From an uncultured bacterium (lineage in GTDB: Bacteria > Cyanobacteriota > Vampirovibrionia > Gastranaerophilales > Gastranaerophilaceae), in assembly GCA_902761735.1 (NCBI GenBank), contig CACWLL010000005.1, positions 35,639-99,638 of the forward strand: 64,000 nucleotides of DNA, in the 5' to 3' direction. A model generated the notes under the pieces. That model had not been told where the DNA came from. It saw only the letters and a program-made list of their open reading frames with translations, and ran no database searches. Position numbers and translations under genes: made by a program. The stretch's first letter is position 1; every line of letters starts with the position of its first letter. This document shows positions 1 through 64,000 of the stretch, piece by piece.

Positions 1-1
1 C

Positions 2-751
2 GTTCCGGAAATCGCAGAATTAAATATATATTTAGGTATGGTAACACCACAAAATTGGGTTGAACGTGACCCAACCTTAAAAGATATGGCAAAAATATTA
101 AGAACCAAAGAAGGGCAAAACTCCCAAATCAGTTATGGTTTAATGGGTTATCCCGTTTTAATGAGTGCTGATATTATGATGATGAATGCGGATGCCGTCC
201 CTGTCGGCGCTGACCAAGTTGCTCATATTGAAATAACAAGAGATATTGCCCGCCGTTTCAATAATATATATAATACCGAGTTTTTCCACGAACCAAAACC
301 ATTATTGAATAAATGTTCGCTAATTTGCGGACTTGACGGAAACAAAATGGGTAAATCTTTCCAAAATGATATAAAAATTTCCGACACAGAAGAAATCACA
401 GCGAAGAAAGTTATGACCGCAATTACAGATAGAAGTCGATTAAGAAAAACTGACTTGGGACACCCTGATGAATGTGAAGTCGCATTTAAATATTGGCAGA
501 TATTTGGCAACTGTGAAGAAATTGCTCAAACTCGTCAGGATTGTGAAAGCGGAACAAGAGGATGCGCAGATTGCAAGCGTATGCTTGGTGCAAAAATTAA
601 TGAAAGACTTGCTGAAATAAGGGAACGCAGAAGATACTACGAAACACATCCGGATGAAGTAAAAGATATAATCTCAAACGGAGATAAGAAAGCTCGAGAA
701 AGAGCATCCGAAATTATTAAACAAGTCAGGGAACTAGTCAGAATGTATTAA
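2..751 (+). CDS. trpS: tryptophanyl-tRNA synthetase, C-terminal part (5' end lies outside the window)
   Basis: Reading frame is open from the window edge. KMSKS-type loop present as GNKMGKS. The VPVGADQVAHIEITRDIARRFN block is typical of class I TrpS. Confidence 0.85.
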   Translation, partial: VPEIAELNIYLGMVTPQNWVERDPTLKDMAKILRTKEGQNSQISYGLMGYPVLMSADIMMMNADAVPVGADQVAHIEITRDIARRFNNIYNTEFFHEPKPLLNKCSLICGLDGNKMGKSFQNDIKISDTEEITAKKVMTAITDRSRLRKTDLGHPDECEVAFKYWQIFGNCEEIAQTRQDCESGTRGCADCKRMLGAKINERLAEIRERRRYYETHPDEVKDIISNGDKKARERASEIIKQVRELVRMY

Positions 752-819
752 TACAAAAAGGGCTGCGCACTAACGAACAGCCCTTTAAATCTATCATACT
801 TATTCAATTTTTGAAAAAT

Positions 820-1008
820 TTACTCTAATAAATCCTCCAGTATATTTGCATTTTTACTTGCAGTAGTCGATTGACGAACCTTTTGCCTGTAAATATAGGT
901 TCTTAAAGCTTCACGAATAAGTTCACTTCTTGAACGGTTTTCATCATCCGCAACATTGTCAATCATGCTTAGAAATTCTTCGGGCATTGAAATAAGTACT
1001 CGTGCCAT
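820..1008 (-). CDS. ribbon-helix-helix (CopG/Arc-like) DNA-binding protein, 62 aa
   Basis: MARVLISMPEEFLSMID...RSRSELIREALRTY is the classic RHH beta-strand plus two helices. Start moved to the internal ATG at 1008, which has an AAGGAG about 8 nt upstream. No partner toxin gene lies in the same orientation. Confidence 0.65.
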   Translation of the reverse strand: MARVLISMPEEFLSMIDNVADDENRSRSELIREALRTYIYRQKVRQSTTASKNANILEDLLE

Positions 1009-1134
1009 ATATACTCCTTTTCGCTTTTTCTGTAATCTATCCTGTATATATATAAAAACATCATGCCACAAAAAAGTGCTAAATTTTATCTACAAAATAT
1101 ATACTATTTTTTAAAACCCTTATATATACTGCAT

Positions 1135-1146
1135 TTTGCATGCAAA
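1135..1146. promoter_or_regulatory. perfect 12-bp palindrome TTTGCATGCAAA in the divergent promoter region; candidate operator
   Basis: Palindrome read directly. It lies between the divergent RHH gene (start 1008) and the ORF at 1289. Confidence 0.3.
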
Positions 1147-1288
1147 GACATGTTTACATTTTGTAATATATTCACAATTCAAATATCATAATAGAAATTA
1201 CAGATATTAAAATTTGTAACACCTATAAAATTATAAAGCAAATTATATTATTTACATGTATTATAAAAAATGAAAGGACATTTATCCT

Positions 1289-1612
1289 ATGGAAATTATA
1301 AAACTGAGAATTGGCACTGAAAACGCAGCAAGTGCACAAAAATTAATATTCACTAATCTTAGAGCAAAGCAGGCCGGTGATATTATAAAACAAGCTTTGT
1401 CCCTGCCTCATGGCAAATCTGCTAATTATAGAAACATACTCAAACCCCTCAATATAAATGAATCACCAGACTGCAAAAAAATATATACCAAATTTGAAAA
1501 ACTTCAACCTGACTTAAATCTTTTATCAGAAAAAAGCACGGTCAGAACCGGCGGAGTAACTGAAGAATATTTGGATGTATTATTCCCGAACTATTTCAGA
1601 CGTATATATTAA
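1289..1612 (+). CDS. hypothetical protein, 107 aa
   Basis: ORF followed immediately by a strong hairpin terminator. No motif recognised. Confidence 0.5.
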   Translation: MEIIKLRIGTENAASAQKLIFTNLRAKQAGDIIKQALSLPHGKSANYRNILKPLNINESPDCKKIYTKFEKLQPDLNLLSEKSTVRTGGVTEEYLDVLFPNYFRRIY

Positions 1613-1637
1613 AAAACGGGGTTAAACCCCGTTTTTT
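1611..1637. terminator. bidirectional Rho-independent terminator
   Basis: AAAAAACGGGG-TTAAA-CCCCGTTTTTT: GC stem flanked by an A-run and a T-run. It sits between the convergent ORF 1289..1612 and accC. Confidence 0.85.
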
Positions 1638-2991
1638 ATTCTCGATTTTCTTTACGTTTGTAAAAATCTTCAATAAAGCTTGTGTTAAAATTACCACTCA
1701 TAAACACTTCATCTTCAATTATATCCTGATGGAAAGGTAACGTTGTTTCAACACCGGTTATAACATATTCCTTCAATGCTCTATACATCCTGCGGCGAGC
1801 CTCATTACGAGTTCTGCCCCAACAAATAAGTTTACCTATCATTGAATCATAATAAGGCGGAATCGAATAATCCTGATATACATGAGAATCGACTCTTACT
1901 CCAAAACCACCCGGAGTAACATATCCTGTAATAGTCCCCGGATTAGGCATAAAGTCTTTCTCAGGATTTTCTGCATTTATACGACATTCAATAGCATGAC
2001 CTCTTAAAATTATATCATCTTGAGTAAAATCTAACTTTTCGCCTGCTGCAACAAGAATTTGTTCTCTCACCAAGTCGATATTAGAAATCATTTCCGTAAC
2101 ACAATGTTCAACTTGAATACGAGTGTTCATCTCCATAAAATACCACTTACCGTCATGGTCAAGAAGGAATTCACAAGTCCCAACACCTTCGTAATTAATA
2201 GCTTTAGCAGCCCTAACTGCGGCAGCACCCATTTCTTTTCTTGTAGCTTCATCAATAGCCGGAGATGGAGCTTCTTCCAAAAGCTTTTGGTGACGTCTTT
2301 GGATAGAACAATCTCTTTCACCCAAATGGACAACATTCCCATATTGGTCTGCAAGAATTTGAACCTCAATATGACGAGGATTTTCCAAATATTTTTCTGC
2401 GTATACATCAGGATTACCGAAGAAATTCTGAGCCTCTGCCTGACATAAGCTCATGTTAGTATCAACTTCAGCATTGCTGCGACAAATTCTCATACCTTTT
2501 CCGCCGCCGCCAGCAGTAGCTTTAAGAATAATCGGATACCCGACACGATTAGCAAACTCCTTTACTTCCTCAGGAGTGTTTAAAATTCCCGTACCGGGAG
2601 TTACCGGCACATCATTATCTATCATCGTTTGACGAGCAGTAGCCTTATCACCCATTTTTCTCATAGCTTCGGATGTAGGTCCGATAAATTTTATTCCCTG
2701 TTTCTCACAAATTTCTGCGAAGTCCGCCCTCTCAGACATAAAACCGTATCCCGGATGAATTGCATCCGCTCCTGACACATCAACAGCAGACATAATTGCC
2801 GGAATACTCAAATAACTTTTTGCACTCTGTGCCGGTCCTATACAATATGCCTCAGTAGCCAATCTCACATGAAGCGAATTTGCATCGGCTTGCGAATATA
2901 TAGCCACAGTTGGTATACCAATTTCTCTACATGCTCTTATAATTCTTACGGCTATTTCGCCCCTATTGGCGATTAAAACTTTTCTAAACAT
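1636..2991 (-). CDS. accC: biotin carboxylase subunit of acetyl-CoA carboxylase
   Basis: 451 aa. KVLIANRGEIAVRIIRACRE N-terminus, ATP-grasp GGGGKGMR loop and EMNTRIQVEH motif. Confidence 0.95.
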   Translation of the reverse strand: MFRKVLIANRGEIAVRIIRACREIGIPTVAIYSQADANSLHVRLATEAYCIGPAQSAKSYLSIPAIMSAVDVSGADAIHPGYGFMSERADFAEICEKQGIKFIGPTSEAMRKMGDKATARQTMIDNDVPVTPGTGILNTPEEVKEFANRVGYPIILKATAGGGGKGMRICRSNAEVDTNMSLCQAEAQNFFGNPDVYAEKYLENPRHIEVQILADQYGNVVHLGERDCSIQRRHQKLLEEAPSPAIDEATRKEMGAAAVRAAKAINYEGVGTCEFLLDHDGKWYFMEMNTRIQVEHCVTEMISNIDLVREQILVAAGEKLDFTQDDIILRGHAIECRINAENPEKDFMPNPGTITGYVTPGGFGVRVDSHVYQDYSIPPYYDSMIGKLICWGRTRNEARRRMYRALKEYVITGVETTLPFHQDIIEDEVFMSGNFNTSFIEDFYKRKENRE

Positions 2992-3129
2992 ATTTACCTT
3001 CTTAAGACGTTAAGATACACTGATTATACGATATTAAGCTCATTATGGGAATTTCTGCTGTAAAATTACAAATTATAAATTAAGCTAATATGCACTTTCC
3101 AGTCTTTACAATCAAACGTCTTACAGTCC

Positions 3130-3588
3130 TTACTCTACATACATTAAAACTTGTCCAAATTCAACAGGTTGCCCGTCTTCTACACAAATTTCAATAATTT
3201 TACCTGAAACTTCAGCTTCAATTTCATTCATAAGCTTCATAGCTTCAATAATACAAACCTTGTCCCCTTTATTAACAGATTGTCCAACCGTTACAAAAGG
3301 CTTTGCATCAGGAGATGGTGAAGTATAGAATGTACCAACCATCGGAGATGTAATTGGAGTACCCTTCTTTTCTTCAGCCTTTACACCTTCTGCCGGCTTT
3401 GCCGATACAGCAGAAGCAGATGAAACCGCAGGTGCTGCAGCAACAGCAGGCGCAACAATTACATCTTTTCTGATAGTAATTGCAGTATCACCATCTTCCA
3501 AAGAAATCTCAGTCAACTCATTATTTTTCAAAACCTTTGAAAGTTTTTCAATATATTCAATATCAAAATTCATTTTCTTACCTTTCAT
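3130..3588 (-). CDS. accB: biotin carboxyl carrier protein
   Basis: Ala/Pro-rich linker and the biotinyl-lysine motif [10 protein letters not shown]. Lies directly upstream of accC. The true start may be the second Met (MNFDIEY). Confidence 0.9.
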
Positions 3589-3608
3589 TGTAATACCGAA
3601 ATCATGAA

Positions 3609-4166
3609 CTACGCTCTATCGAGGTATTCATTAGATCTGGTATCAACTCTAATCATATCACCGTTAGAAACAAAGAACGGAACATTAACTACTGCTCCTG
3701 TTTCTAATGTAGCAGGTTTAGTGCCACCTTGAGCGGTATTACCCTTTTCAGCGGGAGGAGTATCCACAACTTGAAGAACAACGTGAGTCGGAATATCGAC
3801 ACCGATAATCTTACCATCGTGCAACAATACTTGAACTTCCATATTTTCTTTCAAATATTTAACACCGTCACCGACTTGGTCTTCAGATACACTTAGCTGT
3901 TCATAAGTTTCGTTATCCATCATAACAAACTCTGAACCTTCTTTATATAAGTATTGCATTTCTCTTCTGTCGAGAGTTGCTTTGCCGACTTTTTCACCGG
4001 CTCTGAACGTTCTTTCAACAACCTGACCGGTTTCAACGTTTTTAAGCTTAGTTCTTACAAACGCAGCACCTTTACCCGGTTTTACGTGTAAAAATTCAAC
4101 AACAGACCAAAGTCCGTTATCTAATTCAAGCGTCAAGCCTGTTTTTAAGTCGTTTACTGAAATCAT
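3609..4166 (-). CDS. efp: elongation factor P
   Basis: 185 aa. N-terminal [21 protein letters not shown], with the KPGKG loop typical of EF-P. Confidence 0.95.
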
Positions 4167-4334
4167 ATTTTTCCCCTATTTTATCTATTAATTTAACTTT
4201 TGAACTTATTCTAACATAAATATCTCTTTTTTCAAACCTTATTTACAAAATGTAAAAACCGATAATGTTTTTTATTTCTTTAAATACTTTTATTCTTTTT
4301 TGTTATATAATCCTATTTAAAGGGAGATTTCATC

Positions 4335-5369
4335 ATGAATATAGATTGGCAGAATTTAGGATTTGGGTATATGAAAACGGATTACCGTTTTGTATCAAAC
4401 TTCAAAGACGGGAAGTGGGATGAAGGCAAAATGACAACTGATGATAAGGTTGTCATAAACGAGAGTGCCGGAGTTTTACAATACGCTCAAACTTGTTTTG
4501 AAGGAATGAAAGCATACAGGACTATTGACAACAGAGTTGTCTGCTTCAGACCTGATTTGAACGCATCAAGAATGGCTGATTCGTGTCGACGTCTTGAAAT
4601 GCCGGTATTTCCTGAGAACAGATTTATTGAAGCCGTAAAACAAGTTGTAGAAAAAAATATCGATTACGTTCCACCGTATGGCTCCGGGGCATCCCTTTAC
4701 TTAAGGCCATATATGTTTGGTTCAAATCCTGTACTCGGAGTAAAACCTGCAACAGAATTTGAATTTAGAATTTTTGCTTCACCTGTCGGACCATATTTTA
4801 AGGGAGGTGCAAAACCAATTATACTTAGAGTACCGGATTTTGATAGAGCAGCACCTTTGGGAACAGGACACGTTAAAGCCGGCTTAAATTACGCAATGAG
4901 TCTACACGCAATTGTTGATGCTCACAATCAGGGTTATAATGAAAATATGTATCTTGATTCCGCAACAAGAACAAAAATAGAGGAAACAGGAGGAGCAAAT
5001 ATTATATTTGTGACAAAAGATAATAAAGTTGTCACCCCAAAATCTCCAACAATTTTACCTTCAATTACAAGACGTTCGTTAATGGTAGTTGCAGAAAAAT
5101 ATCTCGGTTTAAAAACAGAAGAAAGAGAAATACATATTGAAGAATTAAAAGACTTCAAAGAGTGTGCCCTTTGTGGTACAGCAGCAGTGCTTTCACCTGT
5201 AGGCAAAGTTGCAGATCACGGCAAAGTTATAGAATTTCCTTCGGGAATGGAAAAACCCGGAGAAATTACGCAAAAACTATATGACACATTAACCGGTATT
5301 CAAATGGGGAAAATAGAGCCTCCTGAAGGTTGGATTTATGAAATTAAGCCTTCAGCAGTTTCAGTATAA
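4335..5369 (+). CDS. ilvE: branched-chain amino acid aminotransferase (class IV)
   Basis: 344 aa. FEGMKAYR, RPxxNxxRM and EETGGANIF-type blocks of fold-type IV BCAT. Confidence 0.9.
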   Translation: MNIDWQNLGFGYMKTDYRFVSNFKDGKWDEGKMTTDDKVVINESAGVLQYAQTCFEGMKAYRTIDNRVVCFRPDLNASRMADSCRRLEMPVFPENRFIEAVKQVVEKNIDYVPPYGSGASLYLRPYMFGSNPVLGVKPATEFEFRIFASPVGPYFKGGAKPIILRVPDFDRAAPLGTGHVKAGLNYAMSLHAIVDAHNQGYNENMYLDSATRTKIEETGGANIIFVTKDNKVVTPKSPTILPSITRRSLMVVAEKYLGLKTEEREIHIEELKDFKECALCGTAAVLSPVGKVADHGKVIEFPSGMEKPGEITQKLYDTLTGIQMGKIEPPEGWIYEIKPSAVSV

Positions 5370-5382
5370 TATTAACAGCTAC

Positions 5383-5418
5383 AAAAACAGCGTAAGGGAT
5401 AGTCTTACGCTGTTTTTT
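5383..5418. terminator. bidirectional Rho-independent terminator
   Basis: CAGCGTAAG-GGATAGT-CTTACGCTG followed by TTTTTT and preceded by an A-run. Lies between convergent genes. Confidence 0.85.
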
Positions 5419-5980
5419 ACAATCTTATTGTTCTAAATATTGTGTAATATCGATAATCACCCCAATAGACAACTATTGATACAAAATTATTATCTAAATC
5501 TGTTACTTCTAAATAGGTATTTGGCGCAGGTTTTCGTTTTGAACTCGGCATGACTTTACCCATAACATCAAGCATTTTTAAATGAATTTTTTGTGTCGGA
5601 GCCAATTTTGGTTTTGGTAAATTATCATCATAAAAAGTCATCGGGACAACTTCTCGCTCATATATAGGAACAATATATTTTATTTTTCCTGCTTCCTTGA
5701 AAAGCATATACCAATCCCCGTTGTGCTCCCTCGGTGTAAGCAAATAATATCCGGGTTCAACGGTAATATCTTTAAAATATATCGGACTTATTAGTCTGAA
5801 TAACGGATATGGCGACCAAGTAGAATCCTTTGTATCATAATATTCTCCGGGGTCTATATCATGGATGTATTTAAGCTTCGGAGATTCTAAATCCCGATAT
5901 ACCTGTTCGTAATCTACGTTCTTGGCATTTGCATTTAACGCAGAAAAAAGTATCAAAAGTAACAATACAAACTTCTTCAT
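5417..5980 (-). CDS. secreted hypothetical protein, 187 aa
   Basis: N-terminal signal peptide MKKFVLLLLILFSALNANA. No catalytic motif recognised. Confidence 0.6.
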   Translation of the reverse strand: MKKFVLLLLILFSALNANAKNVDYEQVYRDLESPKLKYIHDIDPGEYYDTKDSTWSPYPLFRLISPIYFKDITVEPGYYLLTPREHNGDWYMLFKEAGKIKYIVPIYEREVVPMTFYDDNLPKPKLAPTQKIHLKMLDVMGKVMPSSKRKPAPNTYLEVTDLDNNFVSIVVYWGDYRYYTIFRTIRL

Positions 5981-6097
5981 AGTTGTATTTTAATGCCATT
6001 TCGAGAAAAATCAATCATCTTTTTGTGTGAAACTTGTCAAATTAGTATGTGTATGAAATAATAGGCATATAATTTGGAACAAAGCCAAGGAGAGAAT

Positions 6098-6676
6098 ATG
6101 AAAAAAGCTTTATTATTTGCAATACTTTGTTTGTTAACAACTTGTCCTATGACTTTTGCTGTTGATGATGCGTCAGCTGCGGATACAGCAGTTAAATCCG
6201 TAATTTCTGAAGGCGACTTTTCTCCGCAAATAATTGAAAAAATCAAAGCCGAAAGAAATGCGATGTATAACGCTTTAAATTTAACATCGGAACAAATTAA
6301 ACAAAAAGACGATATTGAGGTTAGAAGATATATAGAGCTTGCACCTGCTTTGAAAAAATTATGTTTGGATAAAAAAAGATTAAAAGAATTGTCAGGTGAC
6401 AAAGCTGAAGAAAATGAAGTTATTGCCTCAGTAAAAAAAGATATAACAGAAGCAAGAAAAGAAATCAGAGCGATTTCCAAAAAATATGACAAAGAATTTA
6501 AAAAGATTTTAAATCGTGAGCAAAAATCAAAATACAGTATGATGCGTAAATTAAAACGTGCAGAATACAAAAAAATAAAAAAGCAAAAACGTGCAAATAA
6601 AAACTCTTCTCTATTAAGACCCTTTGGAGTTCCTATTTCTCAATCAGATTACACCAAAAGCCAAAAAAGTAAGTAA
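6098..6676 (+). CDS. periplasmic LTxxQ-motif (Spy/CpxP-like) protein
   Basis: AAGGAG RBS before the ATG at 6098. Signal peptide MKKALLFAILCLLTTCPMTFA. LNLTSEQIKQ and ILNREQKSKY resemble the paired LTxxQ motifs. Highly charged helical protein. Confidence 0.5.
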   Translation: MKKALLFAILCLLTTCPMTFAVDDASAADTAVKSVISEGDFSPQIIEKIKAERNAMYNALNLTSEQIKQKDDIEVRRYIELAPALKKLCLDKKRLKELSGDKAEENEVIASVKKDITEARKEIRAISKKYDKEFKKILNREQKSKYSMMRKLKRAEYKKIKKQKRANKNSSLLRPFGVPISQSDYTKSQKSK

Positions 6677-6704
6677 TTTTATCACAAATTAATTTACAGA
6701 TAAA

Positions 6705-7757
6705 TTACATTTTTTTGTATAATTCAATTTGCTCTTTTGTAAGTTTTTCCGGTAAAACAATCTTAATCCTCGCGTTTAGATTGCCGTATCCGCCGGATTT
6801 TTTGGGTAATCCGAGATTTTTTAACCTCAACATCTTACCTGTTGAAGTCATCGGAGGAATTTTTATGCTTATTGTTCCATGTAAAGTTTTTAAATCTTTT
6901 TTACATCCAAGAACAGCTTCCGGTGGCGTGATTTCAACATCTTTTGTTAAATCTGTACCGTCAACATCGTATTCTTTGTCATTATATTGTATTACTAAGT
7001 ATAAATCTCCGACACGTCCATACTCGTCAGTTTTTCCTTCGCCTTTTAAGCGGATTTTTTGACCGACCTTCACTTCCGGAGGGATTTTTACCTTTAAAGA
7101 TTTTGAAGTACGCTTTATACCGGTACCGCCGCAATTTGTACAATAACCACCCCCCGGAGGACATTGCGTACATTTTTCCATATCAGAAAAAGAAACACTA
7201 ACCGGTTTTTGATTAAAAACATCTTGTGCAGTTATATTCAACGTTTTTGTAACATCTAAATTCTCTTGCGGTTGTTGAGGCTGCGATTTCCTTTTTTGTC
7301 GGGAAGTTGTCCTCTGCTGGGCTCCGCCCATTTGACTAAAGTCAAATCCGCCAAAATTCATACCGCCCATTCCCTGACGAGTTGTACCTTGTCCCATCAT
7401 ATCACCGAACAAAGAACTGAAGAAGTCTGAAAAACCTCCCATATTCTGCCCGCCAAAATTAAATTCATAAGCTCCGCCTTGTCCGCCGCCAAAGCCAAAG
7501 TTTTCAAACCCTGGTGGCGGAGTATAGCTTTGTCCGCCTTGCCAATTAGCACCCAAACTGTCATACCTTTGTCGTTTTGATTTATCACCCAAAACTTCGT
7601 ATGCCTCATTTATATCTTTAAACTTAGCTTCTGCCTCTTTTGTTTTATTAACATCAGGGTGATATTTTCTTGCTAATTTTCTGTATGCAGACTTGATTTC
7701 GGCATCAGTTGCTTCTCTTTTTACACCTAATATTTCATAATAATCTTTATATTCCAT
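6705..7757 (-). CDS. DnaJ-class co-chaperone with a reduced zinc-finger region
   Basis: J domain (DYYEILGV...KYHPD), long G/F-rich linker, only two CxxCxGxG-type repeats ([16 protein letters not shown]), and DnaJ C-terminal substrate-binding domains. Confidence 0.85.
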
Positions 7758-7850
7758 GGTATCTTATTACTTTACTCCTTATATATCTATAAACATGATA
7801 ATATAAAATATCTGATATTATGAAATCCTTAATGTTTTTATAATAATTTA

Positions 7851-7878
7851 AAACCCTTTGGATTATGCCAAAGGGTTT
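7851..7878. terminator. hairpin terminator
   Basis: AAACCCTTTGG-ATTATG-CCAAAGGGTTT, a perfect 11-bp stem just downstream of the SEC-C gene stop. Confidence 0.7.
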
Positions 7879-7894
7879 AATTATAATATCCTTA

Positions 7895-9202
7895 TTATGC
7901 ACCATGGCATTTTTTAAATTTCTTACCACTACCGCATGGGCAAGGGTCATTCCTGCCAATTTTTGATAAATCAATACCCTCAGGTAACGGCAGTTTTTCT
8001 TCTTCCTCTTCAATTAAACCTAATGTACTTGAAAAAGCTTTTGATTTATACAATACGGTAGTTGAAGAATAAATTTTCTGCTCAAGATATCTTGATTTAA
8101 ATTTTTCTAGCAACTCTTTTAAAGTATAATTAGTTTTACCTATACCATTTATTACCGGCAAGAAATTCTTATGCTTCTTCGCTGCACGTTTAATTAAATT
8201 TGCGGAGAACTTGTCATTAGTCAAAAAGTATCTGATACATTTATCATAATTTTCGACTTCGGAAGGGTTCTTTGCTTCAAAAATTTTATTAAATGTTCCC
8301 CAAAACGGTACCGCATACATCCCTAATTCTTTATCATAAATAATACCTACGTCATACGATTCCTTGTGAGAAGAAAACCCACCCAAAGAATTTTCCAGAA
8401 AATTATCATAAGAATTGTTGAACTCTGATACATTAAAGAATTTGTATTCTTTTGGTTCTTCTATCAACTTTTTGAAGCTGCCTTTCTTGCCATCTTCAGT
8501 AAAATCATTAAACTTACCGATTAAATCATCCGCATGCTTATTAATTGTAATAATTTCATCTTTACCAAAAAATTCGATGAACTTATCGTATACCTGTTTA
8601 ATATCCTCTTCGATTTCTTCTTGTTTTTTCGGGTTATCCTGATATACTATTTCCGGATTTTGAATAATTCTTGCAACAGAGAACCTGTAAGCATCATCAC
8701 GGCGCCTTGTCGGTAACACACCGGAGATTTCCAACAAGAAAACCTCGTCATCTTGTTTCATTATTCTTGCTACAACATACTGCCCCGAACCTAACCCTCT
8801 AAAGTTTGTCATTTTTATCAGCGAAGTTACATTATAACTCTTTTCATTAATAATATTGTATAATTCAAACCCGTTTTTAAGAACTCTTTTTAATTCAAAA
8901 ACAGAAGAAATAGATTTATCAAGATTTTTTACAATTTTCTTAATAGGAGCTTTTAAGTCGGCTCTTTCCAAATATATAGAAGGTATTGTTCTGTAAGTTT
9001 CGCCAAGTCGTCTTTCAAAGATATAATTAAAACATGCACTCTGGAAATTTACGGCAGACTTTCTGTTTGCTCCAATTGTTTTTATGTATTCCAGAAAATC
9101 TGGTCGCACACTTTCATCAGATTGAATAAACATTGCCATATCTTTAATAGTATTGTTTATATCTTGAATTATATCTTGAACATTGGTTTCTTTAACCGGC
9201 AT
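7895..9202 (-). CDS. SEC-C motif protein of unknown function, 435 aa
   Basis: C-terminal [15 protein letters not shown] is a SEC-C metal-binding motif. The rest was not recognised. Confidence 0.7.
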
Positions 9203-9288
9203 AATAACTCTCCTTTTAGACTCTCATTTATAACGTAATTTTATCATAAAAAATTACATAAGTCGATAGGTACATAAGTTAATCCTAC

Positions 9289-9621
9289 TTACAGATAACA
9301 AATAAACCACAAACTACCGGCGAAACTTAATATTTGCAACATGGTGAATAACCTTAATGTTTCATACCGAACAAGAACCCCTATCACGAACGGTGATACC
9401 ATAAACAAAAGCATCCACAATACCCTTAAATCGTGCACTAACACAAGCGTTGAAATTAAATACAATCCCATAAAAATCAAATATGCAATTATGCTTGCAA
9501 CGACAACATAACCAAAAATTGCCTTGCGCTTAGGATTTTCAAACTTGCAAAACAGAGCGGTAAGAAACACAATTATAGTTATTATATTTATAAATTCGGC
9601 TAAAAATGTTACAAGTTTCAT
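9289..9621 (-). CDS. small integral membrane protein, 110 aa
   Basis: Three to four hydrophobic helices. Start overlaps the upstream hydrolase stop by 4 nt (ATGA). Confidence 0.6.
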   Translation of the reverse strand: MKLVTFLAEFINIITIIVFLTALFCKFENPKRKAIFGYVVVASIIAYLIFMGLYLISTLVLVHDLRVLWMLLFMVSPFVIGVLVRYETLRLFTMLQILSFAGSLWFICYL

Positions 9622-10460
9622 ACAGTTTCCAACTCCTTAACATCCCGAACCGAAGAAAATTCTGCCATGAATTTTTCGACGGTATCCATTACATATTCTT
9701 TTTCATTATCATATAGAACCATATGGTAACTGTCACTTAATTCCACATATCGTTTTATTTCGGACGAAACACCTTCCATTACTACTTTTGCACTCTTCGG
9801 GCTTGATAAATTATCATATTTTGAATGAATACACAAAATTGGGCAGGTTACATTTTTAAGGTTTTTTCTGACATTTTTTGACAGTTTCAAAAGTCCGTCT
9901 ACACAGTTCAAAGGATAGTTATCCATGCTTATATCCGCTTTTGCGGTAATTTTTGCCAAACTTTTTCTTGTTCTTTCATTTTTTACTCCGAAACAGTCAT
10001 CCTCAGGAAATGTATAATAAAAGCGAGTAATTGTGCACAGAGCAAAAGGTAACAACGATATTGTCCAAGGAATACAAAAACCGTCCAAAAACAACGTTGT
10101 AGAAAGGGCGACAATTCCTGTTATATCTTTATTGTGTTCGCCCAAATAAACAGCCATAGCAGCACCCAAACACAAGCCTGATACAAAAAATTGATTATAA
10201 TTTTTTCTCAATTTTGTATACTTGTCTTGAGCAAATTCGCACCAATCTTGCCAAGTAACCGTTTCAATTTCACTTATTCTGTCACCGTGACCCGGAAAAG
10301 AATAGCAAAATACATCATAGCCACTTTTGAACAAAAAATCACCATATTTTTTCATCTCAAACGGACTACCGGTTAAACCATGAAATAAAAGTACAGCTTT
10401 CCTATCTTTTATATCTTCGGTTTCGACATGTAACAGTTCGAAATCAATACTTTCTGTCAC
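9618..10460 (-). CDS. alpha/beta-hydrolase (Est/monoacylglycerol-lipase-like) with Cys in the nucleophile elbow
   Basis: LLFHGLTGSP...PGHG N-terminal block. Nucleophile elbow G-L-C-L-G instead of GxSxG. Candidate Asp (HSKYDN) and His (DSYHM). GTG start overlaps the aminotransferase stop by 1 nt. Confidence 0.75.
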   Translation of the reverse strand: MTESIDFELLHVETEDIKDRKAVLLFHGLTGSPFEMKKYGDFLFKSGYDVFCYSFPGHGDRISEIETVTWQDWCEFAQDKYTKLRKNYNQFFVSGLCLGAAMAVYLGEHNKDITGIVALSTTLFLDGFCIPWTISLLPFALCTITRFYYTFPEDDCFGVKNERTRKSLAKITAKADISMDNYPLNCVDGLLKLSKNVRKNLKNVTCPILCIHSKYDNLSSPKSAKVVMEGVSSEIKRYVELSDSYHMVLYDNEKEYVMDTVEKFMAEFSSVRDVKELETV

Positions 10461-11899
10461 TAAGAAACCCTCGTAAACAGCTGATCTATTAATTCTATTG
10501 CCATATCAATTTCATCATAAGAAATTGTAACGGCCGGCACAAGAGTAATTGAATTGTTGTAATGGCTGCCCTTGTTCAAGATGATACCGCACTTTTTGCC
10601 TCTGTACGTCAAATCACCTTTCAGGCTTTCTTCCATAATTTTGTGTAACAATCCCGGATCCGGAGTATAGCCGTCCTCGGTAACACATTCTATTCTTAAG
10701 GCAAGACCTAAACCGTCAACAGTACCGATACGTTTATGTTTTCTTTCTAAGGTTTTCAATCCGTCTAAGAAATATTTACCCTTATTTGCAACTTCTGTTT
10801 CAAAATCATGTTCTTCAAAGGTTTTCATAACTTCATAACCTGCTCTCATCCCAACAGGATTGTTACAGAATGTAGAGTGAGTTCTGCCGTTTGGCCATAC
10901 CTCAGGATTTATAATTTCTTCTCTTGCCCACATACCTGCAAGCGGATTCAAACCGTTTGTTAAAGATTTACCAAATGTAATTACATCAGGTTTTACATCA
11001 AAGTGTTCAATAGACCAAAGTTTACCTGTTCTATAAAAGCCCATCTGAATTTCATCAGCAACAAAAAGTACACCGAAATCATCAAGAACTTTTTTGAGTT
11101 CTTTAAAGTAACCTTTTGGCGGAACAATATAACCGCCTGAACCCTGAACAGGTTCAACAAAGAATGCACCAAAGGCACAATCTTTTGAAGAATGGTCATA
11201 CAAACCGGCGCAATTATCTTCAAATTCACGTCTTAACTGTTGTACACAATAATAATTACAAGAGTCACATTTCTTTCCGTAAGGACATCTAAAACAGTAT
11301 GGATATGGGACAAAATGTGCTTCATCAGCGAAATGTCCGAACGGCTTTCTATATCTGTAACCGGCCGTTAAACAGCTTGCACCTAATGTTCTGCCGTGAA
11401 ATCCACCAAAAAATGAAAAGACTCTGTTTTTGTGCGTATAATTTCTTACCAATTTTAATGCATCTTCAGTTGCTTGAGAACCACCCACGTTGAAGTGGAC
11501 TCTGCCTTTTTCGCCAAATCTTTTTATATTTGCTTTTGCAATTTTTTCTGACAATAAAACTTTGTAATCATACAAAAAGTGTGATGAAATTTGCGGCAAC
11601 GTATCTATTTGGTCAACAACCGCATCTCTTATTCTTTTGTTCTTATAACCTAAATTACAAGAAGCAAACCACATCTCTAAATCTAAATAAGGAGTACCTT
11701 CCGAATCATACATAAATACGCCGTTGCAATCTCTGAATACTTTCGGTATCGGCTCTGCATAAACCTTATCACCATGCGTACAATATTCGGTTCCGATTTC
11801 ATTTAATTCGCTATCTGAATATTCATACTTGCTATCCTGTGATTCTTTAACTTTACTGATGAAACGTATATCCGTCCCAGATTTTTCTAATACTGTCAT
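10460..11899 (-). CDS. class III (omega) PLP-dependent aminotransferase
   Basis: 479 aa. FVADEIQMGFYRTGKLW and TFGKSLTNG (PLP lysine). Cys cluster CFRCPYGKKCDSC. Confidence 0.85.
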   Translation of the reverse strand: MTVLEKSGTDIRFISKVKESQDSKYEYSDSELNEIGTEYCTHGDKVYAEPIPKVFRDCNGVFMYDSEGTPYLDLEMWFASCNLGYKNKRIRDAVVDQIDTLPQISSHFLYDYKVLLSEKIAKANIKRFGEKGRVHFNVGGSQATEDALKLVRNYTHKNRVFSFFGGFHGRTLGASCLTAGYRYRKPFGHFADEAHFVPYPYCFRCPYGKKCDSCNYYCVQQLRREFEDNCAGLYDHSSKDCAFGAFFVEPVQGSGGYIVPPKGYFKELKKVLDDFGVLFVADEIQMGFYRTGKLWSIEHFDVKPDVITFGKSLTNGLNPLAGMWAREEIINPEVWPNGRTHSTFCNNPVGMRAGYEVMKTFEEHDFETEVANKGKYFLDGLKTLERKHKRIGTVDGLGLALRIECVTEDGYTPDPGLLHKIMEESLKGDLTYRGKKCGIILNKGSHYNNSITLVPAVTISYDEIDMAIELIDQLFTRVS

Positions 11900-12139
11900 A
11901 TCCTGTCCCTATATATTTTGTATTTACATTAACGTTCTTTATAATAACCCAAAAACATTTAAATGTTAAATTATATATGTACTAATATTACAAAACTGTT
12001 ATATTTGTAATATCAAAATGAATGAAATTTACCATAAAATCTAATAATAATCCGTATATTTTGTAAAAACAACATCTTTATGATAACATTACAAACGAAA
12101 ATAAAATCTTTAAATAAGTTCACAGAGGGAGTTTACAAA

Positions 12140-13159
12140 ATGGAAAAATTTATAAAAAAATACGCAAATATGAAAACAGTATTTTATATTCTTTTAGGAT
12201 TACTTATTTTATTTATGTGGAAAAATCCTGAAATGACTTTGATGTTGTTTGTTTCATTAGTATTCGCCAGTTCACTTAACCCTCTCGTTGACAAATTAAA
12301 TAAAAAAATCAACCGAACAGCAGCAACCTCTATTGTATTATTCGGCTCAATCGGATTGCTCGCACTATTTATTATTCCTATATTTGCGTTATGTATTTAT
12401 CAAATAGGATTATTTGCAAAAGAATTTCCTCAGTACATAAACAATATAAACCAAATTGTACACACATACCCTATTATACATAAATTAGGAATTATGAACA
12501 TTAAATTTGCAGATGTATTTACTCAAGCTGCAAACTATTCTTCAAGCTTTATTGATGCCGTTATGAGTTTGCTCGGCAAATTAAGTTCACTTTCATTATA
12601 TTTTTTACTTACCGTAATTTTCACATTCTTTTTGCTTGTTGACAAAGATTACATAAGAAACTCAATATTAAAATTTTTCCCGTCCTCATTAAGAAATAAA
12701 ACAAACGGGATAATCAAAATAGTAAGTCAAAGAATTGGCGGATATGTAATTGCTCAAACTTGTGCCATCACATCAGTAGGTATAATAATGATAATAGGAC
12801 TATGGTTGTTTAAAATTCCATACGCATTACTGTTGGGTTTAATCACTGCCGTACTGGATATTATACCTGTTGTCGGACCGGCAATCGGACTTATAATTTG
12901 CTTGGTTGCAACTTATGAAGTAGGTATTAGAGCCCTTCTTGTTGTAACATTAGTTTTTGTAATAGCCCAATTTGTAGAAAATAATTTTGTAAGACCTTAT
13001 GCATACGGTAAATTAATGAACTTGCATCCAATGCTGATATTTATATTTTTGTTTCTCGGAACAAAATATTTCGGACTTGTAGGAACTCTGTTTGCACCGG
13101 CTATTGCGGCAACGGTATGTGTCCTTGTCGAAGAACTTTATATTAAGAATTTAAAATAA
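12140..13159 (+). CDS. AI-2E/PerM family membrane transporter
   Basis: Multi-pass membrane protein with DIIPVVGP and the family's C-terminal conserved region. Start set at the ATG after the GAGGGAG RBS. Confidence 0.75.
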   Translation: MEKFIKKYANMKTVFYILLGLLILFMWKNPEMTLMLFVSLVFASSLNPLVDKLNKKINRTAATSIVLFGSIGLLALFIIPIFALCIYQIGLFAKEFPQYINNINQIVHTYPIIHKLGIMNIKFADVFTQAANYSSSFIDAVMSLLGKLSSLSLYFLLTVIFTFFLLVDKDYIRNSILKFFPSSLRNKTNGIIKIVSQRIGGYVIAQTCAITSVGIIMIIGLWLFKIPYALLLGLITAVLDIIPVVGPAIGLIICLVATYEVGIRALLVVTLVFVIAQFVENNFVRPYAYGKLMNLHPMLIFIFLFLGTKYFGLVGTLFAPAIAATVCVLVEELYIKNLK

Positions 13160-13199
13160 AATTCGCGTAAATTTTATATTCATATTATTTAATTTTAAC

Positions 13200-13217
13200 T
13201 ACGACTCTTTTTGTCGT
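13200..13217. repeat. left copy of an 18-nt inverted repeat (hairpin TACGACTCTTTTTGTCGT)
   Basis: Its exact reverse complement occurs at 16492..16509. Each copy is itself an ACGAC/GTCGT hairpin. Confidence 0.7.
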
Positions 13218-13252
13218 AGTTGTGTTATATTATGATAATATAAGGAGAAACA

Positions 13253-14218
13253 ATGTCGAGATTAAATAAAGCAAATGAAATTATAGAACTTGCAATTTTG
13301 ATGCAAAACAGTTATTGCGGTTTAACTTTAGATGATATTGCACATGAGTTTGAATGTTCTCGCCGCAGTGCAGAGAGAATGAAAGCTGTTTTGATTGAAA
13401 AATTTGGGAATAAAATTGAAGAAGTAAACAACGAAAAAGACAAGAAAAAACGCTGGAGATTTAAAAAAGGTACAATGAATTGGCTTATATATTTTACATC
13501 AAGCGACTTTGCAAATCTTGAACTTTGTAAAAAATCTCTTAAATCCCCGACAAAACAAAAAGAAATGGATGAACTTATTGAAAAAATCAAAGCACTTAAC
13601 CCTCAAAATGTTTCTAATGTTGATGTGGATGAAATTTTATCTACCCAAGCTTATGCTGTAAGACAAGGATTTAGAGAAAATATAAAACTTGAAACCTTGC
13701 AAATAATAAATGATGCAATTCTTTGTCAAAAACAAATTGTTATAAAGTATGCAGATATGGATAATGAATTTGCAATCAACCCTTATGGAATTTTACATTC
13801 CGACAGGGTTTATTTAATTGCTTACAATATTTTTGCTAATGCAATTTGGACATACAGAATTTCAAAAATTAAAGAAATAAAATTGACTGATAATTATTTT
13901 GATAAAGATGAAAGTTTCAATATGGAAGAATATTGTGCAAGGTCATTTGGAGTTTATCAGGGAGAAATTTTTGATGTCGTTCTGCAATTTGATAAAGAAT
14001 GTACAGATGATGCAAAAGAATACTTTTTCCATCCAACCCAAAGTGGGAAATTGAATGATGATGGTACTTACACTTTATCATTAAAGGCAAGCGGAGAATT
14101 TGAGATTATTACAGAAATTTTAAAATGGCGCAGCAGCGTAAAAATTCTCTCCCCTCAAAGTTTAAAAGATACTTATAACAAAACAGTAAAAGAAATGTAT
14201 AAACAGATAAAGGAATAA
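13253..14218 (+). CDS. WYL-domain transcriptional regulator (HTH-WYL-WCX architecture)
   Basis: N-terminal HTH (LTLDDIAHEFECSRRSAERM). Central WYL-like block (IVIKYADMDNEFAINPYGILHSDRVYLIAYN...WTYRISKIKEIKL). C-terminal extension. Confidence 0.8.
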   Translation: MSRLNKANEIIELAILMQNSYCGLTLDDIAHEFECSRRSAERMKAVLIEKFGNKIEEVNNEKDKKKRWRFKKGTMNWLIYFTSSDFANLELCKKSLKSPTKQKEMDELIEKIKALNPQNVSNVDVDEILSTQAYAVRQGFRENIKLETLQIINDAILCQKQIVIKYADMDNEFAINPYGILHSDRVYLIAYNIFANAIWTYRISKIKEIKLTDNYFDKDESFNMEEYCARSFGVYQGEIFDVVLQFDKECTDDAKEYFFHPTQSGKLNDDGTYTLSLKASGEFEIITEILKWRSSVKILSPQSLKDTYNKTVKEMYKQIKE

Positions 14219-14220
14219 CT

Positions 14221-14628
14221 ATGTTAATATGCGAAGATTTATTATGTATTTTGCAGGATAAATATAAAAATATTTCAGAAGAACTTTTTCCTGAACTAAA
14301 AAATGACAGTATTAAAAAAGGGTTTATCACTTTAGATAAAACCGATATAAAAAATGCTTTAATAAATAGTAAAAATTGTACTTTCAATGTTGTAAAATCA
14401 GAGAAAAAAGATGCATTAAATATATTTATAAATGCTTATAATATAGAAAAAACAAAAAATTTAATTTTATTTATCATGCATGATGAAAATTTAACATTAT
14501 ATGAAATCTCTGAAATAATCAGCTTCATAACAAAAAACATCAATCCTTCAACCTACGTTATTGTTTGCGATTTTATAGATAAATCAGTAAAAAATCAAAT
14601 AAAATTAGTATCACTCAATCTTGTATAA
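14221..14628 (+). CDS. small protein resembling the FtsZ C-terminal half (H7, T7 loop, C-terminal subdomain), 135 aa
   Basis: ATG lies 2 nt after the WYL stop. Near gap-free blocks align to this window's FtsZ: GFITLDKTDIKNAL vs [14 protein letters not shown]; NLILFIMHDENLTLYEISEII vs [21 protein letters not shown]; YVIVCDFIDKSVKNQIKLVSL vs [22 protein letters not shown]. Confidence 0.55.
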   Translation: MLICEDLLCILQDKYKNISEELFPELKNDSIKKGFITLDKTDIKNALINSKNCTFNVVKSEKKDALNIFINAYNIEKTKNLILFIMHDENLTLYEISEIISFITKNINPSTYVIVCDFIDKSVKNQIKLVSLNLV

Positions 14629-14638
14629 AGGAGGAATT

Positions 14639-15169
14639 ATGAAAAGAAAAAATAAATCAGATAAAAATTATAAAATATGGTTAGAAAATATAAAAAAAGA
14701 ACTTAATGAAAAAGAACCATTACTAAAAAATATTCCGGACATTGAAAAATGGAAAACCAGCCCGTCATCAGATATTGATACTCCGATATTAAAGAATGAA
14801 ACGTGGGTAAAAATTGAAGGTTCAGGGTTTACACGATATGAAATAAGCAGTTTAGGCAGAGTTAAATATCTTGGGAAAATTGTTCCTCAAAAAAATAGGA
14901 CTGAAAATGGTAAAGAATGTATTGGCTATCTGGTGTTAGATAAAGAAGCCTTTCAAAAAAAATATCCGAAAGCACCTTGCGGGTTTACCACAACAACACA
15001 TGTTTATTCTCTTGTTGCCTATGCATTTTTAGGGAAAAAAGAAAAAGACGGTTATCAAGTGCATCATATTACAAATAATGGTTATGATAATAGTATTGAT
15101 AATCTTGTATTATTAGACAAAGATGAACATTCTTTGATACACGGATTTAAAATTGGGACTTGGAAATAA
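14639..15169 (+). CDS. NUMOD4-HNH homing-type endonuclease
   Basis: AGGAGG RBS. WVKIEGSGFTRYEISSLGRVK (NUMOD4-like). GYQVHHITNNGYDNSIDNLVLLDKDEHSLIH (HNH). Confidence 0.8.
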   Translation: MKRKNKSDKNYKIWLENIKKELNEKEPLLKNIPDIEKWKTSPSSDIDTPILKNETWVKIEGSGFTRYEISSLGRVKYLGKIVPQKNRTENGKECIGYLVLDKEAFQKKYPKAPCGFTTTTHVYSLVAYAFLGKKEKDGYQVHHITNNGYDNSIDNLVLLDKDEHSLIHGFKIGTWK

Positions 15170-15197
15170 AAAGAGATGTTATGCCTCTGATTTATAA

Positions 15198-15557
15198 ACT
15201 GTATTTATAGGAAATGAAACACCGGAAATTGCGGAGGAACACTTACAAACAAAATTAAAAAATGCTGATTTTTGGCAATTAGTTGCTGATGAAGAACTAA
15301 AAACTGCAATGCAAATGGCAAAAGACACAATATAGATTATTCTGTAATACTCGGTAAAGCCGTTTTTATTTGAGGGACAAAAAATTGTTATATATAAAGA
15401 AATTTTTGAGCTATTGCAAACTCAGACCGGATACAATAAAATTGCAGTAATTGATTCAAATAAATTTTCGACAAACCTGCCTGCACCTTTAGATGAAATT
15501 ACAGAAAAAAGAAATAATAAAATTACAGACACAATAATTGAGTTTATTAATATATAA
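15198..15557 (+). pseudogene. probable decayed coding remnant (one frame broken by in-frame TAG and TAA, with no start codon)
   Basis: A 46-codon and a 68-codon open stretch lie in the same frame. They are separated only by TAG (15333) and TAA (15345). Neither has a usable start or RBS. Confidence 0.35.
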
Positions 15558-15580
15558 GAGAAAATAAATACTTCTTTGAT

Positions 15581-15781
15581 TTGTTTGAAAACTTTGAACA
15601 TTATGTAGATTTCTTTTATCTAAATGACTTATTAATAAATAACGATTATTCAAAAATTAATTTCTTTTTGCCTTTTGATAATTTTAAAAAAAATTCAAAA
15701 CCACAAGATACAACTGAATGGAAAGTCTTTTGTGAAAAGCAGATAGAATTTATAAAAGCTAGAAATAAAAGAATTAAGTAA
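15581..15781 (+). CDS. hypothetical 66-aa ORF (TTG start), possibly another remnant
   Basis: ORF only. Weak start context. Confidence 0.25.
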   Translation: MFENFEHYVDFFYLNDLLINNDYSKINFFLPFDNFKKNSKPQDTTEWKVFCEKQIEFIKARNKRIK

Positions 15782-15785
15782 TTTA

Positions 15786-16145
15786 CTATTCCATATATTT
15801 TTCTACGCAATTCCTTCTGTCGCATTCGTTTGTGGTAATTTTGTTGCAGTAGGTATTAATTTTTAATATAATTTCGTGGTCTTTTTTGTTGCGTTCATAA
15901 ATATAACCACGCACACAATTTTCAAAAGCTCCGTTTTGTGCGATATTTTGTGCAGTGCAATAGTCTGTACCATTTTTATAATTTATTTTCAACGACTTTG
16001 GAACAGAAATCTTCAAAGGTTCAACACTAACTTTTTCAGATTCATCTATCCTTGAATTATTATTTTGATTTGACTTATATTTCTCAAATGATTGAACAAC
16101 AAACAAAAATATAGAAATTATTATTATAATAAGTAAATTTTTCAT
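15786..16145 (-). CDS. secreted or membrane-anchored cysteine-rich small protein, 119 aa
   Basis: N-terminal hydrophobic helix MKNLLIIIIISIFLFVV. Six Cys in the C-terminal 60 aa. Confidence 0.55.
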   Translation of the reverse strand: MKNLLIIIIISIFLFVVQSFEKYKSNQNNNSRIDESEKVSVEPLKISVPKSLKINYKNGTDYCTAQNIAQNGAFENCVRGYIYERNKKDHEIILKINTYCNKITTNECDRRNCVEKYME

Positions 16146-16237
16146 AATTTTTCAAGGTATCTGTCACATTCATCAAATCCGGTAATAATTTTATTTTTGA
16201 TTTCAATCTGTCCGGAATTAAAATCAAATTTCAACAT
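16142..16237 (-). CDS. 31-aa micro-ORF translationally coupled on both sides
   Basis: Not in the supplied ORF track. MLKFDFNSGQIEIKNKIITGFDECDRYLEKL read on the minus strand. Its ATG overlaps the upstream TAA by 1 nt, and its TGA overlaps the downstream ATG (ATGA). Confidence 0.35.
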   Translation of the reverse strand: MLKFDFNSGQIEIKNKIITGFDECDRYLEKL

Positions 16238-16455
16238 TATAAGCCTCTTATTTCCGAATTAATTCTACGACATTCTTCAAGAGTTTCCTGCTTAATTTTT
16301 TCAGATTCGGTTTTAATACGTTTTAAAATTTCAGACTCATAAGTCATTTTCTGTGCTTTCAATTCTGCATCAGAAATAATCATTTCAGCTCTATCATATG
16401 CATCTTTTAAAATTTGTTTCTTCACTTTAAATAAAAATTTTCCGAACATTTTCAT
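16237..16455 (-). CDS. 72-aa coiled-coil protein
   Basis: Charged heptad-like sequence. AGGAG-type RBS upstream. Confidence 0.5.
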   Translation of the reverse strand: MKMFGKFLFKVKKQILKDAYDRAEMIISDAELKAQKMTYESEILKRIKTESEKIKQETLEECRRINSEIRGL

Positions 16456-16491
16456 CTCCTTATCTTCATATTTTAATTATAAGGGAGAAGC

Positions 16492-16509
16492 ACGACAAAA
16501 AGAGTCGTA
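16492..16509. repeat. right copy of the 18-nt inverted repeat (ACGACAAAAAGAGTCGTA)
   Basis: Exact reverse complement of 13200..13217. Confidence 0.7.
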
Positions 16510-16577
16510 ACGAGCTGCACTTAACCTACAACTTTTTCAATTTTACGATTCGGCATAATACGAAATATCCGCAAAAA

Positions 16578-17213
16578 TTAAGAAAATTCTTCTATTTTGT
16601 CTATAATATTGCGGAAAGATTCAAAATAATAATGTTTTATTAAATTTTTGTTGCAATATTGGTGTAATTTTTTTGTTGCAAACAAAGTATGTGCTTTACT
16701 TGCTATACACAAATCACTCGTACCGTCACCAATGTAACAAAACTCTTTCTCTTTAACCTTATCACATTTGCACATACCGGCTTTTTTATCGCAATTCAAA
16801 TTATGATACGGAAATTCTATTTTAAACTTGTTGTTCTCATAGATAATATGATTGGCATAAACCGGAATATCATTTAAATTAAATCGTTCAAGTGTTTTAT
16901 GAATGAATAAATCAAATCCATCACTTAATATGGTAAACTTAATATTTTTTGATTTTACATATTCTATAAATTCCAAAAAAGTTTGGTCGATTTCAATACT
17001 TTGAATATAATCGTCTAATTGTCTTGGGGTAATTTCCGGTAATAAGCCAACCTGAATAACCGCATTTTCCATTGATGAAATTTTACCGTCTATCCAAAGT
17101 TTTTCAGATTCAAGCCATTTATCACCGGTATATTGTTCAAAAAAACTGTTCACCGCATCACTTTTGGTAATAGTTCCATCAAAATCACAATATATTGCTT
17201 CCAAATTTTTCAT
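16578..17213 (-). CDS. HAD-IB phosphatase, MtnX/phosphoserine-phosphatase-like
   Basis: DFDGTIT nucleophile motif, GDGTSDL motif IV, and a Cys-rich cap (CDKKAGMCKCDK) as in MtnX-type enzymes. Confidence 0.7.
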   Translation of the reverse strand: MKNLEAIYCDFDGTITKSDAVNSFFEQYTGDKWLESEKLWIDGKISSMENAVIQVGLLPEITPRQLDDYIQSIEIDQTFLEFIEYVKSKNIKFTILSDGFDLFIHKTLERFNLNDIPVYANHIIYENNKFKIEFPYHNLNCDKKAGMCKCDKVKEKEFCYIGDGTSDLCIASKAHTLFATKKLHQYCNKNLIKHYYFESFRNIIDKIEEFS

Positions 17214-17450
17214 AATTTAATTATACTATAAACTAATTTTTATTTTATTTTATTTTAGATAAAAATTTTCGGGTTTAAAACTCTTTCCACGAATAATTTT
17301 AGTCCACGTATCAATATTAAGCAAGAATAACAAACGTCATTTTATCCTTTAGGTTGGATTTATGCCTTGTTCGTTTGCCTTTAAAGAGTTTTCAGTTATT
17401 TGGCATATAAAGTATTTAACACTGGGTATAGGATTAAATTAACTATAAAA

Positions 17451-19061
17451 TTAAGATATTTTGGCTGCTTCGTTCACAATAGGTAAAATAAAACCAAATA
17501 CATTACTATTATCCTCATAACTTCTTGCATATATATTACCGTTATGAGCATCTATTATTTGTTTGGACAGATATAAACCAAGCCCAACTCCAACTTTATT
17601 AAATTTTGCAGCATGCGAAACATATTTTTTAAACAAGTTATTCATTGTTTCAGGGTTTATATACGCACTTTTATTTTTTGCTTCAAATCTTATACCATTT
17701 TTATCTTGTTCTATAGTAACAATAATTTGAGTATTATCGTATGCATAAGAAATAGAATTTCCTAAGATATTTGTAATAACTCTCTTTATCTGCATTCTGT
17801 CAATATTTGTATCAAAATCAATACCTTCTGTACACAGACGAAGAGTTACATTTTTTTCTTTTAGCATTGCTTCTAATTCGTTAATTGATTCTTCAGCGAG
17901 GGAAATTATATTACACTTTTCATAATTTAGCACATAATCACCATTTTCGTATTTGTATGTGCTTAATAGTGTAGAAAGCATCTCATACATAAAATTACAG
18001 GAATCTTTAGTTAGGGAAAGCAATTCTTTTTGCTCATTATTAAGTGGTCCCATATGTTCGTTTAACACCAAATCAAGAGCCTTTATTTGTGCAATTGTAG
18101 GAGTCTTCAAATCATGAGTTAAAGTTGCAACATAAGTTTCTCTTTGTTCTAATGCTGTTTTTTCCGCATCAATATCTCTTGCTACACTGCATATTCCGAT
18201 AACTTTTTTTTCATGATTTATAATAGGGCATTTTGTTACCTTAAACCAGCGTTTATCATTATTTTTTAGGGTAATCTGCTTTTCTCTGGCTATACATCTG
18301 CAGTGTGTAATAATTTCACTGTCTTCCTTTGCAATTTCATCTGCTCTTTTTTCCTTATAATGCCATTTATTAGCATTATCCAAATCAGATAAGCCAAGAA
18401 AATCCATTGCCATTTTGTTTTCATAGGTTACATTACCATTTAAGTCTTTTAAATACATTGCAATTGGCATTCCTAAAACTACAGAACGAAACATTTGTTC
18501 CTGATCCTCAAGTTCACTTTTTAGTTTTTCTTCTTGCGTAACATCTTTTGCTATTATCAATACTCCGAAAACACCTTTCGTTAATACTAACGGAGTAGCT
18601 GTTATATCATAAATTTTATTACTGTTTTCTATTTGTATTTTTTTTCTGATAACTTTCCCTTTTAAAGTTTTTCTGCTTATTTTATTAATTTTTGCGGCAT
18701 CTTTTGGTGTAAATAAATCAGTTTCAGTTTTTCCTTTTATTTCATCGAGAGTTTTATTTACAGTATCTAAAAAAAGCTGATTACAATACAAATATCTACC
18801 TTTATAATCTTTATACACAATTAAATCTTGCGAAGAATTACATATAGCACTTATTAATTCTTTGTGGAATAATGCCTTGTTTTTGATATAACCTTGCAAT
18901 ACATAAAAAATAAGCATTAAACTTATTGCTATAATAGAATGTAGTTTAGTTTGCGGATTAAAATATACCCAGAATATAAAAAATACTACCGCAATTTGTA
19001 ATACCCATTTCAAACTAATCAATAAATTTTCGCTGTTTTTAAATAAATTTTTATAAATCAT
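17451..19061 (-). CDS. PAS-domain sensor histidine kinase
   Basis: Two N-terminal TM helices and two PAS-like segments. H-box LTHDLKTPT. ATPase N/G boxes (GNSISYA, GVGLGLYLS). Confidence 0.9.
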   Translation of the reverse strand: MIYKNLFKNSENLLISLKWVLQIAVVFFIFWVYFNPQTKLHSIIAISLMLIFYVLQGYIKNKALFHKELISAICNSSQDLIVYKDYKGRYLYCNQLFLDTVNKTLDEIKGKTETDLFTPKDAAKINKISRKTLKGKVIRKKIQIENSNKIYDITATPLVLTKGVFGVLIIAKDVTQEEKLKSELEDQEQMFRSVVLGMPIAMYLKDLNGNVTYENKMAMDFLGLSDLDNANKWHYKEKRADEIAKEDSEIITHCRCIAREKQITLKNNDKRWFKVTKCPIINHEKKVIGICSVARDIDAEKTALEQRETYVATLTHDLKTPTIAQIKALDLVLNEHMGPLNNEQKELLSLTKDSCNFMYEMLSTLLSTYKYENGDYVLNYEKCNIISLAEESINELEAMLKEKNVTLRLCTEGIDFDTNIDRMQIKRVITNILGNSISYAYDNTQIIVTIEQDKNGIRFEAKNKSAYINPETMNNLFKKYVSHAAKFNKVGVGLGLYLSKQIIDAHNGNIYARSYEDNSNVFGFILPIVNEAAKIS

Positions 19062-19695
19062 ATTTAGTTGCCTTTACTGCTGCTTGCACTCTGTCTGTTA
19101 CGGAAAGCTTCTCCAAAATATTGCACACATGTGCTTTTGCCGTATTTGTACTAACGATAAGTCTATCAGCGATTTCTGTATTTGAAAAGCCCTGAACCAA
19201 CAAATCTAAAACTTCTTTTTCTCTCTGGGTTAAATTAAAATCTTCTTTTTCTCTTGGTTCAGCCTTATAGAAAGTCTTTTGAACAACCTTTGTAATTCTA
19301 GGATCAATCCATATAGAACCTTCTTTTACAGTACGAATTAAATTATATAATTTTTTTGTCTCTATATCTTTCAATGCATATGCATTTGCACCGGAAGCCA
19401 AGCTTGATAATACTTCATCATCATTTTCGTGAGATGTTAAAATGATAATTTTTGTATTTGGATATTTTCTGTGAATAATTTTGGTAGCCTCTATTCCTGT
19501 CATATATGGCAGACCCAAGTCCATAAGTATAACATCAACCGCTTCTGTTTCCAAAGCTTCTATGCATGCCTCTGCAGTATCAAAATCACCTTTTATATTT
19601 ATATCTTGATAATCCTGAAGAGCTTTTTTATAGGTAATTCTTGTTAACAAATAGTCCTCTACTATATATATTGATATTTCGTTTTTGCTTTCCAT
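19051..19695 (-). CDS. NarL/LuxR-family response regulator
   Basis: Receiver domain (DVILMDLGLP). C-terminal LuxR HTH (LTQREKEVLDLLVQGFSNTEIADRL). Overlaps the kinase start. Confidence 0.9.
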   Translation of the reverse strand: MESKNEISIYIVEDYLLTRITYKKALQDYQDINIKGDFDTAEACIEALETEAVDVILMDLGLPYMTGIEATKIIHRKYPNTKIIILTSHENDDEVLSSLASGANAYALKDIETKKLYNLIRTVKEGSIWIDPRITKVVQKTFYKAEPREKEDFNLTQREKEVLDLLVQGFSNTEIADRLIVSTNTAKAHVCNILEKLSVTDRVQAAVKATKYDL

Positions 19696-19776
19696 TTATT
19701 TTTCCTTTTTTATAATTATCATATCTACATCACCTAAAAGGCTATTATCCAACTGGGTAATAAATTTATAAATAAT

Positions 19777-19805
19777 ATTTTACATTAAGAATAATTTTTT
19801 GTCAG
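19777..19805 (-). promoter_or_regulatory. sigma70-like promoter for the response regulator/kinase operon
   Basis: Minus strand reads CTGACA, a 17-nt spacer, then TAAAAT, about 80 nt upstream of the ATG at 19695. Confidence 0.45.
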
Positions 19806-19812
19806 TAGCAAA

Positions 19813-19853
19813 GGCTCCTGATGGCAGAAAGCGCAGCCCCGTCGAGGGTGAGC
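19813..19853. other. GC-rich imperfect stem-loop island; candidate structured RNA or protein-binding site
   Basis: GGCTCCTGATGGCAGAAAGCGCAGCCCCGTCGAGGGTGAGC stands out in AT-rich spacer. Helices GCTCCT/AGG..GAGC and GATGG/CCGTC can nest. Confidence 0.25.
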
Positions 19854-19963
19854 AAACAAAAGGAAGTTCGATAAATTTCTACACTATAAACTTGCCTCAA
19901 TTGCCATAAAATTAGACATCTTTACGATAAAACCCCCATCACAACTGTCCTGAAAGGTTATAA

Positions 19964-19999
19964 TGATAGCCGACATATCTGAAAATATATCGGCTATCA
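19964..19999 (-). terminator. hairpin immediately 3' of tRNA-Ser
   Basis: TGATAGCCG..ATAT / ATATCGGCTATCA, a 13-bp interrupted stem. Only a weak U-tract follows on the minus strand. Confidence 0.4.
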
Positions 20000-20001
20000 T
20001 T

Positions 20002-20090
20002 CGGAAAAGGTGGGATTTGAACCCACGGTGCAGGTAGCCCCACACAACACCTTAGCAGGGTGCCGCCTTAAGCCACTCGGCCACTTTTCC
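20002..20090 (-). tRNA. tRNA-Ser (anticodon GCU), class II with long variable arm; no encoded CCA
   Basis: Reverse complement is GGAAAAGUGGCCGAGUGG...CUGCUAA...GGGUUCAAAUCCCACCUUUUCCG. 7-bp acceptor stem, anticodon loop CU-GCU-AA, and T-arm GUGGG/CCCAC. Confidence 0.9.
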
Positions 20091-20284
20091 TTTTCTGTTT
20101 AATTGTCATGAAAAGGGATTCCCTCTCCTAAGTTATGATAGCATAAAATTTTTATTTTGCAAAACATATATTTATTACCCTTACATTATTTTTATTTAGA
20201 ACTAAAAAACATATAGATAGAGGATTTTATAATACTATTCATGCGATATAAGTATGATGTCGAGTATTACAAGGAGGTTTTAAA

Positions 20285-20854
20285 ATGCGAGGCAAAAATA
20301 ACAGATATGAAGAATTAATCAAAAACTATACTGAAGGAGATTTGGATTTATCAGGATGCGAAATCAAACACCTTGAATTAGATCACGTCAGCGGAAGTCT
20401 TAATTTATCCAAAGCTAATATCGGAACACTATCTATCGGATGGGTTAGCAATGAATTAAATATGAGCGGTGCAGAAATCAAAAATATTACAAATCCGATT
20501 GATGCAGAAAGCGTTATTATGACAGGTGCAAATATCAAAAAATTACCTGCTCATGTTTACACAAATTATTTTGATATTTCAAGAAGCAATATTTCAAAAT
20601 TAAATACAGAAATCAGAGCAAACACTCTTAACATAAGAAACACAAAAATTGAATCTTTACCAAAAGATTTGAAAGTAAGAACATTAATTGTAGACTCAAA
20701 GACAGCTAAAAATATGTCTTTGTTAACTCTTAAAAATTGCGAATCGATTGATATGGATAGCGTTGTATATTCATCATCAACTATTAGTGCATCTATGAGA
20801 GATTATAATTTTTGCAGCGTGGCAGAAAATTGCGAAAACTTTTGCAGAGCATAA
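20285..20854 (+). CDS. repeat protein with about seven 19-20-aa LRR-like units
   Basis: Periodic xLxLSxxxIxxL units: DLDLSGCEIKHL, SLNLSKANIGTL, ELNMSGAEIKNI, YFDISRSNISKL, TLNIRNTKIESL. Good RBS. Confidence 0.55.
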   Translation: MRGKNNRYEELIKNYTEGDLDLSGCEIKHLELDHVSGSLNLSKANIGTLSIGWVSNELNMSGAEIKNITNPIDAESVIMTGANIKKLPAHVYTNYFDISRSNISKLNTEIRANTLNIRNTKIESLPKDLKVRTLIVDSKTAKNMSLLTLKNCESIDMDSVVYSSSTISASMRDYNFCSVAENCENFCRA

Positions 20855-20876
20855 GAGAGAAGATAACTTAATAAAT

Positions 20877-20911
20877 AAAAACGGCTGTTTATAACTTTAC
20901 AGCCGTTTTTG
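20877..20911 (+). terminator. Rho-independent terminator
   Basis: ACGGCTGT-loop-ACAGCCGT followed by TTTTT. Confidence 0.8.
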
Positions 20912-20947
20912 TTATATAATTTAGTCAGATGGGAGAAAGATATTACA

Positions 20948-21733
20948 ATGCTGGCTGATTATCATATGCACACGAGCTTTAGTGACGATTCGGTTTATCC
21001 GATGGAGGATTGCATAAATAGAGCTATTTCACTAGGTTTTGATGAAATTTGTTTTACAGAACACCTTGACTATGGTTTTACTCATGCATACTGTTGTGAT
21101 TGCGATACTTATTTACAAACAGTACGAAAATATCAGGAAAAATATTCCGATAATATTAATATAAAATATGGAATTGAATTTGGGGCACAAGCTCACCACA
21201 AAAAATATTTTAAAGACATTTTTGACAAATATCCGTTTGATTTTGTTTTGCTTTCCTTCCATCAGGTTGAAGATAAGGAATTATGGAATCAAGATTTTCA
21301 AACAGGCAAAACTCAAGAAGAATACAATCGAATTTATTTTGAAGAAATGCTAAAAACCGCAAAAGCATTTGATTTTTACAGCGTATTAGCACACATGGAT
21401 TTAATGAGAAGGTATGACCAAAATGGCGAATATCCTTTTGAAAAATCAAAAGATATAATCGAAGAAATTTTAAAATATGTAATTGAACATGGAAAAGGAA
21501 TTGAGTTAAACACATCATCCTTCAGGTATAAATTAAATGACTTATGTCCTGCAACCCCAATCCTCAAATTATATAAAGACTTGGGCGGAGAAATAATAAC
21601 AATAGGCTCGGATTCACATAGAGAAATTCAAGTAGGCGACCATGTTAAAGAAGCCCGTGAAATTCTCAAAACTATGGGGTATAAATATTTTACAACATTT
21701 GATAAAATGCAGCCTAAATTCCACGAATTATAA
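20948..21733 (+). CDS. hisK: histidinol-phosphatase, PHP (HisK/HisJ) family
   Basis: DYHMHTSFSDDS and FTEHLD PHP metal-binding motifs. Start set at the ATG after GGGAGAAAG. Confidence 0.8.
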   Translation: MLADYHMHTSFSDDSVYPMEDCINRAISLGFDEICFTEHLDYGFTHAYCCDCDTYLQTVRKYQEKYSDNINIKYGIEFGAQAHHKKYFKDIFDKYPFDFVLLSFHQVEDKELWNQDFQTGKTQEEYNRIYFEEMLKTAKAFDFYSVLAHMDLMRRYDQNGEYPFEKSKDIIEEILKYVIEHGKGIELNTSSFRYKLNDLCPATPILKLYKDLGGEIITIGSDSHREIQVGDHVKEAREILKTMGYKYFTTFDKMQPKFHEL

Positions 21734-21760
21734 TATTTATTGCATTGCTTTCAAAAGAAT

Positions 21761-21797
21761 AAAAAATAGGAAGCAGAAATTACCACTTCCTATTTTT
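21761..21797. terminator. bidirectional terminator
   Basis: AAAAAATAGGAAG-loop-CTTCCTATTTTT between convergent genes. Confidence 0.75.
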
Positions 21798-21815
21798 GTG
21801 CATAATACTAAATAC

Positions 21816-22334
21816 CTATTTTCTAAATAATTTACTTAATTTTGTATATTCAATTTTGCTATCGTGTTCTTTTATACATTCTTTCAATGCATCTATTGTA
21901 TCCTTCAAAAGATTAACCTGTGCGGCATCCACGCTTTCCGCTGTATTCAAAACTACTACTTTAGATACGACCCGGCTTTTTGCACCTAACAGGTTATTAA
22001 AAAAGTTTTTAAACGCATTTGATTTTTTAGGTCCGGAACCGACAGAAATCTTATAAGAATTTTTGCTGGCATCATCTGCACATTCATTAATATGAACATT
22101 ATAACCTTTTGCTAATTTTTCAAGAATATCTCTTATCGGAAGGACAATATATTCTGCACCTTTTGTAAATTTCAAAGAACGTTCTCCTAAAAGTGGTACA
22201 ACCTTTTTATTGATTGCTTTTTGGAGTTCCGGAGTATTTGCTTTGCTGCCAACTTGAAAATCCGAAGCACTCCCCTCTACTGTTTTTTGAAAAGTTATTT
22301 TTTGGTCACAATTTTGCAATCTTGCAATTTTCAT
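21816..22334 (-). CDS. hypothetical protein, 172 aa
   Basis: ORF with a terminator downstream. No motif recognised. Confidence 0.5.
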   Translation of the reverse strand: MKIARLQNCDQKITFQKTVEGSASDFQVGSKANTPELQKAINKKVVPLLGERSLKFTKGAEYIVLPIRDILEKLAKGYNVHINECADDASKNSYKISVGSGPKKSNAFKNFFNNLLGAKSRVVSKVVVLNTAESVDAAQVNLLKDTIDALKECIKEHDSKIEYTKLSKLFRK

Positions 22335-22515
22335 AAATCACCTCACATAAATTCTAAATATAAGTACATTATTATAAAACGTATAAAAATAAATTTTGCT
22401 ACAATAAAATAATACGAGTTAACATTATGAAACATTTCTCTAATTTACCGCAATTTTTTTAAAACAAATCACTTTATAAAAATATAGTGTTATTTTTGGT
22501 AGGAGAATTATTTTT

Positions 22516-22872
22516 ATGATGAACTCAACAGTTAATGCAATTCCGCAATATGCACCACAACAACAAACAACTCAAGGCGTAACGGTAGCCGAAAAACCAC
22601 AAACAAGCAATCAACAAAAAACTTATGCCTGCGAACAAAGCATGGCAATCACCTATGATATTGCGGCAGAATACAATGCTATTTGTAAAATGAATAATAT
22701 GCTTAGTGATATTTCAAAAGAAATTAAAACAACAGATGACCCTGAACGTAAAAAATTGTTGGAAGCAAGAGTTAGAACTCTTAACAACATGATTTTACAA
22801 CGTGAAGCTAAGATTAACCAAATGGAACAAGTAAAAAATCAAATTGATGCACAATTTGCAAATCTGAATTAA
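22516..22872 (+). CDS. hypothetical Q-rich coiled-coil protein, 118 aa
   Basis: GGAG RBS. Gln-rich N-terminus and helical C-terminus. Confidence 0.5.
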   Translation: MMNSTVNAIPQYAPQQQTTQGVTVAEKPQTSNQQKTYACEQSMAITYDIAAEYNAICKMNNMLSDISKEIKTTDDPERKKLLEARVRTLNNMILQREAKINQMEQVKNQIDAQFANLN

Positions 22873-23771
22873 GATTTTGGATGCAAAGCATCAAAATCAG
22901 CTTGAATTTCTTCGGCTTTCTCATTCAGTCTGTTGTACGTTTGGGAATTTAATTCTCCGCCAATCAAAATTAATATTGACGTATAATACAACCATATCAT
23001 AAGAACAGCAAATGCCCCGATTGTACCATACACCATGTTATACGTTCTCAAATTGTTAACATATATCGAAAATCCCCAAGATGCGACCAACCAAAAAATT
23101 ACAAAGAAAAAAGACCCCGGTATCGCACTTTTTCGCTTAAATTGTTCGTTTCCCTTTAAATCCGGCAGTATATAATAACTTAAAAATGCCATAAAGAACA
23201 ATGCTGCAAAAGCAATTAACCATCTGCCTATCATTAATAAAAGAGCTACAGTTTCGGTGATATATCCGTGAGCAAACAAAAATCCGATAATTAATTTACC
23301 AAATACAATTAAGTTAATAGACAAAAACAATACCATCACATCAACAAGAATCATCATCAATGATAATATCCGAGTGTAAATCAGACTTCTGGTTTCTTTG
23401 ACCTTATATGCACGATTTAAACCTTTCAATACAACAGCCATCGCATTCATAGAAAGAAAAGTTGTTGCACAAAAACCTATAATCGCCATAATGCCGCCTT
23501 GAGAAAATATCATTACCTCTGACAAAACAGTCATAATAAGATTCATTGCTTGTTCCGGCATAAATTTCCCAAGAAAAAGTAATATTGGCTCCATCATAGA
23601 TTTATTACCCATCCACCCGAAAATTGACATCAAAAACAACATAAACGGGAAAATTCCTATTACAAGCATAAATCCCATTTCTGCAGCCATACCAAAGAAA
23701 TCATTGTCTATAACCGAATGGACAAGACGAATAATACAATCTATAACTTTGTTTTTACTTTTTATCCTCAT
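22869..23771 (-). CDS. YihY/BrkB (formerly ribonuclease BN-like) family membrane protein
   Basis: Six TM helices. Family-typical GSFFFVIFWL and YGTIGAFAVLMIWLY segments. Confidence 0.7.
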   Translation of the reverse strand: MRIKSKNKVIDCIIRLVHSVIDNDFFGMAAEMGFMLVIGIFPFMLFLMSIFGWMGNKSMMEPILLFLGKFMPEQAMNLIMTVLSEVMIFSQGGIMAIIGFCATTFLSMNAMAVVLKGLNRAYKVKETRSLIYTRILSLMMILVDVMVLFLSINLIVFGKLIIGFLFAHGYITETVALLLMIGRWLIAFAALFFMAFLSYYILPDLKGNEQFKRKSAIPGSFFFVIFWLVASWGFSIYVNNLRTYNMVYGTIGAFAVLMIWLYYTSILILIGGELNSQTYNRLNEKAEEIQADFDALHPKS

Positions 23772-24733
23772 AATCCTAATTTAATTATTTCATCTATTAT
23801 TTTTTTTGCAGCAGTTTCAACATTTGATTTTATCAAACATCCGGCAGCAAGTTTATGTCCGCCGCCATCAAAAATTTCACATATTTTTGATACATCAGCA
23901 GCCTCGCTGCGCATTGAAATTTTTGATAACGCAGGAGAAAGCTGCTTCACCAAAAAAGCAACCTCAACAGATTTTATGGCTCTTAATTTTTCGGTTAATC
24001 CCTCAGTACAATCTTCGCCTACATTAAACCTTTCCATATCCTTTTTATAAACTATTGTATAAGCGATTTTATTATCATCCGTAAAAACTGCATTACTTAT
24101 ACAGTGAGCCTGAAATTGGACATGTTCCTTAGTATTTGACTCATAACAATATTTGTAAATTTCATCAGGTTTTACACCTATTTCAATTAACTCTGCAACA
24201 CTTGACATAGCTCTTTGTGTTGTATTACTAAATCTGAACGAACCGGTATCCGTTAATATCGCAGTATAAAGACATATTGCGGTATTCAATGAAATTTTCC
24301 AACCTAAATTTTTCATCAAGTAATACAAAACTTCACCGGTAGAACTTGCGTCCGGCTCCACATAATTCAAATCGGCATAACCGGTATTTGTAACGTGATG
24401 GTCGATATTGACGGTTGTTTTTGCTTTAGTAAACAAGATTTCTGACTCAAACATTCTATTGAACGCTGCAACATCTACGTTTATAACCAAGTCATATTCT
24501 CTTGATTTATCATATTCGCTAACATGTTTTGCCGCAGAAGAATACGGTAAAAAAGAATAAATATTAGGCAATTTTGACATTAATAACATATCCGCTTTTT
24601 TTTTGTAGTTATCTGATATAGCAGAATACAAACCGCACATACTCCCTAAAGTATCTCCATCGGGATTAAGGTGCGATATTATCAATATGTTTTTTGAAGA
24701 TTTTATGATATCATCTAATTGTTGACAATCCAT
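23768..24733 (-). CDS. nrnA: DHH/DHHA1 phosphoesterase (NrnA-like oligoribonuclease/pAp phosphatase)
   Basis: HLNPDGDTLGS, IDHH and GGGHKLAAG motifs. Confidence 0.85.
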   Translation of the reverse strand: MDCQQLDDIIKSSKNILIISHLNPDGDTLGSMCGLYSAISDNYKKKADMLLMSKLPNIYSFLPYSSAAKHVSEYDKSREYDLVINVDVAAFNRMFESEILFTKAKTTVNIDHHVTNTGYADLNYVEPDASSTGEVLYYLMKNLGWKISLNTAICLYTAILTDTGSFRFSNTTQRAMSSVAELIEIGVKPDEIYKYCYESNTKEHVQFQAHCISNAVFTDDNKIAYTIVYKKDMERFNVGEDCTEGLTEKLRAIKSVEVAFLVKQLSPALSKISMRSEAADVSKICEIFDGGGHKLAAGCLIKSNVETAAKKIIDEIIKLGL

Positions 24734-24770
24734 TACTTGATACTAACAAAAAAATGACGGGGACGCAAAT

Positions 24771-25094
24771 TTGGAAAAAATTTTGTACACAGATTTTGTA
24801 TCAACAGAAGAACTAATGGAAGAGTTGATGGAAAATAAAGAAATTAAAAAAGCCATCACTCGGAATAACTTGTACAAATTTTGGGGACGAGTTGCCGGTG
24901 CTAAATTTGCACAAAAATCAAAACCTCATTCTCTTGCCCCGGGCGGGGTTCTAGTCATAGCATGCGAAACCCCTATCGTAGCTCAAGAATTACTCTTAAA
25001 AAAAACACAATTGCTGGTAAAATTTAAACCATATCTTGAATCTTTAAAAATAAATGTTAAAGATTTACGTTTTGATGCAAAAAAATGGCAATAA
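24771..25094 (+). CDS. DUF721 (DciA-like) protein
   Basis: W..V.G...A..S.P......G.L.I......VAQEL pattern of DUF721. TTG start. Confidence 0.55.
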   Translation: MEKILYTDFVSTEELMEELMENKEIKKAITRNNLYKFWGRVAGAKFAQKSKPHSLAPGGVLVIACETPIVAQELLLKKTQLLVKFKPYLESLKINVKDLRFDAKKWQ

Positions 25095-25266
25095 TTAAAT
25101 TAAAAAACAATAGCATACTTACCTGTAAACAGTACCGCTTTACCGTTACTTAAAAGTCTTACAATATTATTATTAACTTTTGTAACAAAAAGAATCTTTT
25201 GTGAAATTGTGCAATTTTAAAATACTTTATATAGACAAGAAGAGATAAAATATAAGGAGAGAGATT

Positions 25267-25617
25267 ATGACATTCCTTCCAGCACAATCACACAGAACTT
25301 TATTAATTATGCAAAAAGCACAAGTAGACCACCAATTACAATTGGTAATGTTTCAAACAAATGTTGTTATGAGCGAAGTAAACGCTATTGAAAACTTGTC
25401 AATTCAAAGAGCAGCTGTTGGTGAAGATGCAAGCTTGACAGACCAAGAAGAAGCTCGTACAAAAGTTTTAGACCAACAAGCGGCACAACTTGAAGCTCAA
25501 CAATCATCATTAGAAGCAGAACGAGAACAAATTAATGCAGAATTGCAAGCCCTTGCTCAATTTGTAAAAGATGGAATAAAACAATCCGTTGGATTACAAA
25601 TAATGGGTGGTTCATAA
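25267..25617 (+). CDS. hypothetical Q/E-rich coiled-coil protein, 116 aa
   Basis: AAGGAGAG RBS. LDQQAAQLEAQQSSLEAEREQINAELQAL coiled coil. Confidence 0.5.
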   Translation: MTFLPAQSHRTLLIMQKAQVDHQLQLVMFQTNVVMSEVNAIENLSIQRAAVGEDASLTDQEEARTKVLDQQAAQLEAQQSSLEAEREQINAELQALAQFVKDGIKQSVGLQIMGGS

Positions 25618-25709
25618 TAAATACCCCTAATAAAATAAATTGTGCTAAAGATAATAATATATATATAAGCGAAGTTGTAGTGAATAAATCCTAAAATAGA
25701 ATTAGGAAA

Positions 25710-26558
25710 CTAACGACTTCGCTTTAATAATTTTTCAAACAACTCATAAGTATTTAACATTAAAGATGCAATGGTCATAGGACCAACCCCGCCCGGAACC
25801 GGCGATATATAAGAAGTTTTACCACATACAGTTTCAAAATCTACATCCCCCCTGATTTTTCCGTTTTTATCACGGGAAATCCCAACATCAACAACAACTA
25901 TATTCTCATTTATCATATCTTCTTCTATTAATACTTCCCCTACTGCAGAAATTAATACATCTGCAGTTTTTGTTATGGATGCGAGATTTTTTGTGTGACT
26001 GTGACAAGTTGTAACCGTAGCATTACGTCTTAATGCCATCAATGACATCGGTTTACCAACAAGATTAGAACGTCCTACCACAACAACATGTTTACCGTCC
26101 AAATCTATACCGTATTCATCCAACAACAACAAAATGCCTTTAGGGGTACAAGGATATACGGCAGGCTCCAGCCCTGCAGCAAGTTTACCATAATTCTCCG
26201 TAGTGAAACAATCAACATCTTTTTCGGGCGATATTGCATTAATAATTTTTTCTTTATCAATATGTTTAGGTAAAGGCAATTGAACTAAAATTGCATGCAC
26301 TGTATCATCCTTATTTAATTCTTGAATTTTATCAAGAATTACACCTTCCTCAACATTTGCACAATAGGTTATTACCTCAGATCTGATTCCCAATTTTTCG
26401 GCAGTTTTTTTCTTATTATCTACATATATTTTACTTGCAGGGTCATCCCCAACAAGTATAACAGACAATCCCGGCTTTATATTGGATTTATCAATTTTTA
26501 CTTTCAATTCATCCAATAATTTATTTCTTAATGTTTTTCCGTCAAGAATTACTGTCAA
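25710..26558 (-). CDS. folD: bifunctional methylenetetrahydrofolate dehydrogenase/methenyl-THF cyclohydrolase
   Basis: 282 aa. LVQLPLP, VVVGRSNLVGKP and PVPGGVGPMT motifs. Confidence 0.95.
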   Translation of the reverse strand: MTVILDGKTLRNKLLDELKVKIDKSNIKPGLSVILVGDDPASKIYVDNKKKTAEKLGIRSEVITYCANVEEGVILDKIQELNKDDTVHAILVQLPLPKHIDKEKIINAISPEKDVDCFTTENYGKLAAGLEPAVYPCTPKGILLLLDEYGIDLDGKHVVVVGRSNLVGKPMSLMALRRNATVTTCHSHTKNLASITKTADVLISAVGEVLIEEDMINENIVVVDVGISRDKNGKIRGDVDFETVCGKTSYISPVPGGVGPMTIASLMLNTYELFEKLLKRSR

Positions 26559-26571
26559 AATATGCCCCCTA

Positions 26572-27330
26572 TTAATTGTTATCCTCTCCCTGCGGGAGGT
26601 TTAATCTTATATAAAATTGTTTTATAGCCTCTACAACAATATTCGATTCCCTTGACAAAGAATTAGTTTCTAAACTTTTATCATAAGGAATAACACCTAA
26701 AACTTCTAAATCAAAGCGTTTCAACATATCATAAACTGCTGCCAAATTTTTGTTATCAGCTTGATTAACAATAACACCAATCTGATTTCCGGCAGCATAT
26801 TTTGCACTAAATTCTTCTATTCTTTTAGCAAGAAGTGCTGAGTCCTCTGTCGGTTTTGCAACGATTAATGTTGTATCAACTTCAGTATCTACAAGCTGAT
26901 TCAGGTATTTTAAATCAAATTCGCAATCAAAAATAACTATATCGTATCTTTTCAAGAGTTTTTGTACAGCATAATTGATTTGACCGGTAATAGGGCATCT
27001 GCAATCTTTAGCACCTACAAACCACGAAACAATCAAGTCAACATTATCATCTAATGATACAAGAATATCCTCCATTGCCCATTCAACAAATTCTTGCTTT
27101 GACATATCTTCCGGAATGCCTGTCTTATACTCATGCTTACCGCTTCTTATACCGTAAATAGTATTTCTTACATCTAAACCAAAACTGTGTCCTAATTCCC
27201 CTGACAAATCATTATCAAATAGCAAAATAGATTTTTCTGGAAACATCTCCTTGAAAATTTTCAAAAATGCCTTTGTAATTGTAGTTTTTCCGCTGCCGCT
27301 TTTTCCGGTTATTGCCAGTTTATAAGTCAT
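26572..27330 (-). CDS. CooC/MinD-class (SIMIBI) P-loop ATPase with CxC motif
   Basis: Deviant Walker A ITGKSGSGKTT. DCRCP metal-binding-type CxC motif. Overlaps the upstream gene by 11 nt. Confidence 0.65.
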   Translation of the reverse strand: MTYKLAITGKSGSGKTTITKAFLKIFKEMFPEKSILLFDNDLSGELGHSFGLDVRNTIYGIRSGKHEYKTGIPEDMSKQEFVEWAMEDILVSLDDNVDLIVSWFVGAKDCRCPITGQINYAVQKLLKRYDIVIFDCEFDLKYLNQLVDTEVDTTLIVAKPTEDSALLAKRIEEFSAKYAAGNQIGVIVNQADNKNLAAVYDMLKRFDLEVLGVIPYDKSLETNSLSRESNIVVEAIKQFYIRLNLPQGEDNN

Positions 27331-28396
27331 TATACCTCTCTTTTAATCTCTCTGATACTTTTGCTGTTAACATAAATGCTTTTTCTGCGAGTTTTTCACT
27401 TAAACTTCCGGTTCCACAAGAAGTAGATATAAGTGAATTATCTATTATAAGTTTCTCATCAATACCCTTATTAGTCAAATATTTTACGGCACTATAAAAA
27501 TGCTGTTCAATATTATCCTCATCAGACGCTATAAGTGCATCTGAATCAAGCGTTGGAACAATCCCCCAAACAATTTTACCGTTATTTTGAAGAAAATCTT
27601 TTACAATATCAGAATATACACTCAAATTCTGAGAATATCCAAAGGCATCTAAATTTATCATATTAATACCGCTCTTTATAGGAATACTCCAATCACACTT
27701 CCCGCAACAGTGGACAGCACTATATGCCCCCCAAGATTTTATAATTTCGGAAACTTCTTGCAGCATATTTATGACATCATCTTCTGATATAGAAACATAA
27801 GCAGAAGTTCCCAACTGAGAAATTGAAGGTTCGTCAATAAATATTATAGGCGTTATATTCGGATTTGCAGACTTCATCTTTATTACTTGCCACAAAGCTT
27901 TTAGTGTTAGTGTCTTTATTATAATATCTTTCAACGTTTCGTCATAAATAGCACACTTACCGGTTTTATCAACAAATGTTGTAGCTAAAGTAAACGGCCC
28001 GACGATTTGCCCTTTTGCATATTTTACATTGCTCTCCTCAATATAATTAATCAACAATGGAAATGCACAGGAATACTTCTCGGAAATAGCATATTTATTG
28101 ATTATCGAATTACTAATATCTTCTCCAGAAACAACCGCTTCATAATCCAAAAAGAACTGTTCCAAATCCTCATAAAACATCTCATAATCAACATCCAAAT
28201 ATGATTTATCCGCAAAAAATGAGGGCATACCCTCCGTATACTGGAGAATCATGTCCTCATTTTTAGATATTTTTACCATCTGCGGCCAGAAAGGAATTTT
28301 TGAATAACACTCTCTAACCTTAGAAAAAGCTTGTACAAGATTTGTATGGGGCATTGAACCTATTGCTATACATTCAAGTTTTAAATCGTTCCCCAT
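27320..28396 (-). CDS. short MetE/MtaA/UroD-superfamily Zn-dependent methyltransferase-like protein, 358 aa
   Basis: H-x-C as VHCCGKCDW, and a distal Cys in TSCGTGS about 90 aa later. This spacing is typical of Zn-thiolate alkyltransferases. Confidence 0.5.
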   Translation of the reverse strand: MGNDLKLECIAIGSMPHTNLVQAFSKVRECYSKIPFWPQMVKISKNEDMILQYTEGMPSFFADKSYLDVDYEMFYEDLEQFFLDYEAVVSGEDISNSIINKYAISEKYSCAFPLLINYIEESNVKYAKGQIVGPFTLATTFVDKTGKCAIYDETLKDIIIKTLTLKALWQVIKMKSANPNITPIIFIDEPSISQLGTSAYVSISEDDVINMLQEVSEIIKSWGAYSAVHCCGKCDWSIPIKSGINMINLDAFGYSQNLSVYSDIVKDFLQNNGKIVWGIVPTLDSDALIASDEDNIEQHFYSAVKYLTNKGIDEKLIIDNSLISTSCGTGSLSEKLAEKAFMLTAKVSERLKERYNDL

Positions 28397-28407
28397 TTAG
28401 CCTCAAC

Positions 28408-28914
28408 TTATGCTTCTTCTGATGCTTTTTCTTCTTCAACTTCTTCTACTGATTCTTTCAAAATTTCTGAAGCTGAAACAGAAACAGCCAATTCACATTT
28501 AACCTTAGAAGTTAACTTAATAAGCATTTTGTATTCACCAATTTTGTTTATTGGTGCATTTAAAGAAACATTTTTCTTATCAACTTCAATACCTGATTGA
28601 GCTTTTAATTCTTCAGTTAATTTCTTGGTAGTAATAGTACCGAACAATTTTCCTGATTCGCCTGCCTTAGCAGATAATTTCAATATACCAAACTTTTCAA
28701 TCTTTTCAGCAACCGCTAAAGCTTCTTGGTGAAGTTTTTCTTGTTTTGCTTTAATTCTTGCAATATTTTGTTCTCTGTTCTTAATTGCACCTTCCGTTGC
28801 AACTTCTGCAGCATTCTGCGGAATCAAGAAGTTTCTTGCATAACCGTCTTTTACGTTTACCATATCGCCGGCTTCACCGAGATTTTGAACGTCTTTTTTT
28901 AATATAACTTGCAT
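28408..28914 (-). CDS. rplI: 50S ribosomal protein L9 with acidic C-terminal tail
   Basis: MQVILKKDVQNLGEAGDMVNVKDGYARNFLIP is the canonical L9 N-terminus. Confidence 0.95.
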   Translation of the reverse strand: MQVILKKDVQNLGEAGDMVNVKDGYARNFLIPQNAAEVATEGAIKNREQNIARIKAKQEKLHQEALAVAEKIEKFGILKLSAKAGESGKLFGTITTKKLTEELKAQSGIEVDKKNVSLNAPINKIGEYKMLIKLTSKVKCELAVSVSASEILKESVEEVEEEKASEEA

Positions 28915-29085
28915 AAAAATTTTCTCCTTTTCTATTTATATTCTGACTGTGAAAAAATATTACAACAAAGATAAACGTTTGTCGATAGTTTTTTTCTGAT
29001 TGTTAAGCTTTAAATACGAACATAACGACTGATTATTGACACATCAATATCAATTCAAACCTATTAAACATAACACCAATAAATT

Positions 29086-29907
29086 TTAACGCAATCCCTT
29101 TTGTTTCAATCCCAATTCCACCAACCAATTAATTATATCCTGAGGCAATTTTGATATAATCCCAGCTATTTTTGCATCAAACCCGACAGTATAAGATGCT
29201 TTTGGACAACTACAAAAAGCAATTTTTTCTATCAGTGATACAACTTTTTCAACAGGTAAGCCATTTATTCCGTTACTCTTTGCATTATTTACTAAATACA
29301 ACATTTCCTTATTATAAGCAGTATCGTTTTTTATGCTGTCTTGGTTAGCACAAATAGATTTTTCCCATAAAGGAGTAGCTATAACTCCGGGCTTTACTGA
29401 TATAACTTTTATTCTATGATTTGTTTCAATTTCCAATGAATTAAATAAAATATCTAATGCACGTTTTGAAGCACAATATGGTGCAACAAAAGGAAATACT
29501 CCAAAACTTGACATTGAACTTATATTTATAACTCTGCCTCCTGCAAGTTTATCTAAAAGTTTTTGGGTAAAACGCAAATGAGAAAATGTATTTACATTGA
29601 ACTGTTTTCTCAATTTATCCGTAGGCATATTTTCCATTGCTCCGGCGGCAACACAACCCGCAACATTTATCAACAAATCTATCTTTTCAACTTCACGTTT
29701 TATATAAATAGCAGCACCATCAATTATTGAATCACTTTCCATATCAATAAAAAAAGGTCTGACATTATTGGAGATTTTCTTTAAATCTCTCTCATAATCA
29801 GGGTTACGATAACCGGCATATACAACATTATAATTAGCAAAACATTCAACTAAGGCTCTGCCTATACCGGAGGTTGCACCGGTTATTACGACAAATTTTT
29901 TCTCCAT
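29086..29907 (-). CDS. short-chain dehydrogenase/reductase (SDR)
   Basis: TGATSGIG cofactor motif and YCASK catalytic motif. Only 9 nt downstream of pilC. Confidence 0.85.
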   Translation of the reverse strand: MEKKFVVITGATSGIGRALVECFANYNVVYAGYRNPDYERDLKKISNNVRPFFIDMESDSIIDGAAIYIKREVEKIDLLINVAGCVAAGAMENMPTDKLRKQFNVNTFSHLRFTQKLLDKLAGGRVINISSMSSFGVFPFVAPYCASKRALDILFNSLEIETNHRIKVISVKPGVIATPLWEKSICANQDSIKNDTAYNKEMLYLVNNAKSNGINGLPVEKVVSLIEKIAFCSCPKASYTVGFDAKIAGIISKLPQDIINWLVELGLKQKGLR

Positions 29908-29916
29908 AAATATCTC

Positions 29917-31140
29917 TTATTCTACGTATGAACCGAATAACGGTAAGTACAATGCCAAAGCCAATGTCAATACGATAGAACCTATTACAATCAACATCAA
30001 CGGTTCAATCATCTTTGTCATTGTATCTACGATATCATCCAACTTTTTATCAATATATCTTGTTGCCTGATACAACATTTCACCCAAACGACCGGACTGC
30101 TCACCAGTCGCAATCATAAACAAAATCATCTTTGGAACAGATTCGGTTGAGCGCAAAGCAACAGACAAGTGTTGACCTTGTTGAACCAGGGTTGTTGCTG
30201 ATTCAATTTTCTCTTTTAATGTATAATTTGTTAAAGTTAACATTGACAAATATAAACATTCAACAATAGGAACACCTGCATCGTATGCAACTTGCATTAC
30301 CGCAACAAAATTGGCAAAGTTTGAAAACTGCATCAAATCCTTCAACAACGGAACTTCAAGTGAAACCTTATCAATCCATCTGCGGCTAGGTTCCCACTTA
30401 AACAGATAATAAATAGAGTATCCGACAGAACCAAGCAATAATGGTACCAAATACCAAAATTGGCGAAGTTTTATACCTATTTTCATCAATGTATCAGTAA
30501 TCCAAGGTAACTCTTTTCCCATTTGAGAAAACATATCTTTAAATACCGGAAATACAAACATCAACATGACTAATACAATTAATACCGCCAAACAAATTAC
30601 GAATGCCGGATACATCAATGTTCCGATAACCTTACCACGAATAGCCTGCTGCTTACCCATAATTTCCAATAAACGATCTAATGTCTTTTCTAATTCACCT
30701 GAATCTTCACCGGCCTTACAAAGACCAATATAAACTTGACCGAATTGATCAGGATATTTTGCAAGAGTATCTGCAAAAGTTGACCCTGCCATAATCTGGG
30801 TTCTTAACTCTCTGGCTACCAATCTGATTTTTAATTTCGCAGCATCCTGCTCGATGAACAGTAAAGATTCAATCATCGGGATACCGGAAGAAGCTAATAT
30901 CTGCAATGTAGAAGTAAATTCAATCTTATCTGTAAGCCCCAGAGCTTTCATCTGCCCTGATTTTACATGCGCTGCAGCATCAGATTTAGCATCCCTGCCT
31001 ATTCTTTCCTCATATATTTTAGTTGGCATGAAACCAAGACGTCGAACCTCATCTTTCGCCGCACGGACATCCTCTGCCTCAACTTTACCTTTTACTATTT
31101 CTTTACCGTCTTTTAACGCTTCATAATTATATATTGCCAT
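29917..31140 (-). CDS. pilC: type IV pilus/T2SS platform protein (GspF/PilC family)
   Basis: 407 aa. Two T2SSF repeats and three TM segments. Follows the PilB ATPase. Confidence 0.9.
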   Translation of the reverse strand: MAIYNYEALKDGKEIVKGKVEAEDVRAAKDEVRRLGFMPTKIYEERIGRDAKSDAAAHVKSGQMKALGLTDKIEFTSTLQILASSGIPMIESLLFIEQDAAKLKIRLVARELRTQIMAGSTFADTLAKYPDQFGQVYIGLCKAGEDSGELEKTLDRLLEIMGKQQAIRGKVIGTLMYPAFVICLAVLIVLVMLMFVFPVFKDMFSQMGKELPWITDTLMKIGIKLRQFWYLVPLLLGSVGYSIYYLFKWEPSRRWIDKVSLEVPLLKDLMQFSNFANFVAVMQVAYDAGVPIVECLYLSMLTLTNYTLKEKIESATTLVQQGQHLSVALRSTESVPKMILFMIATGEQSGRLGEMLYQATRYIDKKLDDIVDTMTKMIEPLMLIVIGSIVLTLALALYLPLFGSYVE

Positions 31141-31148
31141 ACTAAATC

Positions 31149-33233
31149 CTATTCATTTACAATACCGAGTACACGAATAAACTCGTCTATTGTTGTCATA
31201 CCTCTTATAATATGTCCTTTGCATGATTCTGCAAGAGTTGTCATACCATTTTGGACAGCCAATTCTTCTATTTCCAAATCATGAGCACCCGTCGCAATCA
31301 ATTTTCTTATTGCTTTGTTAATTGTCATAATTTCATATATACCTAATCGACCTTTATATCCTGTAAAATTACACTTATTACAGCCTTTTGCTCTGTACAT
31401 AGGCGTCTTAATTAATTTTTCAATTTCCTCTTCATCTACAGTAATTCTTGAAACTTCTTCTCTTGTCGGGAAATATTCTTCTTTACAATCATCACACAAT
31501 CGTCTGACTAAACGTTGTGCTATTACACCTGATAAAGTTGAAGAAACCAAATAATCTTTAGCACCCATTTCCACCATACGAGTAACTGTTGCCGCAGCAG
31601 AATTTGTGTGGACCGTACTCAACACCAAGTGACCTGTTAAAGCGGCCGAAATAGCAATTTCCAAGGTTTCATAATCACGGATTTCACCAACAAGTATGAT
31701 GTCAGGGTCCTGACGAAGTATAGCTCTCATACATGATGCGAATGTGATACCTGCTTTTGCATTTATCTGAGATTGGTTAATACCCTCTAACTTAATTTCA
31801 ATCGGGTCCTCAATTGTAGTAATATTAACATCTTCATCATTTAAACTTTTTAATACTGAGTATAACGTCGTTGTTTTACCTGAACCTGTCGGGCCTGAAG
31901 TAAGGATAATTCCGTTAGGACAAGTAACCATATTTTTAATTTTTGCTATATCTTCTTCAGTACCGCCAACCAAACTTATATTTTTATCTGCAGCATTTAA
32001 AGACACAGCCGGTGCCAAAATACGAATACAAACCTTTTCTTTACCGGAAACAGGCAATGTGTTTATACGAAAGTCATAAGATTGGTTTTTATACTTTATA
32101 GAAAAAGTACCATCCTGAGGTCTTCTGTGCTCAGCAATATTCATTCTTGCCAATACCTTGAAACGAGATATTACGGAAGTTTCAACTTTAGACGGAATAT
32201 CAAGAACTTTTGATAACATACCGTCTTTTCTGTATCTTACAATATATCCTTCCAATCTCGGCTCAATATGGATATCCGAAACGTGGGTATCAATACCCGT
32301 TGTAATAATTTGATTTACAAATTTTGCGATAGAACCGCTTGATTCTTGTAATTCATTATCAACCTGTTGCCACAGAGATTCTTCAACCTGAAGAGCAGAG
32401 GTTTCATCTTCAATATCTTTAATTATTTTCTGAGTTTCTTTCTTATGCTCGGAAAAGAAAGTTTCCATACAAATTGTGAACTCATAGTGAGTCATCAATA
32501 ATTGCTTTGGATTTTGTCCCGTTAAATATATTACTTCTTTTAATACATCCGGTTTAACAGGAGAAACAACACCTATAATTAATGTTTTTCCATCAGATGA
32601 AACCGGAACAACTTTGTTATTTTTGATAAAATCCTCAGGTAGCAAACCGATATATGAGGATTGTTTTGATAACTGGTCAGCAGTTACAAAATCGTATCCT
32701 GTCTGAGCATGCAAAACCTCTTTTAACTGCTCAAGAGTAATAAACCCAAGCTTGAACAACATAGAACCTACAGGGATTTTCTGACGTTTACTTTCTGCTA
32801 ATGCCTGAAGTAATTGTACATCAGTAATATAACCCTTTTCTATAAAAAGTTCCCCTAATTTTGATTGTGGTTGATTTGCAACGTTAACACCGGAAGAAGA
32901 ACCACCACCAGTAAAAGCATCTTGAATATTTTGAGTAGCTTCATCAACGGTTTCCAATGGATTAGTAACAAAACCACCGGAAGGTTTCAAACTATCAATC
33001 AAATCTTCCAAATCCTTATCCGGAACCTGAATAAATTTTATAGGATACGAAAATTTTTGTCTTAATTTTTCATTAATAGTATCTTTATCAGATGTTGAAC
33101 CAATTGCCACAAACAAAAACTTGTCTTTTACACTGATAGGAACAAACTTATGTTGTTCCATCAGTGTTTTATCGACTTGATTTAAAATTTGCTTATTTAT
33201 ACTGTTTTTTAGTCTGTTTTGCAGTTCATTCAT
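31149..33233 (-). CDS. pilB: type IV pilus/T2SS assembly ATPase (GspE/PilB family) with extended N-terminal domains
   Basis: Walker A GPTGSGKTT, Asp/His boxes, tetracysteine CDDC...CNKC, and N-terminal T2SSE_N/MshEN-like repeats. Confidence 0.92.
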   Translation of the reverse strand: MNELQNRLKNSINKQILNQVDKTLMEQHKFVPISVKDKFLFVAIGSTSDKDTINEKLRQKFSYPIKFIQVPDKDLEDLIDSLKPSGGFVTNPLETVDEATQNIQDAFTGGGSSSGVNVANQPQSKLGELFIEKGYITDVQLLQALAESKRQKIPVGSMLFKLGFITLEQLKEVLHAQTGYDFVTADQLSKQSSYIGLLPEDFIKNNKVVPVSSDGKTLIIGVVSPVKPDVLKEVIYLTGQNPKQLLMTHYEFTICMETFFSEHKKETQKIIKDIEDETSALQVEESLWQQVDNELQESSGSIAKFVNQIITTGIDTHVSDIHIEPRLEGYIVRYRKDGMLSKVLDIPSKVETSVISRFKVLARMNIAEHRRPQDGTFSIKYKNQSYDFRINTLPVSGKEKVCIRILAPAVSLNAADKNISLVGGTEEDIAKIKNMVTCPNGIILTSGPTGSGKTTTLYSVLKSLNDEDVNITTIEDPIEIKLEGINQSQINAKAGITFASCMRAILRQDPDIILVGEIRDYETLEIAISAALTGHLVLSTVHTNSAAATVTRMVEMGAKDYLVSSTLSGVIAQRLVRRLCDDCKEEYFPTREEVSRITVDEEEIEKLIKTPMYRAKGCNKCNFTGYKGRLGIYEIMTINKAIRKLIATGAHDLEIEELAVQNGMTTLAESCKGHIIRGMTTIDEFIRVLGIVNE

Positions 33234-33285
33234 TTTCTTACTTGAATACTATCTTTCTAATATGTGAATATTGCTAAATTATATT

Positions 33286-35112
33286 TTATAGTGAATTCTC
33301 TACTCTGTCAGATGGCACATCCGAATCAGTAATAATTTTAGGTGTTACAAGAATTACTAATTCAGATTTCTCTTTATCTAAAGATGAACTTCTAAATAAC
33401 ATACCTAAACCAGGGATATCACCTAAGAAAGGAATCTTACTAACATTTTTTGTTTCTGTTTCTTTCATCATACCAGCTAAAATTAGAGTATCACCATCTT
33501 TTATTCTGATATTTTTCAAATCAAGATTATTCTTTCTTAACAAAGTAGCTGCAAGGTCTCTTGTATTTGTTTCAGAGTTTGTATAATATACCTTTTCTTT
33601 TTCTGCTGCAAGATCAGGTTTCATATTAAGATATAAATATCCATCCGGAGAAATAAACGGAGTAACCGAAATCTTTAACCCCATATCATCCCCGATTTCA
33701 TATGTTCTTTCAACAGTCGGAACATTTGAATAAGAACCTTGTACAATCTGCGATGTTACAGTTTTTACATAATCTTCCGTCATATCAATAACTGATTCTT
33801 GTCCGTTTGTAACAATGATTCTAGGATTGGATATTGTCCTACCCTTACCGCTCTTCAATAAAAGATTTAAAGAATACAATAATGTTGGATGAGAATTTGA
33901 AGCAATTGTATAAGTAGGACGATCACCATGTCCTAAAACACGGAACGGACTAACTTGTACACCGTCATTGCCATTGAAATTCATCTTGAAGTGTTGACTT
34001 ACAAAACTCCATTCATTACTGAATTCACGGGAACCGGTTTCATTAAGTTCAATAATTGAAAATTCTAAATATGCTTGCGGTTGACGCTTATCATTAGAAG
34101 AAATAAATTCTTTTACCATTTCAATTTGCTGAGCAGAACCGCCTATAAGATTTACTGTACCTGCTTGTGTATAATAAGCAACAGTAATACCACCTAATCC
34201 TAACGGAGTAAGCGATTTCTTTTCCTCATTCATAGATGCATCTTTTTGCGCTGCACTTGAACATGCAATAGCACCTTCACCGAGAGAAATTGTTCCTGTA
34301 TCACCTTCAGAACTGCTTTCGCTTGCAGCACCGGTTATAACACCTTCTAAAGATACTTTATCTTTATCTTGTGAAACCCCGGCACCCGGTAATAACATAT
34401 TACAAATCATTTCTGCCATTTGTTTTGGAGTTGAATGATTTACCTTGAATGAAGTTACGACCGGTTTTTTATCAAACTGTGCAACAACTTTTCTTGCAAC
34501 AGTTGCATCATTATCACTACCGAGAATAATTAATTCATTTGTAGCAGGATTAACGGAAGCTACTTCCAAACCAGCCATTCCCGGTTTTTTTATTGTATAA
34601 ATATTTTTATTCAAGAAATCTGAAATAGCACCTGCATTAACATATTTAACAGGAATTACAGACATCTCTTGCATACTAACAGTTGAATCCGTACCTGCAG
34701 GAGAAATCAATAAAGTATTATCCTGAATTGCGTACGTCAAATCTGTTGCCGTCATAACCATATTGAAAGCTGAATTTAACGGAATATTGACCAAATCCAT
34801 CGTCACTTTTTTATTTATGTCGCCTTTAAAAATTATATTTTTACCGGCTTTATCCGCAAACATCCTCAAAACTTGCCTTACATCAGAATCCCTTAAACTC
34901 AAGCTTATTGGGAGTTCTTTGTTTGTAATTCCTTCGGTAGATCCTAAAGAAACTATCGCCGGTTGGCTACCTCTAATATCCGGCATATAGTCCATACTAT
35001 ATGCTAGCATATCTCCACCCGATGCTAATGCTAATGATGAAGAAATCGGTGTTGTTAATGCAAATGATAACAACATTGTCACTGACATAATTTTTTTAAA
35101 CGTATCTTTCAT
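33286..35112 (-). CDS. pilQ: outer-membrane secretin (PilQ/GspD family)
   Basis: Signal peptide. C-terminal secretin domain ending IPFLGDIPGLGMLFRS...LVILVTPKII. Confidence 0.9.
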   Translation of the reverse strand: MKDTFKKIMSVTMLLSFALTTPISSSLALASGGDMLAYSMDYMPDIRGSQPAIVSLGSTEGITNKELPISLSLRDSDVRQVLRMFADKAGKNIIFKGDINKKVTMDLVNIPLNSAFNMVMTATDLTYAIQDNTLLISPAGTDSTVSMQEMSVIPVKYVNAGAISDFLNKNIYTIKKPGMAGLEVASVNPATNELIILGSDNDATVARKVVAQFDKKPVVTSFKVNHSTPKQMAEMICNMLLPGAGVSQDKDKVSLEGVITGAASESSSEGDTGTISLGEGAIACSSAAQKDASMNEEKKSLTPLGLGGITVAYYTQAGTVNLIGGSAQQIEMVKEFISSNDKRQPQAYLEFSIIELNETGSREFSNEWSFVSQHFKMNFNGNDGVQVSPFRVLGHGDRPTYTIASNSHPTLLYSLNLLLKSGKGRTISNPRIIVTNGQESVIDMTEDYVKTVTSQIVQGSYSNVPTVERTYEIGDDMGLKISVTPFISPDGYLYLNMKPDLAAEKEKVYYTNSETNTRDLAATLLRKNNLDLKNIRIKDGDTLILAGMMKETETKNVSKIPFLGDIPGLGMLFRSSSLDKEKSELVILVTPKIITDSDVPSDRVENSL

Positions 35113-35148
35113 TACTGCTCCTGCTTATTTTCTTTATTAATTATTACC

Positions 35149-35844
35149 TTATTTTTTATTACCGCCAAACTTGCTTTGTAAATTTGCGACGGTATTATAA
35201 TTTATACCACTTTGACCATCTATAACCAACTGTCCTACACCTGCCTTATAAACATTTGAACCAACTTGCACGGTTACAATCGATTTTCCGATAGACAATA
35301 CCTTATAACCATTTAAAACATCTCCGGATCTTACGAAATAATCCTGTCCGTTGACATTAAGAATTGCTGAAGGATTACTCTTATCATACATTATACCGGA
35401 TACTCTTGTTGATGCAGCAGTTTTTGCATTTTCATCAGCTGCCGGAGTTTCCAATGGTGGTAAAACATCATATTGCAATCGCTCTTTAGGAATAGATGCA
35501 ACACTATCTAATGCACTCTGGCTTATCATAGGTTTCTCTCCGGGTGGCATAAACGGATTTGCTCTTCCTAAATTCGCAACATTAATAGAAATCATTGCAT
35601 CTGTATCCATGTCATTCGGTGCATTAATATTTGCACTCTCGTTTGAATCATCAATGACAATTTCCGTATCCTGCTGAGGCTCTTCCACATTTTCTTCAGT
35701 TTCAGAACCTGCGGTACATCCGGAAAGATTTAAAGCTAATACAAATGCTAATGTAACAGTACAACATACCGCCCAAAAATTCTTTCTCATAATCATTCCT
35801 GTGATATTTTCCATATTCTTTTTAAAATCCATTTTCTCTCTCAC
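35149..35844 (-). CDS. lipoprotein with PilP-like C-terminal beta-domain
   Basis: Lipobox LNLSGC. C-terminal VSGIMYDKSNPSAILNVNGQDYFVRSGDVLNGYKVLSIG resembles the PilP/pilot core. First gene of the pil cluster. Confidence 0.55.
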   Translation of the reverse strand: MREKMDFKKNMENITGMIMRKNFWAVCCTVTLAFVLALNLSGCTAGSETEENVEEPQQDTEIVIDDSNESANINAPNDMDTDAMISINVANLGRANPFMPPGEKPMISQSALDSVASIPKERLQYDVLPPLETPAADENAKTAASTRVSGIMYDKSNPSAILNVNGQDYFVRSGDVLNGYKVLSIGKSIVTVQVGSNVYKAGVGQLVIDGQSGINYNTVANLQSKFGGNKK

Positions 35845-36128
35845 AATTGTTAATTTATAACTTTCGTCATTCTGATTATATTAGAATTTCTTAATTTGTA
35901 TATCAATCTTTTAGTGTATTTATTTATAAATTATTACTAAATTTCTAATACTATCATATTGCATATAATATCATATATTATAAATTTTGGCAAAAATATT
36001 ATATATATTAAGCATCATACAAGCCTATAAATACTCGAAACCCACACAATGCACAACATTTCCCGTAATCATAAAGCACTGGTGCATAAATACACAATCT
36101 TAAATTTTAAACAATATATTAAGAATTG

Positions 36129-37004
36129 TTAAATTTGCGTCGGTATCTTTTCAAAATTGTTTGTTACTGCATGAATAAAATTTAACACATCCGCGAAATA
36201 AGCTAAATCAACATTCCCATCCAATATTAAATCTGCCTTATCTCTAAACGGACGAACATATTTATCTCCGGCATTTATAAGATATTCCCAATGTTTTAGT
36301 GCATTTGCTTCGTCTTGATTACGCTCTTTACATGCTCTTGATATAAATCTTTCTTTCCTTATATCTTTATCGGTTTCAACGTATATTTTTATATCAAAAA
36401 CATCCTGAACCGTTGAATACATTGTAGCAATACCTTCTACAACATTTATTTTTCTTGAAATAATCTCTTGCGAATTAGGAATAGAAACACCTGTACCATT
36501 TGGCAGATAACTCGGTGCCATAATATCATTTCCTTTTGCCAACTCCTCCAAATCGGACTTTAAAATATCCAACTGAAAACTTGAAGGGGCATCTAAATCA
36601 TAACCGGCATCTCTAAGATTATCAAACCCGCCATATTGCGCAATCTCTTTTGATATATCATTAAAATAATTATCCGTACTTAGAACAGATACCGGCAAAT
36701 CGAATTGCTCTATATTTCTTTTAATTTCTTTGCATATTGTAGATTTTCCCGATGCAGATTCTCCGGTTATACCGATTAATAATCTCTTTGACGGATTATT
36801 TATCAATCTTTTTGAAAATCTGTTAATAAAATCCTGATTTATATTTTTAAATAACGGAGTATTACAACGTTTATCATATGACAAAATCTGACGGAATTTT
36901 GTCTGCAGGTAAAACACCAATAATTCACGACCTGATTTTGAGCTACAATCCGGCTTTAAAATTTTATCGGAAGAATTTAATTCTTTTTCGATTAGTAATT
37001 TCAT
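36129..37004 (-). CDS. uridine kinase/phosphoribulokinase-family P-loop kinase with N-terminal extension
   Basis: GITGESASGKST P-loop and Udk-like core. Confidence 0.65.
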   Translation of the reverse strand: MKLLIEKELNSSDKILKPDCSSKSGRELLVFYLQTKFRQILSYDKRCNTPLFKNINQDFINRFSKRLINNPSKRLLIGITGESASGKSTICKEIKRNIEQFDLPVSVLSTDNYFNDISKEIAQYGGFDNLRDAGYDLDAPSSFQLDILKSDLEELAKGNDIMAPSYLPNGTGVSIPNSQEIISRKINVVEGIATMYSTVQDVFDIKIYVETDKDIRKERFISRACKERNQDEANALKHWEYLINAGDKYVRPFRDKADLILDGNVDLAYFADVLNFIHAVTNNFEKIPTQI

Positions 37005-37204
37005 ACTTTCACTTTCATCACAATTAAAACAATGTGATGTTTAGAATAATACATCAGAAAAAAATTTTTTGCTATATCTTTATAGAAATATCAACTTTTT
37101 TAATAATACTTAATATTGGATTAAAAACTCGGTTATTTATAGTCATAAAAAAGAGGCTCAAATTCATTGAACCTCTTTCTCTGAGCACTTAATATTTAAA
37201 CCAT

Positions 37205-38278
37205 CTACGCATCTTTGTTTATATCTTTTACACTCAATGCGATTCTGTGTTCTTGCGGTGTAAATTTCTTAATAAGAACTTCCACACTATCACCTATTTT
37301 ATATTCATTGAACGGATTCACATTTTCATCACTCATTTCAGAAACAGGTAACAATGCTTCAACCCCAGGGAAAATATTAATAAATGCACCAAAACCTGTA
37401 ACTTTATTTACGGTACCGGTAATAACCTGACCTTCTTCAAATTTACCTTCGATTTGCTGCCAAGGGTCTTCGCCCATTCTCTTTAATGAAAGTGAAATTC
37501 TTTTCATTTCGCTATCGATTTTAATTATTTTAACTTCCAAAGTTTCGCCTAAAGAAATAACATCTGACGGATGTTTGATTCTTTGCCAAGATATTTCCGA
37601 AATAGGAAGCAAACCGTCAATACCATTGATATCAATAAAGGCACCAAAATCAGCTATTCTAACTACCTCACCTTTAACTACCTGATCTTCCTCAAGAGTT
37701 GAAAGAATGTTATCCACAACCTGATCTCTTTGTTCTGCAACTGCCAATCTTTGAGAAAGAATAAGTTTGTTTTTCTTAGGGTCTGCCTCAAGAACTTTTA
37801 CTTCAATCTTCGTATCAACTAAACCGTCAAAAGGTTGTCCTGTTCTCAATTGGCTTGAAGGAATGAAACCTTTTAAATCGGCAATATCAACAAGGACTCC
37901 GCCTTTAACAATATTAACAACCTTTGCCAATATTGTATCACCTTGAACTTTTGCATCATTTAATTGAGCCCATGCCTGAGCAAATGCCAATCTCTTTAAC
38001 GAAAGAACCATACCGTCTTCATCATTTTCTTCTTTTAAAACATAAAACTCTTTTTCATCACCTACTTCAAGGCTGCTCTCGCCTTCTGCAGAAGGTAATT
38101 CTCTGTTAGGCAAAAATGCTTCTGTTTTAGCACCTCTTACGCTTACTAAATAACCTTCGTTGTCTTTTTTCATAACTGTACCTTCTACGATATCAGCTAC
38201 GGAGTATGTTTTTGAAAAAGATTCTTCTAATAATTTTTCAAATTCATCTAAATTGTTTTTTTCTAATGTTGCTGTCAT
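37205..38278 (-). CDS. rpsA: 30S ribosomal protein S1 (four S1 domains)
   Basis: Repeated G.V..I..FGAF(I/V)(D/N)I S1 motifs. Confidence 0.9.
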   Translation of the reverse strand: MTATLEKNNLDEFEKLLEESFSKTYSVADIVEGTVMKKDNEGYLVSVRGAKTEAFLPNRELPSAEGESSLEVGDEKEFYVLKEENDEDGMVLSLKRLAFAQAWAQLNDAKVQGDTILAKVVNIVKGGVLVDIADLKGFIPSSQLRTGQPFDGLVDTKIEVKVLEADPKKNKLILSQRLAVAEQRDQVVDNILSTLEEDQVVKGEVVRIADFGAFIDINGIDGLLPISEISWQRIKHPSDVISLGETLEVKIIKIDSEMKRISLSLKRMGEDPWQQIEGKFEEGQVITGTVNKVTGFGAFINIFPGVEALLPVSEMSDENVNPFNEYKIGDSVEVLIKKFTPQEHRIALSVKDINKDA

Positions 38279-38295
38279 TTTTATTTTCTCCTTTT

Positions 38296-39156
38296 TTACT
38301 TAATTTTCTCGATAACTTTTTCAATTACATTCTGAGGCGTGGAAGCTCCAGCCGTAATTGATATATTATTTGAACTTTCGATTACATCTTTATAATTATC
38401 AAGTTCCGAATCATTTTCTATATGAATTGTATTTGTTATATTTTTCAAAATTTCTGCCAGATGAGTAGTATTTGCACTCTTTTTTGAACCGACAACTATC
38501 ATCAAATCACTTTCTTTTGCCAGTTCTTTGGCTTCAGACTGTCGCATTGCAGTACTTTGACAAATTGTATTTGCCACATGCAATTCCTTAGATATAGAAG
38601 TTAAATATTCTACAATAGGATTAAGAGTTTTCAACATCTGAGTAGTTTGAACAACAACTCCGACTTTTTTATGCGCCTTAATTTCTTTTTCATATACTTT
38701 TAACTGCTCAACCGAACTTGCGACAACAACTTTATCGCTCCATAATCTTGCATTTGCATTAATCCCTATAACCTCAGGATGTTCTGATTTCCCTACAATA
38801 ACAACAAAATATCCGTCTTTTGCAAGTTCTATAGCTTTCTGTTGAACCTTTTTGACGTCAGGACACGTTAAATCCACAAGTTCAAATCCTGCGGCCTTTA
38901 TTTTATCAATAATCTCCGGACTTTCTCCGTGACTTCTTACGACACAAATTCCCTCACCATGCTGAGGAATTTCATTAATCGTTTTTATGCCAAGAGCTTC
39001 AAGCTCTTCAATTACATCCGTGTTATGGATAAGCTCACCAAGCACAAAAACATTTTTATCAGGGTTTTCTGCTTTTAATTTTTTTGCAGTTTCAACGGCT
39101 CTTTTTACTCCGTAGCAAAAACCTGCAAATTTAGCTAGTTTAATATCTTTAGGCAA
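38296..39156 (-). CDS. ispH: 4-hydroxy-3-methylbut-2-enyl diphosphate reductase
   Basis: FCYGVKRAV, GELIHN and ICQSTAMRQ motifs carrying the three cluster Cys. Confidence 0.92.
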   Translation of the reverse strand: MPKDIKLAKFAGFCYGVKRAVETAKKLKAENPDKNVFVLGELIHNTDVIEELEALGIKTINEIPQHGEGICVVRSHGESPEIIDKIKAAGFELVDLTCPDVKKVQQKAIELAKDGYFVVIVGKSEHPEVIGINANARLWSDKVVVASSVEQLKVYEKEIKAHKKVGVVVQTTQMLKTLNPIVEYLTSISKELHVANTICQSTAMRQSEAKELAKESDLMIVVGSKKSANTTHLAEILKNITNTIHIENDSELDNYKDVIESSNNISITAGASTPQNVIEKVIEKIK

Positions 39157-39245
39157 TGTAAAATTGTCTTCTTTCTTTTAGACTCGCAATTCATAATATA
39201 AATTGCTGTACGATTATTTAAACATAAAAACAAAAATTGTGCAAA

Positions 39246-39809
39246 TTATACTTCGTCAACTTCAGAGAGTTCAATTTTTTCAAAACCTGATTTCAGAGTT
39301 TCAATTGGTGATTTACCCTTTTTTAAAGATTTTTCTATATGTGGATTTGAAATATAAACTTCATCAGTACAAGTTCTATAAGCAATATTTGTAGCCCCTT
39401 TGCCGTTATATAATATTGTTGTCGGTATTTTTAATTTATCAAACACATATCTAAAAATATTAAATACATCCTTACTTTCAGTGTCCGGTTTTGCACCTGC
39501 CAAAACAGCCTGTAATTTATCAGCTTTGTTCATATTAAAATTATTTGTTATTAATTTAAGAATTTGCTTGAAATCATGATTCTTTTCATTTGACGGTACA
39601 AAATGCATTAATAAAGCTTTTTCCCCGTCTGTCACTAATGCCGCACTACAATCACAAACTCTATAAGTAAAAACATCTTTAGCCACCCTGCTGGAGGAAG
39701 AGGTCCAAGGATAATCGACCAGATTGTCCCGACTAAATGAAGACGTAAGGTATGCAAAATCAGATAACGACATTGGTACTAATTTTGAAGAAAAACTCAC
39801 ATTATACAT
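39246..39809 (-). CDS. hypothetical protein with CheD-like (Cys/His deamidase fold) signature, 187 aa
   Basis: VCDCSAALVTDGEKALLMHFVP resembles CheD GSCVAVCL.D....gG.aH..LP. LQAVLAGAK resembles the CheD KI.GGA block. KIPTTILYNGKGATNIAYRTCTDEVYI resembles the C-terminal GG..gR.v.f...tG.v block. Confidence 0.35.
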   Translation of the reverse strand: MYNVSFSSKLVPMSLSDFAYLTSSFSRDNLVDYPWTSSSSRVAKDVFTYRVCDCSAALVTDGEKALLMHFVPSNEKNHDFKQILKLITNNFNMNKADKLQAVLAGAKPDTESKDVFNIFRYVFDKLKIPTTILYNGKGATNIAYRTCTDEVYISNPHIEKSLKKGKSPIETLKSGFEKIELSEVDEV

Positions 39810-39851
39810 ATAAATTAGAAAGCGCCTAAATAAAAATTTTTGCTATTTTAC

Positions 39852-39881
39852 AAAAAAAGGTGCGAATTAACGCACCTTTTT
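39852..39881. terminator. bidirectional Rho-independent terminator downstream of pgk
   Basis: AAAAAAAGGTGCG-AATTAA-CGCACCTTTTT. Confidence 0.85.
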
Positions 39882-39903
39882 ACCTTATTATCTTATGTTA
39901 AGA

Positions 39904-41106
39904 TTACTTTTCATCCAAAGCAGCAACACCAGGAAGAACTTTACCTTCTATAAATTCTAATGAAGCTCCGCCACCTGTTGAAACATGTGTGAAATCTTCT
40001 GCCTTAAAGAATTTTTTAGCAGCAGAAACAGAATCACCACCACCAATAACAGAAGTTGCACCATTCTTTGTAGCATCAACTACTGCCGCAAGAACAGCCT
40101 TCGTTCCTTCTGCAAATTTAGGATTCTCAAATGCCCCTACAGGACCGTTCATCAATATTGTCTTTGAAGATTTAAGAACTTCTGCAAAAGCTTTTCTTGA
40201 TTCTTCGCCGGCATCAACACCTTCAAATCCGTCAGGAATTTCATTGATTTTAACAAACTTATTAGTGCCATTACCTGAAAAATCATCCGTAACCAAAACA
40301 TCTGTTGCCATAACGAGTTTAACACCTTTAGCAGCAGCTTTTGCTTCAATTGCCTTAGCAACTTCCAATTGATCATCTTCGCATATTGAATTACCAATAT
40401 TACCGCCGTTAGCTTTTACGAAAGTATAAGCCATACCACCGCCGATAATCATACTGTCAACTTTATCTAACAAGTTTTCTAATACGCCGATTTTAGATGA
40501 AACTTTTGCGCCGCCAACAACAGCAGTGAAAGGTCTTGTAGGATTATCCAATGCTTGAGATAAGCATCTCAATTCTTTTTCCATCAACAAGCCGGAAACA
40601 GCAGGTTTTAAAACTTTTGCCAACTTCGCTGTTGAAGTGTGATTTCTGTGAGCAGCACCAAAGGCATCATTAACATAAAAATCACCTAATTTTGCTAACT
40701 CATTTGCAAAAGTCATATCATCATCTTTTGCTTCTTCGGCTTTGTAGTAACGAATATTTTCCAATAACGCAACCTGACCGTCTTTCAAATTTGCAAGTTC
40801 TTTTTCTGCACCTTCACCAACAGGAGTTGATACAAATAAAACATCTTCGCCCAATACCTTTGACATGTGTTTTGCAACAGGTTCAAGGGTAAATTCTGGG
40901 TTCCACTCTCCTTTTGGTCTGCCAAGATGAGCCATTAAAATAATTTTTGCACCTTTTTCCTGTAATGCTCTTACTGTAGGTACAATAGCTTGAATTCTTG
41001 TGTCATCGGTAACATTTTTATCAGCATCAAGAGGTACATTTACGTCAACTCTGACTAACGCTCTTTTGCCCCTTACGTCACCCAAATCATTAATAGATTT
41101 TTTCAT
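39904..41106 (-). CDS. pgk: phosphoglycerate kinase
   Basis: RVDVNVPL, ILMAHLGRPKG and GGGDS motifs. Start set at MKKSINDL after the AAGGAG RBS. Confidence 0.95.
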   Translation of the reverse strand: MKKSINDLGDVRGKRALVRVDVNVPLDADKNVTDDTRIQAIVPTVRALQEKGAKIILMAHLGRPKGEWNPEFTLEPVAKHMSKVLGEDVLFVSTPVGEGAEKELANLKDGQVALLENIRYYKAEEAKDDDMTFANELAKLGDFYVNDAFGAAHRNHTSTAKLAKVLKPAVSGLLMEKELRCLSQALDNPTRPFTAVVGGAKVSSKIGVLENLLDKVDSMIIGGGMAYTFVKANGGNIGNSICEDDQLEVAKAIEAKAAAKGVKLVMATDVLVTDDFSGNGTNKFVKINEIPDGFEGVDAGEESRKAFAEVLKSSKTILMNGPVGAFENPKFAEGTKAVLAAVVDATKNGATSVIGGGDSVSAAKKFFKAEDFTHVSTGGGASLEFIEGKVLPGVAALDEK

Positions 41107-41227
41107 AGTTTTCTCCTTATTTATAAAAAATAAATATCTCTCGCATACAAATCGTACACAAAACATAAAAGATTATCAAATTTGGATTACAAAAAAATAT
41201 TATAGCAAAAGTGAGGCTAACATCTTT

Positions 41228-41671
41228 TTATGCTTCCAATTCTCTTCGAATATCTTCTACAGTTACATGTACAACAGGAGTATTCTCATCTTTTTTTAAA
41301 TATACATCCTTTATACCGGATTGAACGATAAATCGCTTACACAATATACATATAAAATTATGACCCCAAATATACATGGTAGCACCTTTACATCTGTCTT
41401 GCCCTGCTTGAATTATTGCATTTTGTTCGGCATGTATAGAACGACAAGTTTCGTATCTGGTTCCTGATTCTATATTATTTTCTATACGATAACATTTTCC
41501 GCGTTCATAGCACGATTCAACTTTTGATGGAGTACCATTGTAGCCTGTCGCTTTAATTTTTTTATCATCGCCTACAATAACTGCACCCACCTGAGCTCTC
41601 AAGCAATTTGAACGGCCTGCACAAGTTTTTGCCATGTCTAAAAAATATTCTTCCCAGCTTTTAATTTCCAT
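41228..41671 (-). CDS. dCMP deaminase (ComEB/CMP-dCMP deaminase zinc-binding family)
   Basis: HAEQNAI and C(I)LC zinc-ligand motifs. 147 aa. Confidence 0.85.
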   Translation of the reverse strand: MEIKSWEEYFLDMAKTCAGRSNCLRAQVGAVIVGDDKKIKATGYNGTPSKVESCYERGKCYRIENNIESGTRYETCRSIHAEQNAIIQAGQDRCKGATMYIWGHNFICILCKRFIVQSGIKDVYLKKDENTPVVHVTVEDIRRELEA

Positions 41672-41683
41672 AGTTTTAAACCC

Positions 41684-42673
41684 TTAATGTTTATAATTCT
41701 TTATTCCGGTAAATATCATTGCTATATTATGTTTATCTGCTAATTCAATAATTTTATCCTCATTTGCCGCCCCTCCCGGCTGAATTATTGTAGAAATTCG
41801 ATTTTGAACCGCAGCATATATACAATCTGCTGTTGGAAGAACGTTATCTGATGCCATAATTGCATCTTTTGCCCCATCACATGCAATATCTGTTGCGGAT
41901 TCACACGCACTAACAGGAGATACAAAACCCTGGGCTATAGCGACTGTCTTAAAATCTTTTGCGATAACTATTGAATTTGAGCGTGCATATTTTGACACTT
42001 TCCACGCAAACACCGCATCCTCAATTTGCTCTGTTGTCGGCTTTGCCTTTGTTACAACCCTGAATGAATGTTTTCCTAAATTACTTCTGTTAAAATCTTG
42101 ATATAAAACCCCAAAAGGTGTTACATGAATATCTTTTTGCATCAACAATTTATATTCCTTTAACGGAGTATTTAATCTTATTACTTTTATAAGAGGATTT
42201 GATTTTAATATTGTAATAGCCTTTTCTTCATACGCAGGGGCTAAAACAAATTTTACGGACATAGAATTTATGAGTTTAGCTGTTTCCACATCAACCTTTT
42301 TTGTGAAACCAATTGCTCCGAAGAAAGATGCCAAAGGGTCGCAATCAAAGGCTTTTGTGTACGCTTCGGCGATTGTTGATGCTAAAGCAACCCCACAAGG
42401 AGCCGCATTTTTTACAATGGCAACAGCACATACATCAAAAAACTCGCTCAAAATATTTGCCAAAAGGTTTGCACTTAAAACTTCATTATAAGAAAGAATT
42501 TGTCCGCTTAAAACTTCATAATCAGCTATTCCGTCCATTTTTAAAATTCCGCCCTTTTGCTGCGGATTTTCCCCATAATACAAATTCCACATTGTATCAA
42601 GCGTTGTATCTAATTCCAACTCCCATTGTCCGCTTGTATCATCGTAAAGTTTTATTTCTGCACGCTTTGCCAT
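41684..42673 (-). CDS. purH: AICAR transformylase domain-only PurH homologue (no MGS/IMP cyclohydrolase domain)
   Basis: YGENPQQ and C-terminal QPGGAANEDKIIELADKHNIAMIFTGIKNYKH match the PurH C-terminal half. Length is only 329 aa. Confidence 0.75.
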   Translation of the reverse strand: MAKRAEIKLYDDTSGQWELELDTTLDTMWNLYYGENPQQKGGILKMDGIADYEVLSGQILSYNEVLSANLLANILSEFFDVCAVAIVKNAAPCGVALASTIAEAYTKAFDCDPLASFFGAIGFTKKVDVETAKLINSMSVKFVLAPAYEEKAITILKSNPLIKVIRLNTPLKEYKLLMQKDIHVTPFGVLYQDFNRSNLGKHSFRVVTKAKPTTEQIEDAVFAWKVSKYARSNSIVIAKDFKTVAIAQGFVSPVSACESATDIACDGAKDAIMASDNVLPTADCIYAAVQNRISTIIQPGGAANEDKIIELADKHNIAMIFTGIKNYKH

Positions 42674-42805
42674 ATTTCTCTATCTCCTTATTATTTTTAA
42701 TTTACCATAAAAAATACATTATGTAATATACATGTTGAAATTAATTTAAGTTTTCTATATAATGAGCAAAGAAATTGTACTAGAAAATAAAAAGGATTCA
42801 CAAAT

Positions 42806-43432
42806 ATGAATAGCATTAAAAATACCGAGGGAGTCGGGAAAAAGATAGTAGAAGCATTGAAACAACAATCTGATGTTGAAATAGTTCCTGTTATGGAAGA
42901 AGTTACATCTGAACCTGAGACTTTCGGAACATCAGAGTTCAAAACGGAACCTGACATGACAACCGAATCATATTCAGCTTCTCAAACTCCATACGAAGAA
43001 ATTAACAATTCTTTAAATTCTTCATTCAACAACAGCTCAAACAGCATGATTGATAATGCATTTAACAACACAATGATGAATTTCAGAACAGGTAATCAGG
43101 ATATGAATTTATCAGCTGTTGATGATATGGATTTACCGGCAAATGTTGCTGTTTTAAGACAATTAATTACAAAAATTCCGGCAGGAGTTTCTAAACAAAC
43201 CGGTGCTTTAATCATTAAGCAAACTATGGAAGCTCTCGGAATTTCGATGACTAATGTTTTGCAAGAAGCACAACAGGTTCAAGATAATTTAACTCAATCG
43301 GTTAAAGATTGCCAAAATAATGTTTTAGAATACAAAAAACAAATCAATATTTTAGAATCACAAGCTCAAAAATATCAAAAACAATTTGCAGCTATCAATG
43401 ATATTATCAGCTTGTTTATCCAAACCAACTAA
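42806..43432 (+). CDS. hypothetical protein, 208 aa; disordered N-terminal half and coiled-coil C-terminus
   Basis: ORF followed by a strong terminator. No motif recognised. Confidence 0.5.
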   Translation: MNSIKNTEGVGKKIVEALKQQSDVEIVPVMEEVTSEPETFGTSEFKTEPDMTTESYSASQTPYEEINNSLNSSFNNSSNSMIDNAFNNTMMNFRTGNQDMNLSAVDDMDLPANVAVLRQLITKIPAGVSKQTGALIIKQTMEALGISMTNVLQEAQQVQDNLTQSVKDCQNNVLEYKKQINILESQAQKYQKQFAAINDIISLFIQTN

Positions 43433-43451
43433 ACTATTTTAAATTTATGAT

Positions 43452-43491
43452 AAACCCCTCATTAATGTACTAATGAGGGGTTTATTTTTTT
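43452..43491 (+). terminator. Rho-independent terminator
   Basis: AAACCCCTCATTA-ATGTAC-TAATGAGGGGTTT followed by a T-run. Confidence 0.9.
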
Positions 43492-43584
43492 ATAATTGAA
43501 TTTTTGCAAAATTAAATAACCTATGATTTTTAATCTCCTTCTTATTCCAAAAATAAAGTAACTGCAAATTGCTATTATATCCTT

Positions 43585-44319
43585 CTATCTTAATTTTATA
43601 ACGGCACTATGCCGATTTGTTGTTCCGTTTTCTTTTCTGTAAGAAAAAAATAAGTCGTTATTACAACAAGTACAATATGGAGCAATATCAATATTTTTTA
43701 TCCCGCACTCTTCAATTTGTCTTGCATTAATCCTCTGTAAATCAACAAAAATTTCACCATCATCTTCTCTAAACAAGCCACTAAAATCAGAAACGGTTTT
43801 ACTCAATTTTTCAAAAACTTCTTCTCCAACATTATAACAACACATACCAATTGCAGCACCGATTGCCGCAGAAATATTTTGCGGTTCGCACCCAAATTCA
43901 TCACACATCATTTTTATTGTTTTTGTTGCAATATTTCCTGCAGTACCACGCCAGCCTGCATGAGATACGGCTCCAATATTTTTAACTTCATCATAAAATA
44001 TCAATGGTGTACAGTCCGCAAAATTCAAAAATATTGCCATATTTATATCTGCTAAAATTAATCCGTCCGTATCGGGATAAGAATTTTTGCCCAAAAACAC
44101 CTGCTCAACATGAGAGGTATGTGTCTGGGACGGAGATAATAAATTCTCATAATCTATGTTTAAATATTTGCAGATATCTCTTTTATTTTTTTCAACAAAA
44201 TCAGCCATATCAGGCTCTTTTGACTTGATACAGCTTTCTTTTGTCGTGAAAAAATGTTCAGTCTTAATTATATCGGATTTTAAGACTCTTTTACCTTTTA
44301 TGTAATCTGAGTAAAACAT
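43585..44319 (-). CDS. pgeF: YfiH/PgeF (DUF152) purine-nucleoside/peptidoglycan-editing family protein
   Basis: SQTHTSHV, ADCTPL and SHAGWRGT motifs. Confidence 0.85.
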   Translation of the reverse strand: MFYSDYIKGKRVLKSDIIKTEHFFTTKESCIKSKEPDMADFVEKNKRDICKYLNIDYENLLSPSQTHTSHVEQVFLGKNSYPDTDGLILADINMAIFLNFADCTPLIFYDEVKNIGAVSHAGWRGTAGNIATKTIKMMCDEFGCEPQNISAAIGAAIGMCCYNVGEEVFEKLSKTVSDFSGLFREDDGEIFVDLQRINARQIEECGIKNIDIAPYCTCCNNDLFFSYRKENGTTNRHSAVIKLR

Positions 44320-44329
44320 TTGATTGTAA

Positions 44330-44515
44330 TTATTTTACATCCTCTTTTATGACAATCAGATTATTCATAATTTTCATAGCACAAGTCGGAAGGACAACAT
44401 GTTCTAAACCGTCAGCAATACTGATAATTTTGCCTGCACCAAGAATTACATCTTCTCCTTTATACATAAATTTGTAATCATCTTTTCTGTCAGAGCGAAT
44501 TGTAACTTTGTTCAT
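44330..44515 (-). CDS. hypothetical 61-aa protein
   Basis: ORF lying between the NTase-like gene and pgeF. No motif recognised. Confidence 0.4.
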   Translation of the reverse strand: MNKVTIRSDRKDDYKFMYKGEDVILGAGKIISIADGLEHVVLPTCAMKIMNNLIVIKEDVK

Positions 44516-44557
44516 TTTGATTTTCCCTTTCGATTATCTTACCTTTACTAAACACAA

Positions 44558-44893
44558 TTAAACTTTTTTTGAAATACCCAACGGGTCATAAAAAATTCCC
44601 TCGGCTATAACCTCATCATATATATCTTCATCATTTTTAAATTCATCCTCAGTGTACGGGTATAAATCTATTGATACCTCGAGCGTAGTTTCAATATGCC
44701 CGATAATCGGCCAAATTTCTTCTCTTTTTGATTTATCTGAATTTTCAAACAGCGCAACAATTTCTATGTCTTCATCCTCGTGCAGTTGTCCGTCACGGCA
44801 AACCCCGAACAAATATAAACCTTTATAATCTTCAAAATTTTTTCTGAATGCGCCGGAGAGTAATTTTATTACCTCATGAATCTTTGTAGACAT
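44558..44893 (-). CDS. minimal nucleotidyltransferase (MNT-like) domain protein with atypical active-site motifs
   Basis: LYLFGVCRDGQLHEDEDIEIVALF corresponds to LFGSxARG....SDxDL of the Pol-beta NTase fold. GS is replaced by GV, and DxD by DxE. Confidence 0.55.
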   Translation of the reverse strand: MSTKIHEVIKLLSGAFRKNFEDYKGLYLFGVCRDGQLHEDEDIEIVALFENSDKSKREEIWPIIGHIETTLEVSIDLYPYTEDEFKNDEDIYDEVIAEGIFYDPLGISKKV

Positions 44894-44911
44894 ATTATAG
44901 ACCCCTTAGAA

Positions 44912-46147
44912 TTAAATTAAAGATAACACTTCATTCCTTTTGACCGTAATTTGTTCGGATGTTTCAAGATTTTTCACAGAAACTTCATCCGCATTAATCT
45001 CATCTTCGCCTAAAATCAATGCAAATTTTGCAACTTTAGACGCTTTTTCCAATTGCTTTGTAAATTTTTTATTTGATAAATCAAATTCAATATTTTTACC
45101 TTGAGCTCTTAAATTCTGAGCCAATTTAAACGCTTCATTAGAATTATTTGAAACGATAAATGCATCCAACTTCCTTGTTTCAATATGAGGCAACAATGCA
45201 TTCAAACGCTCCATACCCATTGCCCAACCAACTGCAGGGGTATCTTCACCTCCGAGGTTTTTCACTAAACTGTCATATCTTCCGCCACCACATACAGCAT
45301 TTTGAGCACCTAAATCATTTGATTTTATCTCGAACACAGTTCTGTTATAATAATCCAAACCTCTTACCAGCAGCTTATTTTCGGTATATTTTACACCGGT
45401 ATCATTCAGATACGATTTAAGCTGAGTGTAATGTTGAGCACATTCATCGCACAAAAAGTCAGACTGTATAACCGCTTTAATCTCCGGCTTTGCATAAATT
45501 GCTTGACATGATTCGACTTTACAGTCTAACAGTCTGAGCGGATTTTTTTCATAACGGGTTTGACAATCCTCGCAAAGATTGTCAAATTCAGGTTTTAAAA
45601 CTTCTTTAATTCTTGCCTTATATTCTTCACGGCACTTTGGACAACCGAGAGAATTTAATTCAACTTCCAAATCATTTAATCCGAGAGCCTTCAAATATTC
45701 TATGGCAAGCAAAATGGCTTCTGCATCCGCAGTAGGCTGCTTTATACCGAACATTTCTATACCTACTTGATGAAACTGACGCTGACGTCCCGCTTGCGGA
45801 CGTTCATATCTGAACATAGGTCCTTTATACCACAGTTTAACAGGTGCAGATAATCTTGACATACCGTTTTCTATAAATGAACGAACCACGCCGGCGGTAT
45901 TCTCCGGACGCAAAGTCAATGATCTGTCACTTTTTTCAAAAGTATACATTTCCTTGTTTACAATATCGGTAGTATCCCCTACTCCGCGAGCAAAAAGCTC
46001 CGTTGCCTCAAAAATAGGGGTTCTTATTTCATGATAACCGTAGCGAGAAAAGACATCTAACGCTGTTTCTTCGAGCCTGTGCCAATCTTCTATATCTTGA
46101 GGTAATATATCCTTAGTCCCTTTAATTACATTGATTATTTTTGCCAT
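44912..46147 (-). CDS. hisS: histidyl-tRNA synthetase
   Basis: MAKIINVIKGTKDILP N-terminus. Class II motifs (FRYERPQAGRQRQF, GGGRYD). Start set at this Met rather than the upstream in-frame Mets. Confidence 0.95.
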   Translation of the reverse strand: MAKIINVIKGTKDILPQDIEDWHRLEETALDVFSRYGYHEIRTPIFEATELFARGVGDTTDIVNKEMYTFEKSDRSLTLRPENTAGVVRSFIENGMSRLSAPVKLWYKGPMFRYERPQAGRQRQFHQVGIEMFGIKQPTADAEAILLAIEYLKALGLNDLEVELNSLGCPKCREEYKARIKEVLKPEFDNLCEDCQTRYEKNPLRLLDCKVESCQAIYAKPEIKAVIQSDFLCDECAQHYTQLKSYLNDTGVKYTENKLLVRGLDYYNRTVFEIKSNDLGAQNAVCGGGRYDSLVKNLGGEDTPAVGWAMGMERLNALLPHIETRKLDAFIVSNNSNEAFKLAQNLRAQGKNIEFDLSNKKFTKQLEKASKVAKFALILGEDEINADEVSVKNLETSEQITVKRNEVLSLI

Positions 46148-46154
46148 ATAAGTA

Positions 46155-46183
46155 ATTATAGCCATGACGAAAACAATTGTCAA
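46155..46183 (-). promoter_or_regulatory. consensus sigma70 promoter abutting the hisS start (possible leaderless mRNA)
   Basis: Minus strand reads TTGACA, a 17-nt spacer, TATAAT, then TACTTAT and the ATG. The ATG lies where transcription would be expected to start, and there is no SD. Confidence 0.5.
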
Positions 46184-46211
46184 TGCACAATACAATGGGA
46201 TTAATATAGTG

Positions 46212-49200
46212 CTATGAAATCAATCCGACTCTGCCAAGAATATCTTTTCTTGTGTAAAAACCATATTTGTCAGCAACATCGGAAATAGATGTTAAATTAG
46301 TTCTGTTAAATCCGCTCTGTGCACCGAAAGATGAGAAGTTTTCATATAAATTATTCTCTTCCGTAGCAGCAGCTTTACGTTCAAGATCCTCAACGGATGA
46401 CGCACCTTCTTTGTCAGCGACTAAATCATTATACAAATCCTGAACCCCGCTACTATAATTTGCTGTAGGATTTTGGCTTATATAATTCATAGCATCAGCA
46501 CGCATTGATGGGGTTTTTAACATTTCTTTTAAGATTTCACTCTTCATAATGCTGCTCATATTACCGAACATAGTAAGCATATCGATACCGTATTTGTTAA
46601 TCATCATAGTAAAGAGTTCACCTTTAGATTTAACAATAGCATCTAATAAAAGTTGTTGAATATATGTAGGATAAGTTTTGATATCGGCAACTATTTTTCT
46701 GTATATTTCAGATTTAGGCATACCCATCAATTCTTCGATATATTTTTGCATTTGAGTTTTGTCGGAATTGTTAAGCTGCTTATTATCCATACCGATTGCA
46801 CTCTTGATTTCATCAAGAGCCATCATAATTCCACGTTCTTCAAGCACTGCAATTTGGGTTTGAATTTCGGATGACATTGCAGCTACGGCAGATGGTGCCA
46901 TTAATTCAACTTGTGCGGTTGCAGCTTGTATAGCCTCAATATTACCTGTGGCAGAAGCTTTTTCATATGTTGTTCTTAATGCTTGAGCTTGAACGGATTC
47001 ATCGTAATTATGAATGTTTTGTGCCGCATGAGTAACAACTTCTTGATATTTGGAAGAAGAAATTTCTTCATGCATTGCAAGCTGATTCTTTTTATCACAA
47101 CTTGAGATTTGGTCTGCCAATTTGTTTAATTCTTTAACAGCTTCTTGGCGAGGCAAGTCATTTTCAAGCACCTTATGGACAGATTTAAATGCTTCGGTTT
47201 GTTGACTATTTGCCATTTTCCCAAGGGTCTTGTTGTTAAGAAAATTCTTCATACCTTCAGTTCTTACTTCTTTATCTTGGTCATTTGCAACAAGTCCGAC
47301 AGTAGCAGCTTGCAAATCTTCTTTGGCTTCATTTGCATGCATTGCGTAGAGTTTTTTGGTTTCTTTATCCGCCATGTTGTAGCTTATTTGTAATTCATCT
47401 ATATTATCAGATTCACCTATAATAAAACTTATTGCTTTGTGTTTTACATTTATATCAGAATCATTTTGAGTTTTTTCACCCCAATGTTTCTTTATATCTT
47501 TTGTAACATTACTTACATTTTTTAGATTATCTAATGCTGAGTTTTTCAATGCAGAAGCCCTTTGCGCATCATTATCATTATTCAAATTATCTATAAATAA
47601 ATCATGATTATTTATATCACTGCCTAAAGCTTGTACATTTCCGGTAGTAGCAGCTTGAACAGAGCCTTCTGTATTGGCTAAAGCTTTTTGTAATGTTTCA
47701 TTTGTTTCTGCCAATTTAAATAAAGCTGCGATTTCATCTGCATCACCGGATTTTATAGCTTCAGACATATATTGAGTAAATGTTTCCGGATGTTCTAAGC
47801 ATTTTGCCTGATAATATTCAGCTTTTACTTGAGCCTTTTGTGCAGGAGTTTTAGCCGCATCATATTTTGCTGCAAATTCTTCATCTGACCTGACTTCATT
47901 ATCTAAAGCCGTTGGCTGACCTAAATTTGCACCGAAATCATTTAAGTATTTATCAGGAACTGATTCCAAAAATGCCATTGCTGCTTTTTGCTCTTCCGTT
48001 CTCTGATTCTCAGGTACGGATGCCAATTTATTCTTAATCGCAGTACCTATACTAAATTCTAATTTACCGCCATTTTCAGCACATTTAGCAATATCTTCAA
48101 AGCATAAACCTTTTGCAGCATCAGTTTTTCCTTGTCTTTCTAATTGCTCTTTGCAAGCATCTAAAATAAAGTTAGCTTTTTTCAAATTACTTTTTTCAAT
48201 ATCTGACATACGATCAGGACACATCTGCTCTTTTGAAGAAAGCATTTCTGCAACATACGCAGCTTGTGCAACACTGGATTCGCTGCCAAATTTCTCCACT
48301 GTCATATTGTTTTCGCTTGCCGCTTGAAGTTGTAACATCTTCATTTCAATATAGTCTGAAGAAATTGAATCGGCTTTTTTACCTGTCTTTGCCTCGAAAG
48401 CTCTTTGGTAATCCTCATCGATTTCCTTTGAACACGCTTGAATTAATTTAAATTGCTCATCTTTAGAAAGTTTATTCCATTCTTCTTGAGATTTTGGTTT
48501 ATCTCCAGAATATAAAAACTTATTCTTTGCATATTCATATACATAAGACTTTGCCTTCATATCAGGTTCCATCTTACTAAATTTTACAGAATCATAACCT
48601 AAACCATCTGCTTTTTGGGTAAAAGATTCTTGTTCCTCAGCTTTTGTAAAATCAACTGATTGTTTTTTTTCTGATTTGTCTAATTTTGTCGCATCAGCCT
48701 CTTTTTTTTCTGAAGTAAAAAAGTTAGAAGATTTTGTTGTAGCAGGAGTTTCGGTTTCTTCTGCTTTCGTAGTCTCATCAGTCGACGTTACAGAGGTTTC
48801 TTCCTCTGTTTGGGCTGCTGCAAAAAAGTTAGTTTTTTGTGTTTGTTCTGCAGTTTCTGTTTGTTCCGCTTGAGTTGTTTTAGCCGGAGCTGCCGTATCT
48901 TCTGCCGGCTCAGCTGTTTCAGCCGAAGGCGCAGCTTGCTCAGCAGAAGCTTCTTCTGTAGCTTCAGTATCTGTACTTGTTTGGGTTTCTTCCGGTGTCT
49001 CTCCGGTTTCTTCTGTTTGCTCAGTTTTTTGTGCTGTTAAAAAATTATTAAACAGAGTGACTTGCTCTTCCGGTGACTTTGAGGAAAAGTCCGGATTTGA
49101 GTTCAAAAATCTCTGGAAGTCTTCTAAAGTAAGCTCTATACCTTGTTTTATTGCACGTTTTTTAAACTCATCAAAAACCGTATTGGTATAATCGCTTTTT

Positions 49201-49289
49201 GCGGCACCTGTCGATTGTGCAGATGAAGTACTGCCGCTCCCGCTTACTGAGCTTACGCCTGTATTAAATTTTACTTCCTCTGATACCAT
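46212..49289 (-). CDS. giant hypothetical protein, 1025 aa; acidic T/E/A/Q-rich low-complexity N-terminal third and helical remainder
   Basis: Long uninterrupted ORF. No signal peptide, TM segment or enzymatic motif recognised. Confidence 0.7.
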   Translation of the reverse strand: MVSEEVKFNTGVSSVSGSGSTSSAQSTGAAKSDYTNTVFDEFKKRAIKQGIELTLEDFQRFLNSNPDFSSKSPEEQVTLFNNFLTAQKTEQTEETGETPEETQTSTDTEATEEASAEQAAPSAETAEPAEDTAAPAKTTQAEQTETAEQTQKTNFFAAAQTEEETSVTSTDETTKAEETETPATTKSSNFFTSEKKEADATKLDKSEKKQSVDFTKAEEQESFTQKADGLGYDSVKFSKMEPDMKAKSYVYEYAKNKFLYSGDKPKSQEEWNKLSKDEQFKLIQACSKEIDEDYQRAFEAKTGKKADSISSDYIEMKMLQLQAASENNMTVEKFGSESSVAQAAYVAEMLSSKEQMCPDRMSDIEKSNLKKANFILDACKEQLERQGKTDAAKGLCFEDIAKCAENGGKLEFSIGTAIKNKLASVPENQRTEEQKAAMAFLESVPDKYLNDFGANLGQPTALDNEVRSDEEFAAKYDAAKTPAQKAQVKAEYYQAKCLEHPETFTQYMSEAIKSGDADEIAALFKLAETNETLQKALANTEGSVQAATTGNVQALGSDINNHDLFIDNLNNDNDAQRASALKNSALDNLKNVSNVTKDIKKHWGEKTQNDSDINVKHKAISFIIGESDNIDELQISYNMADKETKKLYAMHANEAKEDLQAATVGLVANDQDKEVRTEGMKNFLNNKTLGKMANSQQTEAFKSVHKVLENDLPRQEAVKELNKLADQISSCDKKNQLAMHEEISSSKYQEVVTHAAQNIHNYDESVQAQALRTTYEKASATGNIEAIQAATAQVELMAPSAVAAMSSEIQTQIAVLEERGIMMALDEIKSAIGMDNKQLNNSDKTQMQKYIEELMGMPKSEIYRKIVADIKTYPTYIQQLLLDAIVKSKGELFTMMINKYGIDMLTMFGNMSSIMKSEILKEMLKTPSMRADAMNYISQNPTANYSSGVQDLYNDLVADKEGASSVEDLERKAAATEENNLYENFSSFGAQSGFNRTNLTSISDVADKYGFYTRKDILGRVGLIS

Positions 49290-49514
49290 TTCTTAATATC
49301 CTCAAAGTTATCCTCTCTATACACATGTAAAAACATGTCGTAATAAGGAATTGCAGGACATTATACAAATCGTTACATTTATTTACAAAGTATATAAACT
49401 TTATATTGTATGTGGGTTTTAGAATACATTAAGGCAATATAAATTACCCTCTCTTGAATTTCTGATTTTCGGGTTTACCTCAAATCGAAATTCTTTTCTC
49501 TCCTCAGGAGAGAT

Positions 49515-49537
49515 ACAAAAATCTCCCTTGGGGGAGA
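49515..49537 (-). terminator. Rho-independent terminator of the 220-aa gene
   Basis: Minus strand reads TCTCCC-CCAA-GGGAGA followed by TTTTTGT. Confidence 0.6.
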
Positions 49538-49608
49538 GTAATTTTTCTTAATGAGTTGGACACAACGAATTTAGAAAAATGAGAGAGGTTCAAGCCCCTA
49601 CTCAAAAT

Positions 49609-50271
49609 TTACTTAATAGGCTTATAGCGTGTAACCCTATCTTTAATTAACGGCGCATTTTTAACATTTGATTTTCCAAAATATTCATCAAATTCTGATT
49701 GAGGCAATAATCCTATAGCACCATTATTTGTTCTAAAATTTGCATAAAACTTTAACTGTGCACCGAACACATCCGGTATATAACATATTTTAAAGTCTTT
49801 TTCTGCCTGTCCATTGCTAATCTGTCGATATGCCATCAAGTATCTGCCATCTGTCCTTGGCGTATCACATATCGCAATTACTTTTCCAACTAAAATACCT
49901 TTTTTATTTCCTACTTTATTGTCATAATTAAAACAAAAATTTTCAAAATCTTTTTCATTATTGTCGTCAGAAAATGCTAAATACCTGATTGACTCATTAC
50001 CACTATGTAATTCTCTTTTTAATACAATATTGTCATCTCTTTGTTGAACCATTTCAATATTGTTAGGTATATAATTCGGATTATACGGCTCAACTGATGA
50101 TGAATTTAGAGGACTCATCGCTAAAAGAACAATAACCGGCACTTTCTTCACTATACCTGAACTTCTCTCAGGCTGATACGGTATTGTATCAGGTTCCACA
50201 TCTCTGCGTCTTCTTGTAAAATTTACATTGCTATTACTTAAACTAAAATTAGATACAGGTGTAATTGTCAT
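49609..50271 (-). CDS. hypothetical protein, 220 aa
   Basis: ORF with a downstream terminator. No motif recognised. Confidence 0.5.
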   Translation of the reverse strand: MTITPVSNFSLSNSNVNFTRRRRDVEPDTIPYQPERSSGIVKKVPVIVLLAMSPLNSSSVEPYNPNYIPNNIEMVQQRDDNIVLKRELHSGNESIRYLAFSDDNNEKDFENFCFNYDNKVGNKKGILVGKVIAICDTPRTDGRYLMAYRQISNGQAEKDFKICYIPDVFGAQLKFYANFRTNNGAIGLLPQSEFDEYFGKSNVKNAPLIKDRVTRYKPIK

Positions 50272-50471
50272 AATTAACCCCTTTTATTTTCATTTCCCCA
50301 TAAATGATTATAACAACTGAAGTTAAATTTTTGTTATTAGTTATATACTATTTTAATAAATGTTTACACTTGCACACCCCCCATGTTTGTTATACTCTAT
50401 ATTTATACAAAATGCTTATTTGTAGGTCGAATTTTATTCGACAAAAGTATAAAAGAAGGAGAACAAACAAA

Positions 50472-51431
50472 ATGGCTGAAAGAAAATTAGTCGGAACGAA
50501 CGAAATGTTCAAAAAAGCACTAGCCGGCGGTTATGCTATCGGTGCTTACAATGTTAACAACATGGAAATTTTACAAGGTATTGCAGAAGCTGCTGAAGAA
50601 ACTCAATCACCTATCATTTTACAGGTTTCAGCAGGTGCAAGAAAATATGCTAACCAAACATACTTAATCAAATTGGTTGAAGCTGCATTAGCTACAACTA
50701 CTGTACCTATCGCTCTTCACTTAGATCACGGTGCAGATTTCGAAATTTGTAAAGCATGTATCGATGGCGGTTTCTCATCAGTTATGATTGACGGTTCAAG
50801 ATTCCCGTTTGAAGAAAACGTTAGAGTTACAAAACAAGTTGTTGAATATGCTCACGAAAGAGGAGTTTCAGTTGAAGCTGAATTAGGTAAATTGGCAGGT
50901 GTTGAAGATGATGTTAACGTTGATGCTAAAGATGCTAAATACACTAACGTAAAAGAAGCTGTTGAATTTGTTAAACAAACCGGCTGCGATTCTTTGGCTA
51001 TTGCTATCGGTACATCTCACGGTGCATACAAATTCAAAGGTGAAGCTAAGTTAGACTTTGAAAGATTAAAAGAAATTAAAGATGCATTAAAAGAAGCAGG
51101 ATTTGGTGATTACCCAATCGTTCTTCACGGTTCATCTTCAGTTCCGAAAGAATTCGTTGAAAAATGTAATAAATTCGGCGGCAACTTGCCTGATGCACAA
51201 GGCGTTCCTGAAGAAATGCTTAACTATGCTTCTAAACACGGTGTTGCTAAAATCAATATCGATACAGATTTAAGATTAGCAATGACTTCAACTATCAGAG
51301 AATTTTTCATTGAACATCCTGAAAAATTCGACCCACGTGAATATATGGGACCTGGCAGAACTGCCGTTAAAGAAATGGTTATGCACAAAATGCGTGACGT
51401 TCTCGGAACAGCTGGACACGCTAAAGACTAG
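50472..51431 (+). CDS. fba: class II fructose-1,6-bisphosphate aldolase
   Basis: HLDHG and GTSHGAYK motifs. Start set at MAERK after AAGGAGAA. The upstream ORF extension looks non-coding. Confidence 0.93.
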   Translation: MAERKLVGTNEMFKKALAGGYAIGAYNVNNMEILQGIAEAAEETQSPIILQVSAGARKYANQTYLIKLVEAALATTTVPIALHLDHGADFEICKACIDGGFSSVMIDGSRFPFEENVRVTKQVVEYAHERGVSVEAELGKLAGVEDDVNVDAKDAKYTNVKEAVEFVKQTGCDSLAIAIGTSHGAYKFKGEAKLDFERLKEIKDALKEAGFGDYPIVLHGSSSVPKEFVEKCNKFGGNLPDAQGVPEEMLNYASKHGVAKINIDTDLRLAMTSTIREFFIEHPEKFDPREYMGPGRTAVKEMVMHKMRDVLGTAGHAKD

Positions 51432-51450
51432 TTCTTTATATAATAAAGTT

Positions 51451-51486
51451 AAAAATCCTGTCATTTATATATGACAGGATTTTTTA
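51451..51486 (+). terminator. Rho-independent terminator of fba
   Basis: ATCCTGTCAT-loop-ATGACAGGAT followed by TTTTT. Confidence 0.9.
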
Positions 51487-51497
51487 TATCAATATTA

Positions 51498-51528
51498 TAA
51501 AAAAGCGGGCAACATTTGTTACCCGCTT
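51498..51528 (-). terminator. Rho-independent terminator of ftsZ
   Basis: Minus strand reads AAGCGGG-loop-CCCGCTTTTTT. Confidence 0.8.
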
Positions 51529-51573
51529 AACTTTTCATACTTCCCATTTTGTCGGAAGATTTACTTATGCCGA

Positions 51574-52785
51574 CTACTTCTTTAAGAAATCAGGAATTTC
51601 TATATTTGAAAAACCTGCTGAAGATGACGGCATTGAACTTCTTCTTGATGGAGTTGATGTAGAAGTGCTTGTAGAAGTACTTACACCTAATCCGCTTGCA
51701 AACGAGTTGTTTGAGAAGAAGTCATTTAACTTGCTAATATCAGGTTTGGCTGTTTGCTCAAGATTTTTCTTAACATCAAATCCTGTTGCAACAACCGTCA
51801 CACTGATAGAATTGTTTTGAATATTTTCATTAACTGCAGTACCGATAATAACTGTTGCGTCCTCAGTAACAGCATCGTGGATAATATTTGCTGCGTCTGA
51901 AATTTCGTGCAATGTCATATCAGGCCCGCCTGTAATATTAACGATAACACCTGTTGCACCGTTAATTGAAGATTCAAGTAATTGAGAGTTAATAGCAATT
52001 TCAGCAGCCTTAACAGCTCTGCCTTCACCTTGTGCAATACCGATACCCATTAACGCTGAACCTGAACCCTGCATTACGCTCTTAACATCGGCAAAGTCAA
52101 CGTTAATCATACCAGGAGTTGTAATGATATCAGAGATACCTTGAACACCTCTTAACAATACTTCATCAACAATCAAGAAAGATTCAGTTAATGAAACTTG
52201 TCTGTCAACTACTTGAAGTAACTTGTCATTTGGAACAACAATAACAGCATCAACACATTCTCTCAATTTTTCAAGACCTTGTTCTGCTTGATTTTGTCTT
52301 TTACGACCTTCCCAATTGAAAGGTTTTGTAACAACGGCAATAGTTAAAATCCCTAATTCTTTAGCAATTTTAGCAACAACAGGAGCTGCACCCGTACCGG
52401 TACCACCGCCCATGCCGGCTGTTATAAATACCATATCAGCGCCGTCCAAAGCCTCAGTGATTTCTTGTTGAGCCTCTTCAGCAGCCTTTTCACCAACCGA
52501 AGGATCGCCGCCTGCACCAAGACCTTCTGTAGACTTGATACCTAACTGAATTTTATTTTTTGTTTGTCCAAATTCCAAAACTTGTAAATCTGTATTCATT
52601 AACCAAAATTCAACACCGGACAGACCATTTTTAATCATTCGGTTAACAGCGTTACCGCCGCCGCCGCCAACACCGACTACTTTAATTTTTGTAGGGTTTA
52701 CACCACTTCTTGCCGGTAGTTCAGGAGCTGAACTTGTTTGAGTTTCATCTTTTTTCGCAAAGATATCTGATACGAAATTTTCCAC
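51574..52785 (-). CDS. ftsZ: cell division GTPase FtsZ
   Basis: [11 protein letters not shown] tubulin signature, T7 INVDFADV, Ser/Thr-rich linker and C-terminal peptide IEIPDFLKK. About 30-aa N-terminal extension. Confidence 0.97.
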
Positions 52786-53000
52786 GATTTTTACCTCTTA
52801 TATTAGTATATTACTTAATTTTCGATAATTTATACTCTGCAATACAACGAGTACATCAATAACATACTAACATACTATTTTAAAGAAAAAAAAAGTACAA
52901 TAAATTTCACAGAATTATGAACAAAAGTTAAGGAAAGCATGATAAATTGAGGATTTTACGTGCAATTGGACCTAACAAGCTCTTCAATATCAGATTTTAT

Positions 53001-53798
53001 CTATATCTTTGCGGGAGATGTTCCCCAATGGAGCTTATCTCTCAAAACAGTATAAAAATCCGTTCCGTCCAAAAGTACCAACTTTACCGGACTTGCATAC
53101 TTTTCTATCGTAATTTCATCACTCACCTGCATAAATTCCTGACCGTCAGCAGAGAAAAAATAGCCTTTTGGATTATTTGAACTGCATATAGTTATCGTTT
53201 CCGTATCGGGAACAACAAGAGGGCGAGCAGTAAGCGTATGCGGGCATATCGGAACTATTACAAAAGCCTCTAAAGACGGCACCAATACCGGTCCGCCCGC
53301 AGAAAGACCGTATGCAGTGGAACCTGTCGGAGTAGAAATTATAACTCCGTCCGCAAGATAATCACAAACGCTATTCCCGTTAATCTTTAGTGAAAATTTT
53401 GAAGTTCTGCCGGATAGAGAACTTTTTATAACAAAATCATTTAGCGCAGTATACTTATCGTATTTTAACATTATTCTATCATCAATACTAAATTCACCTT
53501 TTAAAATTTTATCAACAGCATAGCGAATTTTTTCTGCCGAACACTGCGACAAAAATCCTAACCTCCCAAGGTTTACTCCAAATATAGGAGTCGCAAATTT
53601 AGAATAAAATCTTGCAGTCTTTAATATTGTTCCGTCACCGCCGACAACAAACACAAAATCATATCCCTCCTTCAAATTATCTATCCCCAATGCCGTAACA
53701 TATTTACCACTTTGAGTTAATAATTTGAGGATACTGTCTTTTATCTCAACGGAATGAGCAACATTCGTGTTATATACAACTGCAAATTTCTTTAAATC
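53001..53798 (-). CDS. nadK: NAD kinase
   Basis: GGDGT motif and STPTGSTAY block. Start set at MDLKKFAVVYN. Confidence 0.9.
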   Translation of the reverse strand, partial: DLKKFAVVYNTNVAHSVEIKDSILKLLTQSGKYVTALGIDNLKEGYDFVFVVGGDGTILKTARFYSKFATPIFGVNLGRLGFLSQCSAEKIRYAVDKILKGEFSIDDRIMLKYDKYTALNDFVIKSSLSGRTSKFSLKINGNSVCDYLADGVIISTPTGSTAYGLSAGGPVLVPSLEAFVIVPICPHTLTARPLVVPDTETITICSSNNPKGYFFSADGQEFMQVSDEITIEKYASPVKLVLLDGTDFYTVLRDKLHWGTSPAKI

Positions 53799-53892
53799 CA
53801 TACTCCTGATTATAACATAAAAAAAAGCCTCCACGAAACCGCAAAAGGCTTTGTTAAATTAAACTATCCTCTATCTTCTTATCCCAATTATC

Positions 53893-54405
53893 TTATTGTT
53901 GAATTGGTTCTCTCCAAAGAGGAGAATCAACAAACTTATTTTGAACTTCATTCATATCTACGGACAAAGCAACGTTGCTCGGAGTAAATATAAATACCAA
54001 GTCGCCGACTTTTTGAGGTTTGCCGTTCAACGCAAGAGCTGCACCGCAAACGAAGTCGATTGTTCTTTGTGATTGAACTTTATCCAATAAATGCAAGTTC
54101 AATACAATTACTTTATTTTCTTTGAACTTTTGAACGATTTGAGCAGCATCATCAAATGAATGAGGTTCCATAACCATTACTTCATAACCTCTATAATTAG
54201 GGTGATTAACTACTTTTAAATCATTTGTTCTGTCTTGTCTTGAATTATATGCATAAGAAGGCGCTACTGCAAGATTATCAACTACTTCGTAATCTTCACC
54301 TTCATAATCTTCATCTAACATATCATCAATATCGGAATCACTTGATCCCCATCCGTTTACACAAAAATCAATTGCTGATTTTAACATGTCTTTAACTGCT
54401 GCCAC
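53893..54405 (-). CDS. sepF: cell division protein SepF
   Basis: DUF552 core: VMVMEPHSFDDAAQIVQKFKENKVIVLNL...IDFVCGAALALNGKPQKV. Confidence 0.88.
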   Translation of the reverse strand: MAAVKDMLKSAIDFCVNGWGSSDSDIDDMLDEDYEGEDYEVVDNLAVAPSYAYNSRQDRTNDLKVVNHPNYRGYEVMVMEPHSFDDAAQIVQKFKENKVIVLNLHLLDKVQSQRTIDFVCGAALALNGKPQKVGDLVFIFTPSNVALSVDMNEVQNKFVDSPLWREPIQQ

Positions 54406-54447
54406 CGTTTTCCTCCGTCCTTATTAAATTTTATTACTTTTCTCTCT

Positions 54448-55110
54448 TTAACTAAATAACTTTCTGCCGATTCTGAGCATCGTTGCACCCTCTTGAGCTG
54501 CTATTACATAATCCTGACTCATCCCCATTGATAATTCAGGAAGTTCACAGTTGAATTTATTTTCAAGACTATCTCTTGTTTCTCTTACATCAGAAAAAAG
54601 CTCTCTCAATTTCCCCTCATCTGCTCCCAGAGGTGCCATATTCATCAATCCCAAAATCTTTAGGTTCGGTAAAGATTTAATCTCCTCAAAAACCCCAAAA
54701 ATCTCTTCTTTTGAAAAACCTGACTTTTGAACCTCACAGGCGTTATTCAACTGCAATAAAATATTTTGAACCTTACCGATTTCAGAAGCATATTCTGAAA
54801 TCTTTGCCGCAAGCTTGACAGAATCAACAGAATGTATCACATCGAATCTCTCCACTGCACGTCTTGCCTTGTTTGATTGAAGATGTCCGATAAAATGAAA
54901 TTCAGAGCCTTCTCTTACATAATCAGGTAAACTTTCAATTTTTTCGGAAGCCTCAATTACTCTGGATTCACCAAAGCGTCTGAGACCTGCTTCGTATGCT
55001 TCAACAATAGCATCCCCGTCAAAATACTTCGTAACAGCAACAATATTCACGTTATAAGGTGCGATTTCTTCTTGTATCAGTTTAAGATTTTTTTCTACAT
55101 TGTGTCCCAT
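54448..55110 (-). CDS. yggS: YggS-family PLP homeostasis protein
   Basis: VAVTKY (PLP Lys) and HFIGHLQSNK motifs. Classic yggS-sepF adjacency. Confidence 0.9.
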   Translation of the reverse strand: MGHNVEKNLKLIQEEIAPYNVNIVAVTKYFDGDAIVEAYEAGLRRFGESRVIEASEKIESLPDYVREGSEFHFIGHLQSNKARRAVERFDVIHSVDSVKLAAKISEYASEIGKVQNILLQLNNACEVQKSGFSKEEIFGVFEEIKSLPNLKILGLMNMAPLGADEGKLRELFSDVRETRDSLENKFNCELPELSMGMSQDYVIAAQEGATMLRIGRKLFS

Positions 55111-55387
55111 AATCTTGCCCCTACAAGAATCTGCTCACAAAAGAGCATATTATAATTTTATCCCATATCACTGATATGGACAACTATTTTATTTTTTACA
55201 CTTATTCACCCTTATCACAATCCCTAAAACCCATGTCGCCACATGATTTTGAGGGTTTTAATATTTCTTAAAATACTGTTAATATTTTTTAATATTTTAA
55301 GTTCAAGGCATGCCCCAATTCCCCAAGTGATATAAAGTTTTGAATGTTCAACATAAAATAGTTACACTATAATTTAAACTATTATTC

Positions 55388-55415
55388 AAAAAAGAAACTC
55401 CTCTATATAGAGGAT
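55388..55415 (-). terminator. Rho-independent terminator
   Basis: CCTCTATATAGAGG palindrome followed on the minus strand by AGTTTCTTTTTT. Confidence 0.7.
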
Positions 55416-55452
55416 TTTTAAATTTTTATTTAAAGCCGAAATAAAAATAACA

Positions 55453-55683
55453 CTATGCTTTTACAATTCCCTGAAGACTCATAACGGATTCGTACGTAGC
55501 TCCGGCTTCAAGCAATTCTTCCGCAAACATTCCAAACAGTGTTATTAACTCATAAACTCTTTGGTTATCACATATTTTTGAATTTAACAGTTTAACCACT
55601 TCTAATATGGCATCCTCTCGTGAAAGATTCGTTATACGGTCGTTAATTCCCAGATGCAAACTTCTTTTTTTTGCCTTACCCAT
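55453..55683 (-). CDS. hypothetical 76-aa protein
   Basis: Start overlaps the ROK kinase stop by 8 nt. Helical. No motif recognised. Confidence 0.45.
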   Translation of the reverse strand: MGKAKKRSLHLGINDRITNLSREDAILEVVKLLNSKICDNQRVYELITLFGMFAEELLEAGATYESVMSLQGIVKA

Positions 55684-56557
55684 TTACACCAACCTTTAAT
55701 GCCAATAATCCCGCACCAATCATACCTGAATAGTTGCCTGCAGACGCTTTAACAACCTTTGTAGGCTGAGTAACAATTTCTTTATTAACAGCATCTGTTA
55801 TATATTCTGTATTAACAAATTCTGCCATAGAACCTGACAATACAACAACATCCGGATCAAAAATATCGGCAAGTCCGATAATACCGTTAATAATATCATT
55901 TTGCCATGTATTAAATATTCGCATCATCAATTCATTGCCGATTTCTAATCCTGCAATAACATCATACGTAGTAATATCGAGGTTCCCTGATATTTCAACG
56001 GCTGTCAATCTTAATCCCGTACCTGATGCGTACGCTTCAAAACAATCTTTGCTTCCGCATGTGCACCGGCGTTTTGCATTTCTTGCAATCTTGAAATGCA
56101 TTTCACCTGCAGCACCACTTTTACCCTTATATAATTTGTTATCCAAAATTATTCCGCCACCTACACCTGTTCCAAGAGTAAGCATTATAGAATACGGATA
56201 CCCTTTTGATGCACCTATTATATGTTCTGCCCACGCTGCACAATTTGCATCGTTTTCCACGAAAACAGGTTTTGTACTTAGAGATTTAAAATTAGTTTTC
56301 GGGTAATCTTTTGCAATATTTCCTGTTGACCCCAAAATACCGTCATTACTATTATTAACTGCACCACAGGTTGCAAATGCAATTACATCAACCTCATCCT
56401 CGTATTTTGAGATTATAGACTTGAACAAATCAATAATTTCCGAATACTCCTTCGGGGTAGAATGTTTTTCTATTTCACCTGCAATCTGACCTGCTTCGTC
56501 TACCAATGTGTTATATATTTTTGTTCCGCCGACATCAATTGCTAAAGCTTTTTTCAT
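55676..56557 (-). CDS. ROK-family sugar kinase (likely N-acetylmannosamine kinase/glucokinase)
   Basis: IDVGGTKI ATP motif and ROK Zn motif CTCGSKDCFEAY. Lies downstream of nanE. Confidence 0.8.
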   Translation of the reverse strand: MKKALAIDVGGTKIYNTLVDEAGQIAGEIEKHSTPKEYSEIIDLFKSIISKYEDEVDVIAFATCGAVNNSNDGILGSTGNIAKDYPKTNFKSLSTKPVFVENDANCAAWAEHIIGASKGYPYSIMLTLGTGVGGGIILDNKLYKGKSGAAGEMHFKIARNAKRRCTCGSKDCFEAYASGTGLRLTAVEISGNLDITTYDVIAGLEIGNELMMRIFNTWQNDIINGIIGLADIFDPDVVVLSGSMAEFVNTEYITDAVNKEIVTQPTKVVKASAGNYSGMIGAGLLALKVGVNG

Positions 56558-56567
56558 ACCTCAACAC

Positions 56568-56750
56568 CTATTTTTTGTCACCAATTTTTAACGTACTCGG
56601 TTCAGCTTTTGTGGGAGAAACTTTTTTAGGAGATATACTTTTAGGGGTAATGTCATTAACATTCTTATATTTACTATAACTTGTCATTACATTCATTAAT
56701 GTTCTCAACCTGTCATATCCCGACAAAAATCTTATCTTCATACCAGACAC
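56568..56750 (-). CDS. hypothetical 60-aa ORF between nanE and the kinase
   Basis: ORF only. Basic, low-complexity C-terminus. Confidence 0.3.
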   Translation of the reverse strand: MSGMKIRFLSGYDRLRTLMNVMTSYSKYKNVNDITPKSISPKKVSPTKAEPSTLKIGDKK

Positions 56751-56756
56751 AACTCC

Positions 56757-57446
56757 TTACTTATTTCTACATACAAAACGTTTTGTAATCAACTGTGGTC
56801 TTGTTATCGCAGACCCGATAACGACACAATGAGCTCCCAATTCAAACGCTTTATCTACTTGCCATGGCTCCCATATACGACCTTCAAGAACAACCGGCAA
56901 ATGAGCCTCCTTGACCAAATTTTCCAATAAATCAAAATCCGGCTCGGCTTGAGAAACGCCTTGAGATTCCTTTGTATATCCCGATAAAGTCGTAGATAGT
57001 ATATTTGCCCCCAAATCAGCAGCATTCAAACCCTCTTCTAAAGTCGAAACATCAGCCATGGATATACGTTTATTTATTTTTACATACTTGATAATTTCTT
57101 TTAATGTACAACCGCCTTCTCTTGGGCGCATAGTACCGTCAAAAGCAATTACATCAGCTCCTGCATCAACAAGGGAAATAACCTCTTTAAGTGTAGGGGT
57201 TATATATACAATTTCTTGCCAATTTTTAGGTATAACATCAGGTTTCGTCAAACCTATTACGGGAACATCAAAAAAAGCCTTAGCATTTTTAACATCTCTT
57301 GAACCCGCAACACGCAATCCGCCGGCACCACCTTTAACAACGGATTTCATCATCGCTATCATACACTGTTCCGCGTATAAAGGTTCACTCGGCATAGCTT
57401 GCACAGAAACCACTATTTTATTTTTTAAACGATTAATAATTTCCAT
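56757..57446 (-). CDS. nanE: N-acetylmannosamine-6-phosphate 2-epimerase
   Basis: IVSVQA, ADVSTLEE, TTLSGYT and VVIGSAITRPQLIT blocks. Confidence 0.9.
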   Translation of the reverse strand: MEIINRLKNKIVVSVQAMPSEPLYAEQCMIAMMKSVVKGGAGGLRVAGSRDVKNAKAFFDVPVIGLTKPDVIPKNWQEIVYITPTLKEVISLVDAGADVIAFDGTMRPREGGCTLKEIIKYVKINKRISMADVSTLEEGLNAADLGANILSTTLSGYTKESQGVSQAEPDFDLLENLVKEAHLPVVLEGRIWEPWQVDKAFELGAHCVVIGSAITRPQLITKRFVCRNK

Positions 57447-57527
57447 ACCAAAATTATATTATAAAAAATTTATGTAACGCAAAACCTCAAACAAATGTTA
57501 AGTATTATAATAAAATCTCCCAAAAAC

Positions 57528-60500
57528 CTAATCAACCGAGAAGATATCTCTGATATCGTCCATCGTAAGAGATTTTACAATATTTCTGTCAACGGAAATT
57601 ACGCTATCTACAAGATCACGTTTAACTGTTTTAAGACGCTGAATTTTTTCTTCAACAGTATTTTTTGTAATAAGTCTGTAAACAAATACTTTCTTTGTTT
57701 GTCCGATACGATACGCACGGTCAGTAGCCTGATCTTCAACCGCAGGATTCCACCATGGGTCATAATGTATAACATAATCCGCTCCGGTTAAGTTCAAACC
57801 TGTACCTCCGGCTTTTAAGCTTATCAAGAATATAGGAATCTTGCTATTATTAAATCTTTCAACTGCAGCTTGACGGTCTTTGGTTTTGCCGGTTAAGTAT
57901 TCATAATCAATACCCTCACGTTCAAGCCACGCTTTTATTATATCAAGCATATTAACGAATTGACTGAACAGCAGTATTCTATGACCTTCTGAAATAATTT
58001 CTTCAAGTAAAACCTTAAGTTTTTCAAATTTACCTGAAGATGAAATATGTTTAACATTTTCTCTATCGTACAATCTCGGATGACAACATATTTGACGTAA
58101 CCTGAGAAGTGCTGAGAATATAGATAATCTGCTTTTTTCAAGACCGTTCTGTTCAATACTCTTGAATAATTCTTCTTTAGTGCTGTCAAGAACTTGTAAA
58201 TAGAAATCTCTTTGCTCATCAGTCAATTCACAATATGCAATATTTTCAACCTTATCAGGCAAATCTTTTGCAACATCACGCTTCATACGACGCAAGATAA
58301 ATGGAAATATTTGAAGTTTAAGTCTTTTTTCAACCGTTTTGTCTTGTCTTTCCATAATCGGATTAACATACCGAGAATTGAATTCGGCAGCAGACAATAA
58401 AAATCCCGGCATTAAAAAGTCAAATACTGACCACAACTCTTCCAATTTATTTTCTATCGGTGTACCTGACAGTGCAAGTTTATGCATTCCCTGGAGTTTC
58501 TTGACAGCCTGAGCTGTTTGGGACATTGCATTTTTAATATTTTGAGATTCATCAAGAATTATATATCTGAAATTTATGTCTTTTAATTTATCTATATCAC
58601 GTCTTATAAGGGCATAACTTGTAATAACGACATCATATTCGGGAATTTTCTTGAATAAACTTTTTCTTTCCGTACCGGACAGCTTTAAACAACTTAATTC
58701 AGGTGCAAATTTTTGAATTTCACATTCCCAGTTAAAAACAACCGTAGTAGGACAAACTACAAGTGTCGGCATTGAACCGTCAATATCACGAGCTTTTTGT
58801 AATACCGTCAAAGCTTGTAATGTTTTACCAAGCCCCATATCATCCGCCAAAATCCCGTTAAGTCCGTATTTATACATGAACCACAACCAACCATAACCTT
58901 TAAGCTGATATTCACGGAACGTTGCAATTGAAGATTTTGGTAATTCCAAACCGACATCCGGTGAAAATGTTGACATCTGCTCCCAGAATGTCTTAAATTC
59001 ATCACTCAAAACAAGTTCTACATTCAAATTTTTGAGTTCGGAAAGCAAACCCGCACGATATGTTTTTACTATAAACTTATTCTCATCATTTCTGTAAACA
59101 TCAAAAGAGTTGAAAGCTCGCATCATTGAATATATATCTTGCGCAGGAAATTCAACAAACCCTAGACTTCTTATACGGGCATATTTCTCACCGCTTTGAA
59201 TTGTTTCATATATCTCATCAAAATCTATAATTTCTTCACCGGCTTGCCCATACAGCTGTATTTCAAAACTATCGTGAGATTCTTCGGAGAAATCTATTTT
59301 GGCACAAAGTTTAAATGGATTTTCCATGAGTTTAAAGAAATTCATATCATCTTTTTCAACAAACTTCCAACCCTCACCGGCCTGCTTAATATAGTAATTA
59401 TAAAAATCAATTGCGTTTTCTTTTTCTAAAGCAAGATTATTCGTCTGCATAGGTACAAACTTACAAGCAAGTAACATCGCATAAGCTTCTTGTTCGTGCT
59501 TATAATTACGTTTTATCCAATAAATAAAATCTTCACCCGGCTTTTTAACTGTAATATACGGAGATTTGTCTGCCTGTTTTGTAAACGGAACTTTTACTCC
59601 ATCATATTCAAACTCCAGCTCCGCTTTTAAGGATTGGTCGTAATCAATGCCAAGTGTTACAATATTTAACGGCGGACGTTCTTCCAACATAAGCTTTGAA
59701 ATATTTTCATCTATATTAACTTCCATAACTTCACGCAATTTTGGAAGCTCTTCATAAATAAATTTACCGCCATCAGAATCTTTTAAATCAGTAAACGAAG
59801 ATTTCAAAAGATTTTGAGGAACAGATTGCATAGCAATATTCGTTGGAAATATTATATTTTTATATCTGCCCCACTTTAAGTGGCGTGAGAAGTACCTGAC
59901 TTCTTCAAACGGATAAACATCATCCTTGTCAGGGCGTTTCCATTCCAAAGAAAGCATTATTGTCCCACCCTGTGAAGCATTAACATTTAATACAAGCTGC
60001 CATTCGTCATCCACAAATTTCAACCGCTCTTTTGTTTTTTCATCCAACACTTCATCTGCCATTCTCAATAAAGGAAACATTGGTGCAAATTTCGTAATCG
60101 GAATATCGTACCATCCTGCTTTTTTATCCTGTCTTGATATGGTTAATAACTGTTTAAAAATTTCTAATTCTACTTTTTGAGAATTGTTCAGGACAAAAGT
60201 TTTATCTTTTTTCTGAGTTTCAATTAGCGCTCTTAAAATATTCTCAATTTGTCTGACAATCTTACCCGTTTCTCTTGAACGTACCAAAACCGAGAAGAAA
60301 TTCGCCTTTCTTTTCGGATTAAAATGAAAAATGTAACTTCCTTGAGGTTCTTCGGTTAAAACGGTATTTTCATCCGGAAAATTCGGTTCGATACCAAATT
60401 TTGTTTCTAACCAATCCTCATAAGCATGCTCATTAATAGCTTTTAAACCGATGGCAACTGCATGTTTACACCATTCTTCTTTCAATGGACAATTGCAACG

Positions 60501-60704
60501 GGCTTCAACCTTATTTTTCTTAAAAATAAGGTCCGTATTGTAATGGTCTTGAAAATTTCCTTTTACCTTACCCATATAAAAGTTTTTTTCGGGATATGTA
60601 TCGAAAGTCATATCCTTTACGTATAGCTCATAACCTCTGCGCCAACTCCCGGCAGAGGCATTGTCTTTTATATATTTGTAATTAAATTCTTCCGCAGCCA
60701 TCAA
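57528..60704 (-). CDS. SNF2-family helicase/translocase with N-terminal SWIM zinc finger
   Basis: SWIM CxCx(n)CxH as CNCPLKEEWCKH. Helicase motifs DDMGLGKT, DESQNIKN, SGTPIEN. C-terminal HELICc (GGTGLNLTGADYVIHYDPWWNP). Confidence 0.92.
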   Translation of the reverse strand: MMAAEEFNYKYIKDNASAGSWRRGYELYVKDMTFDTYPEKNFYMGKVKGNFQDHYNTDLIFKKNKVEARCNCPLKEEWCKHAVAIGLKAINEHAYEDWLETKFGIEPNFPDENTVLTEEPQGSYIFHFNPKRKANFFSVLVRSRETGKIVRQIENILRALIETQKKDKTFVLNNSQKVELEIFKQLLTISRQDKKAGWYDIPITKFAPMFPLLRMADEVLDEKTKERLKFVDDEWQLVLNVNASQGGTIMLSLEWKRPDKDDVYPFEEVRYFSRHLKWGRYKNIIFPTNIAMQSVPQNLLKSSFTDLKDSDGGKFIYEELPKLREVMEVNIDENISKLMLEERPPLNIVTLGIDYDQSLKAELEFEYDGVKVPFTKQADKSPYITVKKPGEDFIYWIKRNYKHEQEAYAMLLACKFVPMQTNNLALEKENAIDFYNYYIKQAGEGWKFVEKDDMNFFKLMENPFKLCAKIDFSEESHDSFEIQLYGQAGEEIIDFDEIYETIQSGEKYARIRSLGFVEFPAQDIYSMMRAFNSFDVYRNDENKFIVKTYRAGLLSELKNLNVELVLSDEFKTFWEQMSTFSPDVGLELPKSSIATFREYQLKGYGWLWFMYKYGLNGILADDMGLGKTLQALTVLQKARDIDGSMPTLVVCPTTVVFNWECEIQKFAPELSCLKLSGTERKSLFKKIPEYDVVITSYALIRRDIDKLKDINFRYIILDESQNIKNAMSQTAQAVKKLQGMHKLALSGTPIENKLEELWSVFDFLMPGFLLSAAEFNSRYVNPIMERQDKTVEKRLKLQIFPFILRRMKRDVAKDLPDKVENIAYCELTDEQRDFYLQVLDSTKEELFKSIEQNGLEKSRLSIFSALLRLRQICCHPRLYDRENVKHISSSGKFEKLKVLLEEIISEGHRILLFSQFVNMLDIIKAWLEREGIDYEYLTGKTKDRQAAVERFNNSKIPIFLISLKAGGTGLNLTGADYVIHYDPWWNPAVEDQATDRAYRIGQTKKVFVYRLITKNTVEEKIQRLKTVKRDLVDSVISVDRNIVKSLTMDDIRDIFSVD

Positions 60705-60899
60705 TCTCTTTTTGGATTAACACTATCTCTAACACATTCAGGGTATAAACGCCGTAAATAGATTTCAGTTATCTATAATCCCCGTTTGCACTCTTAATAT
60801 AACATGAAACTTTTGAAAATGCAATATTTTTTATTTACACACTTTTAAAATCATATACGTGAATAGCAAAAAAATATTTTTACAGACTTTTTAACAAAT

Positions 60900-62486
60900 A
60901 TGAAAATTGATATAAATACAAATATTGCCAAAAATCTGTTTTTACAAGATTTGAGCAAAGAATTGGGCGGACATACAAAAACTATTGTCAGCGATACTAT
61001 CTCAAGCATATCATATGCAATCAACTACATTTACAAAGAATTAAATCCGGAAATTATAGCGTCAAATCATAAGCTTTTAAGAAATTCCGGTATATATCAA
61101 GTAGGTAAAACTCTGCAAGACGGTATCCAATTTGCTGGGGACGATTATAATTATTTAGTAAGAATTTTGCCTAAAAACGGAATTTCATTAAAGTTTGTAA
61201 ATAAATCCAATCAGGAAACCATGTCCGGCTTCACTTTAACCGACGGAAAATTATTGTACTCTCAGGCTGTTACAAAAAACTCTTATGAAGCGGAAGATAT
61301 ATTTACAACATTATTGGAAGACGTGGAAAATAAAGTGCTCAGATTAAAAAGTGATGCCATGCCTGCAGTTCCTCGCCCTTATATTCCAACAAAAAGTGTC
61401 AGTGAAAAAATTGCTGAATTAAACAGTACACTAAAATATATAACTCCATCTGTTGCCATTAAAGATTTCGCATACATCAGAAATGAAGATTTGGACATTG
61501 CAGAAGTTATTATAGACAAATTCCAAAATATTTGTAAGCTGTATAGGGAAATTCCGAATGATGCTTCTCGTTTCAACGTAAGAAAATATTATACCAAATA
61601 TATCAACAGCACTTCGGGGGACAGGTCTATGACATTCGACGGTATAGGACCCGTTGGAGAAAGAATGAGCGTCAAATATTCTCAACACAGAAAGAGAAAT
61701 TATTTGTTGATATCTGTTGAAAACTTGATGGATAAAAATAAAAGCATTAATTTTGTAATAAACGAAAATGGTTCAGTGCAAAGGAATTTACCGTATAGAT
61801 ACACTGTTACGGGTACTGTAAAAAAGAGAGTTAACGCCATCCCTGATTATTACACTCAGGCAGAATTAGATAATTCAAATTTTTCCAAATACCTTGTATA
61901 TATGGCTCAAGAATTAGAAAAGTTTGAAACTCACACACAAGGTTGGCTTGATAAACAGGCAGATTTGAAAGAAAAATTTTCGAAAACCAATGAAGGCTCC
62001 CTCAGTTATATAATGCCGCTTATTAACAAAATTTTTGACAAAATGCAAAAATATAAATCCGACGTTCAAACAAAACTTCCACGTGCCGTTAATATCAATG
62101 ATTTCAGAAGAGTTAATCATATAAGTAATGAACTATCTACAACGGCTGTAAAATTTGTCGGGATTACGAAAGACGGAAATGATTTAAGAATAAGTTTTCC
62201 GAAAGTATTTGGTAAGCCTGCCACCCAAATATTGGTTATGAATGATAATAAAGTTAAAGATTCTTTCTACATAATTGACGAAAAGCTCCTCAAATTCACC
62301 ATAAAAAGTGTAACTGATAAGTTCACACACGCAAACAGACAAATGTATTTTCATTCTGATGAATATATAAAAAATTCAAATTTAGAAGCATATTTGAACC
62401 TGTTAGATGAAGCTTTCACTAACGTAAATAAAAATATTGATGCGCTCAGCGCAACAAGAAGAAAAAGCCCTACTCGTAAATCATAA
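60900..62486 (+). CDS. hypothetical protein, 528 aa, with apparent three-fold internal repeat
   Basis: Long ORF divergent from the SNF2 gene. No known motif. Repeated modules end in GFTLTDGKLLYS, INFVINENGSVQ and SFYIIDEKLLKF. Confidence 0.6.
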   Translation: MKIDINTNIAKNLFLQDLSKELGGHTKTIVSDTISSISYAINYIYKELNPEIIASNHKLLRNSGIYQVGKTLQDGIQFAGDDYNYLVRILPKNGISLKFVNKSNQETMSGFTLTDGKLLYSQAVTKNSYEAEDIFTTLLEDVENKVLRLKSDAMPAVPRPYIPTKSVSEKIAELNSTLKYITPSVAIKDFAYIRNEDLDIAEVIIDKFQNICKLYREIPNDASRFNVRKYYTKYINSTSGDRSMTFDGIGPVGERMSVKYSQHRKRNYLLISVENLMDKNKSINFVINENGSVQRNLPYRYTVTGTVKKRVNAIPDYYTQAELDNSNFSKYLVYMAQELEKFETHTQGWLDKQADLKEKFSKTNEGSLSYIMPLINKIFDKMQKYKSDVQTKLPRAVNINDFRRVNHISNELSTTAVKFVGITKDGNDLRISFPKVFGKPATQILVMNDNKVKDSFYIIDEKLLKFTIKSVTDKFTHANRQMYFHSDEYIKNSNLEAYLNLLDEAFTNVNKNIDALSATRRKSPTRKS

Positions 62487-62491
62487 AAATT

Positions 62492-64000
62492 TTACACTGT
62501 TTCAAACGGCTCAATTATGAAATCTATAATATACGGCTCATTTACCGAAAACGCATTTACCAAAGCTTTTCTAATATCTTTTTTACAATCAACACGCTCA
62601 GCCTTAATGCCATACGCCTGTGCTAATTTAATATAATCGGGATTTGAAATTTTTGTTTGAAAATATCTTTTACCGTATCCGCCTTGCTGAATCTGTCTAA
62701 CCATACCCAAATAGCCGTTATTCATAATAAATATTTTTACCGGAATATTATAATCAACGCAAGTAGCCAATTCTTGTTCGTTCATTTGAAACGAACCGTC
62801 ACCCGCAATACAGATAACAGGACTGTAATCCGTTGCTATGCTTGCACCAATTGCGGCCGGAAATCCGAATCCCATAGTACCGGACCCACCCGAAGTTAAA
62901 AATTTATCCTTTGTTGAAATTTTATAATTTTGAACGGTTAACATCTGATGCTGTCCAACCTCAGTTGATACGACATAATTTTTGCCTTTTGCGAAATCAT
63001 ATATTTCCTGAATAACTTCATACCCTTGAAGATTGTCCGAAATCGGTTTATTAACCCTATTTAAGGCTCTGTATTTTTGCACATTCATAAGCCAATCTTC
63101 ATGTGACGATTTATAATTTTGCATTGTAAGAATACGATTAGCTTGAATAAGAAATTCTCTTATATCACCTATTGCATACTTATAAGCAGGAATAATTCGT
63201 GAAATTTCTTTTTCATTAATATCTATCTGAATTAACTTTCTTGTTAATTCACCATTCTTAAAACAAGCAGTAATTCTGTCGTTAAATCTTGCACCTAAAG
63301 ATATGATTAAATCGGAATTTTTCACAACACAGTTTGCCGCAGCCGTTCCAAATAAACCTATCATACCAAAGAAATTATCTTCTTCTTGCGGATAACACCC
63401 AATTCCCATCATAGTTGAAACAACAGGAATATTTAAAGTTTTTGCAAATGTATAAAGTTCTTTAAAAGCTTTAGAGTGCTGCACACCACCCCCGACAACA
63501 ACCACGGGAGCTTCCGATTTTTGAACTACTTCAAGTATACCTTTTATACTATCCCCGATTAATTCGGTTTTTGGTTTGGATATTTGTACATTACCTTTAT
63601 ACATACATTTTTCATTAAAAATATTTTGGGATAAATCAACAACTACCGGACCTTTTTTACCTTCCATTGCACAATTATATGCTTTTATTAAGGTTGCCTC
63701 AATATCATTCACATCAACAACCTGAAAGCCTGCTTTGGTGCAAGATTTAGTAATATCAACAATATTAATTTCCTGAAAAGCATCCGTGCCGATTTTATAT
63801 TTTGCAACTTGTCCGGTTAAAACTAAAACAGGATAGCCATCCATATAAGCATTTGAAACTGCGGACACGATATTAGCAGCACCGGGACCTGATGTAACGA
63901 TAACAACTCCGCATTTTCCTGTTACTCTGGAAAATCCTTCCGCTGCATGCACTGCAGCTTGTTCATGTCTTACCAAATAGTGCTTTATTGCATTATCATT
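62492..64000 (-). CDS. ilvB: acetolactate synthase (AHAS) large subunit; N-terminus lies beyond the window end
   Basis: VRHEQAAVHAAEGFSRVTGKCGVVIVTSGPGAANIV. ThDP motif GSGTMGFGFPAAIGA...IAGDGSFQMN...NNGYLGMVRQ. Frame is open to the window edge. Confidence 0.9.
   Translation of the reverse strand, partial: NDNAIKHYLVRHEQAAVHAAEGFSRVTGKCGVVIVTSGPGAANIVSAVSNAYMDGYPVLVLTGQVAKYKIGTDAFQEINIVDITKSCTKAGFQVVDVNDIEATLIKAYNCAMEGKKGPVVVDLSQNIFNEKCMYKGNVQISKPKTELIGDSIKGILEVVQKSEAPVVVVGGGVQHSKAFKELYTFAKTLNIPVVSTMMGIGCYPQEEDNFFGMIGLFGTAAANCVVKNSDLIISLGARFNDRITACFKNGELTRKLIQIDINEKEISRIIPAYKYAIGDIREFLIQANRILTMQNYKSSHEDWLMNVQKYRALNRVNKPISDNLQGYEVIQEIYDFAKGKNYVVSTEVGQHQMLTVQNYKISTKDKFLTSGGSGTMGFGFPAAIGASIATDYSPVICIAGDGSFQMNEQELATCVDYNIPVKIFIMNNGYLGMVRQIQQGGYGKRYFQTKISNPDYIKLAQAYGIKAERVDCKKDIRKALVNAFSVNEPYIIDFIIEPFETV

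Follow-up and report, generated by a model that had tools for sequence, protein, structure and literature searches.

A Gastranaerophilales locus joining a DriD-type WYL regulator, a stand-alone half of FtsZ and an HNH nuclease as a candidate DNA-damage response module

What is the function of a locus in which a WYL-domain regulator is followed, on the same strand and almost without a gap, by a protein resembling one half of FtsZ and by a predicted nuclease? The locus lies in a window of 64,000 nucleotides (64 kb) from an uncultured member of the Gastranaerophilales, to which all coordinates refer. The WYL gene (13253-14218, plus strand) encodes a DriD-like wHTH-WYL-WCX transcription factor of 321 aa. 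Its TAA (14216-14218) is separated by a 2-nt spacer from the ATG at 14221 of the second gene (14221-14628, plus strand; 135 aa; TAA 14626-14628), whose product we term half-FtsZ. A 10-nt spacer, which begins with an AGGAGG (14629-14634), then leads to the ATG at 14639 of a predicted NUMOD4-HNH_3 nuclease gene (14639-15169, plus strand; 176 aa), in which the HH...N...N...H motif (VHHITNNGYDNSIDNLVLLDKDEHSLIH) is intact. An earlier note on this DNA had read WYL, FtsZ_C-like and NUMOD4-HNH domains in three tightly coupled, operon-like genes, and the ORF calls, the spacers and Pfam bear this out. It had also held the combination to be undescribed; indeed, no system-specific model was matched when the three plus-strand proteins were compared by hmmscan with the models of PADLOC-DB 2.0, and no paper describing a WYL/half-FtsZ/HNH combination was found in the literature. 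The PADLOC-DB matches were limited to generic WYL models and, for the HNH protein, weak ones to HEase (3e-3) and ZorE (0.049); half-FtsZ had none.

The genes of the earlier note stand, but its three-gene unit was drawn too short: two further genes, a second operator and the host FtsZ gene within the window were missed. The unit is a five-gene block, since a second, inward-facing operator at 16491-16509 would drive two small minus-strand genes. The first of these encodes a 72-aa coiled-coil protein (16237-16455, minus strand), and the other a 119-aa protein with four cysteines, termed 4-Cys, which is probably membrane-anchored or secreted (15786-16145, minus strand). The conserved block thus spans approximately 13182-16510 (3.3 kb), with five genes and two operator sites, and an Rfam scan of the whole block gave no match. 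Between the convergent operons lies a window-specific spacer of approximately 600 bp (15170-15785, no strand) containing only short or remnant-like reading frames, for which no repeat, no Rfam match and no homolog among related loci was found. At four such loci (L001, L006, L015 and L016) the ends of the HNH and 4-Cys genes abut or overlap, without the spacer. All five genes are under purifying selection (dN/dS 0.09-0.44), with values of 0.09 for the WYL regulator, 0.09-0.17 for the coiled-coil gene and 0.16-0.44 for the half-FtsZ, HNH and 4-Cys genes.

Pfam places the WYL (1.1e-9) and WCX (6.3e-9) domains of the regulator above cutoff, with a weak HTH_11 match. A phmmer search of the PDB returned as best matches the structures of Caulobacter crescentus DriD (8TP8, 9PFQ and 7U02; E = 2e-26), codes confirmed as DriD from the literature (PMC10853764, PMC9186387, PMC13004042). 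The match is full length, residues 3-314 aligning to residues 6-323 of the 331-residue chain 9pfq_Q. At E <= 1 no solved WYL protein other than DriD was matched, and hence no CapW, BrxR or PafBC structure. The recognition helices are near-identical (RRSAERMK here, RRTAERMR in DriD) and the wing reads KKRWR against TKRFR. The base-contacting residues R36, R37, T38, R43, T61 and K62 of DriD correspond to R37, R38, S39, K44, K65 and K66; DriD R2 is kept and R8 is not. Among the residues through which DriD contacts ssDNA, Y168, Y192 and W206 are conserved or conservatively replaced (Y166, Y187 and, with Tyr for Trp, Y201), and S172, R178, K202 and R204 are changed to D170, F173, A197 and W199. The ligand of the regulator could differ from that of DriD because these residues are only partly kept. 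DriD itself is an ssDNA-sensing activator in the SOS-independent DNA-damage response of Caulobacter and activates didA (a division inhibitor), bapE (a nuclease), recA and recJ (PMC10853764); the DriD-related regulator DdaA activates aciT, encoding a membrane-anchored division inhibitor (PMC13010146). Of the ligand-sensing WYL switch proposed in the earlier note, the inducible switch is upheld; on homology, operator and promoter geometry, all read from sequence, the regulator is of DriD type and not of CapW/BrxR type.

The DriD operator has the consensus ATACGAC(N7)GTCGTAT (PMC10853764), and a box of the form TACGAC-N7-GTCGTA stands at either outer end of the block, one without mismatch and the other with one. 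The predicted box 1 (13199-13219, core 13200-13218, plus strand) reads cTACGAC-tcttttt-GTCGTAg, with a consensus core. The predicted box 2 (16491-16509, minus strand) reads TACGAC-tcttttt-GTCGTG, with one mismatch and the same spacer as box 1, and forms the right end of the block, facing inward. Exactly 9 nt past box 1 lies TATTAT (13228-13233, plus strand), the candidate -10 of a promoter P1 that is possibly of the extended -10 kind; its -35 position reads CTCTTT and is not recognisable as a -35. Exactly 9 nt past box 2 lies the -10 of promoter P2, a perfect TATAAT (16476-16481, minus strand). DriD-activated promoters are built in the same way, with the site over the -35 position, a fixed distance to the -10 and no -35 (PMC13004042), and the 9-nt spacing is also that read off the C. 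crescentus didA promoter oligonucleotide in the same study. Composites of a box with at most one mismatch, 8-10 nt and TAnnnT number 2 in the 64 kb, compared with 0.02 in shuffles. A box at up to two mismatches is expected by chance 0.72 times per 64 kb, and a third box-like site inside a T2SSE ATPase gene (33046-33064; two mismatches, both in the core) was treated as chance.

Both boxes are kept in L001, L006, L015 and L016 despite unrelated flanks. Box 1 is identical in L006, L015 and L016 and has one spacer change in L001, although the upstream gene there is unrelated, while the core CGAC-N7-GTCG of box 2 is kept in all four. The TATAAT of P2 recurs at 9 nt in L001, L006 and L016, and two variant boxes of L010 share this geometry; the distance from box to TATTAT or TATAAT is 9 nt in the 10 module promoters scanned, two each in the window, L001, L006, L016 and L010. 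No box was found in L013, even at three mismatches. A terminator-like call (13196-13222) falls on the palindrome of box 1. The idea that this palindrome is an intrinsic terminator for the permease gene upstream was rejected: L001 keeps it although its upstream gene is divergent, a further copy precedes a gene at the opposite end of the block, and the sequence fits the DriD consensus. A regulator sitting on the -35 region may instead repress, in which case the ligand would induce by derepression.

The product of the second gene matches Pfam FtsZ_C just under the 27-bit cutoff (2.2e-5, 25.1 bits). The assignment is nevertheless solid because the family profile matches FtsZ structures, and essentially only these (E = 6e-10, positions 4-133 of 136), covering residues 176-311 of Bacillus subtilis FtsZ. 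With an AF2 model (pLDDT 87.9), the top 50 Foldseek matches were all FtsZ at probability 1.00. Half-FtsZ consists of helix H7, the T7 loop and the C-terminal (GTPase-activating) domain, ending at the last beta-strand (S10) without the C-terminal linker or peptide. It has no PF00091 match and lacks the GTP-binding domain and the GGGTGTG signature, and the module encodes no partner GTPase domain for it. Half-FtsZ is not an FtsZ, and the JGI label "cell division GTPase FtsZ" carried by its relatives is wrong. Among 1.84 billion representatives the family accounts for only 8 clusters.

The T7 loop of half-FtsZ reads GFITLDKTDI, against GLINLDFADV in FtsZ. Residues G34, I36, K40, D42 and I43 of this loop and L93 (E. 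coli L272) are invariant in the family, falling on the T7 loop equivalents of G204, D212 and V213 and on L272. The F210 equivalent is an invariant Lys, that of D209 alternates between D and N, and a T296-to-Asp change is invariant; given the first two of these changes, the polymerisation interface may be repurposed. The proposed target is the full-length FtsZ of the host, whose gene lies in the window outside the module (51574-52785, minus strand) and encodes 403 aa with GGGTGTG, a T7 loop and the C-terminal peptide IEIPDFLKK. Half-FtsZ is only 24% identical to the C-terminal domain of this protein, and an origin as a recent duplicate of host ftsZ was rejected on that ground.

In the HNH protein, HNH_3 is above the Pfam cutoff (5e-8) and NUMOD4 is borderline (8.9e-5, 23.1 bits against 23.4). 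The HH..N..N..H motif is kept in all six homologs, which adjoin the WYL/half-FtsZ pair in L001, L006, L019, L013 (two copies) and L010. The protein matches HNH endonucleases in PHROG, with approximately 30% identity at most to any phage HNH. Whereas homing endonucleases are free-standing or intron- or intein-borne and occur sporadically, the association here is constant in five lineages. A fourth conserved part of the module is the 4-Cys protein, which has an N-terminal hydrophobic helix and four conserved cysteines, no Pfam match, and homologs in L006 (115 aa), L001 (99 aa), L014 (126 aa, 34% identity, E = 8e-16), L010 (79 aa) and L017. The 72-aa coiled-coil protein is conserved within the close clade only, with a weak, sub-threshold match to DivIVA (E = 4e-4; 20.6 bits, cutoff 28 bits).

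The earlier note had proposed to check whether the three families co-occur across genomes, and they do: the regulator stands beside half-FtsZ in 7/7 lineages with readable context, a homologous HNH is present in 5/5 lineages with contigs long enough, and the 4-Cys protein accompanies them in five. Because this linkage is conserved, the HNH gene is not an independent homing-endonuclease insertion. Gene order varies around a constant WYL/half-FtsZ pair, the HNH gene being upstream of the WYL gene in L010 and duplicated in L013; L010 and L017 carry another gene between the WYL gene and half-FtsZ. The block occurs in four unrelated genomic contexts, between which homology ends 1-17 nt from the two inverted boxes, and L006 and L016 are 97.6% identical across the block only. 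Loss-of-function alleles, through frameshifts and deletions, also exist. Such a pattern of contexts and decayed alleles is less typical for a core checkpoint than for modules with accessory, defence or toxic roles. The flanking genes, however, are of the housekeeping kind throughout (permease, aminotransferase, LepA, AddB-like, ThrRS, esterase), and no context is a defence island. Of two loci from a metagenome scan, L017 was genuine and L018, which encodes a membrane protein, was a false positive. Scans of IMG/VR with two half-FtsZ profiles found no viral contig encoding half-FtsZ, and PHROG matches were limited to the HNH and generic regulators; a phage or prophage origin was rejected, there being no half-FtsZ relative in IMG/VR and no integrase nearby.

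We put at roughly 55% the probability that the block forms a DriD-type module of Gastranaerophilales, complete in itself, which responds to DNA damage (ssDNA) and in which half-FtsZ poisons host FtsZ and blocks division. This reading starts from established features, namely the domain identities, the homologies to DriD and FtsZ, the operator sequence and geometry, the conserved linkage and the purifying selection; we infer from there ssDNA sensing, activation rather than repression, FtsZ binding, division arrest, and the activity and target of the nuclease. A dimer of the WYL protein would bind the two boxes (13200-13218 and 16491-16509), each overlapping a -35 position and 9 nt upstream of a -10. 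Binding of ssDNA from damage or stalled replication to the WYL/WCX domains would then recruit RNA polymerase and switch on the two convergent operons, the driD-like/half-FtsZ/HNH genes on the plus strand and the coiled-coil and 4-Cys membrane protein genes on the minus strand. As the regulator gene opens its own operon, induction would be self-reinforcing. Half-FtsZ, with the bottom polymerisation face (T7 loop and L272 equivalent) retained and the nucleotide-binding top face missing, would dock on host FtsZ, either monomers or filament ends, at the top face that bears GTP. Since nothing can add onto half-FtsZ, FtsZ would be sequestered or capped, possibly with futile GTP hydrolysis triggered, such that Z-ring assembly and division are blocked. 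In parallel the HNH nuclease would act on DNA, in repair processing or in cleavage of chromosomal or foreign DNA, analogous to bapE of Caulobacter. The DriD and DdaA precedents and the operator and promoter geometry speak for this reading. The earlier idea of an inducible switch over a division-arresting protein and a nuclease is supported.

We hold more tentatively, at a little under even odds, that a natural stand-alone GTPase-activating domain of FtsZ serves as a damage-induced division inhibitor by mimicking the next subunit, with its T7 loop entering the FtsZ GTP pocket, and acts by capping or sequestering, or as a free-standing GAP. In interface-mutant genetics, FtsZ proteins with a working bottom face alone form the less toxic class (PMC8936486). 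Capping of a shrinking end might inhibit only weakly unless sequestration or GAP activity dominates.

The same genes could be read as an anti-phage abortive-infection module, in which the WYL protein senses ssDNA or another nucleic-acid cue of phage replication, half-FtsZ arrests growth and division, the HNH protein degrades phage and/or host DNA, and the population is protected. CBASS and BREX have WYL regulators from this broad class, and the discreteness of the block in its four contexts, the L006/L016 identity confined to it, its broken alleles, the faster evolution of the half-FtsZ, HNH and 4-Cys genes relative to the regulator and a very narrow taxonomic distribution all fit. We nonetheless regard this as rather unlikely, given that none of the three proteins matched a system-specific PADLOC-DB model, that the neighbours are housekeeping genes throughout, that the regulator groups by similarity with a damage-response activator and with no CapW or BrxR structure, and that the promoter geometry is of the activator type. 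That half-FtsZ does not act on FtsZ at all is a doubtful proposition, a notch below the anti-phage module. In that case its fold would have been co-opted to partner or inhibit the HNH protein or another target, or to serve it as a nucleotide-sensing subunit, in damage-induced DNA processing with no checkpoint role. The 10-nt coupling to the HNH gene, their constant co-occurrence and the divergence from a normal FtsZ interface (the invariant F210-to-Lys and T296-to-Asp changes, and the low identity to host FtsZ) are consistent with such a partnership. The invariant residues, however, are those through which FtsZ contacts the nucleotide pocket of the next subunit (the T7 loop including D212, and L272), the order relative to the HNH gene is not fixed, as L010 illustrates, and in L010 and L017 another gene separates half-FtsZ from the WYL gene.

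The HNH architecture and its PHROG matches, the four insertion contexts and the end of homology so close to the inverted boxes could also suggest a selfish mobile cassette, spread by a homing-type HNH, with half-FtsZ and its partners as addiction or toxin-like genes and the boxes as terminal inverted repeats. This is improbable: the repeats fit the published DriD operator exactly and lie, promoter-like, 9 nt from inward-facing -10s directed toward start codons; target-site duplication, transposase and integrase are absent; and homing requires homologous flanks, which are lacking here. Furthermore, the HNH gene varies in position and copy number around the constant WYL/half-FtsZ pair and has only distant phage relatives. 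The defence or selfish framing of the earlier note is thus not specifically supported, considering the DriD-type regulator, the housekeeping neighbours and the lack of a viral contig with the half-FtsZ family in IMG/VR.

Read as a DriD-type damage-response module, the block shares with the Caulobacter regulon (didA, bapE, recA, recJ, dnaG and driD) a regulator of wHTH-WYL-WCX architecture that is homologous over its full length, the operator core CGAC-N7-GTCG with an AT-rich spacer, a box covering the -35 position, an operator ahead of the gene for the regulator itself, and outputs that include a candidate division inhibitor and a nuclease. It differs in belonging to Melainabacteria and not Alphaproteobacteria, in being compacted into one 3.3-kb block where the Caulobacter genes are dispersed, and in several of the ssDNA-contact residues. 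The effectors are unrelated by sequence, DidA being a small membrane protein that acts via FtsN; BapE is not known to be an NUMOD4-HNH protein. No recA or repair gene was seen under a box in the 64-kb window. In Acinetobacter and other Moraxellaceae, the DriD-related WYL activator DdaA replaces SOS: upon DNA damage it induces AciT, a small division inhibitor anchored in the membrane, and anti-phage genes are likewise under its control. Here the box is of DriD type at the -35 position, unlike in the DdaA-AciT system, and AciT is unrelated to FtsZ. DdaA likewise lacks one of the ssDNA-contact arginines of DriD.

Half-FtsZ has a laboratory counterpart in Thermotoga maritima FtsZ, whose separately expressed, T7-bearing C-terminal domain reportedly folds independently and is the GTPase-activating half (work attributed to Oliva, Cordell and Lowe, 2004); that construct is not a natural gene and has no regulatory role. 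SulA, MciZ, MinC and MipZ resemble the proposed inhibitor in that polymerisation of FtsZ would be blocked via the longitudinal interface, and SulA is also damage-induced. They bind the C-terminal-domain (bottom, T7) face of FtsZ (PMC9897490, PMC8936486) and none is homologous to FtsZ, whereas half-FtsZ would itself present a bottom face and would therefore bind the opposite, nucleotide-bearing top face. An FtsZ-derived domain also serves as a direct negative regulator of FtsZ ring assembly in ARC3 of plant chloroplasts (bioRxiv 10.1101/2024.01.08.574726), but this protein is eukaryotic and large, with its FtsZ-like domain fused to MORN repeats in a Min-like positioning system. Nor is its FtsZ-like region a bare C-terminal domain, and it is not under the control of a damage sensor. 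The HNH protein, in turn, shares its Pfam domains and an intact HNH motif with phage homing endonucleases of the I-HmuI type (NUMOD4-HNH_3), but is approximately 30% identical to them, has no intron, intein or phage context, lacks the C-terminal NUMOD3 or helix-turn-helix DNA-binding extension, and is conserved within a regulated cellular module.

If the proposed reading is correct, half-FtsZ would represent a new mechanistic class of bacterial division inhibitor, a dominant-negative half of FtsZ. It would be the first bacterial FtsZ inhibitor derived from FtsZ itself and the first to attack the nucleotide (top) face, unlike SulA, MciZ, MinC and MipZ. Because half-FtsZ and its target are both encoded in the window, the inhibition is directly testable in vitro. 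The protein inhibitors known so far all bind the C-terminal-domain face; half-FtsZ would offer a probe, taken from nature, for the face of FtsZ filaments that carries the nucleotide, of interest for treadmilling polarity and antibiotic design, and the JGI label on its relatives needs correcting in any case. For the wider family of DriD regulators, the operator-regulator pair and its checkpoint logic would reach from Proteobacteria to the Cyanobacteriota/Melainabacteria group, and an SOS-independent response of the DriD type, with the exact operator and promoter geometry, would be present in an uncultured gut lineage related to cyanobacteria.

The three plus-strand genes that the earlier note placed, tightly spaced, at 13253-15169 were borne out. 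The first (13253-14218) encodes a 321-aa protein matching the Pfam families WYL (1.1e-9) and WCX (6.3e-9). The second (14221-14628) starts 2 nt past the stop codon of the WYL gene and encodes a 135-aa protein matching FtsZ_C (2.2e-5; 25.1 bits, slightly below the 27-bit cutoff). The third starts at an ATG preceded by AGGAGG, 10 nt past the stop of the second (14639-15169); its 176-aa product matches HNH_3 (5e-8) and, at borderline significance, NUMOD4 (8.9e-5). The comparison with known defence systems that the same note had proposed was made by hmmscan against the PADLOC-DB models, and none of the three proteins matched a system-specific model. The window is AT-rich (GC ~30%) and derives from a member of the order Candidatus Gastranaerophilales, within the Cyanobacteriota/Melainabacteria group. 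The window's own FtsZ has relatives assigned to this order at ~78-81% identity, and the closest reference-genome loci belong to "Cyanobacteria bacterium UBA3301" and the rumen MAG hRUG901.

Comparison of the WYL protein with all PDB sequences (E ≤ 1) returned 8TP8/8TPK, 9PFQ/9PFV/9PGA, 7U02/7TZV and 9CU3, together with three sub-threshold chance matches (E > 0.5). The top match reached E = 2e-26 with residues 3-314 aligned. 9CU3 carries no label beyond "WYL domain-containing protein"; the three preceding sets are structures of Caulobacter crescentus DriD (PMC10853764, PMC9186387, PMC13004042), an ssDNA-activated WYL transcription factor of an SOS-independent DNA-damage response (PMC10853764). 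In the alignment, the DNA-contacting residues of DriD are kept, with a recognition helix of RRSAERMK (RRTAERMR in DriD) and a wing of KKRWR (TKRFR in DriD). The ssDNA-contacting residues are partly kept: Y168, Y192 and an aromatic residue at W206 are present, and K202, R204, R178 and S172 are substituted. The related regulator DdaA likewise lacks one of DriD's ssDNA-contacting arginines. By homology, the window regulator is DriD-like.

DriD recognises the consensus ATACGAC(N7)GTCGTAT with an AT-rich spacer (PMC10853764). Two such putative operators were found: box 1 (13200-13218, plus strand; TACGAC-TCTTTTT-GTCGTA), 34 nt ahead of the WYL start codon, and box 2 (16509-16491, minus strand; TACGAC-TCTTTTT-GTCGTG), 35 nt ahead of the start of a 72-aa gene. 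DriD boxes are expected at 0.72 per 64 kb at ≤2 mismatches. A box with ≤1 mismatch followed after 8-10 nt by TAnnnT occurs twice in the 64-kb window versus 0.02 times in shuffles. Exactly 9 nt separate each box from a -10-like hexamer, TATTAT in the plus-strand promoter P1 and TATAAT in the minus-strand promoter P2, and the -35 position falls within the box spacer, whose sequence is not -35-like. At DriD-activated promoters, according to a 2026 cryo-EM study, the site likewise lies over the -35 position at a fixed distance from the -10, with no -35 element (PMC13004042), and our own reading of the didA oligo in that work gives the same 9-nt spacing. As read from sequence, the arrangement of P1 and P2 is the same as that of DriD-activated promoters. 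A terminator-like prediction at box 1 concerns the same palindrome, which an operator explains better. Both boxes are kept, with an intact CGAC-N7-GTCG core, in the related loci L001, L006, L015 and L016. A third box-like site (33046-33064; TACGAA-aattttt-GTCTTA), with two mismatches that both fall in the CGAC/GTCG core, is located within a minus-strand gene for a T2SSE-family ATPase (31149-33233) and is probably due to chance.

DNA comparison with related loci placed the limits of conservation at about 13182 and 16510. The unit is a five-gene block, in which two minus-strand genes are added to the three-gene operon. One encodes a 119-aa protein with a hydrophobic N-terminal helix and four conserved cysteines (15786-16145; hereafter 4Cys), and the other a 72-aa coiled-coil protein with a DivIVA match below threshold (16237-16455). 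The HNH and 4Cys genes abut or overlap in related loci; in the window only, an extra ~600 bp (15170-15785) lies between the convergent operons. Neither a repeat nor an Rfam match was found in this segment, and the related loci hold no homolog of it; it has remnant-like frames, one of them ending in ETPEIAEEHLQTKLKNADFWQLVADEELKTAMQMAKDTI and a stop, and short ORFs at 15422-15601 (minus strand) and 15581-15781 (plus strand).

Only eight relatives of the 135-aa middle protein were recovered when 1.84 billion cluster representatives were searched exhaustively with HMMER, all stand-alone and of 122-140 aa except for one 72-aa fragment. Viral contigs (IMG/VR) yielded no relative. Against the PDB, a profile of nine members matched FtsZ chains and essentially nothing else (E = 6e-10). 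Profile positions 4-133 of 136 align to residues 176-311 of Bacillus subtilis FtsZ, a region comprising helix H7, the T7 loop and the entire C-terminal domain. The AF2 model (pLDDT 87.9, pTM 0.83) returned FtsZ for all of the top 50 Foldseek matches, each with a probability of 1.00. Homology and predicted structure thus identify the middle protein as a half-FtsZ; it is not an FtsZ itself because both the GTP-binding domain and the C-terminal tail are absent. Three 135-aa relatives (P0009, P0016 and P0033) are named 'cell division GTPase FtsZ' in the JGI annotation, a mis-annotation since they lack the GTPase domain.

Residue equivalences were taken from an alignment of the half-FtsZ family with Escherichia coli and B. 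subtilis FtsZ. The family-invariant G34, I36, D42 and I43 correspond to G204, M206, D212 and V213 of the FtsZ T7 loop, L93 is the equivalent of L272, a classic bottom-face residue, and an NL[TS]L motif is common to half-FtsZ and B. subtilis FtsZ. Departures from FtsZ comprise an invariant Lys for F210, an invariant Asp for T296, and D or N at D209. The host also possesses a canonical ftsZ (51574-52785, minus strand; 403 aa, GTG start), ~37 kb away from half-FtsZ. The C-terminal domain of this host protein shares only 24% identity with half-FtsZ; the split is therefore ancient.

The co-occurrence of the three families across genomes, which the earlier note had proposed to examine, was upheld: a WYL gene occurs together with half-FtsZ in 7/7 lineages, and an HNH gene is present in all five with enough sequence. 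The order WYL - half-FtsZ - HNH recurs in L006-L009, L015 and L016 (half-FtsZ 82-90% identical to that of the window), L001-L005 (67%) and L019 (48%). A second HNH gene follows in L013 (32%), and L010 (31%) is arranged HNH - WYL - 4Cys (79 aa) - half-FtsZ. In L014 (33%) the end of a WYL gene precedes half-FtsZ and a convergent 4Cys gene; L017, whose half-FtsZ is 35% identical to P0038 (the A3 query rather than the window protein), has a WYL gene end, a 205-aa ORF, half-FtsZ and then 4Cys. The HNH proteins are homologous to each other (E = 1.6e-29 to 5e-13) and all carry an HH..N..N..H motif; the identity of phage HNH genes does not exceed about 30%. The 4Cys proteins are also mutually homologous (E = 8e-16 to 2e-6). 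Purifying selection acts on all five genes: the regulator has a dN/dS of 0.09, and the other four range from 0.09 to 0.44, with the highest values in half-FtsZ, HNH and 4Cys.

Several features of the distant loci were recorded separately. The 205-aa ORF of L017 (140-757; P0039 lineage) overlaps the start of the half-FtsZ gene by 25 nt, and no family match was found for it. In L010, a variant box (C/TATGAC-aaaattt-GACGTA) occurs twice (4232-4250 and 4730-4748), each with a -10-like hexamer 9 nt away; these boxes lead WG_beta_rep-repeat proteins (149 and 152 aa) heading the HNH-WYL-4Cys-half-FtsZ operon. A WG_beta_rep protein also lies downstream in L013, and in distant lineages such proteins may also belong to the module. 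The annotated start of the L013 WYL gene (6027-6069) is apparently 14 codons short: the in-frame MSTSKKLDEITKLA upstream agrees with the N-termini of the other regulators. So extended, the gene runs into the end of a truncated gene on the minus strand, which by eye resembles an RsmI-type methyltransferase reduced to its C-terminal half. This part of L013 yielded no DriD-type box.

The block was found in four unrelated contexts: beside an AI-2E permease and a HAD phosphatase in the window, LepA and an AddB-like helicase-nuclease in L006 and L015, an esterase in L001, and ThrRS and a ShlB-type outer-membrane protein in L016. Also in the window, a 435-aa protein (7895-9202, minus strand) has as its sole family match a C-terminal SEC-C metal-binding motif (3e-11). 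L006 (4965-7556) and L016 (6965-9557) are 97.6% identical across the block only, with unrelated flanks; homology ends 14 nt beyond box 1 and 1 nt beyond box 2. The block would thus have been relocated or transferred recently; no target-site duplication or transposase, integrase or recombinase gene was seen at the block. In L016 (8001-8421; hRUG901), an extra A in an A6 run (GAG-AAAAAA-GAT) causes a +1 frameshift in half-FtsZ, leaving a 73-aa product (P0044). In GCA_016648615.1 (P0037), a deletion fuses half-FtsZ codon 47 to the antisense of the 4Cys gene, and the HNH gene is gone. These two apparent loss-of-function alleles could be real decay, homopolymer phase variation or assembly errors.

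From the homology with DriD, a regulator dimer would bind both boxes and, when bound by ssDNA, would recruit RNA polymerase to promoters lacking a -35 element, switching on both operons and with them the regulator's own gene. Caulobacter DriD activates the division inhibitor didA and the nuclease bapE (PMC10853764), and Acinetobacter DdaA activates aciT, a membrane-anchored inhibitor (PMC13010146); the analogous outputs of the block would be half-FtsZ, the HNH nuclease and the small membrane protein. An FtsZ filament grows where the T7 loop is exposed and shrinks at its opposite, nucleotide-exposing end, and the C-terminal-domain face of FtsZ is the one bound by SulA, MciZ, MinC and MipZ (PMC9897490, PMC8936486). 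Possessing only that face, half-FtsZ would bind the GTP-bearing face of FtsZ monomers or of the shrinking end. Once bound, it could not be extended and so would act as a sequesterer or capper; this is how we infer that it engages FtsZ. Given its invariant key T7 aspartate, it might also be a free-standing GTPase activator. Published genetics of interface mutants suggest that proteins in which the bottom face alone works form the less toxic class (PMC8936486); the potency of half-FtsZ would therefore have to derive from sequestration, from GAP activity or from high levels on induction.

The same parts are compatible with an anti-phage or abortive-infection role, which fits the patchy, movable and decaying distribution of the block, and DdaA-type regulators are known to co-regulate damage response and defence. 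However, the block's neighbourhoods consist of housekeeping genes, its regulator is of the DriD rather than the CapW/BrxR type, and the lack of a system-specific PADLOC-DB match also counts against this role. Two features make a selfish homing cassette less likely: the terminal repeats are promoters carrying the DriD consensus, and the position of the HNH gene differs among lineages. Half-FtsZ may, alternatively, have a role that does not involve FtsZ.

The literature searched gave no account of a protein consisting of the FtsZ C-terminal domain alone, of DriD-type regulation outside Proteobacteria or of a WYL-FtsZ-HNH module, the last agreeing with the earlier note's view of an undescribed gene combination. 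What is new in the proposed DriD-like switch acting on a half-FtsZ is its effector and its compact architecture; its control logic has been described before. The presence of the host ftsZ within the window gives the exact sequence of the putative target for experiments.

Follow-up and report, generated by a model that had tools for sequence, protein, structure and literature searches.

Two SOS-independent checkpoints under the control of WYL regulators, DriD-DidA in Caulobacter and DdaA-AciT in Acinetobacter, pair a division inhibitor with DNA-processing genes (bapE, recA). When bound to ssDNA, Caulobacter DriD activates didA, bapE, recA, recJ, dnaG, and its own gene, with the division inhibitor gene didA and the endonuclease gene bapE rising ~100-fold (PMC9186387, PMC10853764). 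The published DriD consensus is ATACGAC(N7)GTCGTAT (PMC10853764), and DriD-activated promoters carry the box over the −35 position (PMC13004042). The Acinetobacter WYL regulator DdaA binds CGAC-N7-GTCG and activates the division inhibitor AciT together with recA; its activation also occurs in DNA uptake and natural transformation (PMC13010146). Neither DidA, which acts on FtsN, nor AciT is related to FtsZ; both are small membrane proteins.

Other inhibitors engage FtsZ directly, with SulA and MciZ binding its bottom, or C-terminal, face. Proteins that have lost part of the FtsZ subunit are also known in nature. FtsZ3 of A. tumefaciens retains a partial N-terminal GTPase domain and displays neither a phenotype nor localisation, and paralogues of the FtsZ1/FtsZm type keep the N-terminal GTPase part and have lost the linker and the C-terminal peptide. 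In the laboratory, S. aureus FtsZ has been split into N- and C-terminal halves, which form a GTP-dependent head-to-tail dimer (PMC4496089).

The gene described here encodes a stand-alone counterpart of the C-terminal half of FtsZ (hereafter, the FtsZ half) and lies in a 64-kb stretch of DNA, the window, that also encodes a canonical FtsZ (Table 1). Its product resembles FtsZ in its homology from H7 through T7 to S10, its modelled fold and strand order, an Asp equivalent to D213, and an NLTLxE loop, but the gene resides in a regulator-nuclease operon rather than in a cluster of division genes. With DriD-DidA and DdaA-AciT the system shares the type of regulator, the CGAC-N7-GTCG box, and the placement of that box over −35, whereas the candidate inhibitor here would be cytoplasmic, FtsZ-derived, and encoded in the regulator's own operon. 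The outcome that we propose, a block of head-to-tail FtsZ assembly, is shared with SulA (which acts in response to DNA damage; PMC13010146), MciZ, and lambda Kil. The FtsZ half has no sequence or fold kinship to these inhibitors and would take the GTP-bearing top face, opposite to the one bound by SulA and MciZ. As with FtsZ3 and FtsZ1/FtsZm, the protein derives from FtsZ by loss of part of the subunit, yet it consists of the C-terminal half only. The split S. aureus FtsZ entails the same proposed interaction, but it is a laboratory construct and not a natural, diverged, and separately regulated gene. No account of a stand-alone FtsZ C-terminal half or of its link to a WYL regulator turned up in limited literature searches, which agrees with an earlier note on this DNA in which the architecture was considered undescribed; the nearest natural truncations differ. 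Our leading reading, to which we give a chance just short of even, is that the FtsZ half is an ssDNA-induced antagonist whose bottom face docks on the GTP face of FtsZ.

Table 1. Features of the island and the canonical FtsZ gene, in window coordinates
Feature	Position	Strand	Basis
Left DriD box TACGACTCTTTTTGTCGTA, TACGAC-TCTTTTT-GTCGTA	13200..13218	+	perfect core match to DriD consensus; AT-rich spacer
DriD-type HTH-WYL-WCX transcription regulator (predicted), 321 aa; operon gene 1	13253..14218	+	Pfam WYL and WCX; phmmer to DriD
Stand-alone FtsZ half, 135 aa (H7, T7 loop, C-terminal GTPase-activating subdomain)	14221..14628	+	homology; dN/dS
HNH_3/NUMOD4 endonuclease, 176 aa; operon gene 3; GGAGG ribosome-binding site	14639..15169	+	Pfam HNH_3 (E = 5e-8) and NUMOD4; PHROG HNH endonuclease families
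DUF6994 3′ remnant, last 74 codons; pseudogene fragment	15557..15778	+	tblastn, 96% identity to C-terminus of second DUF6994 gene of L017
Small protein, 119 aa, N-terminal hydrophobic segment, Cys-rich C-terminus; convergent operon gene 2	15786..16145	-	ORF list; homologues in L017 and L020
Coiled-coil protein, 72 aa; convergent operon gene 1	16237..16455	-	weak DivIVA match (E = 4e-4, below threshold)
Right DriD box TACGACTCTTTTTGTCGTG (minus-strand reading)	16491..16509	-	one mismatch to box pattern
Canonical FtsZ of the same genome, 403 aa (GTPase domain, T7 loop, C-terminal peptide); proposed target	51574..52785	-	ORF translation; pairwise alignment

Homology of the FtsZ Half

The earlier note had matched this ORF to the second half of FtsZ, a match now borne out by sequence, profile, and predicted structure. 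In a BLASTP comparison with the FtsZ of the same window (E = 2e-6), residues 34-125 correspond to FtsZ residues 225-324. The TIGR00065 ftsZ model matches the protein with E = 3e-6, a phmmer search of the PDB retrieves M. jannaschii FtsZ (E = 1.4e-4), and the match to Pfam FtsZ_C (PF12327; E = 2.2e-5) scores 25.1 bits, slightly missing the gathering score of 27. The profile and fold comparisons that the note had proposed were carried out as well. With a profile of 24 family members, FtsZ supplies the first 48 of 52 PDB matches, the best of which is B. subtilis FtsZ (E = 1.7e-8), and profile positions 7-134 align to its residues 179-311, comprising H7, T7, and the whole C-terminal subdomain. An AlphaFold2 model based on an alignment of 24 sequences with 23-90% identity reached a pLDDT of 83.6 and a pTM of 0.80, while one obtained from 13 near-identical sequences (pLDDT 46.8) was discarded. 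After two N-terminal helices, the retained model has the predicted topology S7-H9-S8-H10-S9-S10, which is the FtsZ order, and the top 50 matches of a Foldseek search of the PDB are all FtsZ (E ~2e-8, rmsd ~1.9 Å, 111 columns).

The note had also described the GTPase domain and the C-terminal peptide as absent, and rightly so. The gene begins at the equivalent of H7, and the ORF upstream encodes a WYL regulator, not a GTPase domain. The Pfam scan yields FtsZ_C only, without the tubulin-signature nucleotide-binding domain (Tubulin, PF00091). At its other end, the protein stops 4 residues past the S10 equivalent and thus has neither the linker nor the FtsA/SepF/ZipA-binding peptide. Since it lacks the nucleotide-binding domain and the C-terminal peptide and its T7 motif is only partly conserved, the FtsZ half is a domain-level homologue of FtsZ, covering H7, T7, and the C-terminal subdomain, but is not FtsZ itself. 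Pfam, NCBIfam, and PHROG gave FtsZ-related matches only, with none to SulA or other inhibitor families. We also considered a split gene whose GTPase half is encoded nearby; the candidate, a 205-aa ORF preceding the gene in locus L020, has no similarity to tubulin or FtsZ and was rejected.

Word-indexed and exhaustive HMMER searches delineated a family of 55 clusters at 90% identity (about ten at 50%), with members of 122-143 aa and identities to the window protein down to ~25%. Beyond this family, the next matches are true FtsZ proteins. One member comes from a named genome, 'Cyanobacteria bacterium UBA3301', and we infer that the hosts are apparently all gut Melainabacteria. The automatic annotation at JGI labels some members 'cell division GTPase FtsZ'. 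The dN/dS of the FtsZ half is 0.20-0.33 and that of the upstream regulator 0.07-0.10; the FtsZ half is a real gene under purifying selection, more relaxed than that acting on the regulator.

The DriD-Type Regulator, Its Boxes, and the Surrounding Island

The gene is part of an island (~13168-16510) with a G+C content of 27-29%, against 33-37% in the surroundings. Its regulator-plus-nuclease makeup had been overlooked in the earlier note. Judged by its sequence, the product of the first gene is a regulator of the DriD type with predicted operator boxes. In a phmmer search of the PDB it matches Caulobacter DriD over the full length (8tp8, 9pfq; E = 2e-26), and no other WYL regulator appears among the PDB matches at E < 1; in PADLOC it meets generic WYL models only. 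The base-reading residues R37, E40, and R41 of DriD are kept (SRRSAERMK in the window, GRRTAERMR in DriD), as are the ssDNA-binding residues Y192, R207, and Y240, whose mutation impairs activation by DriD.

The left box overlaps −35 and is followed by a conserved −10 element; a box 5′ of the WYL gene is kept in 15 related loci. The right box would drive the convergent operon of the 72-aa and 119-aa proteins. Box, −10 element, and ribosome-binding site are laid out identically at both promoters, an arrangement kept in L001, L007, L014, and L024, and the island thus has the appearance of a compact two-promoter regulon of the DriD type. With up to two mismatches allowed, the box pattern occurs three times in the window, against 0.72 matches expected by chance. 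The third match, at 33046 with two mismatches, falls within a long ORF and was set aside as being at chance level. By analogy with DriD and DdaA, the island would be induced by ssDNA. This regulon would extend the DriD/DdaA-type SOS-independent DNA-damage checkpoint from Proteobacteria to Melainabacteria, with an operator and DNA-reading residues that are strikingly conserved.

The ATG of the FtsZ half lies 2 nt past the stop codon of the regulator gene and is preceded, 6 nt on its 5′ side, by the short Shine-Dalgarno-like sequence AAGGA; the two genes form part of one operon and are probably translationally coupled. A survey of homologues and their neighbourhoods, likewise proposed in the earlier note, yielded the 55 clusters, with a lineage comparison covering loci L001-L011, L012/L013, L014-16, L017-19, L020-22, and L023. 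In 7/7 FtsZ-half lineages examined, the gene stands behind an HTH-WYL-WCX regulator of 309-323 aa, at a spacing of 1-4 nt or with overlap, the exception being L020-22, where the 205-aa ORF lies between the two. A gene of the HNH superfamily (HNH_3 and/or DUF6994) is found downstream in all seven lineages. Orthologues of the HNH_3 gene occupy the same position in L001, L007, L020, L023, and L024, and the window's HNH protein has a weak match to a homing-endonuclease model in PADLOC. DUF6994 is described by Pfam curators as HNH or type IV restriction-like, a predicted assignment (PMC11701544). On the convergent side, the 119-aa small protein has no Pfam family, and the 72-aa protein is homologous to the N-terminus of a 161-aa protein in L028. 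Individual loci contain one or two HNH_3 and zero to two DUF6994 genes, with the FtsZ half always single. Their flanks vary, featuring an AI-2E transporter, ThrRS, an esterase, integrases, DpnII or type I restriction-modification genes, a reverse transcriptase, HipA, and also a transposon.

Pairwise comparisons of loci expose an uneven pace of change within the island. Relative to the window, the proteins of L007 are 88% (regulator), 67% (FtsZ half), and 49% (HNH nuclease) identical; in L017 the regulator is 92% identical, the FtsZ half is 30% identical, and the HNH nuclease is not present. DNA similarity between L017 and the window ends exactly at the stop codon of the regulator and restarts within the 3′ end of DUF6994. 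The FtsZ half and the nuclease genes evolve or are exchanged together far faster than the regulator. Some related islands do without the FtsZ half: in L024 and L025, whose regulators are 76% identical, HNH_3 directly follows the regulator, and L028, near recA, contains DUF6994, an HNH-like gene, and the regulator. On this evidence, regulator and nucleases form the core of the island and the FtsZ half is accessory. A natural deletion allele of the FtsZ half was also found (P0037).

Interface Residues and a Proposed Mechanism

Residue conservation was assessed over 56 sequences, 36 of which come from the close clade to which the window protein belongs. Two residues, K40 and I43, never vary, and E25, N28, C53, K79, I85, L91, L93, I103, D117, I127, and K128 are conserved in at least 95%. 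The T7 motif of FtsZ, N-x-D-x-x-D, reads T37-L-D39-K-T-D42 in the window ORF. The earlier note's account of this loop, in which both Asp are kept and Asn is replaced by Thr, is accurate for the ORF, but the family as a whole keeps only the second Asp. D42, the counterpart of D213 in S. aureus and of D212 in E. coli, is found in 52/56 sequences, and the Asn position is mainly Thr or Ser. D39, equivalent to the catalytic D210 of S. aureus, is Asp in only 33/56, Asn in 13, and Gln in 8; activation of GTP hydrolysis through the Asp residues, as the note had it, does not extend to the family.

Positions shared between the family and FtsZ are G34, I36, D42, and I43, which lie in T7 and at the beginning of H8; L91, T92, L93, and E95, which match the D269-E274 segment of E. 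coli FtsZ and belong to the NLTLxE loop that joins S8 to H10; and G116 at the end of S9. We take the NLTL loop to be the F268-L272 bottom-face segment of the E. coli protein. As placed by the alignments, these shared positions appear to fall in elements at or beside the FtsZ subunit interface. In the S. aureus filament, D213 keeps the T7 loop in place and in contact with the lower subunit, the S9 residues M292 and F294 contact the water shell of the lower subunit's nucleotide, and D210 is the swinging catalytic residue (10.1101/2021.11.29.470395). Set against these roles, the conservation pattern indicates that docking elements are kept and the catalytic one is not; many members have lost the catalytic Asp, which suggests that they bind without activating the GTPase. 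The family-invariant E25, N28, K40, K79, D117, and K128 have no FtsZ counterpart and could reflect a different binding partner.

In the mechanism that we propose, ssDNA arising from DNA damage or from incoming foreign DNA would bind the regulator, which would in turn bind the DriD box over −35 and activate its own operon. The FtsZ half would then accumulate and dock through its bottom face onto the GTP-bearing top face of FtsZ; the docking surface would comprise D42 and the rest of the T7 loop, the NLTL loop that joins S8 to H10, and the terminal part of S9. Having no top face of its own, the FtsZ half would sequester monomers or cover the top ends of filaments and so halt further head-to-tail assembly; division would be put off during the action of the co-expressed HNH-family nucleases on DNA. 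This complete scheme, an ssDNA-inducible half-subunit inhibitor that mimics a neighbouring subunit, occupies the GTP face of FtsZ, and halts division, is a tentative proposal that we rate at somewhat less than an even chance.

The antagonist reading draws on the precedent that DriD-type regulators of Caulobacter and Acinetobacter respond to DNA damage by switching on division inhibitors and a nuclease; in this reading the FtsZ half would bind FtsZ and arrest division. That an isolated C-terminal half can engage a top face is indicated by the dimerisation of the split S. aureus halves. The growing end of an FtsZ filament is the T7-exposing bottom, which takes up monomers via their GTP-bound top face (10.1101/2021.11.29.470395). 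A module with a bottom face only, binding top faces, would accordingly act mainly by sequestering monomers or covering the shrinking end, and would not work in sub-stoichiometric amounts to poison the growing end.

Several observations run against the antagonist reading. The FtsZ half is swapped together with the nuclease genes, and related islands exist without it. Its rapid evolution, at 30% identity beside a 92% identical regulator in L017, would not be expected of a protein that binds a highly conserved surface. Neither D39 nor the T7 Asn is conserved, and the six family-specific invariant residues have no FtsZ counterpart. The known inhibitors under DriD or DdaA control are small membrane proteins, and the island has such a candidate of its own in the 119-aa protein.

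If the proposal is true, the FtsZ half would represent a new class of SOS-independent checkpoint effector and, to our knowledge, the first cytoskeletal antagonist to arise by truncation of the polymer's own subunit. Should it bind FtsZ, it would be an antagonist built from the target's own polymerisation interface and directed at the GTP face, whereas SulA and MciZ use the opposite one. As a natural tool it could then help to dissect the polarity of FtsZ filaments, and peptide or protein inhibitors directed at the top face could be modelled on it.

Alternative Functions

The strongest alternative, which we nevertheless consider unlikely, is that the FtsZ half serves the nucleases of the island and not FtsZ, as an adaptor, an inhibitor or immunity protein, or a specificity subunit for HNH_3/DUF6994 within a conflict or defence cassette. 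Its acidic T7-like loop might have been put to such a use, for example by plugging a metal-dependent active site. A nuclease partner would fit the presence of HNH_3 and/or DUF6994 downstream in every lineage, the joint exchange with nuclease genes behind a conserved regulator (L017), the relaxed selection relative to that regulator, and the several family-invariant polar residues that depart from FtsZ. The restriction-modification genes, integrases, transposon, reverse transcriptase, and HipA among the neighbours fit a defence setting too, but the FtsZ half itself has no match among the PADLOC-DB v2 defence models. Against this alternative, L024 and L025 contain HNH_3 but no FtsZ half, so that the nuclease needs no such partner or antitoxin and the FtsZ half is not an obligate nuclease partner; an accessory insertion would scarcely serve as an obligate antitoxin or immunity protein. 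Nuclease number and type also vary around an FtsZ half that is always single, and the window retains merely a remnant of DUF6994. Even with a target other than FtsZ, a conserved FtsZ domain that stands alone and is linked to HNH-family nucleases would constitute a new use of the tubulin/FtsZ C-terminal fold.

A foreign target is improbable in our estimate. Here the FtsZ half would cap PhuZ or TubZ filaments of phages or plasmids, or act as a decoy that senses phage FtsZ inhibitors and links infection to the nucleases, a purely inferential scenario. Fast, cassette-like evolution would suit an arms race, several loci have a defence-island-like neighbourhood, and ssDNA-sensing WYL regulators respond to incoming DNA as well, as DdaA does in natural transformation. 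However, phages of these hosts are not known to carry tubulin homologues, and no relatives of the FtsZ half were found in IMG/VR or, by tblastn, in INPHARED phages and PLSDB plasmids; a fold search of BFVD returned nothing significant, only weak matches to RusA-like folds.

Equally doubtful is a role in modulating the DriD-like regulator, whether as a co-activator, an anti-activator, or a feedback element. No feature of the family is more constant than the pairing of the FtsZ half with the regulator, and the 1-4 nt gap or overlap between their genes suggests translational coupling. The two proteins do not co-vary, however, as their disparate identities in L017 attest, and most DriD-like regulators have no such partner (892 matches against 55 FtsZ-half clusters). 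The 205-aa ORF that separates the two genes in L020 likewise speaks against a dedicated pair.

That the gene is a functionless, decaying fragment of an FtsZ paralogue is very improbable: the deletion allele P0037, the related islands without the gene, and the adjacent DUF6994 remnant would accord with decay, but the dN/dS of 0.2-0.33, the length and motifs kept in lineages at ~25-30% identity, and the confident, compact fold predicted by AlphaFold all argue for a maintained protein.

The paired DriD boxes and the second operon

The island is bordered by a pair of DriD boxes, both of which overlap the −35 position of their own promoter and share a common layout comprising the box, a −10 element, and a ribosome-binding site. 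This arrangement defines a compact regulon of two convergent operons. In its core, the operator matches the Caulobacter DriD operator base for base, although the hosts are distant at the phylum level. The second box serves an operon encoding a 119-aa and a 72-aa protein. The division inhibitors controlled by DriD in Caulobacter or DdaA in Acinetobacter are classically small membrane-anchored proteins. Because of this precedent, the 119-aa protein of the second operon, with its hydrophobic N-terminal segment, is an alternative candidate, besides the FtsZ C-terminal-half homologue (the FtsZ half), for the division brake of the island.

Features of the island in window positions
Feature	Position	Strand or orientation	Description
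DriD boxes, near-identical pair	13200-13218 and 16491-16509	inverted	one at each side of the island
DUF6994 gene 3′ fragment, 74 codons	15557-15778	+	shares 96% identity with the terminal part of the second DUF6994 gene of L017
119-aa protein	15786-16145	-	N-terminal hydrophobic segment; Cys-rich C-terminus, last residues NECDRRNC
72-aa coiled-coil protein	16237-16455	-	weak DivIVA match (E = 4e-4, below threshold)

Mosaic structure and a DUF6994 remnant

Comparison of the related locus L017 (4966-8414) with window positions 13186-16026 revealed a mosaic island. The gene for the DriD-type regulator is 90.6% identical at the DNA level, yet similarity ends at its stop codon and returns, at 88%, within the 3′ end of DUF6994. 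Between these points, L017 carries an FtsZ half of 30% identity and two DUF6994 genes, whereas the window carries its own FtsZ half and the HNH_3 endonuclease gene. The DUF6994 fragment in the window is a pseudogene remnant, and it marks the junction that a deletion or a recombination event left downstream of the HNH gene.

Related islands, a deletion allele, and a split regulator gene

Two loci, L024 and L025, harbor a related island (4949-8360) with both DriD boxes and a regulator of 76% identity, in which the gene content is regulator, HNH_3, and an HNH_3-like gene, the FtsZ half being absent. A WG_beta_rep protein is the product of the convergent operon, and the island has a type I restriction-modification system on one side and Tn7/Mu-like transposition genes on the other. 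A more distant island (L028, 3132-7608; regulator 52% identical) lies ∼4 kb from recA. There, two adjacent DriD boxes separate a divergent DUF6994 gene from an operon that comprises a 121-aa ORF, an HNH-like gene, and the regulator gene. The convergent genes code for WG_beta_rep proteins, one of which has an N-terminus homologous to the 72-aa protein of the window.

A natural deletion allele is represented by the 72-aa NCBI protein P0037, compared with window positions 14221-14358 and about 15976-16055, in which codons 1-46 of the FtsZ half are joined to a plus-strand frame lying inside the 119-aa gene. The loss covers the greater part of the FtsZ half, the HNH gene, and a portion of the 119-aa gene; the module is therefore dispensable in at least one strain. 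At L002 (9193-9998), two ORFs of 155 and 111 aa stand in place of a single regulator gene, a break that probably stems from a frameshift or an error in the assembly; the FtsZ half and HNH gene of this locus are intact.

The G+C content is 27-29% across window positions 12001-18000, compared with 33-37% in the rest of the window, and the low-G+C stretch reaches past the island into AI-2E transporter and HAD hydrolase genes.
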